From NCBI GenBank assembly GCA_004764695.1, contig SMSO01000006.1:1131859-1195858 (forward strand): a DNA stretch of 64,000 nt. Reading direction: 5' to 3'. The translations under genes were made by a program, and so were the position numbers. Of the stretch, positions 1 through 64,000 are shown one piece after another (the stretch's first letter is position 1; every line of letters begins with the position of its first letter). A model generated the notes under the pieces. The model was not told the origin of the DNA. It did not search any database and saw only the letters and a program-made list of their open reading frames with translations. The stretch is from Schizochytrium sp. TIO01 (taxonomy: Eukaryota > Protista > Bigyra: Labyrinthulomycetes).

Positions 1-2
1 TT

Positions 3-3000
3 TCGAAGTACTTTGCAGAAGGCTTTGAGGAGGTCGAAGTCGAGGAGGTCGATGGTGAACTCCGTGTTGTGAACAAGGATACCGGTGACCAACGTGACCA
101 AGGTGACGAAGCCCAGAGTAACAACAATAACACAGAACAACACGAGATTCAGCATGGCCAAAGTCAACAGCTTGGATTTCAGGATGGTCAACAATATTAT
201 GATGACCAACAGTACTGTGCTCCCTCTCCAGAGTACTCGCAAGATGATCAGCAATACATATCAAACGGTCTTGGCTCACAGATGACGTTACAACAGGAGC
301 ATAGTACCTCTCAAAACTACCCATATTCCTCTTACGAGCATGGCAAGCTGCAAGCTCAACATGAACATGAACATGAACCATATGTTCATGAAGGCTATGG
401 TACATCTCAGAATGGTGACTATGCTGACTATAATAACTATACAGATTCATCAGGTCAAAGTCAGCAACACGGATATCACTACCCTGCACAATATAGCCAG
501 GAGCAAAGTGACAATCTGAGTCCACAACAAGCAATATCGCAAGCCGATACACAAAATTGGCAGTCGAATTCATATCATCAGGGCTTTGATGGTCAGGGAT
601 ACAGCTCACCCCCACACCACAGTCAACCTTACCAAGAACCGTTTTATCAGCAGCAGAACACATGGACTAAAACTCATGGGGAGAGCGCGAGCCAGGCGTG
701 GGATGAGCAGCAACAAGAAGGATTCAACTATCCAAATGATGGTGAAGAGGTTAACGATGGAGCTGCAAGCTTGTTTGGAAACTCAACAGAGGAGGATCCA
801 TTCACTCTTCCTCCTCAAAACGATAGCAATAGTCAATCTTCACAAATGATCTCACTGTCTGAACAAAGGCAGTTCCCTTCCACGCAACAATTCAACAGCA
901 CGTTGAGTGACTCATCATCCAGTAGTCCTTCTAGCAATGGTCTAGCTGCAAGCGCAGCTAAAATCCCAAACCCTGATAATTCTGTTTATTTATCGCAAAG
1001 CTCTTCCAAATCTGCCTTGTCACTCCCTGATGACACCAGCAACCAAGACCAGTTGCAGCAGCAACAAAACCAGCAATACCAAGAGCAAGAGTCATTTGAT
1101 GTGCTACAAACTCAATCTAATGAGCAGGTTTCATTACACAATGGTGTACAATCTGTCAATTTGGGTTTGCAAAGCCATAATGCATTGTCCGAGCGGAATG
1201 ATTACCAGTACAATGCCCCAGTGCATAACATGGAAGATCAGTTCCCTGCATATTCATCTCAGGATGTCGAGGAGGAGCCATCGGATATGATTTATAAAAG
1301 TAGCGGCTTGCAAGAACAAGAGGAAACTGTCTTTGAAAGGCATGAGGGTGCTGATAATGTTCCTGAGCCCACCCCAAGCGCATCATCACCGAATCCGTCT
1401 AAAGAAAATGTATCATCGGGATCTAGTTTTTCGAATGTGTTTGGAAAACGCCTAACTCAACAATTTCGCAAACTCAGGGAGTTCACAAGAACTCCTCAGG
1501 ACGGATCCTCTGATGATATCTTTTCTGCTGCTCCAGATGTCAAAGAAAAAGAAACCGAGCATTCTGCCAATATTCAACATGACTCTTCACCAGACATGGA
1601 TGTTAGTTTGGAGGATGACAAACAAAATACAAAGAGTGATAGAGACGCCTTTCGAGAGGTCGATCTTGATGCTAGTATGGAGTCAATTGATTTGTTTGGT
1701 AAAAGCCCATCGCCTAAGGCGAAACACATTGGCAGACTCCCGACAACGATTGAAGATGTACCGTTACACTCAACAGGGAACATCCTTCAAGATGAGGAGG
1801 ATGTCCAAGATGACATTTTTTCACAGAGCCCCCGCAAGTCAAGGCGCCCGAACTCATTTGAAAATCCTCGTGAGCAAACGTCAATCTCAAATATGGTCTC
1901 TGATGAAAATTCTCCAATCGCAGGTAGCACAAACTTTGTTGATTCTCCGCAACACCCCGACAAATCAAATGAAGTCAACGATATTCATGAAAGTAAAAAG
2001 TCTAAGAGCGGAGGTGGAGTAGGAGGCTTTTTCAGTGCTGCTCTCGGCCTGCAAGCAATCTCGCATGAAGATACAGAAGATCTGCTGCGTCTTGATGAAA
2101 GAGAACAGGAACTACGAGACCTAGAACTCTCTCTTGCAGAGCGCGAGGCTAATGTTGAGTTTTCTGAAACGCGAGTCCGCCATTTACAAGAGAGTTTTGA
2201 TGAGGAGATAGAAAGACTTTTGCAAGAGAAAACTGCCGAGCTCGAGCACAGTCTTCGTATTGCTCAAGATGCGAAAGCTCAAACAGAACTTGAAATGGGT
2301 GATTGTCGACATGAATTGAAACAAATTCAAGATCAACTCTCCTCAATACATGCAAAGAACGAACATCTCGAAGCTATGAAGCAACAGAACAACGACGAAA
2401 TTGAAAAGCTTAATCAAGAAATTGTTCGTCTCACGGATGACTTGAAGAACCGCACGGAGAGTTTTGAAGAAAATATTCGTCAATACAATTTAAGAGACCA
2501 ACAAAGCACGATACGGATAAGGGAGCTGGAGGCTGCAGTTGCCATTCAACAGCAAAGTCCTTCCAACCCTGATTGTGAGAATTATGATATATCAGAGATT
2601 AGAGACTGGAATAAAAAACACCAGGCGCATCTTACCCGGATTGCAGAATTAGAACAAGCCTTGCAAAATCAATCTATTAACGAGCAAAGTAAAGAGGAAG
2701 GTCAACACCTCGTTTCTAATTTAGAGAATTTAGAACGTGTTCTGCAAGAGCGCGAAACCAAAATTGAAATACTTGAGCAAGAATTGTCGCAATATCGAGA
2801 GATGCAAAACACCCAAGATAGCTCGAGTCTCTTCCAGTCAGAGTCACCGCAGAATGATGGCACTGGACTGAGTGTACCGCACGGTTCTAAAAACGACCCG
2901 TTTGCCATCTCATCTGAACAAAGTGCTCAGGTACAAGAACTTGAGCAAAAGTGTCAAGATCAAGCTAATTTCATTCGAGAATTACAAGAAAGGCTTGCCC

Positions 3001-4562
3001 TAGCACCAGGCCAGACGCAAAGTGATCAATCCAGTAACAACCTCACTACTAGTTCTCATGAAGTAATGCCGTTGGAACATGATACTTCGTTTGATACCTT
3101 GCAACGGCTATGCAAGGAGCAAGAAGTCGAAATCTTAAGGTATCGTGCTCAAGCTGAATCATCTGAAACCGCGGCTAGTGATTTGCAAATCCAAATTTGT
3201 GGTTTGCAAACATCACTCAACGAAGCAAGTGAAGCTCGCTCTGCTGCCGAAGCAACCCTTGTAGCTCTTCAGGCTCGTTTGGCAAGTTCTGACGACACTG
3301 TGTCGCAGTATGAGGAACTGCAGAAATCGCATGAATTGCAAAGCACACGTATTGCAAATCTGGAGGCGAAATGCACTGAGTACGCTGCACGAATCAAGTC
3401 TTTAGACCACGGAGAAGACCAACAGCGTGCTGAGGCACTTCGTGTAACCATGTCTGTTTTTGCAGCTGAGATGCGTGATTTAAAAACTGTAGACGAGAAG
3501 GAGGATCTCATTAATAGTGTAGTTGACTCTGTCAACTCTTCTTCAGGAAGCCCTACTTTTATACTGCTTCAAGCCGGTCTCATTGCTAGCCTACGTAATC
3601 GTCTCGCCTCTCTTCGTGCCGCAGCTGATTCACCTGACCCGATGTCTCCCTCCTCCTTGGATAATGGAAGTTTAAATGCTGCAGAGGAAACCGTTGTAAC
3701 GGAGTCCGATTCTCCAGAGTGCAAAGATGAGAGCGATTGTGTTTATCTTGTTCGTCAATACATCGCTCAAGGCCGTACTTTACCTCTTTCAACCCTCGAA
3801 GCACTTTGCGAGCAAACAGCTTCCGGTCGGAAAGCTATGTGGGCATCTTCTGCTGCTCAAGTAGACGAAGCTATTGCAATGACGACCAAAATTCTTGAGA
3901 AAGCTTTCACAAAGTCATCAGCTCAGGGAGGAGAAAGTACCGCCCAGGTGGACGCGGTTAATAAATTGCAGGAGTCATCATATGCCTCCAAAGGATCAGA
4001 TAGTGCTTCACTGGAAGAACTCGGAGATTTGATCGTTGCGAAAGTTCGTATATCTGCAACCTCAGATGAGACAACAACTCTAAGAAGAGACTTTGCGAAG
4101 GTTGCAAAATCATATTTAAGTCTACTTCAAGAGAAGAAGGCTTTGGCACTTCGTGCCGAATCGTCTTCATCTCCAATCGTAAACAATCCAGAAGCAAACG
4201 AGGCAGAAAACAGTGTTGCACTATCTAAGGCTGAAGCAGGGGAAAAGAGGGCAAACTCAAACGAGGTTTCTTCTTCTTCGGTTAGTAGCGGCAATTTGGT
4301 GGATAAAAAGCTAGCGGCTTCAGTGGTAGCTACTTGTATTGAACGCAACTGTCGGCGCGATTGTCTTGAAGTTGTGTCTCGAGTACTCGACTTCGATGAG
4401 GATGAACGCAAACGAGTTGGGTTAGTTCGCAGCGGTGGGTTCTGGGATTCTTTCCTTCCTGACTGGTCTCGAGGACAAGCTAGAGCAGAGTCAATTAATA
4501 TGAATGACCGCAAGTTTTCTGACCTTTTGAATGACTTTGTGAACGACGAAATTCATCAGTAG
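3..4562 (+). CDS. Golgin-like coiled-coil protein with C-terminal GRAB domain (GMAP-210/Rud3-like); 5' end lies outside the window
   Basis: Frame is open from base 3 (SKYFAEGFEEV...), so the listed GTG at 69 is not the start. Q/S-rich N-terminus, long heptad coiled coil, and C-terminal VDKKLAASVVATCI...CLEVVSRVLDFDEDERKRVGL...GFW resembling the GRAB motif. Confidence 0.7.
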   Translation, partial: SKYFAEGFEEVEVEEVDGELRVVNKDTGDQRDQGDEAQSNNNNTEQHEIQHGQSQQLGFQDGQQYYDDQQYCAPSPEYSQDDQQYISNGLGSQMTLQQEHSTSQNYPYSSYEHGKLQAQHEHEHEPYVHEGYGTSQNGDYADYNNYTDSSGQSQQHGYHYPAQYSQEQSDNLSPQQAISQADTQNWQSNSYHQGFDGQGYSSPPHHSQPYQEPFYQQQNTWTKTHGESASQAWDEQQQEGFNYPNDGEEVNDGAASLFGNSTEEDPFTLPPQNDSNSQSSQMISLSEQRQFPSTQQFNSTLSDSSSSSPSSNGLAASAAKIPNPDNSVYLSQSSSKSALSLPDDTSNQDQLQQQQNQQYQEQESFDVLQTQSNEQVSLHNGVQSVNLGLQSHNALSERNDYQYNAPVHNMEDQFPAYSSQDVEEEPSDMIYKSSGLQEQEETVFERHEGADNVPEPTPSASSPNPSKENVSSGSSFSNVFGKRLTQQFRKLREFTRTPQDGSSDDIFSAAPDVKEKETEHSANIQHDSSPDMDVSLEDDKQNTKSDRDAFREVDLDASMESIDLFGKSPSPKAKHIGRLPTTIEDVPLHSTGNILQDEEDVQDDIFSQSPRKSRRPNSFENPREQTSISNMVSDENSPIAGSTNFVDSPQHPDKSNEVNDIHESKKSKSGGGVGGFFSAALGLQAISHEDTEDLLRLDEREQELRDLELSLAEREANVEFSETRVRHLQESFDEEIERLLQEKTAELEHSLRIAQDAKAQTELEMGDCRHELKQIQDQLSSIHAKNEHLEAMKQQNNDEIEKLNQEIVRLTDDLKNRTESFEENIRQYNLRDQQSTIRIRELEAAVAIQQQSPSNPDCENYDISEIRDWNKKHQAHLTRIAELEQALQNQSINEQSKEEGQHLVSNLENLERVLQERETKIEILEQELSQYREMQNTQDSSSLFQSESPQNDGTGLSVPHGSKNDPFAISSEQSAQVQELEQKCQDQANFIRELQERLALAPGQTQSDQSSNNLTTSSHEVMPLEHDTSFDTLQRLCKEQEVEILRYRAQAESSETAASDLQIQICGLQTSLNEASEARSAAEATLVALQARLASSDDTVSQYEELQKSHELQSTRIANLEAKCTEYAARIKSLDHGEDQQRAEALRVTMSVFAAEMRDLKTVDEKEDLINSVVDSVNSSSGSPTFILLQAGLIASLRNRLASLRAAADSPDPMSPSSLDNGSLNAAEETVVTESDSPECKDESDCVYLVRQYIAQGRTLPLSTLEALCEQTASGRKAMWASSAAQVDEAIAMTTKILEKAFTKSSAQGGESTAQVDAVNKLQESSYASKGSDSASLEELGDLIVAKVRISATSDETTTLRRDFAKVAKSYLSLLQEKKALALRAESSSSPIVNNPEANEAENSVALSKAEAGEKRANSNEVSSSSVSSGNLVDKKLAASVVATCIERNCRRDCLEVVSRVLDFDEDERKRVGLVRSGGFWDSFLPDWSRGQARAESINMNDRKFSDLLNDFVNDEIHQ

Positions 4563-4800
4563 ACCCGGTTCAGCTTCTATATTCTTTATGAGAATGTGTA
4601 TGCAATAGTTTCTTTTGGAAAGAGATCATATATTCACTTCCTTTTTTTTCATTGAAGAGTACAACAAAGTATAGATGCATCCAAAACATTTTTTCCTTTT
4701 CTATATTCTTGACTATCGAGTGTAGGGGCAGTGCAAGGGATATTACTGGAGGGCAAATTGTCCAAGTTGTGGCCTAAACTTGCTTAGAGCTTTCATAATC

Positions 4801-5973
4801 TCACGCTTCCACTGCAGAGATAAACAAGTTTGCGAGCGGAAAGACCATTTCAAGCTCCCGGCGGTGCGTGCTGAAAAACTCTGCACATTTTTTTGGGATC
4901 GTAGCAGAAGCTCCGGTCTTCCGGCCATTCAAGCAAACATTGAGATAGTAGAGAAATGCACGCCACGACTTCCCACCTTGCATATGAGCCACACAGTATA
5001 AAGTTCGAGCAAGGCAGTATTCCTCTGTAACACTTAATCTGATAGAGGCGTACGCATCTTCACTATCAGGCGTAGCAAATAGATGCAGAGCAAAACCGTG
5101 AGGTGACCCGGGAACAGAATCCATGGTAAAACAACCCGGGCGAAGGGTGTATGTCTTTCTAGTTGAACTGCCTTCTTCACCTGCGGAGCCGCGATTCATA
5201 ACTGCCACAGAAAGCGTTTTTGCTTCAGGGTGAATTTGAACAAGGCAGTCTTTGCTCTCAATGCCTTTCCCAAGAATGATCTGAGCGGAGCATCGAAATA
5301 CTGCCCCCAAAGGTTCTGCGTCCTTCTTCTTTTTGATTGGAGCTTTTTTCTTGGCCTCTACTGGTTTTGTTACGACGGATTCCTTAGACACGGGAGATCT
5401 TGGGGAAAAGTTCTTTGACTCCGGGGCTTCCACTGATTTCTCGCAGGAGAATGAATGCAAAGCAAATTTAGAAACTGGTTCGGCAAATCCATCCCCCAAA
5501 GCAAAAGATGGACGCAGCGGGGCTTCATCCATAGGCACAAGAGGCGGTGGCATATCGTCATCGTCATCATCACCATCATCATTACTTACGTTGACAGATA
5601 GCTTGGGCTTATCACTGTTCTTGTTCTTAGAGCTATCCTGTTTAGGGCAATTTAGCTTTGTCTTCTCACATTTGCCATTCTTTGTCACTGTAATACGACA
5701 GAGGGAGTCATCTTCGTTGTCGTCACCGTCCTCATCTTTGGACTCAACTTCATCAGTCATGAAGCGAACCGTTTTTGTTTTGGCATAAGGATCTGGATTG
5801 TAGTTCATCAAGGAGAATGGAGAAGTAGGCGGGTCGTTGTCTCTTTTTTTTGATGCCACAGCCTTCTGATTCTCCGAAGTACTATGGTAGCTGCTTACAC
5901 TGTCTGAATCGTCTTCTTCGTCATGAGCCTCCTGAAAGGTGCCTAACAGCCCGAAGTTCCCACGGAGAGGCAT
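4801..5973 (-). CDS. Hypothetical protein (acidic disordered N-half, globular C-half)
   Basis: About 390-codon ORF; first ATG at 5973 (MPLRGNF); no family recognised. Confidence 0.65.
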   Translation of the reverse strand: MPLRGNFGLLGTFQEAHDEEDDSDSVSSYHSTSENQKAVASKKRDNDPPTSPFSLMNYNPDPYAKTKTVRFMTDEVESKDEDGDDNEDDSLCRITVTKNGKCEKTKLNCPKQDSSKNKNSDKPKLSVNVSNDDGDDDDDDMPPPLVPMDEAPLRPSFALGDGFAEPVSKFALHSFSCEKSVEAPESKNFSPRSPVSKESVVTKPVEAKKKAPIKKKKDAEPLGAVFRCSAQIILGKGIESKDCLVQIHPEAKTLSVAVMNRGSAGEEGSSTRKTYTLRPGCFTMDSVPGSPHGFALHLFATPDSEDAYASIRLSVTEEYCLARTLYCVAHMQGGKSWRAFLYYLNVCLNGRKTGASATIPKKCAEFFSTHRRELEMVFPLANLFISAVEA

Positions 5974-7777
5974 ACTGAAATAAAGGGTATATTCCTTGAC
6001 CACGCCAAATCTAAGCCCTGATCAAATGTGGAGTTGCAACAACACCAGGTGTATGTCGAGTTATGTCGTCCAAAAGCACAACAAGAGCGTGCCACTGTTT
6101 TTTTGCACAGTTAAAGCTCTTTTGCGTGACTAACTATAAAAGTAACCTCGCACAGAGTGATATCCACGTTGAGTGTCAGCGTTGCGGCCTGACTACTTTT
6201 GAGTTGGCTATGCACAGAGTCGCAACAGAAACAACTCAAGCCCGATTAGTTTCTTATTTGCTTCCCGATTACAATGTATGCTGTTATGTTGTTCAATATA
6301 TAACATACTACTGTATAGGAAAAACAAGACTGGTCAACCCTGTTAAACTGTTATGACGACATTTAAGCGAGCAATGTATAAATCATGAGCATTGATAACT
6401 TTAACAGGTATAGGATGGACTCCATTTTGTTTCAATAGTGTAGCATAAATATGTTTATACATATCCCTCTTTTGTTCCGGTTTGCGTTAAAACGATTTTT
6501 TCCTATGACAACATTTTCCTAGTGAAAAAATTAACCGCTATAGAGTTTGACAAGGAAAAAATGGACATTGGATTTGTCTAAAGCCTATCTTTTGTGAAAT
6601 TTATCAGGCTTTCATTTAAACATCCTAAAATATTGAATATAATGTACTCTGAGAAAGACAACACGCGAGGCTTGGTTTTCTACTACCTGTATTAGTTCAT
6701 GCCACTCAACAATTTCACCTCCCCTACCCAGTTGCGGGTACTTTGCGGTTGCCAAAGTAAAGTAGGCTTTCACTAGCTCAAGTCTTTCTGTAACCGTGTG
6801 GACAAGAGTACGGACACCCTTCTACAACAACTGGGATATATGATGTCGAACGGATCTATTTAGTTTAACCTATCGATAAATCAAAAAAATAAAATGAGAA
6901 GTGTATTTTAGTAAGTATCAATGGCGACGCGTTAGAGCTTCTTGTTGGTGCAAAAGAATTTACAAGCAGCCTCAATGTAGTCCTCTCTACCTCTAATCCA
7001 TCTTCTGTGCGCTTTGTGTCGTAATATATCCATGTCGTCCGGTCGCGGATTTTAACCTTAGTTTCTGTTCATCAAGTAGGTATTTGTAAAACCTGTCAGC
7101 CTAGGTACCTCTAATTTTTAAACGTGGTAAACCTTGGAAATAAATAGTATATAGTTACTAGCTAGCTAGCTAGGGTGGTACAGCTAATTAATAAAGAGAA
7201 AAGAAAGAAAAACAAAGAAAAGGAATTCGCCAGGCTTTCTAATATTCTGTTTGAGTCAACACTTCTGATCATGTATTTTGATATACCGCGTCCTGCACTA
7301 TAAAAACTGATGTCAGTCCATTGCACTAATTCGCTTCCACGCATCCTCCTCCACCCTCCCCAATTCGATACGCAATGCACTACAGTTTTACCTGGTGAAG
7401 CGTCAAATTTTCTCGTAGCACTACTTCTAATTTACAAGGGACCAAAACATGCATGCAAATGTTCGCAGCGCCACATTTGCATTTCGTCCAATCCTCCAAA
7501 GTGACGATGACGCTATATTCTGCAAACTCCACTTTTTAGTCTGATCTTCGAAAGAATTCCTTCGACGTGCTCATGACAACAAACCTACTTCTATCGTCGA
7601 GATTGAAGGTAGTGCATGCACTACAATTGAGCGCGGAGCACAAGTAGACCAAGTAGTTTTGCTTCATCTCGGTAGGTACCTGGGAATATATACATTTGCT
7701 AGAGTGGATGTGAAAGCAGAAGCCCATTTGTAATCCCCTCTCTGCTTCTGCAATCGTCAATACAAAGGGGCTGGCTG

Positions 7778-7820
7778 ACCCTAACCTGGTTCCACCCTAA
7801 CCTAACCTAACCTAACCTGG
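7778..7820 (+). repeat. Short interstitial telomere-like (CCTAA)n / telo-box-like tract upstream of MRPL43
   Basis: ACCCTAACCTGG...ACCCTAACCTAACCTAACCTAACCTGG read directly, about 255 bp upstream of the MRPL43 ATG. Confidence 0.7.
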
Positions 7821-8075
7821 CCCTGCACGGTCTATTCTATAAAGTGGCCTATTAGTTTCTCCGATGAGCTCATTATTTCTCCTATTGGGCCAGAATCGCC
7901 GAGCCACGAGCGGCAGGGAAGCAGCAAGCAGCGCGAGGACGGCAGAGCGCAAGACGGACAGCCTCGCACCACTCCACCTGTCGCGGCGACAGAGGTATCT
8001 GGTGCTGTGAAGAGCTGGAGCCCTTTCCACGCTCGCCCCTTTGCAACTTTTCCGCGTGTCTAATCAACCAAGAAA

Positions 8076-8465
8076 ATGTGCTCTCGCGGCGTGTGGCAGC
8101 TCGAGCGCCTGACCATTCGGTACTGCCAGAACGGAGGCAGCAGCACCGGCACCCGGCAGTTCATTCGCCAGTTTCTTGGTCCCTTCGCAGAGAAGAACCC
8201 TCAGATTCAGATTGATGTAATCAGGCGCCCGAACCGGCACCCTGTGGTGCTCGGTGAGTACCGCAGCGCTGACCCAAAGACAGTGGACTTGCGCAAGAAG
8301 TCCGCAGATGAAGTCCTCGAGGCACTCACGGGTCTCCGCAACCAGAAGGGCCACAAGGTCGTCAGAATCAAGAAGCCTGTCTTCTCAAAGAACCCTTCCG
8401 TCCAGGGTGAGTGGCGCCAAGATGTCACCAAGGACGTGGAGTTCACCATCAAGGACCTCGACTAA
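8076..8465 (+). CDS. MRPL43: Mitochondrial large-subunit ribosomal protein mL43
   Basis: MCSRGVWQLERLTIRYC...GSSTGTRQFI...FAEKNPQI...HPVVLGEY...NPSVQGEW, the typical mL43 (L51/S25/CI-B8) pattern. Confidence 0.92.
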   Translation: MCSRGVWQLERLTIRYCQNGGSSTGTRQFIRQFLGPFAEKNPQIQIDVIRRPNRHPVVLGEYRSADPKTVDLRKKSADEVLEALTGLRNQKGHKVVRIKKPVFSKNPSVQGEWRQDVTKDVEFTIKDLD

Positions 8466-9475
8466 ACCACCAAACTTGAGAATGCCTGCATAAATACGTA
8501 GTCGATTATTACCTGTCAGCTTGATTGTTGTTTTCCAGACTGCTCCTTGTTGCTTGCGAATTTAACGCGGGCACGCATGTTCTTAGAAAGGCGAGGATGA
8601 TGGTAATAGACCTCTTTGTCTACTTACTGTTGTGTCTTGTAGCTCTTGTCTTCAAACTGATGGTGTGAGGATTTACGCACTTGCTTTCCAAGTAAACAAC
8701 AAATACGGGGTTCAAGTAGACATGATGCTCGCAATAGTCGTGACTTCGCAGCAACTTACAATTAATGTGTTCATCATCATCACCGCCATTAGCAAACGAA
8801 ATCACCAAACCCCATAAACTCCATCATTTTACTCCGTTTTAAAATTTTACTCCTCTTTGATTCTTGAAATAACTCTTTTGAGTCCTCTCCTTCAATAAAA
8901 TATTGATGTTACAAGGGGCAATTTCTGTAAAACCAGCCATAATTATCTCCGTCTTTCCCTCTCTCTCTCTCTCTCTCAGAACATTTAACAATCATAATTC
9001 TATATGGGAAGCTCAGGAAAACAAACTCTTCGTGCTAAACGTTAACTATTCAAGCTCACAAAGTTTAGCAAAAAACCTGAGTGAAAGCTTTGGACCATTT
9101 CTTCTTTCATATATAATCACAAAGTTCTCAATCTCGAAAATCATGCCCGCATAAAACCATGCAGATAAGAGAGGGTCGTTATAGTTTCAAGCATCTTTAT
9201 AGGATCCACCTCGCTCTAACTCCACTCTCACGCCCTTGCATGCTTTCTACTCCATCTCTCATGTGCTTCTCTGGTCTACTAGGTATTAGCACGTACCCAT
9301 ACAGTTTCTTGATGGCTTACTTGCTGTTAATGATATCAACTCCTAGTATCTTAATATTGGGATGACACATGAGTGAGTACAACGTCCACATTGCTTTATC
9401 GTCAGAACCTCTTTCTGCGCAAAACTATTTTGTAGGTTTCCCCAAAGCTTGTATAAACTGAATTTACAAGCAAGC

Positions 9476-10813
9476 ATGCGGGAGATCGACGTAGAAACAA
9501 GGAGGTCGGCTCTTCTTGGTTCGTCGAGTAAGGGTAGCAGCGTACGTAGTAGCGTGAGCAGCGACAGCTCATTACTAAAGACGCCAATGCCGGCAACCTC
9601 TAGTGAGGTCCCAGCACGTGAACTCTCGAGCCGAAAAACTGCACAAGCAATAAATGTTCATGAAGAAATCTTGGAGCACAAAATTGATCAGGGCCTCCTA
9701 CCGTCATCCCTGAGGAGAGGCAATAACAAACAAGTTGAGAGAAAAAGGCAAGATGGAAACAATCAATCTGCTGGGCAAACTGAGACTAGCTCAACGCGAC
9801 TGACGGGCGCAAAGCAGTCATGCTTTAGCCCTCAAGCTGTTGCGTGCTCTGCTCTCGGAGATGAGCTTCAACATTTACACAAGGTTATCTTACGCCATGG
9901 CGGGGGAATTTGGGCCCTCTCTGAGGTGCCTGGTGTCAGCGAGGACACCGTGCGGGAATGGGAAAAGGTGAACAAATGCCCTGTCGCAATCGAGGTTTTA
10001 GACTTTTACAGGGCTACTGATGGCCTCCTTGTTCGTTGGGCAGTACCTTTATTTGGCCGTGTCAAAGATATTGGATGCATTCACATAAACTCCCTTCACT
10101 ATGTCGTAGAACTAGAGCAGGGAAGTCTTCACGGTGGGGCGCTTGCAGGGCGACGTGTGTTTGTTCTGAGCAACCAGAAACGCGTAGGGTGTACTGCGTT
10201 AGTGTATCCACGCTTGTTTGTTAGAGCTGAGCAACCTGAGGTATGGTTTTGTGATTTGTCTGGATTTTGGCATTTCCTGGCTGCTTCATTTTCAGATTAC
10301 GTGCGCCTCTTGCTTGTACATCTAGGGGTTCGGGGGTGGGAGTACGCCTTCACTCCAGCGGGATTAGACCCGGTACGTTTATGTTATTGGGATGGTGGTG
10401 TTAAGGTTGAATAATACTAACTATTACACAACTACAAATGTGATTTTATGTGCCTCTTTGCGTAGGATACAACACAATGGCTTCGGTTGATGGCCCCGGA
10501 GCGTCTTGCAATAGATGCTGCTCGTGCATGCTTTCCAATTAGGGATAATGATTCGTCTCGAGCGCCTGCAACAGAACGGGAATTTTCTTTGGACTGGGTA
10601 GATGCTCCGAAGACACAAGACGATAAACATTCTGTCGAGAGCGATACGTCAAGTTCGCGAGGAAATGTCGTCAAGTCCAAGTCAGGAATTCCCAAGAAGA
10701 AAAAGCTTTCTACATCCGCAAGCAGAAAACAACTCGTTAAACGTAAAGTGAAAACTACTAAACCTTCCAATGGACCTGTCCTGCGACCTGAGTCGGCACC
10801 AGTTCGTCGATAA
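9476..10813 (+). CDS. TPGS2: Tubulin polyglutamylase complex subunit 2-like (SMI1/KNR4 fold); exons 9476-10372, 10466-10813
   Basis: EWEKVN..P...LDFYRATDGLLVRW and VWFCDLSGFWHFLAASFSDYVRLLLVHLGVRGWEYAFT match TPGS2. A 93-nt intron (GTACGT...TACTAAC...TAG, 10373-10465) joins the two ORFs in frame. Confidence 0.8.
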
Positions 10814-11413
10814 ACTTATTTGTACTCTAAACTTTGATAAAATGCATATATATACACAACGAAGAATGCTAAATGGCTGTTGCCTGTTTATGTTTGTCAA
10901 TAGCATGTGTCAAACTGTTGCCGCTTACTCAGGAACAGATATTCGTCTGATCATGGGTGTCAACAATGCAAGCTGTCGGAAAGATATACTTGATTTTAAC
11001 AGCAATTTAACGTCAACACTAGCAGATACCCAAGACGGCTATAACATCACTATTGCCAAAAGTTGGATTAAAAGAAATAAAGTGAAAAGCTATATATTAT
11101 TTTATTCGTTGTGATTGAAGAGCCACAAGTTACATTCACATCATCACGAATGCACACTAAACAAGCACCTTTATCGGTAGGTCTATATGCAGCACTAAAA
11201 TGATTACATGTAGGCATTCAAGTTGTATCGCACGAAGTTAGAGCGCGCTTTTGCACAAGCGAAATTTTAAAATGAGGGAACGATATTTAATTTGTTGTGA
11301 AACGTAAAGCTAGAGGCTAAATATGCATGATTGCAAATGTATATGAAATGAATGCCTAGATTCATTCTCCAAGTATGTAGCAGCAAGTGAAATATATGAG
11401 CATTCTCTCTAAT

Positions 11414-13104
11414 TTACACAGCACCCTGCTGGTACATGGCCTCAACAACTTGCTTAAAGGCACCAAGGTTGGCGCCCTTGACATAATCAACGTGGTCAGA
11501 TCCCTCGTGCTTGCCGTTTTCAACACAAGTCTTGTGGATGTTGCTCATGATGCTGTGAAGCTTCTCATCAACTTCCTCGCGAGACCAGGAAAGGCGCATG
11601 GAGTTCTGCGACATCTCCAGGGCAGAGACACCGACACCACCAGCGTTGGCAGCCTTGGCCGGACCAAAGATAATCTTGTTAGACTGGAAGACCTCGATAG
11701 CCTCCGGGGTAGACGGCATGTTGGCACCCTCGCAGACGCACTTGACACCGTTCTTGACAAGAGCCTCAGCGTCCTCCTTCTCAACCTCGTTCTGGGTAGC
11801 ACATGGAAGAGCCACGTCACACTTTACAGACCATGGGCGCTTGCCCTCAAGATACTCCACGCCGTCGAACTTGTTGGCGTACTCAGAAATGCGACCACGC
11901 TTGTTAAGCTTAAGGTCCTTGATAAAGTCAAGCTTCTCCTCGTTGATACCCTCCTTGTCGTAAATGGTACCAGAAGAATCGCTGAGGGTGACCACCTTGG
12001 CGCCAAGCTCAAGAAGCTTCTCTACAAGGTAGATGGCAACGTTGCCAGAGCCAGATGCAGCCACTGTAAGTCCCTTAAGGGGGGACTCTTCGGAATCGTT
12101 GTTGTTATCAGCGAAACGCAACATGGCATCGGTGAAGTACACAACACCGTATCCGGTGGCTTCAGGGCGAAGGTTGCTGCCGCCGAGGAGCTCCGGCTTG
12201 CCAGTAAGAATACCCTCGAAACGGTTGTGGAGCTTCTTGTACATACCATAGAGGTATCCAACCTCGCGACCACCGACACCAATATCACCGGCAGGGACAT
12301 CAGTGTTGGGGCCAATGTGGCGGTACAACTCAGTCATAAATGCCTGGCAGAATCGCATCACCTCGTTGTCGCTCTTACCCTTTGGGTTAAAGTCAGAGCC
12401 ACCTTTGCCTCCTCCGATAGGGAGACCAGTGAGACGGTTCTTCAAGATCTGCTCCGCACCTGTGGTCAACGAATATGATTATTGCGTGAATAATCCCAGA
12501 TTAAAAAGATAGAGAAAGAAAAGAGAGCGCCAGGTGGATATACCAAGAGACAATAAGCAGTGCTTGTGTTAGTAAACCGCATTCCATTAATTTTGGATGA
12601 ATGAGTTCTCCATCATCAACTCTTCAACAAGAATCTTCATGTCCTGCACTGCAAATTTAGAGATTCCTTGCCATTACATGCATCTACGAGGTTGAGATGT
12701 GAGATGATCGTAAAACCTTGATATAGGTTTCGAGAAATATGTTTTAACGTACCGAGGAACTTGAGGATGTCGAGGGTGACAGTAGGGTGGAAACGAAGAC
12801 CTCCTTTGTAGGGGCCACATGCGGAGTTAAATTGGACACGGTAGCCACGGTTCACTCGAGTGATACCGTTGTCATCCTGCCAGCACACACGAAACATGAT
12901 AATGCGCTCAGGTTCGACAAAGCGGGAAAGGATGTTGGCCTCGTGGTATTTCTTTCCCTCATCACTCTGCAGCCAGTCCCACACGGAGTGCACGATCTCT
13001 GACATAGCCTGGACAAAGTCGTCCTCGCCAGGGTTACGTTGCTCCAGGTACTTAATAAAGTCCTGGGCAGACTTAAACTCGGTGTCGCTCACTTGCTCGT
13101 ACAT
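11414..13104 (-). CDS. GDH1: NADP-specific glutamate dehydrogenase; exons 13104-12753, 12459-11414
   Basis: GPYKGGLRFHP, LKFLG|AEQILKN.LTGLPIGGGKGGSDF, DVPAGDIGVGGRE, RPEATGYG, GSGNVA, EGANMP. GT-AG intron 12752-12460 restores the frame. Confidence 0.95.
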
Positions 13105-16100
13105 TTTGGAGTTAAACGAAGTACTACTTTCCTACTAAATCGCAACTACTGCTGCTCTCGTGGTCGTTGTTGAACCTAAGGTCTTTGTTTGAGATCTCCA
13201 CGTTCAGGTTTTGCTGTACCTAAGTTCTTCTGCCAACCTCGTCATGAAGACAGGTCCATAGTACCTATAACCTAATTACCAACTCACTAGCAGTGCACTA
13301 AAGGACGACGAAATTGCAAATAGGAGAAAGTGAATCTCAGACGACGGAAATGAGATGAAAACACCTCTGTAAACTATTGAGCGGCAGGTACGTACCTCCT
13401 ACTGCTATGCTGCCTTATGATCAAGCGAGAGCAAGAAAGAAGACCAGTTCTAGCGCTTTTTCTTTTTCTTTTTGTTTGTTTGTTTGTTTGTTTGTTTTAT
13501 GTCTTGAACGTTGATTTAGTGCAACTACTAACAAGTCGCCTAGGCCGATGCTGTTCGCAAGCACAAGAGAGCAATCAAGAAACGTGAAGGAAGGAAGCAG
13601 AAACGAGAGGAGTGACGCCGTACAAAATAAGAGGACACTGAGCGAAGCTTTTCCAATGTTAATTTTATTTACTTTCAGGCCAATTCTTTATTCTAACTAA
13701 AAAATGATTGACTTGAAAATAAACCAAAGTGTAATATTACTATATACAAACAAATCTTGAGGGAGAAAAAGAAGGAAAAGAAAAAGAAAAAAAAGTAGCA
13801 TTGCTTGACATATCTATTACTTAGCTACCTGCCTATAGTGTTCGACTCACTGCCAACTAGCTACTTAGCATCCTGCGTAATGATACATAAATTACAAACT
13901 CATGTGGGTCTTGACTCGGGCAATAAATATCATAGCTGAGTTAAGTCTTCCTGATCCAGTGGTCGATCTTTCCAGTGCTGCCATCGGCCAAGTACGTAGC
14001 GGGAACTCGTGTTTGATCGATGCTCGCTGTAAAAAGCCACTCTATTCGCGCCTTGTTATCTATTTCATGATTGAATTAATTGATTTTAATCTAAAAACTT
14101 AAAAAAAAAAAATCAACTTAAAACTTTTTTTAATGTCTAACTTTTAAAAAAAAAAAAATGAAAAGAAGAAATGTAAAAGAAATTAAATCCTGCCGTGAGC
14201 TGAGCAAACAATCAAGTTACCATCGCCAATGCTTTGGTTTCTTCAGGGTCCCGCAGCTTCTCGCGGTCTCTCGGCGCGATTTGGCTATGACAGGCGCGTC
14301 GACCGCAGCTCCGACTATTTTCCAATCGCCCAAAGTGGAACTGACCGCGCGGTCAATAAACATCCGTCACTCAATCGAAGATCCACTTTGCAGGTAACGA
14401 GTGGCTCTTCTTTTCTTTCTTCGTCGTTTTTTTTTTTTTTTTTTTTCATAGACTTTTCATAAGATTTATCTCTTTCCTCTTCCTTTCCGCCTCCCTGTCT
14501 CTCAGAAGAAGATACAAGAAGAGTCGTTTCTCTGGGCCCTTCTGCTTTTACATGCACACGAACACATGCATAGCAACGAAGATCCTCCTTTGCTGCTACC
14601 AGGAACGCCTTGATTCCTTATCATATTATTTAACTATTTTATAAAAGCTATTACATAGAAAAAAAAAAAATTATAATGTAGAACATAGTTAGTTTCCTGA
14701 AAGCAGAGTTCGCAGACGCTTCTCTCTCGTTTTCCATCGTTCTTCGCCCCGCGTTGACAAGCTGCATCTCTTGCTTCTCAGCACCCAAAGAGGGCGGTGC
14801 GAGGGGCGGCTGGAGGGCGATCGTCACCTGCCTGGGCTCAAGAGGACAATGGCTTCATCGCGATTCGCAGATCTTCTGTGGCCGGTTTCTCGAAAGCACT
14901 TATGTACCAAGCAAGGTCTCCTTTCTTTCTCCCTCACAACTAAAGTTATTCCTGGCGATTAAAACAATTTAAAAAGAAAAAAAAAAGAAAAAAAAGAAAA
15001 GAAAAAAGGTATTCAAATTAAGAAGAAGATAAGAAGAAGATAAGAAGAAGATAAGAAGAAAGAGCATCTTCACTTTTTTTAGAGCTATCTCTAAAGAGGC
15101 AATTGAGGGCCCATTCGTAAATAAAATACTTTCCAAGATAAATAAGTAAACCAAATCAAAACGCACTATTGCGCAATAGGAATAAATAAGTAAATCAGGA
15201 CTCAGAGGCGCCTCAGAACTGAGTTAGTTCTTCTCTGTCTTTCGTTACCTCTTCTTTGGCCTTTCTCCTCCTCCTTCTGCTGAGCCTCGAGGCACTGCTC
15301 CTCTCGCTGCCTCAACACGTGCATGGCGAATGTAGTCGCTGCGCAGCCATCTATCTCAGACGCCCTCGCCGCGTCGGCGGTCGATGGCTCCTTGCCGAGA
15401 AGGCAGCAGCTCAGCTCCAGAGGTCCATGGAGAGTCCATGGGGCCTCTGCCTGCCTGGCGATGCTTCACGTGAATGCGAAAGCCTCGCTCTGCTGCGAGG
15501 GTCGTGACAACTAGCGCTACAGAGGCCTCGGATGGGCCAGCACATGCTGGCCACAACGCTGCGGCCAATCTGCAGTTCCCACGGCCTCGCGACAGCTGGA
15601 GGCACACGTTTTTGAGAGCCGCCGCTTCCGAGGTCGACCTTGGGTTGAGACGCAAATGACAGCGGCGATGACAAGAATGACAACGATGACAATGGCGAGG
15701 ACAGTGATGCACAACACAATACCTGTGACATTGGAATCGATGCCGCACCACGTTGACATCAACTCAGCGCGAGCAATGTTGACTGGGACGAGGCCACACA
15801 TATGCGTCGGAAACTCAGAGCTCTGCGACCGTCTGACCTTGGGTGGTGCCTCGTCGTGAAGGATAGATCTTGGTCATTTTGGGCTGCCGAGGCGCTCAAG
15901 GAAGGAAGCTCTTGCTCATCGCTGTGCGCCTTGGCTCGCGAGTCTTAGCCGGGACGATATTCGGGATGCACGACAATGCTCCCTCGAACTCGACGAAGAG
16001 CTCGAGCTCCAGCTGCTTGAGCTGCTTGAGCTGCTTGAGCCTGAAGCTAAACAGATACCTTGCGCCAGGTACCACCCACTGTCATCGTTCTCACAAGCCC

Positions 16101-16208
16101 TGGAACGCAACTTTCACTCAGCGTTTGGACATTCTTCTCAAGATCCTTCTTCAAGATCTTCTTCACACAGAGTCGTTCACGAAAGTGCTTCGAAGGTCAT
16201 CATTTAGC

Positions 16209-16264
16209 TAGATATAGATAGATACATAGATAGATAGATACATAGATAGATAGATACATAGATA
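16209..16264 (+). repeat. (GATA)n/(CATA) microsatellite
   Basis: Direct reading of the sequence. Confidence 0.9.
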
Positions 16265-16339
16265 AGTAGACATATAGATGTAAGTGAGTGAATGAGTGAT
16301 ACCGAAGCGATAGCTTTGATTTCGCTTAGCGTCCTCGTT

Positions 16340-16470
16340 CGCTTGTTCGTTTGTTCGTTCTTGCGTGCTTGTTTGCGTGCTTGTTTGCTTGCTTGTTTGC
16401 TTGCTTGCTTTCTCGCTCGCTCGCGTGCATTCTATGCCCTCGATTTGCTCGCTTTGCTCGCTTTGCTTGC
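16340..16470 (+). repeat. Degenerate (GCTT/GTTT/GCTC)n microsatellite
   Basis: Direct reading of the sequence. Confidence 0.8.
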
Positions 16471-19400
16471 CTGGGAACCCGCTTGCGCATCACGAGAGCC
16501 GCCCACGGAATCAATCCCTGCTCTGCTCAAGTCGCAACAGTTTCTTCACTGGCAGGGGTTCATTCTTGCAGGAAACCAGAACCTGAACCTGGCCAGGCAC
16601 ATGTGCCTTCATGCAAAGCTACCGCGGGTCTCAGAAGCCGCTCAAGATCATCCCGAAGCTCTTGGCCTCTTCTTCGCCGTCTGCCCTGACTTGATGGGCC
16701 ACAGGCACCGAGCTTTACAGAACCTGAACCTGAGCTTTACAGAAATTGAAGTTGACAACCAACCAACCAAAAGTCTTGAAGCTAGCTAGCTAGCTAGCTA
16801 GCTGCTCAGAGTCTGCTTCGCCGCGTGGACGATCTTCAAGCTCGCAACGCCGCGCAGGTCCAGCTTGAAGACGCTCCTCACGCCGAGGCCTCCTTCGCCA
16901 CGCTTGACCCTAATACGCCCTAATGTGGTGCCTGCTGTGTTTTGCTCACGCTGCGTATCTTTCTTTATCTTTCGTGCAATAGTCACTGTCGCTTTATCTT
17001 TGAGCCTATATTATTGCTCTAATTTTACTTTAAATGAAGATTAAAATTCTGAATAAAGTAACAAGTCAAAAACAAAAACAAAAAAATAACTTTAAAACGA
17101 CCCGAACTCACAATAAGACCAAACAAACCAAACAAATTAAAACGAAGTGAGATGAAATAGAAGAAGATAAAAGAGATAAGAAATACGAAGAAACCCATTC
17201 ATGGTTTGGGTAAGCAGAGAGAGAAAGAGAGAGAGAGAAAGAAAGTAAACGAACTCAAAAGAGTGCGGAGGAAAACAAAGCGCGATGTATTAAAAGAAAG
17301 TGTTTAAAACAAACACACAGAAAGATTGACGTACGAAAGACAGAAAGAAACACAGAAAGCAAACAAAGCATTGCTTTCCTTGCCTTGCCTCGTTTCGTTT
17401 CGTTTCGTGGGCCTCGCGCCTGTTTCATTCCCTCGTCTCGCGGGCTTCGCTCCTGCGGCGTGGAGGACGGGAACGGCACTTCAGCAGCAGCCGGGGGCAG
17501 TGCTGGCGCCCCGCGCAGTGCTGGTGCCTCGGGCGGCCTGACGGACTTTCTGCGGGCATTCATTCCTGCACGGACGCCGACCTCCAGTGGACCCAGCAAG
17601 CGAGCAACCAGCTCAAGTCCCAGAACTTCGACCTCCATACGCTTGAGCTGAAGGCGGCGGTCTCCGCGGGACGCTTCCACGACGAGCAGTCGCTGCGAAG
17701 CTGGTGGATAGACGGTGCCTGCTCCTGCCTGGCGGCGGCTTTCGCTCAGGCGATGCACGTGAACGACCCCATTACACATTCGTTACACATTGCATGACAC
17801 ATTCACAGCAGCACAGGAAGTCATCATCATCGTCATCAAAAAACAACATCGCCATGGCGCTCGACATGAGGAGGAAGATGAATCCAAGCGGCGGCGGAGA
17901 CATTTAGAAGCAGCGCTGAGGGCGAGCTCGCGTCTGCTTCTTCAAGGCCGCTCACGTTCAAGGCAGCCGCGGATTGATCGCCAATCGCGACAGGCAGGCA
18001 TCTTGGTCGCATTTCATGATTCATGATTCGGGCGTATCGCAAATCTCGCGATGCGCTGTTGCCGTGGCTGTCGATGCTGCTGTTGCTGTCGATGCTGCAA
18101 GTCTCTGCCAAGGTTTGCTTCAATTCCAAGTGGCACGCTCGTGCGGGTGCTGCCAAGAACGTGGCCCTTCGTGTGCAGGGAAGAGGCTCGATTGGAGAAG
18201 TTGTTGCGCTGGTGCCGGGCTTGAGGGATATAGCTAGCTCCTCAGAGCGCTGCGAGTATGAATGAGGAATATCCGGTGGAAGGAAAGAAAACACAGCTCT
18301 GCCGTGAACTATGTGTATGTATGTTCCTGCGCTGCGTTACACGCTCAATTTGAGTAACCCCTCTGCTTTCCTAAGTTCCATTGTGTGGTTTTGCAATGAA
18401 TAAGACGTTCTCGCTTCGTCTTTCGATCTGCGCAGGGTCGATTAAGGTGTGTTTGTTTTCTTCGAATTGGTTTCATGCTGCGCCAATTTAATAAAGTAAA
18501 GTACACGAATTAAGAGTAACGCGAGCAATCCTTAAAAAAAACAAAAAAAAACTTCCAAGTTATTCATGGCTCTATTCATTTCCTTTTTTATTGTATTCAA
18601 GTTATATTTAAAAATGAAAAGCAAATAAGAAAGTCTCTTTTAACGTTCAATTCTTATTGAATTAAATAATTAATTAATATTAAAAAAAATAAAAAAAATA
18701 ATGAAATTTCAGTTTTATGGTAAATAAATTACTTAAACAAAACTTAAACAAAACAAGGGTGCCTCTAGAGCTACCTAAAGGTAGAGAGCACTTCCTCCCA
18801 ATGTAATATTTGAAGAACAACGACCGATTAGGTTCGCAGATCCGGAGATATTCTCAATCAATCTTCTTGGCGGATACCCGCAGACAGCAGCCATCCAGCG
18901 CTTGGGCTGTTCGCCCCCCCCCCCGAAGATCTCCGAGCTGCCGCCTTGGGTCAGTTTCCGCAAAGCACATGCTGCCTTGCTGAGCCATTCTGCTCGTGGC
19001 CAGAGGTTTTGGGACATCTTTAAACTGTCTGTGCACTATGGTGAGGTGAGAATAAGTGATGAATCAACGAATCAATCAATGAATGAATGATTCAATGAAT
19101 CATTCAATCAATCCATCGACAATCGACGAGTCATAATCAATAAGCTGCGATAACCTATGACTGTCCTGAAGAACCTGAGCTCATTAACTCCCCCGTCAAT
19201 TGCGATAGAGCAGATCTCACAATTTCGCTCTCTGCGATCTCTCAAACTGACCAAGAACTCGAGACGTTCGCGGAGGGGGGCCGTACAGAGAGAGAGAGAG
19301 CTGTCGATCGAGGAAAGTGGTTTCATGGCGTTGATTCTTACATTTCTGGGCGCAGATAACGAAGAATCCCGTGAATAAAAAGTGCCGCAAACCCTTTGCA

Positions 19401-19567
19401 TTACATCAGAAGTTCCTAGGCAGTGGTAGCAGCAGTAGGGAGGTATCAAAACCATCGCCAACGCTGTTCGTTTTGCTTCTGAATCCTGCAACTTCCTGCC
19501 CCCTCGCAAGTCAAGACCTCGCCGAGCTATAGATTGAGTTGGTATTATTGCATGATAGCATGATAAC

Positions 19568-19740
19568 ATTGCAATATTGCATTGCATTATTGCATTGCAT
19601 TGCATTAATGCATCAAAGCATTATGGCATTATAATATTATTGCATGTTATTGCATTGCATTACACCATTACATTATAACCATATTGCATTATACTAATAT
19701 TATTGAATTGCATTGCATTGCATTGCATTGCATTGCATTG
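19568..19740 (+). repeat. (ATTGC)n pentanucleotide repeat, perfect at about 19707-19740 and degenerate upstream
   Basis: Direct reading of the sequence. Confidence 0.85.
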
Positions 19741-20487
19741 GTTCTCAGAAGAGGCAGGCAACGAGTTGGAGTCGAAAGGCTCAAGCCAAAACAATCGCGC
19801 ATTGCATCCACGGTCGCCACCTCGTCACGCTCGCTCAGTCGGCTTGGATGCAAGCAAGATTTGCGAATTCCAGGAAAGGACGCCATTCCTCTGTGAGCAC
19901 AAGAATGAAGTTTCTATCTGTCTAACTAACTCTCTCTCTCTCTCTATCGAGCTGAGAGCTCGAGGGCACTCTGGCCAACTCACTCGACCCCGAACTGGCG
20001 GGGATTCGAGGCTCGACGTGCGTGACAAAGTGACACGGCATTGCCAAGCTCCCATTTCAAGAACGATGCTCGCTCCCCTCCGCCCTCCGTCCTCGCCCAC
20101 CCGCTTCTGCAGAGCGCTCCAAGGCCATTCCGAAGACCACCGCAGCTCAAGCCACCCTCAAGGGCTCCCAGAACTCCTGGAACTCCGGAACCCATTTTCA
20201 AAGTGGCCCATTTGAGCAACCCGTTTTATGGAAGTGGGCTATGAGTAGCCCAGCTTTTTCCCTAGAGGGGTGCCACATAGGTGTATGGACTAATACTGCC
20301 TAGAGTGCCTACATACTAGACTAGACTAATAGTAGTTAGGCAGGTATACATATACAATATTACATATGGGAAGAGAGCGGAAAGAAGGGAAAGAAGGAGA
20401 TGAGGATTGGCAGTGAGGGATCGAGACAAGAAATCGCGATCAAAGCTTACGGCGCGAGGGAGATTGCGGCGGGGCTGTGGTGCGAAG

Positions 20488-23400
20488 ATGTCGGCAGATC
20501 TTTACGATGAGTTTGGCAACTATATTGGACCGGACATCGACAGTGACTCAGAGTCCGGGTCTGAGTCCTCCTCAGGCTCTGAGGACGACGCCAACGATGG
20601 CGAGGCCACCACGGAGCGCAACACGCAGACGCTGAGTGGTAGCGGGAGAATATCTGCAGATCAGAAGGCATACAGCGATGAACGAGGAGAAGGATCTGGA
20701 GCTGCACGTGGTGGTGCTGGTGGCTTGGGTGGCGATGATGACGATGACGATGAAGAAGAAAATGATGACGATGATGGGGATGTGAGAATGGATATGAGCT
20801 CCACGGCGATTGTTTTGCATGAGGATAAAAAGTTCTATCCAGATGCAGAGGAAGTCTATCCTGGTGTGCAGGTGCTTGTGCAGGATGAAGACACCCAAGG
20901 AATCGAGGAGCCAATTATTAAGCCTGTGGAGATCAAGGTATTTTCAAAGCTGTACGAGGATGCCCCGAATTTGAGGTACAGTGTGAACTTTCTTAACTCG
21001 CTCACTGCAAGACCAATGCTTATGCGGAATGTTGCATTGGTAGGCCATCTGCATCACGGAAAGACAACGCTCCTTGATATTCTTATTGACCGCACCTTTG
21101 AACAACCGAAGCGGACTGAGCTTGCACGCAAGTATGCAAAGGCTTCACCAAGATACTGTGACACACGCATCGACGAGCAAGAGAGGAAACTGTCCATTAA
21201 ATCATGCCCCACCTCGCTTGTGCTTGAGGACGGACGCGGGAAAACGTACTTGATCAACACTATTGACTGCCCTGGACATGTAAACTTTTTAGACGAAACA
21301 ACTGCAGCCCTACAAGCAGCGGATGGTGTTCTTCTTGTTGTCGATGCTGTGGAAGGACCGATGATTAGTACTCGCCGGGCAATCACCCAGGCTGCGCGTG
21401 CTGGAATTCCTATTTCACTCTGTGTTTCAAAGATTGACCGCCTTATTCACGAACTCAAACTTCCGCCTACTGACGCTTACATGAAACTTAAAAACGTTAT
21501 TGACCAGGTCAACGATATCTTGAAATCCGAGGCACAAGTTTCCCCAAACCAAGCTCGCCTCTCACCTACAAAGGGAAATGTTTGCTTCGCCTCAGGCGAA
21601 GATGGGTATTGCTTCACGCTCGAGTCATGGGCACGGCTTCACTTGCGTCAGCGTGGTCTCGCAGATCGTGTTGACGCAGCCCAATTTGCCAAACGTCTGT
21701 GGGGTAATGTTTACTTTGATCCTGCTACACGCAAGTTTGCGCCTCAACCATCTGCCCAAGCTAGGTCTCGTGCGCGCTCATTTGTACACTTTATTCTTGA
21801 GCCCCTTTACAAGATCTACTCTCAAGTTTTGGGCGAAGAACCGGAGGCCCTTAGACCCGTGTTGCAAGAATTACACGTCTACCTAAGCGAGAAAGAACTT
21901 CGCCTCGATCCGCGCCCGTTGCTGCGGATCGTTTTGGACAGATTCTTTGGTGCAGAGGCTACCTCAGGTTTTGTTGACCTTGTTGTAGCACATGTTCCAT
22001 TCCCTGGTTCACCTGAGAACCAAGAGAAACTCTCCTACTTGTACACTGGTTCTGACGATACAAGTGCCAAGAGTGTACTCAGATGCGATGCCAATGGCCC
22101 TCTTCGTGCGCACATTTGCAAACTATATGCAACGCCCGATGGCTCTTCATTTCGCGCTCTCGCGAAAATATATAGCGGTTCTCTCAAGGCAGGTCAGCGT
22201 GTAAGGATTCTTGGCGAATCCTTCTCTGCAATGGACCAAGAAGACTCAAGTGTTGTGACTATTGATGCCCTCAGCATTTGCCAAGCTCGCCACCGCATTC
22301 TGGTGGACCGTATGACCGCTGGAAACTGGGTTTTGATCGAAGGTATTAGTGATTATATTTCCAAAACAGCTACTCTTGTTGCAGATGACGAATCTCTCGA
22401 CTCAGTATGTACATTTCGCGCACCACAATACGATGACGCAGCGGTCATGAAGCTAGCGCTAGAACCAGTCAATCCGCCTGATCTTCCCAAGATGCTCCAT
22501 GGCCTGCGATGCGTTAGCAAATCTTATCCACTTTTGCGGACCAAGGTCGAGGAAAGCGGCGAGCATGTTATTTTTGGAACAGGCGAGATGTACTTGGACT
22601 GTGCCATGCAAGACTTACGCGAAATGTATGCTGGCGTGGAGGTCAAGGCCACGGATCCTATGGTATCCTTTTGTGAATCTGTGGCAAATACCTCTGTGTG
22701 CAAGGCTAGAACAGAGACACCCAACCTGCGCAACTCTTTCACAACAATCGCTGCACCTTTGGAGAAGGGACTCGGCAATGCGATCGAACAAGGTAAACTC
22801 AAGTGGGAGGACGGGGCTTCACGATTGGGTGATGATCTGATCAAGATGTTTCATTGGGATAAGCTTGAGGCACGTTCGTTGTGGGCTTTTGGTCCTACCC
22901 CTAAGGGCGCAAACGTCTTTATTGATGATACCATCAACGGTCAAGTTGACAAGAGTTTAGTGGAATCTGTGCGAGACTCCGTTGTTCAAGGGTTCTGTTG
23001 GGCCACGCGTGAAGGTCCTTTGTGTGATGAACCTATGCGTGACGTCAAATTCCGCATGCTCAATGCTTCGATAGCCTCTGAGCCCATTCATCGCGGTGCA
23101 GGCTTTGTCATCCCTACAATGCGGCGAGCCGCTTATGCCGCTTTTCTGTATGCAAGTCCACGTCTCATGGAGCCTATCTATGCCGTGGAAATTCAAGCTC
23201 CCAAAGATCTGTCATCAGCAATCAACAGAACCCTCCAGCTTCGACGCGGGCGTCTCTTTGCAGATGCTCCTGTGCCAGGCACGCCATTCAGCCTTTTCCA
23301 AGCTTATGTCCCTGTGATTGATTCCTTTGGCTTTGAGACAGATCTTCGCGCCCATACTCAAGGTGCTGCTATTTGTCATCAATACTTTGACCATTGGGAT

Positions 23401-23700
23401 GTTGTTCCTGGTGACCCCCTAGATGATAGCGTGATCCTACGCCCTCTGGAGCCGAGCCGCGGTCAGGACCTCGCACGTGAATTTATGATCAAAACTCGTC
23501 GTCGGAAGGGCCTCCCTGAAGATGTGGCTGTAGCCAAGTACTTTAGCCCTGACGGTCTCGAGGCATACAATAGAGCTCGGCGTCGTCTCAGAGGTGAAGA
23601 GGTGGAGGAAAATGAGGAGGATGGATCTTCATCTGATTCGGACTCTTCTTCCTCCTCTTCCTCTTCCTCTAACTCTGATAACGAGGACGAGAAGCCGTAA
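20488..23700 (+). CDS. EFTUD2: U5 snRNP 116-kDa GTPase (Snu114/EFTUD2)
   Basis: MSADLYDEFGNYIGP N-terminus, IVLHEDKKFYP, GHLHHGKT, PGHVNF, EESGEHVIFGTGEMYLDC, ATREGPLCDEP, REFMIKTRRRKGL. ATG at 20488; intronless. Confidence 0.97.
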   Translation: MSADLYDEFGNYIGPDIDSDSESGSESSSGSEDDANDGEATTERNTQTLSGSGRISADQKAYSDERGEGSGAARGGAGGLGGDDDDDDEEENDDDDGDVRMDMSSTAIVLHEDKKFYPDAEEVYPGVQVLVQDEDTQGIEEPIIKPVEIKVFSKLYEDAPNLRYSVNFLNSLTARPMLMRNVALVGHLHHGKTTLLDILIDRTFEQPKRTELARKYAKASPRYCDTRIDEQERKLSIKSCPTSLVLEDGRGKTYLINTIDCPGHVNFLDETTAALQAADGVLLVVDAVEGPMISTRRAITQAARAGIPISLCVSKIDRLIHELKLPPTDAYMKLKNVIDQVNDILKSEAQVSPNQARLSPTKGNVCFASGEDGYCFTLESWARLHLRQRGLADRVDAAQFAKRLWGNVYFDPATRKFAPQPSAQARSRARSFVHFILEPLYKIYSQVLGEEPEALRPVLQELHVYLSEKELRLDPRPLLRIVLDRFFGAEATSGFVDLVVAHVPFPGSPENQEKLSYLYTGSDDTSAKSVLRCDANGPLRAHICKLYATPDGSSFRALAKIYSGSLKAGQRVRILGESFSAMDQEDSSVVTIDALSICQARHRILVDRMTAGNWVLIEGISDYISKTATLVADDESLDSVCTFRAPQYDDAAVMKLALEPVNPPDLPKMLHGLRCVSKSYPLLRTKVEESGEHVIFGTGEMYLDCAMQDLREMYAGVEVKATDPMVSFCESVANTSVCKARTETPNLRNSFTTIAAPLEKGLGNAIEQGKLKWEDGASRLGDDLIKMFHWDKLEARSLWAFGPTPKGANVFIDDTINGQVDKSLVESVRDSVVQGFCWATREGPLCDEPMRDVKFRMLNASIASEPIHRGAGFVIPTMRRAAYAAFLYASPRLMEPIYAVEIQAPKDLSSAINRTLQLRRGRLFADAPVPGTPFSLFQAYVPVIDSFGFETDLRAHTQGAAICHQYFDHWDVVPGDPLDDSVILRPLEPSRGQDLAREFMIKTRRRKGLPEDVAVAKYFSPDGLEAYNRARRRLRGEEVEENEEDGSSSDSDSSSSSSSSSNSDNEDEKP

Positions 23701-24693
23701 TTCCTTGCTTATTCTAGATCCTGCTCTGGATTAAACAGCGCAAAGATGAGTTTCCACATCCTCTAGTGGCAGTTGATCAGAGAGTGAATCGCGTGCTTCG
23801 CAACACTGAGATGTTTCTCAGTCCATTCGTTGGGTTGCACAGAAGAAATTCGCATGATTCCTGATCAAATAAATGCCAAAGACGTGATGACGTTTATATT
23901 GTTGCAAGTCAATAACACGAGCGAGTGCCAAGGAAACAACACAATACAACTCTCAACCAAATCGCCATGAGCAGTATGTTTCTTTGTAAGTTAGCTCATC
24001 CGAGTTTACTGGCACCCTGTAACCCCCCTAGCCTGACCTTAAACCAGCCGATCGGGGGGACTGTAGAGAACGACAGTGACTAGCGTCAGCCAAACTCTCC
24101 ACCCGCTTGGCGGTGGGTGATATCTTCGAGAAGAAGACATCCTTCCAAGCACCTAACTCCGATATCCCCCGAACGTTTGCTTCGCAGCAGATCGATGGTC
24201 TAGATATATCTAATCCCTCGCCAAACTATGAGGAAATCCCGAAGAAGAAGATCTCGCAGAACTGGTCCAGTTCTCCGGCGTAACGTATCCTACTACCATA
24301 ATACGCATAACAAAATCTTATGTCCTCTCACGTAGTGTCTACAACGGTAGAGCAACACCAAAAGAGCAGCACAGTACCTGGGGTACCAACGAATTAGGTC
24401 CCCCAAAGCGCAGAATCACTCATGGAAGGAATTACAAGCAATCACATCTTTGATGTGCAGTGCACATTTGCGATGCACATTTGACCTCTGTTGAGCAGCA
24501 GCTTCTTCTTATTAACTCACCATAACAATTTCGACCACCAACACCATCGTGCAACTAACTCTCCATGCCGACCAGAGCCAGCCCAAACGCTGCACAGAGA
24601 CGAAGACACCTTCAGTCTCGGCTCAATTAATTGGCATCGCCGAAGAAGAAAACATCGGTCAGTCAAGTCAATCAGTCAGTCTCAGAGCAGAGC

Positions 24694-24694
<1 letters not shown>

Positions 24695-24724
<30 letters not shown>

Positions 24725-24800
24725 CTTCTTCTTCTTCTCTTTTAGTAATTCTTCTCCTTTCGTAATTCTTCTTCTTAGGTAGATAGATAGATAGATAGAT
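24695..24800 (+). repeat. (CTT)n followed by (GATA)n microsatellites
   Basis: Direct reading of the sequence. Confidence 0.9.
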
Positions 24801-25573
24801 GATCCCCATATTCCTTCTTCTTACACAGATAGATCTCCCTTCACTGTTGGGACAGCGCTAAAAGGTACCTCTAGAGGTATGTAGTAGCAGTCGCATACGA
24901 GCAGCGTCGCTAGCAAAGCAATACTGGGCCCTAGCGAGAGTGCCCTCCCTATGCGTCCTCTTATGCTAAAGCGTAGTCATGCTGGCAAATTAAGAACCAG
25001 AGAGAAGTCCTAGTTCCTCGGGAGGGCTTAAGGTAACACCGGAACCCTAGCTTAAACAATAGTGGGCCCTAGCACCGCACTTTTGCCCTTCTTTTTTCAG
25101 GCTGTCTCGCAATCCCAGCCCAGAAGGGTGTCATTTGGCCCCTTGCGGACGGCCTTTTCTCCAGGTTTCGACGGCTTTGCCTCATCCCGGGGCCACTCTC
25201 CACCTCCCCCCACGCATAAGCCCCACTCTCCCCGGGAAGCAGGGCGTCGGGGCGGTCTTCATGCTTGGAACGCGGCTGGAACAAAGAGAACGCGGGGCAG
25301 CGGCGGTAATTGTACGGCGCCCCGTCGCGCCGAAGTCCTGTAACCCCACCCCCTGTTCGGCTGGCTGCGCACCTTTCACCGAGGGCAGCATAGGGGAAAC
25401 TGTAGCACGCCTAGAAACCAGTCAGTTTTAAAAGGAGAAAAGAAATAAAAGGGAAAGAGAGGGAGAGAAAGAGAGAGATTAGAAAGAAAGAGGGAATAAG
25501 AAAGAGAGAAAGTCAGACAACAAAGCCCTTAGACTCTCTCGTGTGGACGAAGTAGTCACTCGCCGCTAGCACC

Positions 25574-27140
25574 ATGGCGCGCCGCCCCGCTCGTTGCTGT
25601 ACGTTGAGGCTCGCACCGCTTGGAGAAAGACGCTCTACCATCATGCGTCTCGTCGCTTGACCCGCACTCGGCACCTGCCGGGCAGCTGGGGAGTGGAGAT
25701 GAAGCATGGATGGATGGATGGACGAATTGGACCGCGGGTTGCCGCATGAAGGACCACGACGACCAGGATGTTCTTTGACATAGGCCTGAATCGATGGAGA
25801 GGTGATACGCAGTGGCTTGCGCACAGGAAACCCTTGATACTGATCTTCAACTCGTGCCGTGGATGGCGCAATGGAGGCAGGAAAGAGGAGGCGTAGTTTA
25901 CTGAGTTCGCTTTCATTGGTGATGAAAACCCTCTCCTTTTTGATTGATCGATCTGCTCAATGGCTTCTTTCGTTTAATCAGGGCTCAGAGCGAAAAGAAT
26001 CGCGAACCCTGTTAGGTGAAGAGCTTCGTGCCAGATCATGTTCGGTTCGAGCAGTGAAGAATATTGATGACCTGGTTTATGGTTAAGATTAAACAATGAA
26101 TAGACCGCTAGTAAGACCCATTAAGCACTATTAGTAGACGGTGCTGGCGTAGGTGTTTACTCTTCTATGGCTCATGTTTGATGAACTTCTGGCTCTGCAG
26201 TGGCCCTTTTCGCAATTTTCCGTATTTCATGCTGTCCATGTGAAATAATAGAGGTTTTTGCGTTTTCTCCTCCGCGATAAATACTGATTTATTCAGTGAA
26301 ATAAAACTCTACAATGAGGGGCTAGGAAACTAACTTGGTTGATGAAAATGTTTACGTTGTATTGAAACAGACCGCTACTGCAAGAACAAGCCGTACATCA
26401 AGTCGCGCTACCTTCGTGGTGTACCTGAGCCCAAGCTCAAGATCTACGGTAAGTCCTTTTCGTGGATGTGGGGGAACCTTAGGCAAAACCGTGCGAGGTG
26501 TTGCTCTGTTCCAACCCCACATGATCTTGAGGCTTGAAAAGCCTTAAACGGCAAGAAACACAAAGACTAACGTGAAACTGTTATTAATGGTTGATGAAAT
26601 ATAGATGTCGGTGCCAAGAAGGCTGGCGTAGACGTTTTCCCGGCTGTGTGCCACATGTTCTCTGACGAGCGTGAGCAGATCTCCTCTGAGGCTCTCGAGG
26701 CTGCCCGCATTGCCTGCAACAAGTACCTCGTCAAGAACGCCGGTAAGGATGCCTTCCACATGCGCATCCGTGCCCACCCCTTCCACGTGCTCCGTATCAA
26801 CAAGATGCTTTCCTGCGCCGGTGCTGATCGTCTCCAGACCGGTATGCGTCACGCTTACGGTAAGCCCGCTGGTGTTGTTGCCCGTGTGAAGATTGGCCAG
26901 ATTCTCATCTCCGTCCGCACCCGCAAGCAGACCCTCCCTGTCGCCATGGAGGCTCTCCGCCGCTCCAAGATGAAGTTCCCCGGTCGCCAGAAGATTGTGA
27001 CCTCCAAGAAGTGGGGCTTCACCAAGTATGATACCGCTGAGTACGTGCGCATGCGCAAGGAGGGCCTCCTCATCCCCGACGGAAACCAGGTCAAGTACGT
27101 GCCCAAGCACGGCCCTCTTAATGTTCCCGGCGAGGAGTAA
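25574..27140 (+). CDS. RPL10: 60S ribosomal protein L10 (uL16); exons 25574-25598, 26371-26448, 26605-27140
   Basis: Spliced product reads [37 protein letters not shown]...[10 protein letters not shown]...[18 protein letters not shown]. Both introns are GT-AG with consistent phase. Confidence 0.96.
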
Positions 27141-27513
27141 GAAGAGGAATTATTGATTTGATTTTCTGCTTTTTTACACATTCTCTCCCTTTTTCACCAT
27201 ATCATCCTCAATTTTTCTTGTCCTTTACAAGTTGCTCATTCCCAAGAGCTTGTTTGTCCCACGACCCAGTCCCGGCAGCTAAGTAGAGCCATTTTCAATT
27301 GTTTATTTATCAAGACATACGGGTGGCTTTAGTGAGTGGAATAAGAGTCACCTTCCCGTGTCAAGAAAAGGTTTCTTTTGTTGAACAAGATAGTTTGAAG
27401 AAATCAACTTAATCGTTTGGTTTTCATTATCTACTGTACACTTGAGCTCGGGGTTTTAGAAACGTCTTTACATGCATAATTGTGTTATGCTGTTGTTCAT
27501 CTGCGAACATTAT

Positions 27514-29475
27514 TCATGCCATGGAGCGCTGCAAAGAAGCAATCTCTTGATGAAGAGAATCCAAATTCGCGCGCAAAGTGCTGGCAAGCTCAGAGTCAAC
27601 CGGTTCATTGAAGGCGAACGCATCATCAAGGATACCGTCCCCACGGGCATCCTGCCCTCCAGTCGAAGGTGGTACTCCAAAAATCCTAATATCGTCTTCA
27701 TAACCCAGATTCAAAGGAGTGTGCTTAAATTGTGCATCCCCAAAATTCAGTTCTGTACCCGTAACTGGCCGAGAATGAGTTTGGATATCTGGAGTGTATG
27801 CTTGATCTAGGCCATCGATGTTTCCCATGGTACCGAAGTTGAACTCATCCAAGCTTTGCGAGTATGGAGTCCGGGGCGCTGTAAAGGGGCGATCGATTGT
27901 CAAAAAATCATCACCAAGTTCCCGCTTCGTAACGTTTACTTCTTCCCTCACAGCAGAACTAGGAGCAGTTTCACTTGTATACACGCCGCGTTCCCGGTGC
28001 ATAGACTCCAGAAATTGACGTCGGCGTTGTGCACCGAGTTCTAAATCATTTAATTTGGCTAATAAGCGTGCCGTCTCTTGCTCCATTCTACTTGCTTTTG
28101 TCTCTGCTTGTTGACGACGAAGTCGGTCATTATCACGTTGACGAGCCAGCTCCTCAATATGCTCCTTCTGGCTACGTACTTGCTCTTCCATGCTTGTCAA
28201 TTGCTCATTTTGGCGAAGCATCTTTTCATGCATAGAGTGTACTTGGGCCTTCGCGCGAACAATTGCAACACGGTATTTGGAAACAAGGTTTGCAGATGAA
28301 GATTTTGCAGCTGCGGCATCAAGCTCAAGCTGCGCACTTTCTAGTTTGGATGTTAATTGCCCATTTCTACGCTCAAGGTCTTGGCATAGCGAGCACAGGT
28401 CGCGTACTAGTTTACGGGTTTCAGAGGATGAGCTCAATTCAGCAGCATATCCTCGTTCAGCCAGGGTACCATCTGTTGCAGCAAGCAAAAGTGCTGCTTG
28501 TGAAGCTTTTGACTTCACAGCACTAATTCGCCCACGCCTACCACCAGCTACTAAATTTGATGTAGAGTTGGACTTGAGACTATTTTCTCCCTTTGAAATA
28601 AAACATTCTCCGCCTAAGAGACTATCCTTTAAGAGCGCGCGGTCAACTGCGTCTTCATCATCACTATCCTCACCGTCTAAGTCAAAGTCCTCACCATTTT
28701 CATCAAATTGTTTGCCATAGAACCCTTGTCGTTTCTTTGATCTATTAAATACAGGAGAAAACTCATCATCATCACTGCACCGATTCTTAGCTTCGTTTCC
28801 CCCATCAATCAACAAGCCAGCAGCTTTGGCATCTTCTTGCCCTGGCAGGAGAGCCGCTCGTCCTAGTTTGTTTGAAGCATCGCAAATTTTTGACATTAAT
28901 CGTTTTGCTGTATGCGAGTTTACAGCATGGAACCCACCTGCGCCAAGGTGCCTGCGCAGATCGATTACTGTTTTCTGAATGGCTCGTGTAGCCTCTTGAA
29001 GCTTCTCACCACGTTCAAGAGCGGCTTGTTCAGTAGCTTCCAGGGATTCTGCAAATCGTTCTAAGCGAGCATTTGCGCGATACTTAGATGTACGTAGTGC
29101 TTCTGATTTCCGCTGTAATTCTTTATTCAGACAGCTGATTTTGTATTCAGCTTCACGAAGTTTATCACGCACATCGGTAGTTTCTGACTGCTTCGCGAGT
29201 TCGCGTGTTTCAATATTCTGTAACTTTGCCTTGAACGCTGCATCCTCTTCATACCGCGCATCGAGCTCCACTTTAAGTTTTGCAGCTTGTCTTACTGCCG
29301 CAACAGCTCGAGTTTGCGCATGCTTTAGAGCGCGCTCTAGGTTGGGACACCGGTCGCATTCCTTTAGCTTTTGTGAACTTACATTAGCTCTTGGTGGAGA
29401 GACCTCCTGAAATTGGGTTTTGCCGCCTAAGCTGTCGCCGTCGTCGTCCCACTGTAGATCATTGTCAAAGGGCAT
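27514..29475 (-). CDS. Hypothetical coiled-coil protein
   Basis: 653-aa ATG-initiated ORF with two long heptad regions; no family recognised. Confidence 0.75.
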   Translation of the reverse strand: MPFDNDLQWDDDGDSLGGKTQFQEVSPPRANVSSQKLKECDRCPNLERALKHAQTRAVAAVRQAAKLKVELDARYEEDAAFKAKLQNIETRELAKQSETTDVRDKLREAEYKISCLNKELQRKSEALRTSKYRANARLERFAESLEATEQAALERGEKLQEATRAIQKTVIDLRRHLGAGGFHAVNSHTAKRLMSKICDASNKLGRAALLPGQEDAKAAGLLIDGGNEAKNRCSDDDEFSPVFNRSKKRQGFYGKQFDENGEDFDLDGEDSDDEDAVDRALLKDSLLGGECFISKGENSLKSNSTSNLVAGGRRGRISAVKSKASQAALLLAATDGTLAERGYAAELSSSSETRKLVRDLCSLCQDLERRNGQLTSKLESAQLELDAAAAKSSSANLVSKYRVAIVRAKAQVHSMHEKMLRQNEQLTSMEEQVRSQKEHIEELARQRDNDRLRRQQAETKASRMEQETARLLAKLNDLELGAQRRRQFLESMHRERGVYTSETAPSSAVREEVNVTKRELGDDFLTIDRPFTAPRTPYSQSLDEFNFGTMGNIDGLDQAYTPDIQTHSRPVTGTELNFGDAQFKHTPLNLGYEDDIRIFGVPPSTGGQDARGDGILDDAFAFNEPVDSELASTLRANLDSLHQEIASLQRSMA

Positions 29476-30665
29476 TTTGTTACACTGTCCAGGGTCCCTT
29501 CTAGCCTAGGTAGGATCAGTCAATTTCACTTGTGTCTAATTCTGGTGCTTTCAGACCTTCACAATTTCCAGTGCTCTTATGGTAAAGCTAAAACTACAAT
29601 TTGACTTCCATGTAGGGTGTCTTCAGCCCAGATGTATATCGTGCTGCACGATTTGTTTCTTCACACGAGGCACCCACCCAGAATCCCAGGTATTGGCCTG
29701 CGCTTGAACTCGGCAGTTAGATGACAATATTGGATGCTGTGACTGATAAGCAAGCCAGCAAGCCAGCAAGCTCCACAATGGCTCTCGCCAGTTCCAGACT
29801 CTTTGGGGGGGGGGGGGAGGGGGGCGGGTGGCAAGTCCTGTCAATGGGGCCCGCGCGGCCTTATTCACAGCACAATGTGACGTTGATCGCCGATTGGGCT
29901 CTCCTTAATAGTAAAATACTACAAAGGGTAAAAAACTCAGGCGACAAAAATCTGCAACGACCGCATTCCCCATGTTCCCATACCGCTATCCGTTACACAT
30001 GCGATCGCGGTATCAGTTGTGTGCTTGCACGATGCTATTTGAAGTGCCGGGGAGGCCTACGGTGTGAGAGGCCATTGAGCGTAGAATTTCGAAGCGCGAA
30101 AATGGCTCTGGTTTGGTGGAGGTTAGGATGGATTTCGTCCCGGCTGACTAGTTTTGTCCGGTGTGGCAGGATGATAATGAGTTTCGTGGTGGATACGGAT
30201 ACGTTGCAGCAAGAATGTCCACTTCAAAGATGTGAAAGTCTTTGGGAAAGGCAAATGACTTTCACATGGTAATTTTGATCGTTTCGCCCTTGTGAGAGCA
30301 GTAAGATAAATACATATTTCATGAACATGACCTCCATATAACATTTTAGGTCTAGTCTCGCACAGGGACACAACTAACAATCGTGAGTACGTAGGCTTAT
30401 ATATTAACTAAGAACACACCCGTGAACATAAAAAGGACAAAAATTGTAAATAAGCCATTCGTTCGTTTTTATTTACTCATTTAGTTAACAGAACCTTAAA
30501 CTTCGAAAAGTGGCTCAGCGGGGCGCTAGGATTTGATCAGGACGCAACGCTGCAGCCTGCAGCGTGGAGAATGAGCGTCGTAGAGCAACCTCAGTCAGTC
30601 AGTTTGCTCTTCTGATTTCTTGAATTATTGTTGCTGTGCATAGCACCAGCTGCTTGGAAAGGGCA

Positions 30666-31829
30666 ATGGGCACAGCCGTTTCGCGGACAAAGCTGCCTCC
30701 AGAAGCGTTAGAGCATATGCCCACGTTTCGAAAGATAGGTTTACAAGAGAAACACCTTCGAAAGCTTTACAAAACATTTGCACACATTGATAAGGACCAC
30801 AGTGGAGAACTTGATCTGTATGAGGTCTTGGACTACCTCAAGGTTGCAAAGACACCATTCACTCAGCGAGTCTTTAGAATTTTTGATGAGGACGGCTCAG
30901 GGCAGATCGACTTTCGAGAATTTGTATTGAGTACGTGGAACTACGCAACTTTAACCAAGAGCTCTCTCGTTCTTTTTGCTTTTGACCTTTATGATGAGGA
31001 TGGGAGTGGCTCCATTGAAACGGAGGAAATTATTAACATGTGTAAAGATGTCTATGGAGAAGAATATAACAAGTCAAGATTAGCGATGCAAATCTTGGAA
31101 AAAATACACAAGCTCAGTGATCCGTCTCGGGGTTCTGGCGTGATTTCGATTGACAAATTTGCAACTTTTTGTGATCATCACCCCGGTCTACTTTATCCTG
31201 CATTTCAATTTCAAAACGCTTTACAAAAGGCGATTCTTGGACACGCATACTGGCACAAACTATCCAAGGAGCGCCTTGTAATGGCCAATGGAGTACAAGT
31301 TAGCATAAAGGAAATCCTTACAGCACATATTGACGAACGCAAATTTAAAGAGCTTGCTACATATGACAACCCAGATAGTGAGGCTATACTTCCTGAAAAG
31401 ATGCAACGTGAGGCCCGAAAGACTTTGATGCAGCGTAGAGACACGACTGATTTTAGAGAAATTATTAACGTTACAGGGACAGTGGCACAGCGCCGCAGTA
31501 CAGCAAGCGCACAGTTGCAAAGCGCAACTACTAAGTTATCTGCAGCAAGGGCTTTGCAAAATTCTCGTCGAGAAATCCGCCCATCAATGCAGCAAGCGCC
31601 TGGGCGACATGGTGCACGAATGTCGCGAACACCAAGTTCACGAAACCAAAATGTATTAAGGTCACATTCATCTCGAGATGCACTGAGGACTGGTGCGAAT
31701 GGTCCTAGTGCAATGCCTCGGGCGAGCGTGGCTGCAAAATTACCAAGGCGTAGTGAGACAGGTTTAAAATCTAGGCAGGTCCAACCCAACTTATCCACAG
31801 CCAAAAGACCACCACCGATTATTACATAG
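30666..31829 (+). CDS. EF-hand calcium-binding protein (calcineurin B/recoverin-like) with likely N-myristoylation and a basic disordered tail
   Basis: MGTAVS start (MGxxxS); EF loops DKDHSGELDLYE, DEDGSGQIDFRE, DEDGSGSIETEE. Confidence 0.85.
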   Translation: MGTAVSRTKLPPEALEHMPTFRKIGLQEKHLRKLYKTFAHIDKDHSGELDLYEVLDYLKVAKTPFTQRVFRIFDEDGSGQIDFREFVLSTWNYATLTKSSLVLFAFDLYDEDGSGSIETEEIINMCKDVYGEEYNKSRLAMQILEKIHKLSDPSRGSGVISIDKFATFCDHHPGLLYPAFQFQNALQKAILGHAYWHKLSKERLVMANGVQVSIKEILTAHIDERKFKELATYDNPDSEAILPEKMQREARKTLMQRRDTTDFREIINVTGTVAQRRSTASAQLQSATTKLSAARALQNSRREIRPSMQQAPGRHGARMSRTPSSRNQNVLRSHSSRDALRTGANGPSAMPRASVAAKLPRRSETGLKSRQVQPNLSTAKRPPPIIT

Positions 31830-32236
31830 CTTTGCAAAGGACTCTATTATTTTTGCATAGTGCTAAACTTGTATATTAGCTCCGTAAGAGCAGTTTGCAT
31901 ATCGAAAATTTTCATATCCTATTTTCTTTTTTAACGTTTTATAAAAAGCGCAGATTGAAATCCTGTGTAAAAGTCATTCTGACAAATACATTTGAAGTTG
32001 TAGACTCCTTCCTTGTCCAGTTTGCATTCTCCTGTTCTTCATTTAGATTATCTTTGTTACATACTCCAGCGTATAACTGCCCTGATGTAAGACTAAAGAA
32101 TCAAAGTTAGAGAAGGCCAGGGTTTAGCAGAATATAGAGGACAAGTCAATGTAGCGGGAAAATGATTAATATGACCTTTTGCACGAATGTAAAGCACTGC
32201 TTGGACCACATGATGTTATTTCAAAGCTGCATCAAT

Positions 32237-35200
32237 TCACTTTTGGCCTTGGCGCCAAGCTTCGATTCGAGCTTTCAGCTCAGACTGAGGCTTCAACATA
32301 TCGCGAGTAAGTGGAGCACGGTTGAACGGATCGGTCTGGTCGTTGAGAAGGTGCTGTTCAATTACAGATCGGTCAATGACAGTGTTTGAGGTAGGCAGCA
32401 GAACTGGATCTGTCATGACTTCCTGCATAAGAGGATCAAGGAATTCATCAGGTGCCTCGCCGAGATCTGCCTCAGCTTCTAGAATTCGTTTGGATTCCTC
32501 TTCTGCATCCTTGTTCATTTTGTCGAAGCAATCAGTTACATCTAGTGGCAGAGTGCCAAACTTTTTTACAGTTTTGGAAGCCTTGTCAAAATCTGCAAAT
32601 TTGTAGTATGCACAAGAAGCAACTGCGCTTGTGAAGGAGTATCCACCTCCATAGTAAAAACGGGCCATGGTTTGATATACGCTTGAGAGAAGCTCTTGAG
32701 GGTGAAAATTATACTTTGCAGGATCATCAATCTTGAAGTTAACGCCGCGTGGCCCAGAAAGGCTGACAAGAATGCTGCTAAGCATACCGGCAAGGCGGCT
32801 ACCAAGGCCAGAGCTTACGAACGCTTTAACATATACGGGGTCAAGAGATAGGTACCGCATCATACCAATAACCTCGCCGGCAAGCAAGAGTGCACTTGAT
32901 ACGAAACGTTCATTGTCTTGAAGACCTTGCTCTCGCTGGCGACGATCTTCATCGGACATTTGATTCCATGCAGGCTCACGACGATCAAGCTGTACCTGAC
33001 GAATCTCTCGCAATCGTTGCAAGGAATCAGCCACACCATCATTAGTCTGGTTAATGATACCATTGGCAAATTTCACAAAGCGCTGCGGCGTAGAGCTGGC
33101 AAACGAATGGAATGCTTCTTTATGAGCATCCTGCTGCCAAATATACTTTAGAAGTAATGCAATATGTTGGCGGTAGCCAATGGCCTCGTAATGACCACAG
33201 GCTTCCACATCACCATAAAGCTCAAGGAGGCCAGGGGCCAGGTATTTGCAAATCAGGGGAGATCCGGCTAGCAAACTACCCCGGATGTTTTGGGGCCCCA
33301 AGTCTCCGCCAGAACGGCGTTCATTGCCCTTCTCGGCATCCGGCAGGAATGCTGCAAAAAGAGTTTCAGCAAAATTAGCGCGAAGATGAGGACTGTGAAC
33401 AACCTTTGGGCTGGCCATGAAGGCGACGAACGCACCAACCAAAGTTCGCAAAGTTTCTGGATCTGCGGCATCTAAACGAGAGGGTGCATAGTATGCCAAG
33501 GATTTCAGCAAGTGCGTGGCATCATCGAGGATATGCTCTGGGGTAGATTGAAGTTCTTTGGCTGGTGATGGATCTGTGCGCAGCGGCAATTCAAGATCAT
33601 CAAGTGCCTCCAAGTTGTTGACTCCCTGAGCTTTGCTTAGAAGCCAACGGCAGTACAAAGCATATAGAAGGAGGGAATCCTGGGTCATCGAGTGTTCAAA
33701 AGCGAGGCACTGGGTGGCGTAAAGTTGTTGAAGCAATGCTGAAAATTCATCCTTCTCCTTACTTGGGGGTGCCATGGGGCTCAATGCTTCAGCGCCAAGT
33801 GAACGTTGCATAAACGATAAATGACGCTCATAACTATCAATGCGACGGGTGCATGAGATAGATCCTAGATGCACTGCACGTAGGGCGTAGAAAAAGCAAC
33901 GCGTGACAAAGTTATAGTCGCTCTCTGGCTTAACTTCCCCTGCTTCTGACATTTCCACATCACTACCGCCAGTGAGCTTTGTAAGATCATTGGGAAAAGC
34001 ACGAGTTTTGAACGAACCATCAATGAGGCCCATTTTGTTCGCTCCTGGCTTCAAAAATGGCTTACAGAGCTGAAGCAGGACAGAGGCCAAGTTGACAGAG
34101 AATCCGTCTGAAGCAACTTCGTGCCGATTCGGTTGCATTTGAGCACGCGCTTTGTTCAGCTCAAGGGCACGTGACACCCAATCCATCATAAGATTGCGTG
34201 TCTCAGGCCCAGCACGACACACGTTCAATACTGCTTGGCCTGTGCCACTTGTAACACCGGCAAGTTGTACCTGTAGGGTATTTTGTATGCTACGGATGTC
34301 AGTGGGAGCACGTGTGAGCGGGTTCGAGAAAAAATCACGCATCACTGCTGGTCCTGTTGGGGATGGGTGGAGAAAGGCGCCCCAGAAGGACTCGAGCTCC
34401 ACCCGACGTCCATTCTTCGTGGGCTCGCCTTGACTGCGAAGCATCTGCATCATCATGTTGTACATGGGATGACTCGGATCTATACCAGGAGGCATAGGTG
34501 GGTTATTCGAACGGATAACGCGCACCTCATCATATGGCGATTTGCCATCCCGTGTCTCAGCATCGTTCACCCAAATAGCAAGAACCTTGCTGAAAGGTTT
34601 CTGGGCGCACAAAGCTCTCAACACACTCACTGGTCCTATAGCAAAGGGAGTAGCAGTTTCCGATGCAGATCTCATATCACTTTCAATTTTGATCAGCATA
34701 GGCTCTAGGATGCGGCTGACGCACTCTTGACGAACAGCTTCCTCTGCGAGAAACTCTAACATTTGGCGTGCAGCACTAGCCCTAGAATCGGAACCAGAGG
34801 AGCCTTCAAGTGCAGAGACAAGAGAATGCATGGGCGAAGCACTAGACTCTGTGCTCGGAAACATTTCTGGCTCAAGCATAACAGTGACAGCGTAAGAGAC
34901 TATGAACTTCTGACACTCATCAAGCAACTTGAGGATTGTCTCGTCGCCGGCTCTGTTGCGTCGGATTTGATCAAGGCGATCAAAAGACGAGATTAAGTAT
35001 TCCAAAGGTGATTCGTGTCTGGCAAAATCTGGAAGATCGATTGGAAGCATAGCCAAGCGAATGTACAAAGCCTCCTCGATGTTTTCAGCATTGAGGTCTT
35101 CATTCCCCTCGCCTTCCATCTCGGTCAGTCGCACCGTGGTGGATCCAGCTCCTCTCCGATCTCCGATACACATTGCGAATACCCTTGATAAAACATCATC

Positions 35201-35728
35201 TTCAGGCTTCATATTGAGTTTCTTCTTCTTATTTGTATTCTCCGAAACAGGTCCTGTTGAATTGGTTGCCTCGACTGGAACACCTTCTGTATCTGTTGCA
35301 GATTTTTCCGTTGGTGTTCCTTGAGGGGCTACTGGGCTCTCCTGCGCACTCTTTAATACTGATGAGCCTAAATCGCTCGACAGTGGTGCTGCCTCTGGTG
35401 ATCTCGTTGTCATCTTTTCTTGGAGCCCGTTTTGAGATTCTAATCCCACTCCGGATCCAGGTGTTGTTGCAGAATTGTCACTTGACTTTGTGCCTGCCTG
35501 GACAGTTGTAGCATCTTTTAGAGTCTCTGACTGAGAATTTTCGCTTTCGTCTTTAGGAGATGTTCCTTTTGCTTGCTCTAGCCTTTGCAAATGTGCAAGT
35601 CTTCTGGCTCTCATCTCTTCAGGCGTCAGCGTCGGCGCCGCTGGAGCGGACTCTTCTTGCTGTTGGTTCTCATCGTTGTTGCCGTCGTTGTTGTCGTTGC
35701 GAACCGCAAGGTTCCGCAGGAAGTTCAT
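32237..35728 (-). CDS. UFD2: U-box ubiquitin conjugation factor E4 (Ufd2/UBE4B)
   Basis: EEMRARRL N-terminal motif, [24 protein letters not shown], and C-terminal U-box [21 protein letters not shown]...[15 protein letters not shown]. First ATG at 35728. Confidence 0.95.
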
Positions 35729-37455
35729 CGCGACCTCTCGTGGCAAACTAGCTACTCAGACCCAGCCCAGCGAGGCCCCCCGTACTTGAGTATCCGTCAA
35801 GGCGGTGTCGTGATCCTCCCCGGCGGCAATCCCGTTTTCAAGTTTTGATCTTCTCTGTCCTTCTTCCGCCTTCTATTCCTTCAACATTCAATCTTTTTCT
35901 GATCTTTTGCCTCTTCTATCTATTTATCATAACTTTTCGCTCTGTTTTGGACACGAGCAATAGTACCTATTATGATGAGACCCCCAATTTTGGACGCGCT
36001 TGCAATTAAAATACAGCGATATTCGCGAACATAGTAGATAGGTAGGCACCGGTAATAGAAGGTATACTTGCGATTGTGAGCAAATGTGTACGTATCATTC
36101 TGAGGAGAGTGCCTCTAGAGATTAAAAGTACATCCAAAAGAGTAAAAGCCCGCGTATATTGGAGCAATGCAGAGTAGAAGCTGAAGCTATGTGGGAAGCG
36201 TAGGATAAGGGAAGGCCAAAAGGAAGACATCTATAAACACAAATATTGTTTATATTTGAGGAGAGGCGCCTAGGAATTAGGCATCACGTAAATCTTGGCA
36301 GTAAGATGGCTGGGTTTAGTTCCCGAAATTGGGCCACCGTCTTGGCCCGAAGTGATGCAGAAACGTCTCATTAAAATATGTTGCACAAGTCAGCATAATA
36401 GATACAATCGAAGAACTGGGTATTTGGAGTATCGCTAGTACTCCTACAAACCACATCCTTCTATTTTATGGCAGCACACAAAATGGGGAATCCGCAAGTT
36501 CTGCAGCCGCTTCTCAAAGTACCGAAGCATATCTTAGGCTCTGCTTTCTTGAAAGAATGTGCATTATTATCAGACAAATCTAAAGCATCGGGCACATTTA
36601 AAATTGACATGCATCGTCATCTGGCGAAATTATAACGTGGCAAATGCTTCTGTGGTTATTATACGCTACCAGCTCAAAAGGCACCACATTCCACTACGCC
36701 TGTCTTATAAATTACCTAGTACTGCCTTCATTAGCATAGCTTACTTCTCAGTATCGTCAAGCTTCAAAGCCGCCTCTATTCACGCTGCTGAACAGGTTTA
36801 GACCTTTGAGTTGCTTACTGTTTAGCTAAGAGTGGCATGCAATATTGCAATATGCAACTTGCAATAAAGTCATACCACGCCAAGACGCTGCAGCAAAGAC
36901 ATACGTAAGCAAGCCGTGCTCTTGGACTTGAGGCTGTGCAAGGTATCACGAACTAGAGTCGGGTGAGGAAGCTAGAGTGACGAGTTTGTCTTGCCAGCGA
37001 GGATCAGAGCTCCTGGGTCGGTATATACGACGAAACAAGCAGTGAAAGTCAGAAGGTAAGTAGGCACAAGTGCTAGTTCTTCCTTGTCCACTTTCACTTC
37101 TCCGCAACAGCAGCTTCGTGAAAAAAGTGGGTGACTTCGGTGACATTGCGGAGGGCTTCTTCCATAACTGTGAGCCACATTTGGGAGTGAACGAAAGCCT
37201 GTCTTACTTACTTTCCTTCCACTCTAGGTGGGCTGCCCCGTTTGCGTTTGACGCACGCCTTCAAGTGAGACTTGCTCTTGAGGGCAGAACCTGATCGTCC
37301 CTGATTGCTTTAAGTTGGACGGAGGGTGTAGCAAGCAGAGTCAGACAACAACGACAGCAAGAGCGGCAGCAGCAGCATAGTTGGCGAGAGTAGGGAATAG
37401 AAATAGTTGTTGCTTTCGAGAGGGAGGATACTTGTAGTTCACTGTGAACAGGGTC

Positions 37456-38628
37456 ATGATGTCAGCAACAACGTTGGTGCTAGCTCTTGTTGCGGCAAGA
37501 TTTTTGCATGTGCATCGAAAGAAGTACAACGAGATTGTCTTTAATCCCGCGAGCAGTACATCTAACCGGATTTTTAGGAGCATCAAGAGCATTGCGGAAA
37601 CTTATGTGGCACCATGGTGGGCACCGACTGGTGTTTTTCAGACAATCATTCCAGACATGATCATGACGACTGAAGAGGATCTCGCGAAGATGTTTCGACG
37701 CGAAGAGATTCCTCTTCCTGAGATGAAAAAGCGGGCTGAGTCTACATGCTGCCCTGACGTTGTGCCTGAGGGTCTTGTTTCCCTGGATTGGCTGGACACT
37801 GAGGACAGGGATGGCCCCATTATTCTTCTCGTGCCTGGGCTGACTGGTAGCAGTCGAAGTGGATTTATTCGCCGTGTCGCGAAACAGTTGTACCAAGCAG
37901 GATTCCGGGTGGCATGCTATAACCCTCGAGGCCGAGGCGGCAATGAACTTAAGACTCCGTTTCTCTACAGCGTAGGCTACACCGAAGACCTGCGCCGCGT
38001 TGTGAAGCATATCCGCGAGGAATATCCTCAGGCAAAACGTTTCTACGCCGCTGGATACTCTCTAGGCAGCAATTACCTTGCCAAGTTTGTGGGTGAAGAA
38101 GGTGAGGACTGCTTGCTTGATGGTGCAGCAAGTCTTGCTTGCCCGGTCGACTGCTTGAGCATTTCTCACTCATTAAACACAACCCTAGGTGGTCGTTTGA
38201 TGAACCCTGTACTTGTCTATTTTGTAAAGAAAATGGCAAAGGAATACCGTGATGTGCTTGGACAAGCACCAGACTGGTTCGATTTCGATGGCATGCAAGA
38301 GGCTAAGACAATGCATCAGTTCGACGGCAAAATGACAGCGCCTGCGTTTGGCTTTCCTACTGCTTCTGACTATTATCGCAACTCAAGTAGTGGACTCGTT
38401 TTGCATAAAATTGCGCGGCCAATGCTCTTTGTCTCAGCTCGCAATGATCCCATTTGCCCAGGCTCTAGTATTCACATGGACAACTTTGAGCAAAATGAAA
38501 ATCTTATTTCTGTCCGCACTCAGTCTGGTGGACACAGCATGGATTGGCCTACTGCCACATTGCAGCCCTGGTCTGCTAAGCTCCTTGTAACGTACTTTAC
38601 AACTCTCAATAGCCTTACTAATGAATAA
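37456..38628 (+). CDS. Alpha/beta hydrolase, ABHD1/2/3 (YheT/EHT1) family
   Basis: N-terminal hydrophobic anchor, LDW, VPGLTGSS, YNPRGRGG, nucleophile elbow GYSLG, ARNDPI, GGH. Confidence 0.9.
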   Translation: MMSATTLVLALVAARFLHVHRKKYNEIVFNPASSTSNRIFRSIKSIAETYVAPWWAPTGVFQTIIPDMIMTTEEDLAKMFRREEIPLPEMKKRAESTCCPDVVPEGLVSLDWLDTEDRDGPIILLVPGLTGSSRSGFIRRVAKQLYQAGFRVACYNPRGRGGNELKTPFLYSVGYTEDLRRVVKHIREEYPQAKRFYAAGYSLGSNYLAKFVGEEGEDCLLDGAASLACPVDCLSISHSLNTTLGGRLMNPVLVYFVKKMAKEYRDVLGQAPDWFDFDGMQEAKTMHQFDGKMTAPAFGFPTASDYYRNSSSGLVLHKIARPMLFVSARNDPICPGSSIHMDNFEQNENLISVRTQSGGHSMDWPTATLQPWSAKLLVTYFTTLNSLTNE

Positions 38629-39556
38629 AACAATGAACCTCTTTTCATTTCAATTCTTCTTTTCTAATTTTATAGATGAAAGATCACCTTATCAGTTGAG
38701 AAAGAGAAGAACAAGAAAAGGAAAAAGAAAAAGTCAGCGAAGCAAGGAACCTCGCCTTCTTCGTGGAAAAGCAAGAGAAACATTTGATTCAAATCCATTT
38801 TGTTTTTGTATCATGGTGTACTATTGCTCCATGCTTCACTCGTTGTAAAGACCTTTAATTTTCTGGATTGAACCAAATCAACGCAAATCAATACTAGTGT
38901 TATGTGAAAAGTTGTGTTTAGATTTAAGTGAGGGGGTGGAAGATGAACCAACACACAAGTGGGAATTAACCATAAAAAGAAGTAATAAAAGAACCATATC
39001 AGAAGCGGATAGTTACGAACATTCTCTCTTTAAAAGAGATAACGAGTCAATTTCAGCTGGACTTATACGGTTGAACACTTTTTGGTTCCTTTGCAGAGAG
39101 ACAAGACCATCCATGCTCTTTTAGTTCGCAAGTATACAGAGGGCTCCACCGAAGTAGAGGATCCATCTACACGCGAAAGTACAAGCATGGCAATACGAGT
39201 TTCATGAGCTGGCTCGCTACAGGCAAATGTACTAGTCCACTGTGCAGGTCCACATAGAGAACGCCTATGTTCCGTAAGAAAGAAGATTGCAAACTTTTCC
39301 CGAGACGGCATAAGCATCCAAATCAATTTTGCTTGTTTATTGAAAGAGGATGTAGTTTGTGATAAACGGACTAGAGGAGGGAGCTAGATGATTGTGATAG
39401 TGGTGACGATATGGACTACGCGGAACAGGCTTACTCCATCATGAGGAGGGTTCGAAGGAACCGACCTGATGTGTCCTTGAAGTAAAAATTTATGTGCGCG
39501 CGATCACACAATCGTTCACCTGATAATGAAAGCAGCACCTATCTATGTGAGAGAGC

Positions 39557-40336
39557 TTAGTTGGTGCGAACCTTCTTCCGCCTCTCACGGCGGCCGTGGT
39601 GGCTGCAAGGGCGCTTTCCGTGGTTTGCCTGTGTCAATTAATTTCGGTCTATTTGTTAGTGAAACTTGTACGTTGCATGCATACTCTTTTTTACTCCTTC
39701 TCAACTGGCTCATTCCTTCATCAATACTCATTGTCAAGACCATACTGCAAAAGTTAAAGTGTTCTAAAGATAATAACTTCTTCATCTTCTTGCACTTGAT
39801 TAGCAAGTGTGGCATGTATGTACAGCAAATATGAAGATTTCGACAAGGATTCTATACTCGGCACATTTTAATAAGAAATGTAGGCCATCACAGAGCATAA
39901 AGCTTGACACCGTACCAAGAGTCCTTCAGGATCTCAGCCGCAATCACTTCAACTTAGCTTCGCCATTTGCGAGTGTATTTGAAATGACCTCTGTAATGAC
40001 ATGTGCAGTTCTATGTAATGCATATATGCCCAACAACATCAACAAATTGACCAATTATTATCACATTGTGCTCATATGTCTTACCTTCTTGGGCTTGCGC
40101 GCGTTACGGTTCATCATCTGGAGAGTATCGGCCTCAGCCACGAGGCCGAAGGAAACCTGCTTCGCCTGGGCAGCCTCGCGGAGGACACGGAGCGCCTGGA
40201 AGTGCTGGGCAGCGCCGCAATCCATGGCGATGGGGGCCTGCATCTGCAGCGGCTGCACGGTCTTGAGGACCGGGGCGGGGGCGCTGCTCACACGCATGGC
40301 AGAGCGGGCGGCGACGGCGGCGGCGGTGCGGAACAT
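39557..40336 (-). CDS. Small basic protein with mitochondrial-type presequence and bL37-like C-terminus; exons 40336-40085, 39628-39557 (107 aa)
   Basis: Donor AAG|GTAAGA at 40084, ACTAAC branch site and CAG acceptor at 39629. Spliced C-terminus MNRNARKPKKANHGKRPCSHHGRRERRKKVRTN*. N-terminus MFRTAAAVAARSAMRVSS is Ala/Arg/Ser-rich and acid-free. Confidence 0.75.
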
Positions 40337-41368
40337 TGTGCAGAAAACGAGGTGATTGCGGAAATGCCTCGCGACCACTGCGACAGCAACGATGGAAATG
40401 AAACAATAGAAAGACAATTAATGACAGCCGTGAAAGAACGGAACGGAACACTTTAGAACAAGCTCACTACGACCACTTAAGAGGCTAATAGTGCATGTAA
40501 TGCAAATTTGCACAGAAAGAACACTGGGCAGCCATCCATACTATGATTTATATTAAGTAGAGAGTCTTAGTCTTAGCGCTGCTATTGCGGACGGTGAGAG
40601 CACGGGCAGTGAGAACGAAATATGGTATTTAGTAAACTATACTAAATTTAGCGTTAATATGGTTGTTGAAATGGGGGCTGTAGGGAGCAGAGGCAGAGCG
40701 CAGTGCATTTATTTATTTTGTGGGGAGAGCAAACAGAAGCACTTTCTTGCTACACAAATAGATGCGTTTGCTTCCATGTAAAGACTCGAGTAAATTGCTC
40801 AGGAAGGAAATTCGAAGACCAGACTTCAAGTTAAATCAAAAGCATAACTGCATGCTAGTGGAGGGAAACATAATTCAACAATTAGTGCTAAGTCTATTTG
40901 GCGTAGCGAACAGAAGAGGATTAACCTCTTTCTCTCACATATAAAGAGAAATTAGTTCTCTTTGTTATACGAGATTTGACGGCAGAGAAGAATTAGTGCG
41001 GAGCAATTCTTTTCTGACTCTCTGTTTGTATATCTTCTATTCTATTTATGTTGTTGGTTTTCGATATTTTCAAGAGGTGCCAAGGTGGTCAGAAAACATA
41101 GGTTATTATTAAAGGAGTAGTAGCAGGTCTAAGAAAGCGAACTAGAGGCTCGATGATTGAGAAATTCATTCATTTGCCTAAATTCAATTTCGCGCTCTGC
41201 AAAATCACACACATGTGACATGCTCGAAGAGAGCCAGGTTTTATAATTTGGCCTTACGCAAATGCAGGAGTGTTGTAGCGTGCATATTCCCATGCGTCAA
41301 TTGAAAGTAATGAATGTGGGGTTAAAATTATCAAGAAAAGGGATGCTCAGGCTGGATTTGCCTACCCT

Positions 41369-42448
41369 TCAGTTCCACCCATTGTCAAGGCCCAGGAAGA
41401 AGCTGTTCTTGCGAGCCTTGGTGAGCGCGGTTCTGAGCGTCTTCCCACTCTTGACCCTGGCAGACGGCGCCGTGAGCCATTCATCTTCACTTCTTTGGGC
41501 CAGTTCTTCGTTCTTTTCCATGAGCCAATTCATAAGTTTCTCCTCAACCTTCTCTTCCCCGTCTCCACTGGCTACTGCCTCTTGCAGGAGTTTTCTAGCA
41601 TTTTCACTGTCCCATAGTTCCTGTCTGAAGTTGTCCACATTCAAGTGAGGTGGCCTGCACCTGAGTGATGGCTTGAACATTTCCGCAAATTGTTCCGCAA
41701 GTTTCTCGCTCACCCCGTTGATAGCGTCCCTTTCGCCCTCTCTCTCGAGCCCCGCCGCGCCCGGTAAGTCCATTTCTGCTACGGGCTGGCTCTGATTAAT
41801 CTCCGCGAAGAGGTCGTTCACAGGCACGTCGTCGTCACCGCACGCGTAAACCTCTGTGAGTACATGTTTGTCGTCCTCCCATGTGCCTTCTCTGAGCATA
41901 ACCTCAAGACTGCCAACGCGGTGCTGGCCGTCAACAATGCCTCTCTTGTCTGGGGCGTCGAGGTCGAAAATAGTGATAACGCCAGGCAAGCCAAAACGGG
42001 CGTCTGCACGTTTGGCATCCGCGATCTGACGGGCGCGCTCAGGTCTAAAGATGCGTTGTTTCTCCCAGACGGGCACGACGGCTTTGTTCACGAGCTTCTT
42101 GGGCTCCGTCGCAAAAACCTTCTTGTAGCCAAAATCGTGTAGTAACTTGCCATAGATAGGATGGAAGTCCTCCCGACGCCGATCGCGGCGTTCAGCCAAC
42201 AGCTGATCGCGGGCCTCTGCTGTGTTACGTTCCGAGACCTCTAGACGCTCTCGAAGAGACGCAAGCGATGCTCGAGCGGTGGCAGCATCAGCCTCGGCGG
42301 AGGCAAGTTGAGCATGGGCGGAAGCAAGCGCCGCAGAAGCACGGGCTGCAGCGGATTCGGCCTCAGCTCGGAGAGCTTCTAATGCTCGCTTCTCGGCAGA
42401 GACCTCGCCACTGCTCTGGGCGAGGAGTCGAGAGACAGACTTGAGCAT
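41369..42448 (-). CDS. Coiled-coil plus DGQHR (ParB/Srx-superfamily, DndB-like) domain protein
   Basis: QR.FRPERARQIA...LPGVITI...GIVDGQHRV...LFAEINQSQPV. Likely ATG at 42448 (MLKSVSRLLA). Confidence 0.75.
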   Translation of the reverse strand: MLKSVSRLLAQSSGEVSAEKRALEALRAEAESAAARASAALASAHAQLASAEADAATARASLASLRERLEVSERNTAEARDQLLAERRDRRREDFHPIYGKLLHDFGYKKVFATEPKKLVNKAVVPVWEKQRIFRPERARQIADAKRADARFGLPGVITIFDLDAPDKRGIVDGQHRVGSLEVMLREGTWEDDKHVLTEVYACGDDDVPVNDLFAEINQSQPVAEMDLPGAAGLEREGERDAINGVSEKLAEQFAEMFKPSLRCRPPHLNVDNFRQELWDSENARKLLQEAVASGDGEEKVEEKLMNWLMEKNEELAQRSEDEWLTAPSARVKSGKTLRTALTKARKNSFFLGLDNGWN

Positions 42449-44543
42449 CGGGATTCTTCGGGATGAGACTTCTTTGGATGACGACTCAGTGAACCAAAGA
42501 ACTGGGGAAGAATCGGACGAGGCGGCCGAGAAGTACTCACGAAAGACGAAACAGGTCGCCGACGCTCCCGAGTGTTCTGATTGCAGCTGAAAGCTAAAGT
42601 CTCTGATATCTCCCCGCACACGCGGCTCGAAATGGTTCTGCAAAACTCACTCTTCGTTATCACCGCTCTCGGCGGTTTAATCCAAGCAAGCTCCAGTGCA
42701 GAACCACTCCAACGACAAGCGTAGGGGCAAGGAGGTGCTGGAGACACACGCGAGTCGCCGATACGGCGGACGAAAGTTTGGAGGGCTCTGGCAGGCCAAG
42801 GGACTGCATCAGAATCGAAGGAGCCCAGATTTGCCCATCATCAAATCATTGCTACTGTAGTGCGTACTATGTGCAATGAAAGCGATCATTACCACTTATC
42901 TACTTCTAAAGATAGATGGCAAAATGAAACTTTTATTCCTCTTTCCCACTTCTCGCTTTGCAAGAGACACAGAACCCTTCGCTCTTTCAGGAGATCGAGC
43001 GAGTACGAAAGACCAATGAGCGAGGCCCTCGTTGAGTAATTTCCAAGTCTCCTTCGACGTCTATCGCGATTCCAGTCGATGGACGGGGTGCTATGAAATG
43101 ACGACGACGACGTCCACTTCAACAGGAATTCTGCTGCCTAGTCTCTGGTTTCTTGCATAGCGATAGAGAAATAAAATGTGCGCAGACCTGCTGTGCGCTG
43201 ATGCTTAGATTCAGAGTTTTACCGAAGCCGTCAGAGATCTCGCGGTCGTCAAAGATGATATTCCTGGCAGCACTAAAAAGGCCAATGAGTTCACTTGTAC
43301 AGTTTACATCTGGGAGAGAAAACTATTGTCAAAAGAGCCGCGATGGTTTCGACGATCGATGGGCGACGGTGAATCATGAAGGCAGAACCAGCACTACGTC
43401 GAGTAATGTAAATTACAAATCATAGCAGTGGGGAAGCAATCACTGGCGGAGATGAAATCGACCCATGTAGGTGGGGAAGGGGAAGAACACCTTGTGGGAA
43501 GCGCAGCGAGTGGACACGAAGACATCACGACCACAATGAAAATAGCTGATAAAAGCAAGTCAACCACAGAAGGTTGAAGAGCACTGCCGACTTTCAGAGC
43601 CCAGAATCACAGTGGTCTTTGCAGCAATGCGGAAGGCGTCGCTGTTGGTTAGAGAGGGGTAAGAGGGATTCTTCATTGGAACATTGGAACAAAGAGTGAT
43701 TTTTGTAGCTTGTTTGTTTTTTCAACCTTTTTCTTCAGCGCGTATTCAATATGAAGATGGTCGCCATAGAGGTAGAAACATAAACAGGTGAAGAAAAGGA
43801 ATCAGAGACGATCTCCTCTGATGAGAAGGTCTTCAAATAAGAAAAGGTTGTGCAGAATTTCTCAGTAGGCAGTGGGTAGATACACTCGTCTCCCTTCCTT
43901 CATTTTATAAAAAGTGAGCAAACTAATTAAATTTAAATAAAAAAAAGAAAGGTAATAGCAAAGAGGGAAAACGACAAACGTAAACACTATATGCGATGCA
44001 GGGTCCTCGCGTATGAGGAACTTTAGGTATTCTGTAGAGCGACGATAAAGGCCATTGCTGGGCGGTAGGTAATATTGTCGATATCATGCAGTGTCAAATG
44101 GTGACAACCAGAAACCGTAGGGTTGGGCTAAAGGAGCACACGCAGTGTACCTACCTACCTACCAGTAAATACTATTTCAAGAGGCGACTTGGGAGAATGG
44201 AGACTTTGTTTTTGTTTTTTAATAATCATAAAATTATTAAAATCCTTCCGGTTGATTAGTTCTGCATCGTTTCGCAGGATTGCAAGTGTTATCATGTATG
44301 ATAAGACATCATGTAAGCATAGCATTTGCGTTTAAGTATTCACATACAGTACGCGGAAAACCTTCACAACCAGTTTATGACATGAAAAAAATACGGCATT
44401 CTTGCTTTGTCCAAATGTGGGCGTCGGACTGCAGTGCTGATGGAATGAAAATAAATAAAGCACAACACAACACAACACAACAAATAAAACAAAATAGAAA
44501 TCTAAATACTCATTTATAGTAACAGATTGAAATTTGAGACCTA

Positions 44544-45584
44544 TCATACTAATTCTAGGTTATCTCGTACATACGTGTAAGATGCTACACAGCCACGGTG
44601 CTGAATACTGAGAGCGCCAGCATCGCAGGCTAGTGAGGCGGCAGAACAAAGAGCATCATGCGCAAGATCAGAATCGCCTTGCTTTCCATGCAAACGAGCT
44701 AACTCCAATGCAAAAACTCCAGCAAAGCAATCCCCAGCCCCAGTTGTATCTATGACCTTGTCCTTGGAAACCTTAATGCGAGTCGATGCCCATGTGAGCT
44801 TTTCATGAGACGCAACAATAGCTCCAAGTGCACCAGCTGTAAGCACAATAGCTACCCTGTGATCAAGTGCTGCAGCCAATCGTCCTGCTATCCTTTCAAG
44901 AGAAGCTTTAGGGTCACCTGAGTTCTCTACCATATCTTGGTCCATACTCTCAACCTTGAGATGAGCTTGAAGGGTCGTCATAGCTTCAGTCTCGTTTACT
45001 AGCAAAACAGAGCATGACTCAAAGATCTCACGAGGAACATGTGTTCTCGCTGCAGGTGCAAAATTCCACAGGGCCAGCTTGCCCTCCTTTTTAGCCTCTA
45101 ACAAGGCTTTACCAGTGACTTCAAGAGGGATTTCATTTTGGCAGAGTACGAGGCTAGTTTGCTGCCACATATTATTTGTTTCAATAAGCTCTTGCAAGTG
45201 CTGCGTCGAGAGCTCAAAATTCGCACCAGGGTGCACTACAATTGTGTTCTCACCGTGCTTATCCACTGTAATTGCTGCAGACCCAGACCTAATCTCAGAT
45301 CCGAGTTTACGCACTGTGTCGGTATGTACACCGTGGTTAGCTAAGGTTTGCACGAGCACTTGACCTTGGCTATCGCCGCCAACACATCCAAGCATTGCGA
45401 CCCCAAGTTCGCCTTTTAGCTTTTGCGCCCACAAACCTGCCATCGCGGCTTGATTGCAACCCTTTCCCCCAACACCTTCTTCAAAGTTCGCAGCAGACAC
45501 CGTTTCGCCTGGCTTCGGCAGCTCGTCGACGTATCTGAAGCTATCCATGTTCAGGCTGCCCACGATGAGGACAGTTTGCTTCAT
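44544..45584 (-). CDS. RBKS: Ribokinase (PfkB family)
   Basis: VGSLNMD, LPKPGET, GGKGCNQA, GENTIVVHPGAN, QNEIP, VNETEA, DTTGAGDCF. Confidence 0.92.
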   Translation of the reverse strand: MKQTVLIVGSLNMDSFRYVDELPKPGETVSAANFEEGVGGKGCNQAAMAGLWAQKLKGELGVAMLGCVGGDSQGQVLVQTLANHGVHTDTVRKLGSEIRSGSAAITVDKHGENTIVVHPGANFELSTQHLQELIETNNMWQQTSLVLCQNEIPLEVTGKALLEAKKEGKLALWNFAPAARTHVPREIFESCSVLLVNETEAMTTLQAHLKVESMDQDMVENSGDPKASLERIAGRLAAALDHRVAIVLTAGALGAIVASHEKLTWASTRIKVSKDKVIDTTGAGDCFAGVFALELARLHGKQGDSDLAHDALCSAASLACDAGALSIQHRGCVASYTYVRDNLELV

Positions 45585-46871
45585 CGTATTCTAGTGAATA
45601 TATCCGTGCGAGAAACGAAGATCTTTTGCTCTAGCTCCTCGCACGGCGAAGCTCTTTGTGCTTTAGGTCTTCGACACAGCTCAAGGGTACTGGGTATGCG
45701 AAGATTGCCAAGGCAATTCTGCTCGAAGACGGATAAAGTAAAAAATCTTTCAGGTTTTGTTTATTAAACCCTGGAGTTGATTCAATCCGGCTAATCTTTG
45801 CTTTGAGGTTAATTTCAGATATATGAAGTCTCAAACGTTGGAACATTTTCGCCTTGGTAAGGATTGAGCATTGTATACTTATGGGTAGAACTTAAAATAT
45901 AATTTGTTTTTTCTATTGACCTTCACCTTAACATATATAGTTACTGGTTTTGTTAAACAAGACGCTAAATTTAGAACCGGGAAGTCTTATACATCTAACC
46001 TCTTTGGGGGCTTGGCTCCATCGAGACGTATGGATTACATGAAGCGCTTTCTGGATAGGTATTGCCTCCAATGTTAATTGCCAAGGTACAATTTTCATTG
46101 GATTATACGAGAGTGGAGCTAGCTCAATACGGTGTGGCGTTCAATTCAAACGTCGCACAAACTCGAATTTACAAGTGCCGATCGAAGCCACTTTACATGA
46201 CATTGTCCACCAGATTTTCACCATTCTCAATAGTAACCGTTCCCAGATGATTATTATTTATTATGTTGGAGGATAGTGAATGTTAGTACATTTACAACTT
46301 TTAAACTAGTCCAAACTTCTCTTTCCATGACCCAATTTCCAAATACTTTACGAAGTACACTACCTTAAAACCTCTGATTGGACATATTACTATAAATCTT
46401 TACGCTACTTCAGCCTTTTCTCTCGAACAACCACAGCAACGATAACATCAACAGCAACAATATCAGAATCATTGTCATCTGTTTCTTTGAAGTTATGTTT
46501 ATTCTAAACAAAGACACATGGTTTCGGTCCCAAGTCCCTTTGTTCCCTCATTTATATAAACCTATATAATTACTACTAGATAAAAATTGGGTTGTTCATC
46601 GGGTTGTGCAGTCTGCGAGACCCGTGGGTGGCCTGGCGACCACCGCTTGTCATGGTTCTGGGCCTGAGTATTAACTCGCGTGCCAATTCCATCTGAGCGG
46701 AGACGCCAATTCATACGCTGTCCTCTTGAGTAAAGGCAGGGGGCAAGAGTTCCTGCCATCAAGTCGGTCTTGGCCGCATAATCTTTCTGCGTCCGGTTTG
46801 GCTAGTTTCGACTCGTCTCCGGTCTTCGTCCTCGTTTAGTTTCGTCAAATCCACTTTAATCTAGACTCATC

Positions 46872-47822
46872 ATGGGCAAGCCTCTGGTTGGTAAGCGCGA
46901 GCGCGGACATGTGATCCGTCGCCGTAAGGATCGTGAGGCGAAGGTAGAGGAGCGCGAGAAGAAGTGCCTCCTGGTTCGCGGCAACAAGGTTGGTCCTTTC
47001 GGCCTTGAGCTGCTCCGCGACCTCCGTCGTCTGCGTGGGGCTGATAACACGACCTTGTTTTCTCGTAAGAACGATGTCCTTCCCTTCGAGGACGAGACCC
47101 GCATGGAGTTTTTGTGTGACAAGAACGACTGCGGCATTTTCGCGGTGGCCACGCACTCGAAGAAGCGGCCCAACAACATCGTACTTGGCCGCATTTACGA
47201 TAACCAGACACTCGATATGGTGGAGATTGGTGTTACGGGCTACGAGTCCTTCGAGGACGTGCTTAAGCGCACCAAGCTTGCCAAGGCTGTTGGTAGCCAG
47301 AGCGCCGTGATGTTTCTCGGTGATGACTTTGACAAGAACCAGGACATGCAGACTGTGCGCAGCATGTTGCTCGACCTCTTCAGGGAGCGCCAGGTTGACC
47401 AGGTTGACCTCACCACGCTCGACCACATTGTCTGCTGCAGTGCTGTCGATAACAAGGTCTACATCAGAAACTACGTTGTTGCTTTTGCACCCGACGCCAG
47501 CAAGAGTTCCAACGAGAACACAAACAAGGATGAGCCCAAACGTGTGGGTGTGGTTGATGTGCTTGGTCAACGCATTCCCAACCTGCAGCTCATCGACATG
47601 GGGCCAAACTTCAACTTCGTCGTGCGTAGGACACGCCTCCCGAGCCCTCAGCTCGAGAAGCTTGCCGTGCGCCAGGCCAAGTCTACACGCGGATTCAAGA
47701 AGGTCAAGAACGTCACTCACGACGCTCTGGAAGGCAAGATCGGCCGCGTGCACATGAAAAAACAGGACACAAACAAACTCGTCACGCGCAGCCGCTTCAA
47801 GAAGGCACTCAAGCGCAACTAA
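46872..47822 (+). CDS. RPF2: Ribosome production factor 2 (Brix domain)
   Basis: KNDVLPFED...EFLCDKNDCGIF...HSKKRPNNIVLGRIYD..LDMVEIG, DMGP.F.F.VRRT, KKVKNV..D.LEGKIGRVHM.KQD. Confidence 0.93.
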   Translation: MGKPLVGKRERGHVIRRRKDREAKVEEREKKCLLVRGNKVGPFGLELLRDLRRLRGADNTTLFSRKNDVLPFEDETRMEFLCDKNDCGIFAVATHSKKRPNNIVLGRIYDNQTLDMVEIGVTGYESFEDVLKRTKLAKAVGSQSAVMFLGDDFDKNQDMQTVRSMLLDLFRERQVDQVDLTTLDHIVCCSAVDNKVYIRNYVVAFAPDASKSSNENTNKDEPKRVGVVDVLGQRIPNLQLIDMGPNFNFVVRRTRLPSPQLEKLAVRQAKSTRGFKKVKNVTHDALEGKIGRVHMKKQDTNKLVTRSRFKKALKRN

Positions 47823-49074
47823 GCGCATGTTCTTTCTTTATACGCATCACACTACGAATCAACCGCCACAAATACTCTTGCCTCTTCATCTACACCTTAA
47901 TACTTGCTTTTCATAGTTCATACCCAATCTTCATCAGCCAACCTATGTTCTTCAACCTTTTTGTCGCATTCACAATTATCCTTTTCTTTAAACTTTGCCT
48001 CTTGTTTTTTTTTGAGTGGAGGCTCACTTATTCTTCTCTTGAGTGTACTGTATAGTGGAATCCGTTGTGCATTTAGATGGTGATTTGTGAGATATCTCTT
48101 GTTTTGAACCGAAGTAATAACGATGCATAACAGCAGAGGAGGCTCTTCAATGTCTTTGCCTATAAATACATTGATATAGGCTAAACTATGAAACACATAA
48201 CTACCACATAGGGAAGATATTGGATTAAAAACTCGTCTCAAGCGTACGGAGTATTTCAATCGATCAGACTTCATCGAATTCTTTGCGTAGATCTCAAGAG
48301 AAAAAGTATCCTATAGAAGAACAAACAAATGAATCATTGCGTAGTGACAATGGTGTCCGCGCAGTCACGATTGCAACAGACCTGAATACCCACAAGCAGA
48401 GATTTACCTTACAGAGAAAATTGCAAATTACATTTAGCTCTCAATAATCCCTCGAGGTTAAACTTCGCATGTCTGAACAAAGCGACACAATGACATGCTG
48501 ATAACAGAGGACTAATATAGAAATTCTCAAATTCTAATTCCCAAAACGAAAAAGTAATACACAGTTCAGGACAAAAAGAGTATCCTGGTGAGGAACAAGA
48601 AACAAATAAGAAATAAAAGGAGGCAGCCTTCGAAAACAAGAATGTTAGATGGTTCAAGAAAGTCACAAGTACTCACAAACTCATTGCAAGGATTGTACAT
48701 AGTGAGTAAATATAATAACAAGAAAGGAAACAAGCTTATCTGCCTCTAACCATGAGAAATAAAGGATTTCTCAAAATTCACATCTTCAGGAAAATCCGCT
48801 TACTTGCAAACATGTTATAAAACCCTAACCTAAATGTCACCGACTCGGAAAGGAGGCAAGAAGATGGAGAGGGGAAAACGTGATCAGCAAGGGATAAACA
48901 TGAAAAAGAATAGTCATATACCCGAGGCAGCTCAGAAGATTATTATCTCCAGAAAAGCATTACTACTCTAGCTAGCTATGAGCTACGAAGATAATAATCA
49001 CAGCAAATGAATAGTGTCCCACCGCGAGAATATTAGTTTCTTTACGTCAAGAGGAGAAGTAGAAGACAAACGCC

Positions 49075-50013
49075 TTACTGGATCTCCTCGCGCTTGAGAC
49101 CAGGGGGAAGGGACTGGGTGAGCTTGTCGGCCTTCTGCATGTCAGGGACGCTGAGGGTGTAGAGGTAGCGAGAGCAGCGGATCTTGAACTTGGTCTTGTT
49201 GTTCTTGTCCTTCTTGATCGTCACCTTCTTGGCATCGGCACGTCGTGCCTTCTGGAGGAAGTCACGGATGTCCTTGATTTCCTTGGGCTGTTTATTCATC
49301 AATCAACGAGCAATATGTACTGTTAGTCATCTCCTGTTCCTTTAAAACATTGACATTTTATTTTCGGGGACCACATAGGACACGCCAGCAACCATGGAAT
49401 TCAACTAGAGGGAATATATCAACAGAGATACCTTCAGAATCGACAAAACTAAGCCGTCCGTCTTTTATAACATAAACAAATAAGAGGCTCGGCTTCTTTT
49501 TGAGAGAAAATAACCTCCCTTCGGCGTCAATCAACAGACACAGTAAAACCACCATCGCAGTGAATCCCATTCTTCTCGCGATGAGGTTTTATACATCTGT
49601 AAATGTTCATCATATGACCGGCTGTGCCTCTATGTCGAGGTTCTTCTTCACAAATAGCATAAACAAAGAAAAAGAAAGAAGAAAGCAATGGTGGTCTCGA
49701 TGTCCGAAGGTGAATTTCCCATCAAAGAAAGGTTTTTCAAACGTCGTCTCAAGGTATCTCCGAGCTTGTTGGATTTGTCTCATCCCATGCGGCAGTTGAT
49801 ATCCTCATCCTCGAGTCTCCTCTGAGGATCACTCTAGTAGGTAAACAATAAAGGGCGGTCCTGGCCTCGGTGTCCTCATGATCATCCTCATCAACGCAAT
49901 GTGACACCAGAAAGCCTCCTGTACGCCTTCAAGCGAAGGGAGGGGCTTCTGGCATCGCAGCGGGGTCCTCAGCAGCTGCACGAAGCAGCATCGGGCTGTA
50001 CGCCACGTACCAT
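49075..50013 (-). CDS. RPL38: 60S ribosomal protein L38 (eL38); exons 50013-50011 (ATG only), 49287-49075
   Basis: [17 protein letters not shown]...[13 protein letters not shown]...KL.QSLPPGL. GCCACCATG|GTACGT donor at 50010, GACTAAC branch site and CAG acceptor at 49288. Confidence 0.95.
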
Positions 50014-50863
50014 GGTGGCAAGAAAGTTGGCGCGTCTCCTCTCGCGTCTGCGGTGGGTCGTGTTCTGCCGCTCTTCGCTGCCTCTCGTTCAAGTTCCCTC
50101 TATTCCCCTCTTTCGCTATTCCCGCTGTTCCCCTATGTTGTCCCTCTCATCCATTAAAGGTCCCTGTGTTCCCCTCAGAAGGCGTGGAGGGGTGGCCAAG
50201 AGATACTGCGGCGCTGAGATGCGCCGGAACTATGGTAGACCCAACCCTGGTGTGGAAGAAGTGGATGCGGGGACGGGGTGTGTGAAAACTTGGGAGGTGT
50301 GTAGTAGGTTATGGGGAACCGGGGACTGATTTGGGGATCTTGGAGTGGTTTCAATAACGGGTTACAGGGAAGGAGGTTAGCGTTGTGATGGGGATCTGCC
50401 GCACGAGCAGCTCAGTGCCCAAGGGCTTCAACCTTCAAACAACCTTCAAGTCAGTGAATAGATTGCTAGGGAGGGAATAAGTGTACTATAGATGTGTCTG
50501 TATCAAAGATGAGTTCACGTGTCAGGAAGGTTTACTGAAATTCTGCGCCTGCCCATGTATGTATTTAAGGACTCGGAGGCCAAGATTGACATGGAATTGC
50601 TTGATATAATATATTTCTAAAAGTGAACAGGAAAAAAATAAGAAGATTGGAACGTATGGCAACATAAGGTGTAGAGGGAAATAAAAATCTAGAGAAGAAA
50701 TCCATGATTGTTTTTTTAATATTATTAAAATGAAAGGGAAAGGAGAGAAAGTTGCAAGAAGAGTTCTACCAAAAAAAAACAAAAATCATACAGCGCCGAG
50801 TTAGAAAACAAGAGAGGATACGGCCATGAAGATGAAGAAGGACAGAAACCAAACCTTACGCCT

Positions 50864-52820
50864 CTACTCGGCATAGTAAGACCGCTTCCAAACCTTGTAG
50901 TTGTCAGTCTTCTTCCAAACATAGTAGAAATCTATTACCTCACGGGTGTTCTTCGAACGGATCATCTTTTGGATAGCATGGAATTTCTTTCCATATGCAC
51001 AAATTCCTGCTTCAAAAATAGCGATTTCACGACTAGACCAAAGCTCCTCAACACGAGGCCTATACAAAGGGCTGACAAGAAGCCCAAGGGAGTTATGGTG
51101 CTGGATGCCCGCAAGGCGTACATCTGATTGTTTGGCGCGGCTCTTTTTGTTGCTCGCTTTTGGCTGAGACGACATCAGCAATGCCGATGTCCGTAGCTTC
51201 AGTGAAGGTCCATTTACGTCATTGGGATGAGCTGGAAACTTTTGTTTGTGCACAACTGTAAGAGTTTCGCTGAGATCTGCCTGGGGGTCCTTGGGATTTT
51301 CTGGGCGGGGCTTGATACTTGAGAAGAGTGTGGGCGAACATGGTCGCTGAAATTTACGTGGGATGTTGCTAGTAGAGTTGCTGTTCGACTCCCCACGCCT
51401 CCGCTTTGAGCTCGTTGTATTCTGTTGTTGATCAGGTCCCTCATAGAGTACCTGCGGGATACATGTTTCGCATTGAGCAGGAGTACCAAGATTGTCAGTT
51501 AAGTCATCCTTACAGAAGCATTCTACGCATTACACATCGCGTAGCAAGACCTCCCCCTTCTCCAAAAATTTGCTTGCATCGACGAGCTTTCTCTATCCAT
51601 CTCTCACTTACGTCACGGAGTGCTAAGACTTCTGACTTTTGCTGCAAGTTTTCGGGGACCTTAAGCAGCGGGTCCTGAGCCAGCCGCTTTAAGAAGTCTA
51701 AGCTTTCATCCACCGTTGGTCTGCGCCGCTTGCCATTCTTTGTCTGGTCGTCACCTGTCCTCATTCAATTAAGAAAAGTGTTCGCGACAAGCAAGAAGAC
51801 CGACCGTACGTACGGATAGATGCATACATGCGTGCCACCGTCGTCAACACTTAACTCTCGTCAGTCATCTGCGTGGTCCTGCATCCTACACTCAATAATT
51901 CCAACCCATAACACTGCTTCACCCGGGTCCTTGCACCTGGAAACCCCTTGCTCAAGCCCACAGGCTTCACGAGCTTCATCTTCAAGCTTTTCCGCGAACG
52001 AAGATGTCCTTTCTCCACCATCAATCATATCATCTTGGTCGAAACCTTTCCTGACTACCATAGTCCTCTAAAAAAAACTTACGGCCAGAGGCTCCGTCAG
52101 ACGTCATCGTAGCCAAATCGAGCTGCTTTGGGGCTCTCTCGGCAGCTAAATTGCTCCTCGGAGAGCGAGAAGCCGGAGGGACTCGGGTCTGCCAAGGCCA
52201 GGACAAGGGGATGGGTAGGTAAGTAATCTAAGGGAACAAACAGTCATCCTCCTGAAGATAGATAGCATATTAGTATACATACCTCCGCTCGTGCAAGATA
52301 GCATACTAGTATGCGTATTCAGGACTGTTGAGAGCGTAGGTGCCGAAGTTTGAGAAATGGGCGGTTTCCCATAGACAATTACATTTATCACTGGAGGTGC
52401 CCAAAATACCTACGCAGGCACTCTGACCGTTGCGCGGGCCCTGCTGCCTCTGTAGAAGTCCTGCGTTTTCTGCCGTGAATTGGCGGGTTCGTATTCGCGA
52501 TTGAGATCGTCTTGAAGCACTGCCGTGGTGACCAGCGATAAGCTGTACAAAAAGAAAAGCAACCCTTGCTACGGTCATATCGCAACCCCCAAAAGAACTC
52601 GCTCCCGTGCTACGTACCTGGAGACCTAAACTATGAGCTGCAGTCTTTCGTAAAGGAGGGGCTTCTGCTCCTCTTGTACTTCACTGCGCTCTGCTGTGCG
52701 CGTGCATCAAGGAACCGGGCAGATCCCGCCCGAGCGCCCTGTAAGAACCCGATGTTTGCCAAGCAAGCAAGCAAGTCATCCAAGTCTTCAAGGTCCGCAC
52801 CAACAGCAGGCATGGCCATG
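50864..52820 (-). CDS. Multi-exon SANT/Myb-domain chromatin protein (MIER/RERE/ELMSAN-type SANT at C-terminus); exon structure unresolved, possibly a pseudogene
   Basis: Last exon WSSREIAIFEAGICAYGKKFHAIQKMIRSKNTREVIDFYYVWKK is a clear SANT domain. Several GT-AG introns are visible upstream (about 52617-52543, 51827-51755, 51513-51452), but I could not build one stop-free model. Confidence 0.55.
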
Positions 52821-54345
52821 CCGCAGCACCGCGATCAATAACCAACATCATGTGCACGCCCTCCGCCAGCGTTGACAAGCGCGAGATGTCAGCCTTCGAA
52901 TTGCAAACCAGGCTGTGCCTTGAGCCTGTGGAGACGCATACTGCTGCAACACGTGCCGTCGAAGAAGCGCTCGAAGGCACATCCGTACGAGGCAGCCAAT
53001 ATCAGCCATCTCAGCCCAAGCCTCAGCCGAAGAGCACGAGCTGCTGAGCCTCCGTCCACGCCCATGGAGACCACCTCGTGGAAACCAATTGGCGCATCCG
53101 GACTTGGAAGCGGAGTCCCAGATCATGCCAACTTCAAGCGCAGCGACGACTCGTGCATAAGCTGCTGCGAAAAGCACGCCTTGTCCTTGTCCTCACGAGT
53201 GTGCCACGATAGCGAGCGCTGGTTGAGCAGCTGTCTGTCTGGGCAGGCAGGCATTGAGTTCATGGAATTCGATGATGGCCAGCGAGATGTAAGAGGCAGG
53301 CACTACGAAAGAGCGAGCCTCGCTGACCTCAGATCGGGTGGCCACGCATCGCTTGACCGGAAATTGCAGCTGGGTCACGACGACGCAGGCCTTGATGATA
53401 TTCTGGTAGACCCTCAGCTAGCTTGGACTCCGCCTTGGACCAGATCAGCGCAGACGGCAGCGATGTAAGCCCTGGTTTTGGATGATGGTGTTCCTTAATA
53501 ATTGATTTATATGCTCACTCAATATCTCTCGATTGTAATGTTGTATTCCTGCGTTTAGGGAAGGCGGGCCACTGATGCATTGAACGTGGTCTCGTAAGGG
53601 CTTGAGGCCATGCACAATGGTCGTTTGGCACACAAAGCTCGCAGGCTCGCGAAGTATTGTTCGACTCTTGATGATGATAGATTGATTCTTTCTATTCCAC
53701 GGTTGATTCTTTCGTTCTTTCTCACAAGTTCTTTCCATTGCTGATAAGGGTGTTAGTTCTATACACTACTATAGTTTACGCTAAGAGATAAGCAGTGGAG
53801 GCACTAAAAAATGAAAAAGTTGGTACCACTACCTACATAGCAAGAGCCTAGCGTAACGCAAAGGGCCGCGATCATTCAATCATCCCATTGCTGCTTCGCC
53901 TCGCCCAAATTGGCTTCGCTCGTCTCCTGAACCTTGACTGACAGCAACCTCTGGGCTCCGTGGAACTGGCCACGCAGAACGCCTCTGGTTACAGGCAGCA
54001 CCACCAGCTACGATCGCCTCGTGTGCTAAGAGCTCTGTTCTAGCTTCCTCTGGACCTCATCCTCAGGTTTCTCGCCTGCATCAGTGATACACCAAAAAGG
54101 CTAACCCCGGCGTTCGCAAAAGACTCCACTGGATTATTATTGGGTCATAATTGCTTCGAGCTGCTAGATTGTTTTTATTTCCACAGGTTATTTGCAAGTT
54201 TCAGACCAAGGTCGCTTGGGACTCGCTCAGGCGTGGCTTCTGTATCTCTCACCATAAACCATTTCCTACTGTATTCGCCAAAGTCGAATTCCATAGAGCT
54301 TGGCTGCTTTCGTGTCTCCTCTCTACCTTTGAGAGCTCTACCGAG

Positions 54346-55251
54346 ATGGTTCACAAAGTGGCTCGCGAACTGGCCTCTACATTATTTCCTCGACTAGAAC
54401 GTGGTCTTGCAGGCCGCGTAAGTGAGATGCGCGCGTGGGAAGAGGCACGTCTTTTGGCAGACTACTTACATGAGACCGGGCACACCTCTGATCGTGACGT
54501 AGGGGAAGTATTAAGGCGTAGGATTGAACTAGATGAGCCTGTGGCGTACATCACTAGCAAAGCCTTCTTTTGGACCTTGGACCTTCGTGTGAGTCGCGAT
54601 GTTCTCATTCCAAGGCCTTGTTCTGAGGTCCTTGTTGACACTGCAGTAAGCCATCTCCGCCAGACTACCGGGTCAACGAATTGTGAAACTAGTAGCAACG
54701 CAATTGTTGACCTTGGGACTGGCAGCGGTTGTCTGCTTCTTGCTACACTGAGCGAGTGCCGAAGAGCTGTTGGCGTGGGTGTTGACGTCTCAAAGGGTGC
54801 TCTTGCAGTTGCCAAAGACAATGCTCGCACCAATAAGCTTTCTGATAGGACTCGATTTCTACTCCACGACTTTACACAGGACTCGCTAGCAGATTCTTTG
54901 CTTGAGGCAATCACGCCTCACCACCCTGCACAGGTTTTACTTAGCAACCCGCCTTACATCCGCCAAGCTGAGATCCAAGACCTCGCGCCTGCTGTGAAGA
55001 AGTTTGAGCCCCATCTGGCGCTTGTTGGTGGTGAAGATGGTCTTGACTGCTATCGTGCCATCGCACGTCAGGTTGACCCTCTCCTTGAGGTTGGCATTCT
55101 CGATAAGGGTAGTGCGCTCATTCTTGAAGCTGGAGACACCCAGGCGGCCGACATCGCAGATATCATGAAGGGTCAAGTGCCAGCAAGCACAATTGATATC
55201 ATAAAGGACCTGGCAGGCTTTGACCGTTGTGTCAAGGTGACCTTGAAGTAA
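54346..55251 (+). CDS. HEMK1: Release-factor glutamine N5-methyltransferase (HemK/PrmC family)
   Basis: EPVAYI...FWTLDLRVSRDVLIPRP.SE.LV, VDLGTGSGCL, SNPPYI, FEPHLAL.GGEDGL, KDLAGFDR. First in-frame ATG at 54346; the true start may be in an upstream exon. Confidence 0.9.
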   Translation: MVHKVARELASTLFPRLERGLAGRVSEMRAWEEARLLADYLHETGHTSDRDVGEVLRRRIELDEPVAYITSKAFFWTLDLRVSRDVLIPRPCSEVLVDTAVSHLRQTTGSTNCETSSNAIVDLGTGSGCLLLATLSECRRAVGVGVDVSKGALAVAKDNARTNKLSDRTRFLLHDFTQDSLADSLLEAITPHHPAQVLLSNPPYIRQAEIQDLAPAVKKFEPHLALVGGEDGLDCYRAIARQVDPLLEVGILDKGSALILEAGDTQAADIADIMKGQVPASTIDIIKDLAGFDRCVKVTLK

Positions 55252-56109
55252 CGAGGATGCTCATTACCTGCTACACATACCTGGACTGTACAGATTATCG
55301 AACTCACCCCCCTGTGCACCTGGCGATAGTCTGCGAATAGCTAGTAATGCACCCACTTAACTTACGTGGGTGCTGATTTCCGCAAACTTTCTTGGTAATC
55401 TCTACATTGTTTCATCAAGGTTCTTTGATTGTCAGTTTACTTGCTAGCTGGCTCGCAAAGCCTGATGTATCTGTGCGAGCATTGGGAGACAAATCTGCCT
55501 TTCGTATTTACTCACAAATGTCCGATTTGCAAACGAGAATAAGGGAATTGAATTCGGCAAGTGGCAAGCTCTCAGCAGGAGCTGAGTAAGGCAGTGAGGC
55601 TTGTTGTTCAAACATCCGTACTATTTCACCCACTTACTTGCAGAGAATTCGCACTATAATATCCGCTGCGTACTCTTGAAATGAAAGGATACAGAATTCT
55701 TCAACGAGTACTATAGTGAATTCTTTGAGGGTATACACTTCATATTTTCTATGCTTGGAAAATGTTGCGATTAATCATGCTACACGCTAAAATAAAATAA
55801 GTAAACTAGTCTTTTATTTGCACAAAACATTACCTCATATATCCCTTTTTCCTTCAGTCAAAGTATCGATTTGCATATACGAGATTCGCAAGAATTGAAA
55901 TAGCAATTGGACCCGAAAGATTAAACGTTTTTTTAATGATAATTAATGATTTAGTTTACCTAGATGTAATAGAAAAGGTGAGCCGACCTCTTAGAGACAT
56001 TGACACCTAAGGTATCATCATTTGAAAGAAATTTAGATTGGTGCAATACATTATTTCAATGATTAAGTCAGCATATTTTACAAGAAGAAAAAATCAGAAA
56101 CATCAGTCG

Positions 56110-57540
56110 TTATGCAGACTTTGGGCGCAGACGTGCTAAATAGGCTTCAGCTGCATCTGCACGCTTCTTGGCCTCGAGGCGTCGGTTTAGTTCTGCACGT
56201 TTAGCACTAACCAAGCGCTCAGCCCGAATTCTCTGTTTTTGCATCCATGCTAGAGACTCCCGCACATTCTGTAGATCTTGAGTTAATGCTCGTGAGAACC
56301 GGGTATGACTTGCAAACTCAAAAGCGAGTTTATTGTAGACATCAAATTCTCCTTTGATCTCCTCTAAAAACCGATCAAGGAACACGGAATACTCTGGACG
56401 TCCACGTTGTTCTAGCTCTTCAGCATATTCATCAATGAGTACGTTTGCCAGATTGGCAACAATGTCAAGGCATGTGGCACGAGGTTTTACGAGCTTGAAC
56501 TCTGCTCTGCCTTCGGTTCGTCCTTGCTCAGACCCGTCTTCCTCATTCTCTTGTCTTCGCTTCTTTCTCGCGCGTCTGCGCTGTCTGCGCCCTTCACTTT
56601 CATGAGAGGAGTCTGACAAGTCAGACTCAGCCTCAGAGACGCTCGAATCGGATTCAGGCTCGAGGCGTCGCTGTTGTTTCTTGTGAACCTGGCTAAGTGG
56701 AGTGTATTTATTATTCTTACGTCCACGAAGTCCTGCTGATCTTGCTGGTGTTGATGTTCTGGAGTTTGCACCAGTGTCAGAGTCCAGATCCGAATCAGAG
56801 TCAGAGCCTCCATCTTCTTCACGTTGATTTGTTCGCTTAAACAATGGTCGTTTAATTTTCTTTTTAGTGGAAGACAAAAGCCACTCCGATTTGATATCAG
56901 CAGCTTCCTGCTGTTTACGCCGTCGTGGAGTTGTATCGACTGCGACCATTCCTGCCATCGAGTCTTCCATGTTGAAGTTTGTCATTGTAGCTGTTCTTGA
57001 CCCAATTTTGGATTTTTGTGGTGTTGCCCGCCGTCTCGGTGCCTCCAAGCTGTCCATGTCGCTCTCGGCCTCATCTTGATCGTCATCTTCAACTTGTCCT
57101 CCCTCGCCCGAGCTATTATCATTTGCCATAATGTCGTTCCCAGTATCATCGTCATCATTGGCGTCAACGTCTTCGCCATTCCCAAAATTTTCTTCATCGC
57201 TATCATGATCGTTGTTGTCATCTTGAAAAGGATCTTCACTACCGTTATCGTTTCCAATCTCGTTGTCTTCATCATCGTCATCGTCAAAATCAATATCTTG
57301 ACCATTCTCGGCCTGATTTAAACCAGCTTTGCGTGCGCTAGAGGCCGCCATGGAGGCGTCTGGATCATCTTCAAGGCCGCTCGCGAGAGACCGAATCTTT
57401 GCGCGGCGCCGCTGTCGACTCAGGTCATCAGGCCGTCGCTGTCGCGCCCTGCGCAGATTCGAGGTTGCATTGCGCCGCCGCGGTGCGAGCTCCTGTACAA
57501 ACGGCGTGGCAGCGCCGTTCGAACTGGGTTCATCAGCCAT
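56110..57540 (-). CDS. Acidic/basic low-complexity protein with C-terminal helical coiled-coil domain, CENP-U/Ame1-like (tentative)
   Basis: ATG at 57540 (MADEPSS); long disordered region followed by LDIVANLANVLIDEY...FLDRFLEEIKGEF...LQNVRESLAWMQKQRIR. Confidence 0.6.
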   Translation of the reverse strand: MADEPSSNGAATPFVQELAPRRRNATSNLRRARQRRPDDLSRQRRRAKIRSLASGLEDDPDASMAASSARKAGLNQAENGQDIDFDDDDDEDNEIGNDNGSEDPFQDDNNDHDSDEENFGNGEDVDANDDDDTGNDIMANDNSSGEGGQVEDDDQDEAESDMDSLEAPRRRATPQKSKIGSRTATMTNFNMEDSMAGMVAVDTTPRRRKQQEAADIKSEWLLSSTKKKIKRPLFKRTNQREEDGGSDSDSDLDSDTGANSRTSTPARSAGLRGRKNNKYTPLSQVHKKQQRRLEPESDSSVSEAESDLSDSSHESEGRRQRRRARKKRRQENEEDGSEQGRTEGRAEFKLVKPRATCLDIVANLANVLIDEYAEELEQRGRPEYSVFLDRFLEEIKGEFDVYNKLAFEFASHTRFSRALTQDLQNVRESLAWMQKQRIRAERLVSAKRAELNRRLEAKKRADAAEAYLARLRPKSA

Positions 57541-58322
57541 TGCAAATTGCTTAGATTCGTTTAGAGCGAAAATTCTATTCCAAACCTGCCGATGGGACCA
57601 GAAACTCCAAACCTCGATCGAGTTGATCGCGATTCGTTCTTGTTTTTCATTTATTGGGAAAAAGAGAAGTCTTACAAAATGTTGAATAACATTAATAATA
57701 TAACGACCAAATAGAGTCAATTAGAGTGGGACTAGGAAGGTAGTCTTGAGAACAGAAGTTCCTGAATTGGGGAGAAAGAGAAACGATGCTGATAAAGCGA
57801 AACACGCATGACTATGCCACATGTCTTCTATGGAATGTGGATAATATATGCAGCACCAGAAGACGCTATGCGTTTGATTTGATTTGATCTATTATCCTTT
57901 ACAAATGAGGCCCTTGTTATAATTCAAATTTGTATACTTCATTTAGAACAAAGGGACTTGAAACCCAAATGTCCGCGCGAAGAGAGGAATTCGTCGTCTT
58001 ATAACATAATGATTTCAACAGATGAAGTTGCTAAGCAACACACTCTTTGATTTTGTTATCTTGATTTGTTTTTCAATTTGTTTTATCTTACACATTTAAT
58101 AAGCAATAAGACTGTCCATGCCTTGACAGTTTGGATTATAGTGATTCTGCTACGCTAACTCCAAATTCTGGCGCTATATCATGAAGCACGCACAAGAGAA
58201 AGCCCATGTCTTTTGACTTATTGAAGGTATAATCGAATGAAAAGGATCAGCAGGAATTAAAAGTCCCTACCAACTTAAAGAAAAGCAAACGGATGTGTAA
58301 AACGATTCGAACAAAATGTCAT

Positions 58323-59777
58323 TTAATATGGGCTTGGGTTATTGTACGAATACTGCGTTGAGTGAGGCTGCTGCGGTTGCTGTGGCTGTTGGTATTGCTG
58401 CGAGTACGACGGATGTTGTACGCCCGGGGGTCCCTGCGCATACGTGGCCGAATAAGGCGCAGACGGCGCTGTACCATATGAAGAAGCAGCGCTACTACTG
58501 CCATGCACTGAAGTGGGGCTTGTGGAATACTGCTGGGCAGGAGAATTGTACATGTGTCCCGAACTTTGGCTAGCAGGAGCCGTGTAACTACTTGCCAGGT
58601 GTGACGAAGGGTATTGAGAGTAAGTCTGCGACGGGGTGGAGGCAGGAAGAGGCATCGTAGAAGTGGTGCTACTGGTGTTGTACAAAGATGTAATTGACTG
58701 AGGGTCAAAAGGAGGTGTCGGGGATGAAGGAGGAGGAGTATAGGTACTTGAAGGAGCAGCATAGCTATCAAAAGGGTTAGATCCGTTCGAAGATGAGTAC
58801 AGGTTGTCATAGGAATGACTCGGGGCTGATGAAGCCATCATCGAAGGAGATGTAGCTGAAGGAGTAGAAGAAGTCAGGTGCATGGAGCCCATAGTCGACG
58901 AAAGGTAATTCACATCAGAGCCAGCACCGTATGAAGCAGAAGCCGAGGGAGCACTGTAGTGTGAGGGAGGTGCTTGCGGTGCAGGAGTGCTGTAGTAAGA
59001 GTCATTTCCAAGATTTGAGCGTGTTGACGCGCTTGCAGCCCAGTTGAACTCTCCATTTGTAGGTACTGTAGCAGTTAAGGTGTTTGCTGACGCGGTTGTC
59101 GCAATGGAAGGACTGAAAGAAGGCTGCGATGAGCTCGCAAATGGGTCTTCTCCACCCCAACCAGAATATGAAGCTGCCACAGGGGCCGCAGCCTGAGCAA
59201 TTGCCTTACCAGTAGGCGCACCTGACTTTTTGCGCTGAGCTTGGAAATCTTTCCACAAGGCCTCTTCGTCGCCTTCGTCATCATCATCACTTGAGTCTCC
59301 ACGAGCAGAGGGTGCGGTCTTATCAGGTTTGTTACCAACGAAATCGTTAAAGCTCATGCGTTTCACATCGCTCGTATCTGCTGCACGCTCAGCATCGCGT
59401 TTGCTCCTGCGCATTTCCTCAAGCTGCTCGAGATTGATGCGTTGAAGGCGATGGAAGGGCACACCATCTACATTAAGATCATAAATGTAGCCCTCGAAAT
59501 GATCACGGATAAAGACCTCCAGAAGCCGACCCCCTGCTCGAAATTGATGATTAAAGTCACCAGTGAACATTTTCTTCTTGTGCAGAACAAGCTGATTGTT
59601 CAACTTAATCTCACGCTTACCACGCACCAAAGAGTGCTTGAGTTCAACCTCATTGGTTTTTAGATCCGGAAGGCACGCAAATTTCCACGTCACTTTAACC
59701 TTGGACCCTTTGACACGCTTGCCAACGTACTCCTTCTCCACGTAAAAGCCAAAAACATCTCCTGACCCACGGCTCAT
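58323..59777 (-). CDS. FAIM1-like beta-sandwich domain protein with S/P/Y/Q-rich tail
   Basis: VTWKF...EVELKHSLVRGKREIKLN...YIYDLNVDG resembles the FAIM repeat (W...IEFEHG..SGKR.V.VDG...Y.L.ING); tail contains DPF and NPF motifs. Confidence 0.7.
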   Translation of the reverse strand: MSRGSGDVFGFYVEKEYVGKRVKGSKVKVTWKFACLPDLKTNEVELKHSLVRGKREIKLNNQLVLHKKKMFTGDFNHQFRAGGRLLEVFIRDHFEGYIYDLNVDGVPFHRLQRINLEQLEEMRRSKRDAERAADTSDVKRMSFNDFVGNKPDKTAPSARGDSSDDDDEGDEEALWKDFQAQRKKSGAPTGKAIAQAAAPVAASYSGWGGEDPFASSSQPSFSPSIATTASANTLTATVPTNGEFNWAASASTRSNLGNDSYYSTPAPQAPPSHYSAPSASASYGAGSDVNYLSSTMGSMHLTSSTPSATSPSMMASSAPSHSYDNLYSSSNGSNPFDSYAAPSSTYTPPPSSPTPPFDPQSITSLYNTSSTTSTMPLPASTPSQTYSQYPSSHLASSYTAPASQSSGHMYNSPAQQYSTSPTSVHGSSSAASSYGTAPSAPYSATYAQGPPGVQHPSYSQQYQQPQQPQQPHSTQYSYNNPSPY

Positions 59778-60538
59778 GATGCCTTGAAGATTTGTCTACG
59801 CTAGCTACTAATGACAAAGATGTAGAGTTGTCGAAGATGCAGATATGCTCGAGGTCGCTGGCTAGCGACTTGGCTATCTACTTTTCTTCTTTGGATTAGC
59901 GCGCTCGCTTCTTCTCGTTTGCTAACCTGCTTCTTTTTTTTCTTTTTCTTTTTCTACCGATCTCCGCTGCCAGGCTGGTGCCTCGACGATATTCCTCGGT
60001 CTAGCAGGCCTCCTTCCGCAGAAGGTGATCTCCCGAGAGATGGAGTTTGTTCTGTGCTCGTCGATTGCGCGGCCTTTGGCTCCAGGCAGGCGCGGCGATG
60101 GACGATCCGAATTGAACGATCAGGCATTTGTAATCGTGCCTTTGTCTCCATCATCGTCATCCTTTAATCTTATTAGGAGCCTATGTTTTATTTCTATTTT
60201 GTAGTAATGTACAAACAACAAAGCGCTATTATTATAGCGGTACTTGTTCTCTTTTTCCTTTTCGTTTTCTTTCAAACTTAAAGATTATCGCTCATATCCC
60301 TGGCTAAATTCAAAATGTCCCGAATTATGTCCGCAAAATATTTTTGACTAAAATCGCCAGAAAACCCTGTAAAGATCTAAAATCGTAAATTTGATTGTAT
60401 GATCATGTTGAAACAACTGTTTCCCTAAACTGAGCACGATTTCTTTGCAGAAGCAAGCGTATTGAGCTCACGCTACTCGTCCAAAAATTGGCTCACAACC
60501 TCGATAAAACGGCCTAATAGGGCAAATAGGCCTTTAGA

Positions 60539-60565
60539 TTTTCAGGACGTAATACGTCCTGAAAA
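60539..60565. repeat. Perfect 13-bp inverted repeat TTTTCAGGACGTA-A-TACGTCCTGAAAA, candidate transposon (sub)terminal palindrome
   Basis: Direct reading; lies about 195 bp beyond the transposase stop codon. Confidence 0.85.
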
Positions 60566-60758
60566 ACTGAACTTTGCATTAGCGAAAACGTATAAGAGTT
60601 TGGGTATTTTGGTTAGTTTAATAGTTTAGTTAATATAAACAATAGTAGTTTATTTTTGCGTTGCTCAAGTCGGAGAAACATCTAAAGATGAAGATTTCGC
60701 GATAAATGAAGATTTTATATAAGCTAAATGTAATATTAATTTTTTGTGTGGATAATTT

Positions 60759-63700
60759 TTATGTATGGAAATGAGGAATCGTAATTTGCTCCTCGCTATG
60801 AAATTTGATATTGCAATGCTTACAAATGTAAGCATTGCAAGTTTGGCACCATCGAGTGGTCTTCCGTGGATTACGATATGGATGGTCTGGCGCCGATCCC
60901 CGTTCGCAATCAACACAACACATAATGCAGGCTCCCCTCTTCTTGAACTTGCCCACGCATTCATGCTGTCCAACTAAACGAGTTTGTAGAAGTTCTGGGA
61001 GTCGTGACTTACTGTATTGATACTGTTGCGGCGATTCTAGCGAGGCTGTAGAAGTAGGCGAAATGGTGTTATCAGTTGCTCTCCAGCAGAATTCTATGTC
61101 AGACATGGAACAAGTATTGTCAAATGGGTAAAGGGATTCCATTGAGACAACCCTAATTTCTTCTGCGAGACTACTTAGATAGCCTCTATAGCAGCACAGA
61201 TTTTTGCGTAGCATTGACCATTCCGTAATTGTTTTACACTTCGATGTGAGGTTCCGATGCTCCATTGAGAGGAGCTGATACGCTCGAAACGAGTTGTATA
61301 AAATATAGTCAATGAATGTTAAACAAACCAAAGCATTAGGAGTCAGCTTTGAAGTACGAATGCTCGCTCCATTGATAGTTTTTCTAGTGATATCAACTCC
61401 GCCCATCATCTTATTCCAGACACTAACAGTCAAAGGCAGTAGGCGTTTGCAAGGCGGTGGGGTTCCGTTGACCAGCACGTCGTCACTATGCCTCCGCCAA
61501 AGCTGCAAAGCGAGTTCGGCACTGTGTAAATCCACAGCATAACCCCAGTCTGGTGATTGGTCTGGTGCAAAACGAGGAAACCTACCAAGTTGATTGCCAT
61601 AAGCAAAGCCCATGTATTCATCACTCAACGCTTTGAAATACTCACGCCATGACTGGCGCTGGGCACATGAGACTTTGATTAGCACTCCTTGCATGATTTC
61701 CTCAGTTGTGGCATATATAAGGAGGGTGTAAGGGACATCTAAAGTAGCTGCATGATGGATACACTGAGTTCGAAACGACGGATTTGGGACTAACGACTCG
61801 AACTCACTTGTTCCACATTTGCATTCGTGCCACGCACTCTGACCAGCAACTCGAGACTTTAACTCATCTATAGTTTTGGCATTTGTACTTGTTTTGATTT
61901 CTAAGGCAAATACATCATCTATAACAAAATTGTTTCCTTCTAGCTCTGTATTCCTCAAAAGAACAGCTGCACCGTCGGGTGAGTCTGCTACAAATTGGAC
62001 TTCCCGATTAATAATCAGACCATATTTGCGTAGCTGGAGAATACAGAATTTATTGGAACTTGCTTTCTTAACCCATCTGGAAAGATCTTTCGCCACGTCT
62101 GCCTCATTTTCAATCCCCAAAGCCAGTGGGTTTTTATGATTCGAAAACCCATTTTGAATAGGCTTCATAAACCAACTTGGTGTGATTGTTCTAAGAAATG
62201 ATTTCTGGCGTTCCTCGAAAGTGCATGTATGGTTATCATCAATCGTTTCAGAATTGTGCAAGGGAAAGCTGTCCCCAATGTCACTACTGTCACTCATTTC
62301 CAGCAGGTCTTGAGTAGTGGACTCCTGAGATGCATGCTGAGGGTGTATGTCTTCCTGTAAGGAAGATAGTTCTCCGTTTGAGACCGTTTCATGATCTATA
62401 GTTCTTGATAGGATGTCTACGATCCGCTTGGCTAGTTCGATCTTTTTGCCATCAGTCTTTGCACCTACATCCAAAGAAAGTAACTTTTGGATAAGCTCAT
62501 TTTTGTTCATACGTTGCATCCAGTATGTATATTCAAGAATAAGACCCTCCCCTTGACGCTTCCTTTTATATTGCTTCTGAGCTCCTTCAGATGAATAAGA
62601 AGAACGCTTATTAGGACGGGGGAATAATGAGATAATTCGTTGCGGGTCAAGACAAGCGAACGATTTCACATCGTGGTGTAAGGCCATAAGCTCATCCGAA
62701 TGAACGAATGGAGCATTTTTAAAGTTGATACAGGTAAAAGCACCGGTGCTTGTAATTCTAAATTGCCGAGCCATAAACCAGTCAGGTGTTCTTTGGGAAA
62801 TTGTCATTGAGAAGATATTGGCGTTCACAAGGTTAATTTTATGATTAGCTTGTGCCTTCATCTTATATGTACTCATGTCACACGGCTCTATCTCAATCTC
62901 AGCATGTGGAACGCGCTTTACACCACCTGGTGAGTTCCAATCTACTCCAGCAGGAAGTACTTCGTAACTCCAAACTTGGTCAGCCAAACAACGGTCGTTC
63001 GTGATGAGTTGTGCAACTCTATGCTTTCCCGCACCGTGACGCATCATCATCGCAGCAACAAAATCGCCATTCTGGTATCTTTGAGCGGTGTAGGTGCTTC
63101 GACGGCCATTCCTGTTAATGATAGTTTGACTTCCCCTCACAGGCGTAGCAGGAACTGGTCCTTCAACATCTATAAACGGGAATGACGAGGTCTTGCGACA
63201 AGTTCCAAGAAATTTGACTCCCTTTGACTGAAGAATTTGAGTTATGTTTGTTGCACGATCCATATCCTGAGGTTTCGATAATGCCAGATAACCACGATCA
63301 ATGAATACACGAAGCTCTGAAGACACAGACGCATCAGGGCTTTCTCCTGACTCCCCCTCATTCAGAAAATCTATTGCCTTGCTTACAATTTTATGAACAG
63401 GTGAGTGGGAAGTCTCTAACCGTGGTACTAGGAGCAGACCTGTACCCACAGAGCACACAAGATGTATCACGGGTTTCTGTTTTTTTGTTTTCGTTGGAAT
63501 GGTACGAATTCCAAAATTCTCCCACTGAGGAGAACCATAGGGAAGCTTGTCGTCATCAAGATCGATCCAAGTGGTTTTAGGGACAAAGAACATCTTCACC
63601 CAATGGCGCTGAGCAGCACCTCCCATTTCATGGATGATCGGACTTGAGGAGCATACTCTAGCCTCGCGTGACCCTTTTGTTGCCCGATTGGACTTGTCCA

Positions 63701-63998
63701 GGCTCATTGCCTTTCGAACTTTTGAATAGGATACCGTATGGGCTAGATTCCAATGACCTGGTGGGTCCTCAAGACACTCCGAGAACGACTTTCCTGCAAC
63801 TCGCAGAGAAATTTCAACGAGAAGGTAGGCACGGAAATCTTGATCCGTGATAGAAAATGGCGGAGATGCGTTTGAGCTAAGACTATTCAACCATTCCTTA
63901 ACTGCAATCACCCAGCCTGGCGGCAAACAAATCTTGAAACTATCAAGCCTGGTAAATTTGTAGTTATTGTCAACACGAAGAACCTTTCGAATCCTTTT
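60759..63998 (-). CDS. piggyBac-type DDD transposase with inserted YqaJ/lambda-exonuclease and SAP-like domains and a C-terminal Cys-rich domain; 5' end outside the window
   Basis: Frame is open to the window edge (KRIRKV...LDSFKICLPP). piggyBac motifs IDLDDDKLPY, VFIDRGY, GVKFLGTCRK, VWNKMMGGVD, IDYILYNSF, CIMC...KTTRWCQTCNAYICKHC..FH. YqaJ motifs QRTPDWFMARQFRITST, GIENE, GLII...ADSPDG, LEIK, TQ. Confidence 0.88.
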   Translation of the reverse strand, partial: KRIRKVLRVDNNYKFTRLDSFKICLPPGWVIAVKEWLNSLSSNASPPFSITDQDFRAYLLVEISLRVAGKSFSECLEDPPGHWNLAHTVSYSKVRKAMSLDKSNRATKGSREARVCSSSPIIHEMGGAAQRHWVKMFFVPKTTWIDLDDDKLPYGSPQWENFGIRTIPTKTKKQKPVIHLVCSVGTGLLLVPRLETSHSPVHKIVSKAIDFLNEGESGESPDASVSSELRVFIDRGYLALSKPQDMDRATNITQILQSKGVKFLGTCRKTSSFPFIDVEGPVPATPVRGSQTIINRNGRRSTYTAQRYQNGDFVAAMMMRHGAGKHRVAQLITNDRCLADQVWSYEVLPAGVDWNSPGGVKRVPHAEIEIEPCDMSTYKMKAQANHKINLVNANIFSMTISQRTPDWFMARQFRITSTGAFTCINFKNAPFVHSDELMALHHDVKSFACLDPQRIISLFPRPNKRSSYSSEGAQKQYKRKRQGEGLILEYTYWMQRMNKNELIQKLLSLDVGAKTDGKKIELAKRIVDILSRTIDHETVSNGELSSLQEDIHPQHASQESTTQDLLEMSDSSDIGDSFPLHNSETIDDNHTCTFEERQKSFLRTITPSWFMKPIQNGFSNHKNPLALGIENEADVAKDLSRWVKKASSNKFCILQLRKYGLIINREVQFVADSPDGAAVLLRNTELEGNNFVIDDVFALEIKTSTNAKTIDELKSRVAGQSAWHECKCGTSEFESLVPNPSFRTQCIHHAATLDVPYTLLIYATTEEIMQGVLIKVSCAQRQSWREYFKALSDEYMGFAYGNQLGRFPRFAPDQSPDWGYAVDLHSAELALQLWRRHSDDVLVNGTPPPCKRLLPLTVSVWNKMMGGVDITRKTINGASIRTSKLTPNALVCLTFIDYILYNSFRAYQLLSMEHRNLTSKCKTITEWSMLRKNLCCYRGYLSSLAEEIRVVSMESLYPFDNTCSMSDIEFCWRATDNTISPTSTASLESPQQYQYSKSRLPELLQTRLVGQHECVGKFKKRGACIMCCVDCERGSAPDHPYRNPRKTTRWCQTCNAYICKHCNIKFHSEEQITIPHFHT

Positions 63999-64000
63999 AG

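Follow-up and report, generated by a model that had tools for sequence, protein, structure and literature searches.

The 1171-aa open reading frame (ORF) described here encodes a piggyBac-superfamily transposase in which a complete lambda-exonuclease/YqaJ-type PD-(D/E)xK nuclease (aa ~454-930) is nested after the insertion domain and ahead of the helix that bears the third catalytic aspartate, D3. This ORF is the sole gene of a 4,489-bp transposon in the 64-Mb genome of Schizochytrium sp. TIO01. Taken together, the data make it probable (about 0.85) that this is a recently active element with a DDD transposase that carries a nested nuclease and a SAP-like module. The nuclease most likely processes 5' ends that arise during transposition.

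A first-pass annotation of the window (the whole 64,000-nucleotide stretch of DNA analysed) had described one long ORF with piggyBac motifs in order. The stop-free minus-strand frame was followed from 60759 to the window edge and on to an ATG at window-equivalent position 64274, giving a full length of 1171 aa. The aspartate codons had been placed correctly, aa 124, 210, and 845 of the ORF then listed being D240, D326, and D961 of the full protein, and the same is true of the 635-aa distance from D2 to D3. All of the motifs quoted at that stage (QRTPDWFMARQFRITST, GIENE, SPDG, LEIK, RTQCIHH, and the C-terminal Cys-rich block) were found. Judging by the 7 copies with 100% identical ORFs and the 491 homologues at E ≤ 1e-3, the frame and its motifs are not a product of chance. 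The features of the element are listed below by window coordinate, with window-equivalent positions for those beyond the window.

60294..60297, no strand: target-site duplication ATAT, left copy; identical 4 bp at both element ends
60298..60306, plus strand: terminal inverted repeat CCCTGGCTA, at the element end 3' of the ORF
60539..60568, no strand: subterminal palindrome TTTTCAGGACGTAATACGTCCTGAAAA; two further copies near the opposite end, beyond the window
60759..63998, minus strand: transposase ORF, aa 93-1171 and stop codon; aa 1-92 lie past the window edge
60780..60962, minus strand: C-terminal Cys-rich zinc-finger domain, aa 1105-1165; profile aligns to the piggyBat and piggyBac Cys-rich domains
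61125..61484, minus strand: piggyBac core resumed, aa 931-1050; WNKMMGGVD, then the C-terminal half of the helical DNA-binding/dimerisation domain
61392-61394, minus strand: D3 = D961; profile pairs it with piggyBac PQMVMYYNQTKGGVD and piggyBat YNKHMKGVD
61485..62204, minus strand: nuclease catalytic lobe, aa 691-930
61764-61766, minus strand: Q837 (RTQCIHH), in the catalytic lobe
61893-61895, minus strand: K794 (LEIK), in the catalytic lobe
61899-61901, minus strand: E792 (LEIK), in the catalytic lobe
61974-61976, minus strand: D767 (SPDG), in the catalytic lobe
62103-62105, minus strand: E724 (GIENE), in the catalytic lobe
62205..62723, minus strand: insert within the nuclease, aa 518-690; helical by model pLDDT and secondary structure
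aa 630-674, minus strand: disordered acidic/Ser-rich linker at the end of the insert, from the model
62391-62537, minus strand: SAP-like helix-turn-helix, about aa 580-628
62724..62915, minus strand: nuclease N-terminal part, aa 454-517; QRTPDWFMARQFRITST from aa 494, with Q494, W499, and R503
62955..63191, minus strand: all-beta insertion domain, aa 362-440; model beta strands at 367-439
63192..63998, minus strand: piggyBac N-terminal helical DNA-binding/dimerisation part and first half of the RNase H-like core, aa 93-361; contains D1 and D2
63297-63299, minus strand: D2 = D326; profile pairs it with piggyBat YMDNYY
63555-63557, minus strand: D1 = D240; profile pairs it with piggyBat LSLDE
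64778-64786 (window-equivalent): partner terminal repeat TAGCCAGGG, beyond the window
64787-64790 (window-equivalent): target-site duplication ATAT, right copy, beyond the window

For assignment of the domains, a combination of family profiles and structure was used, because direct Pfam matching fails: matches of the 1171-aa protein to DDE_Tnp_1_7 (PF13843) and YqaJ (PF09588), which the first-pass annotation had anticipated, did not appear at E ≤ 10 (0 relevant families). Single-sequence phmmer of the protein against the PDB likewise returned no match. A family profile built from 114 relatives matched piggyBat (E 9.6e-18), with one stretch on either side of the insert, and T. ni piggyBac (E 2.4e-8), with D1, D2, D3, and the Cys-rich domain aligned; the catalytic triad of the latter enzyme is D268/D346/D447. 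The AlphaFold model of the protein (pLDDT 85.9, pTM 0.82) had 6x67_C as its best Foldseek match (E 7.7e-6). By VIA, the overall fold was shared with piggyBac (6X67/6X68; Z 23.6, rmsd 3.4 Å, and 372/478 residues for 6x67_C, over model residues 83-1044) and with piggyBat (9C0F; Z 20.9 for 9c0f_C). Small integrase cores aligned over model residues 232-1005, so that the RNase H fold is assembled from both sides of the insert, and both the superposition and the alignment suggest that D240, D326, and D961 converge as one DDD triad. Distant relatives of the same architecture do reach the DDE_Tnp_1_7 cut-off of 22.4 bits (P0037, 40.7 bits; P0046, 28.3 bits), and the Cys-rich domain is matched by zf-Tnp_2 in 2 relatives (E 9e-4).

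The beta insertion domain occupies the same topological place as in piggyBac and Tn5; in piggyBac, it comes after beta5 (PMC7351741). The nuclease had been proposed to sit at the insertion-domain position: it does lie between D2 and D3, but it follows the beta insertion domain and does not replace it. That a YqaJ-type nuclease is nested there was borne out by profile matches and AlphaFold superpositions alike. Within model residues 454-928, LHK-Exo superposed by VIA with Z 13.4 (181/194 residues), lambda exonuclease with Z 13.0-13.3 (202-208 of ~226 residues), and mimivirus R354 with Z 12.6, and the Foldseek probability for a lambda-exonuclease-type fold was 1.00. The family profile matched R354 at E 3.7e-4 and LHK-Exo at E 0.007, with QRTxxW..R, NE, SPDG, and EIK aligned. 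In these alignments, D767, E792, K794, E724, R503, and Q837 pair with LHK-Exo and R354 motifs, including YxxQ; the N-terminal QRTPDWFMARQFRITST pairs with LHK-Exo EQRTEEWFAARLGKVTAS, and the lambda exonuclease superposition begins at residue 454. With the Pfam YqaJ model, a weak match was seen in 2/15 close relatives (best E 0.006); as a control, a free-standing YqaJ gene of the same genome scores 81.6 bits. By analogy with these enzymes, the predicted function is 5'->3' exonuclease action.

The nuclease appears to be split by a SAP-like, putatively DNA-binding module (aa 518-690), and this insert of roughly 170 aa is missing from LHK-Exo in the alignment. No Pfam match to SAP (PF02037) was found in the 1171-aa protein; at the aligned position in relatives, SAP was matched in A1 (best E 6.6e-9), P0049 (28.1 bits), and P0062 (26.4 bits), for a cut-off of 23.9. 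The family profile matched the PDB SAP proteins Tho1, DEK, and SIZ1 weakly (E 0.07-0.4), and the NCBI title of the Plasmodiophora relative is 'SAP domain-containing protein'.

Homologues of the ORF make up a large unannotated family of the same design in diatoms, labyrinthulomycetes, oomycetes, and plasmodiophorids, with relatives that include those of Skeletonema, Hondaea, Plasmodiophora, and oomycetes. Apart from the Plasmodiophora title given above, they are labelled hypothetical in the databases, and Pfam is blind to the 1171-aa protein itself. The suggestion that this lineage is undescribed stood as far as the literature searched, which holds no description of a piggyBac with a nested nuclease; Repbase and Dfam lay outside that search. 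The expected recurrence of the architecture was seen at both scales, in the 7 genomic copies and, as the order pbN-nucN-nucC-pbC-CRD, in 46 divergent members of the top 150 cluster representatives; among those 150, no case of piggyBac halves joined without the nuclease was found. Both active sites had been said to look intact, and the residues of both are conserved across the family. Among about 100 relatives, the DDD residues are kept in 56/63 (D1), 54/59 (D2), and 90/93 (D3), and the nuclease residues in 59/63 (R503), 93/94 (D767), 86/96 (E792), 89/96 (K794), and 88/91 (Q837). D767, E792, K794, E724, and Q837 are 90-99% kept in relatives of a mere 20-35% identity, and the Cys and His columns of the Cys-rich domain are 95-99% conserved. 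In P0003 and P0015, nuclease residues are lost and DDD residues are lost too, as expected if both sites decay together in dead copies.

The genome holds 7 full copies of the element, at 7 loci with differing flanks and 99.96-100% identity, and similarity between copies ends exactly at the terminal inverted repeat. The termini are 5'-CCC...GGG-3' with short inverted repeats (CCCTGGCTA/TAGCCAGGG), and all 7 full copies have perfect 4-bp target duplications at distinct sites. The element ends were recovered again by a blind TIR+TSD scan, which also yielded two lineages of 38-40% protein identity with CCCTGGATA ends and CTAA and CTAG duplications. With these two included, 9/9 insertions examined have a perfect 4-bp duplication: ATAT, ATAA (twice), CTAT, TTAG, TTAA, CTAA (twice), and CTAG. 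Central TA is the sole constant (NTAN). Strict TTAA targeting, the piggyBac hallmark, was not seen (TTAA in 1/9). What places an element in the superfamily is the homology of its transposase, so NTAN targets were treated as a variant trait. The seven identical copies show a recent gain in copy number, and the element is autonomous and apparently still active. The subterminal palindrome is a candidate binding site of the Cys-rich domain, by analogy with piggyBac, whose Cys-rich domain binds a palindromic-like internal repeat (PMC7351741).

In common with piggyBac and piggyBat, the element has the DDD triad, a split helical domain, the beta insertion domain, a Cys-rich finger, CCC..GGG ends, a 4-bp duplication with central TA, and subterminal palindromes. 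It differs from them in a D2-D3 spacing of 635 aa, not about 100, with a nuclease and SAP module of roughly 475 aa before the D3 helix; in NTAN rather than strict TTAA targets; and in a protein sequence so divergent that Pfam DDE_Tnp_1_7 does not recognise it. Lambda exonuclease, LHK-Exo, and mimivirus R354 share the fold of the nested domain over about 90% of their chains (Z 12.6-13.4), whereas here that fold is not free-standing but lies inside a second enzyme, and a SAP-like insert interrupts it. Two other DDE transposons are accompanied by such nucleases. ISL2EU travels with a YqaJ exonuclease (PMC4122938), but as a separate second ORF and with a transposase of an unrelated superfamily (THAP N-terminus). 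In KolobokE, a DDD/E cut-and-paste transposase that makes 4-bp duplications is physically joined to a PD-(D/E)xK lambda-exonuclease-like nuclease (PMC9587614); this is a different superfamily, however, with 5'-RR..YY-3' ends, a C/DxxH signature, and the nuclease appended downstream. The present case is the third independent association of a YqaJ-type nuclease with a DDE transposon. With Tn7 TnsA/TnsB, only a principle is shared, namely PD-(D/E)xK and RNase H-like DDE sites acting on two strands; in Tn7 the two sites sit on separate proteins, TnsA resembles restriction endonucleases rather than lambda exonuclease, and homology ends at the superfold.

For the mechanism, the DDD site would perform piggyBac chemistry (3' nick, hairpin, and strand transfer), and the nested nuclease would act 5'->3' on the 5'-phosphorylated ends arising from it. 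Our preferred reading, held tentatively and drawn from the nine perfect duplications and from analogy, is that, once the element has been excised, the nuclease strips it of the 4-nt 5' overhang left from the donor, or of a longer part of the non-transferred strand. In canonical piggyBac such trimming would be superfluous, since all sites are TTAA and the overhang can be ligated as it stands; here, with NTAN targets and 9/9 duplications perfect, the donor overhang evidently does not reach the new site. One point against this reading is that lambda exonuclease acts as a ring-shaped trimer, an assembly that a dimeric transposase may not accommodate. A 5'-3' exonuclease could act here in several ways; a rather doubtful alternative, already put forward in the first-pass annotation, is that the nuclease resects the 5'-phosphorylated flanks of the donor break after excision, so that the 4-nt overhangs are lost and homologous repair from the sister chromatid restores the donor copy, making transposition effectively replicative. 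After the first piggyBac nick, the flank ends in a 5' phosphate, the substrate preferred by lambda exonuclease, and both the seven-copy gain and the company of YqaJ-type nucleases in ISL2EU and KolobokE agree with resection. So does the fact that the nuclease is attached to the insertion domain; the piggyBac counterpart of that domain lines the channel for flanking and target DNA (PMC7351741). However, the element encodes no single-strand annealing partner, the genome holds no internally deleted copy family of the kind left by abortive gap repair (3-4 fragments only), and the relaxed NTAN targets would be left unexplained.

It is improbable that the nested domain instead acts as an endonuclease on the non-transferred 5' strand at the element ends and takes the place of the hairpin, with the DDD site nicking and joining the 3' ends. 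Tn7, with TnsA (PD-(D/E)xK) and TnsB (DDE), provides a precedent, endonuclease activity is also present in several enzymes of the lambda exonuclease/Cas4 clade, and flush 5' cuts would account equally for perfect non-TTAA duplications. Yet the best matches, by structure and by sequence, are processive 5'-3' exonucleases (LHK-Exo and lambda exonuclease) and not endonucleases of the restriction type; the structural match list does not contain TnsA. The N-terminal QRTxxW..R motif, whose Arg we take to be the 5'-phosphate-binding residue of lambda exonuclease, is retained, and the model keeps the beta insertion domain, on which the hairpin route depends. Less likely still is a domain irrelevant to transposition catalysis that serves as a scaffold, binds DNA, or degrades competing DNA; the SAP-like insert does suggest DNA tethering, but the 90-99% conservation of metal/catalytic residues at 20-35% identity argues otherwise, as does the accompanying loss of DDD residues in P0003 and P0015. 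Membership of another superfamily with 4-bp duplications (Kolobok or Sola), or an artefact of assembly or read-through that fused transposase and nuclease genes, is already effectively refuted. Such readings could draw on the lack of a direct Pfam match, on the 4-bp TTAA duplications of Kolobok, and on the KolobokE nuclease. Kolobok ends are 5'-RR..YY-3' with the nuclease downstream (PMC9587614), whereas the termini here are CCC..GGG and the nuclease is nested, not appended; the fold match to piggyBac (Z 23.6) and the profile match to piggyBat (~1e-17) likewise oppose them. Seven identical copies at separate loci rule out an artefact, as does the recurrence of this domain order within one ORF in 46 divergent relatives, among the top 150, from other organisms.

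Trimming of the donor overhang, as preferred above, may be set in a wider and more speculative proposal, which we hold with some doubt: that a piggyBac clade spanning stramenopiles, alveolates, and rhizarians uses the nuclease and SAP module for an extra transposition step, which frees integration from TTAA. If true, this would be a new two-active-site cut-and-paste pathway within a genome-engineering superfamily. piggyBac is among the best-understood and most-used eukaryotic transposases, and the chemistry of its 4-nt overhangs underlies both of its hallmarks, TTAA targeting and seamless excision; the present lineage carries a second intact-looking nuclease site in its core and integrates at NTAN. 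How transposases acquire enzymes that process DNA ends can be put to the test in this lineage, which may also lead to piggyBac-type vectors that are less strict in their choice of target or that leave the donor site in a different state. The family profile can be used to annotate such elements in protist genomes.

Sequence-profile, structural, comparative and element-level evidence bore out the first-pass annotation of the transposase as a piggyBac protein with a nested YqaJ-type nuclease, and supported a lineage of the piggyBac superfamily that combines relaxed NTAN targeting with a conserved lambda-exonuclease/SAP module nested in the transposase. The ORF described there is real, but the window edge cuts both it and the element: the minus-strand frame, open from 60759 to the window edge, begins at an ATG 276 bases past that edge and encodes 1171 aa (L001:2260-5775, where L001 is the extended locus whose position 1 is window 58500). 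Every motif quoted was found in the full-length protein, and the three aspartate codons were confirmed as D240 (D1), D326 (D2) and D961 (D3) in full-length numbering.

For assignment to piggyBac, profile searches and structural modelling were used. The direct Pfam matches that had been anticipated (DDE_Tnp_1_7 and YqaJ) were absent, with no relevant match for the whole transposase or for three pieces of it, and phmmer with the single sequence against PDB sequences gave no match. A broad profile of 114 relatives, searched against PDB sequences, matched the piggyBat transposase (E 9.6e-18) in two stretches flanking the nuclease insert, and T. ni piggyBac (E 2.4e-8); a closer-family profile gave far weaker PDB matches than the broad one. 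The profile alignments paired family lDddkl with LSLDE at D1, fiDRgY with YMDNYY at D2, and WNKlKGgvD with YNKHMKGVD and YNQTKGGVD at D3, and those to piggyBat and piggyBac extended through the Cys-rich domain. Two distant relatives of the same architecture exceeded the Pfam DDE_Tnp_1_7 cut-off.

The AlphaFold2 model of the whole transposase had a mean pLDDT of 85.9 and a pTM of 0.82, with disorder limited to residues 1-39, 558-576, 630-674 and 1062-1091. The top PDB match by Foldseek was 6x67_C, from the piggyBac strand-transfer complex (E 7.7e-6), followed by Tn5 and piggyBat. Re-alignment to 6x67_C by VIA gave Z 23.6 and an rmsd of 3.4 A over 372 of 478 residues (model 83-1044, chain 117-514), and alignment to piggyBat gave Z 20.9. 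Retroviral integrase cores of ~150 residues aligned over model 232-1005 (VIA), so the RNase H fold is built from segments on either side of the insert; from these superpositions, D240, D326 and D961 are predicted to converge in one site. A small, three-stranded N-terminal unit at aa 44-73 (window-equivalent 64058-64147, outside the window) was also confidently modelled; it precedes the piggyBac helical domain, and its pattern, W..F...S..G....L.G then L.YN, is kept in close relatives.

Within the same model, LHK-Exo could be superposed by VIA at Z 13.4 (181 of 194 residues, model 496-901), lambda exonuclease at Z 13.0-13.3 (202-208 of ~226 residues, model 454-928) and mimivirus R354 at Z 12.6; scores were lower for the phage exonuclease 3k93, Cas4, SOX, MGME1 and Dna2. 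The family profile matched R354 (E 3.7e-4) and LHK-Exo (E 0.007), and residue-level alignment placed family sQrtpdWfllRkfriTst against LHK-Exo EQRTEEWFAARLGKVTAS and the NE, SpDg and lEiK motifs against their LHK-Exo counterparts. Taken together, the superpositions and the profile and motif alignments establish that the fold of the YqaJ/lambda-exonuclease clade is present with its full motif set (R503, E724, D767, E792, K794 and Q837).

The piggyBac insertion domain comprises residues 372-433, after beta5 (PMC7351741). In the model, D2 is followed by a helix (344-350), a strand (354-359), a beta-rich block (367-439) that occupies the position of this domain, and the nuclease (~454-930); past the nuclease, a strand (942-947) leads into the helix bearing D961. 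With the beta-rich block retained before the nuclease and the D961 helix after it, the nuclease is an addition to the insertion domain and not a substitute for it. Its placement between D2 and D3 stood, and the model locates it where the insertion domain ends on its C-terminal side. The nuclease is itself split: after its first helix and before the WFMxP...NE segment lie ~170 residues with no LHK-Exo counterpart, consisting of helices at 582-628 with a SAP-like pattern and then a disordered acidic/Ser-rich linker. Pfam did not detect SAP in the window copy; in relatives it exceeded the cut-off at the corresponding position, and a Plasmodiophora relative is named 'SAP domain-containing protein' at NCBI.

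A word-indexed homologue search returned the transposase itself as the sole match. An exhaustive phmmer search of 1.84 billion cluster representatives returned 491 proteins at E<=1e-3 and 35 at E<=1e-30, including about a dozen full-length relatives (1087-1350 aa) that aligned end to end at 30-39% identity. The family alignment was split into five blocks (piggyBac N-part, nuclease N motif, nuclease C lobe, piggyBac C-part and Cys-rich domain), and the block search found piggyBac N-part, nuclease lobe and piggyBac C-part in that order in 46 of the top 150 representatives. The remaining matches were fragments fitting the same domain order, and piggyBac halves joined without a nuclease were found in 0 of the 150. 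The named relatives belong to Hondaea fermentalgiana, Skeletonema dohrnii, S. menzelii and Plasmodiophora brassicae, and the nearest ESM-Atlas cluster has 56 members, eukaryotic, with Oomycota the most frequent taxon; all are labelled hypothetical. In stramenopiles and rhizarians the lineage is widespread but has gone unannotated.

Conservation was counted over the broad profile, with the sequences covering each column as denominator. For the transposase, D1 was kept in 56/63, D2 in 54/59 and D3 in 90/93; for the nuclease, the counts were D767 93/94, E792 86/96, K794 89/96, Q837 88/91, E724 79/84 and R503 59/63. Cysteines of the Cys-rich domain were 95-99% conserved. Retention of both residue sets at 20-35% pairwise identity indicates that selection acts on both active sites. 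Two relatives, P0003 and P0015, lack nuclease residues and have damaged DDD motifs too, the pattern expected for dead copies.

Searching the 64-Mb genome of the same organism at the DNA level recovered seven copies of the element at 99.96-100% identity and one decayed copy at 97.6%, which is frameshifted. Similarity between copies is lost sharply on both sides, giving a unit of 4,489 bp.

The window element and the target duplications of its copies
L001 1799-6287 (window 60298 to window-equivalent 64786): window element, 4,489 bp, bounded by the limits of inter-copy similarity
Seven copies: 4-bp duplications ATAT (window copy), ATAA, ATAA, CTAT, TTAG, TTAA and CTAA

The terminal inverted repeats are 9-bp and perfect (CCCTGGCTA / TAGCCAGGG). 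Each of the seven copies lies in different flanking DNA with a perfect 4-bp duplication, and their ORFs are 100% identical across 3,516 bp. Such identical copies, each flanked by a target duplication at a locus of its own, indicate that the element transposed very recently, and they exclude a chimeric assembly; the lineage is apparently active in this genome. Near-identical DNA was present in 20 public runs from 10 studies. Deletion derivatives formed no large family in the genome, with few fragments only. A palindrome of roughly 27-bp, core CGGGACGTAATACGTCCCG, occurs once near one element end and twice near the other, resembling the palindromic-like internal repeat to which the Cys-rich domain of piggyBac binds (PMC7351741). 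Two of the seven copies are separated by 79 kb on a single contig (G000:C24:5428669-5433163 and 5507819-5512313) and differ in duplication (TTAA and TTAG), compatible with local hopping.

Further lineages of the family were found in this genome at 26-40% protein identity to the window element, and piggyBac-type and YqaJ ORFs lacking the split architecture served as internal contrast or comparators.

Related loci in the 64-Mb genome (G000)
L028 939-5327 (contig C36): nuclease-bearing piggyBac lineage, 40% protein identity, CCCTGGATA ends
L029 1059-5510 (contig C33): nuclease-bearing piggyBac lineage, 38% protein identity, CCCTGGATA ends
L030 (G000:C6:1872410-1876033): distant family member
G000:C30:1537840-1540845: distant family member
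L015 28-2826 (contig C31): canonical piggyBac-type ORF, uninterrupted, DDE_Tnp_1_7 at 112.9 bits
L016 778-3309 (contig C13): canonical piggyBac-type ORF, uninterrupted, DDE_Tnp_1_7 at 75.3 bits
L018 1285-2508, minus strand (contig C36): free-standing YqaJ-domain gene, 407-aa, PF09588 at 81.6 bits

Inverted ends bearing matching 4-bp flanks were sought in a blind scan. As a control it recovered the ends already known for the window element, and it identified the CCCTGGATA ends of L028 and L029, with duplications CTAA and CTAG. Across these two lineages and the seven copies, the duplications follow NTAN, are perfect in 9/9 and are TTAA in 1/9. The 1175-aa frame of L028 is intact, and this locus has its own subterminal palindrome (TTGTCTACG...CGTAGACAA); the frame of L029 is interrupted by two stops.

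Lambda-exonuclease-type enzymes digest the 5' strand from 5'-phosphorylated ends. In canonical piggyBac, all of whose sites are TTAA, the element overhang is complementary to the gap it meets at the new site, as are the two donor flanks to one another, so that synthesis and trimming are unnecessary. The chemistry comprises a 3' nick, hairpin formation and opening, and joining of the 3' OH to a target cut with a 4-bp stagger (PMC7351741). The DDD site of the window element would, by homology, carry out these steps, yielding 5'-phosphorylated ends of two kinds, with 4-nt overhangs on the donor flanks and on the excised element. Since the outer target bases vary here, an overhang brought along from an ATAT site would not match a CTAA target; that all nine duplications are nevertheless perfect implies that the donor overhang is not carried into the new site. 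This expected mismatch, set against the perfect duplications, favours a mechanism, given a probability of about 0.4, in which the built-in nuclease would trim or resect the non-transferred 5' strand of the excised element, followed by fill-in. The first-pass annotation had instead proposed that the nuclease resects the donor flanks, the other 5'-phosphorylated ends, and drives homologous repair, which is a good rival though on balance unlikely. A TnsA-like second-strand cut by the nuclease seems doubtful, and a purely non-catalytic role for the nested domain, whose active-site residues are conserved, highly improbable.

Full-text literature searches (piggyBac with YqaJ, lambda exonuclease, exonuclease in stramenopiles, diatoms and Cas4) found no description of the fusion. 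In contrast to the nested nuclease here, ISL2EU carries YqaJ as a separate ORF (PMC4122938) and KolobokE has its nuclease fused downstream (PMC9587614). Kolobok elements have TTAA duplications, and some lineages carry a lambda-exonuclease-like nuclease; a Kolobok identity was excluded, as Kolobok ends are RR..YY and the nuclease is appended downstream (PMC9587614).

Comparison of the family profile with the canonical piggyBac-like ORFs and free-standing YqaJ of this genome (hhalign; single sequences and a 2-sequence alignment) gave nothing significant, nor did phmmer with these ORFs against 150 relatives, the comparators in both cases being too few and too divergent for this blank to be informative. 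L015 and L016 match DDE_Tnp_1_7 across ~400 aa and have very long, Lys/Ser/Asp-rich N-terminal regions, and the L018 YqaJ gene adjoins a DSHCT-domain helicase fragment. L030 and the C30 member (26-34% identity), whose frames stay open over 1267 and 1309 aa, may represent ancient or domesticated copies. For the L030 lineage, the scan for inverted ends gave no TIR/TSD pair and catalytic residues are degenerate too, as are the DDD and nuclease motifs of its relative P0003. At L019 3138-6317 (contig C13), a 1059-aa ORF with a Cys-rich tail, whose DDE_Tnp_1_7 match is limited to the first 95 positions, resembles a piggyBac-derived gene that has been domesticated or has degenerated. Beside the window element, ~0.5 kb off its end, lies a 484-aa ORF (window 58323-59777, minus strand), in a region of strong GC skew (0.19-0.27).
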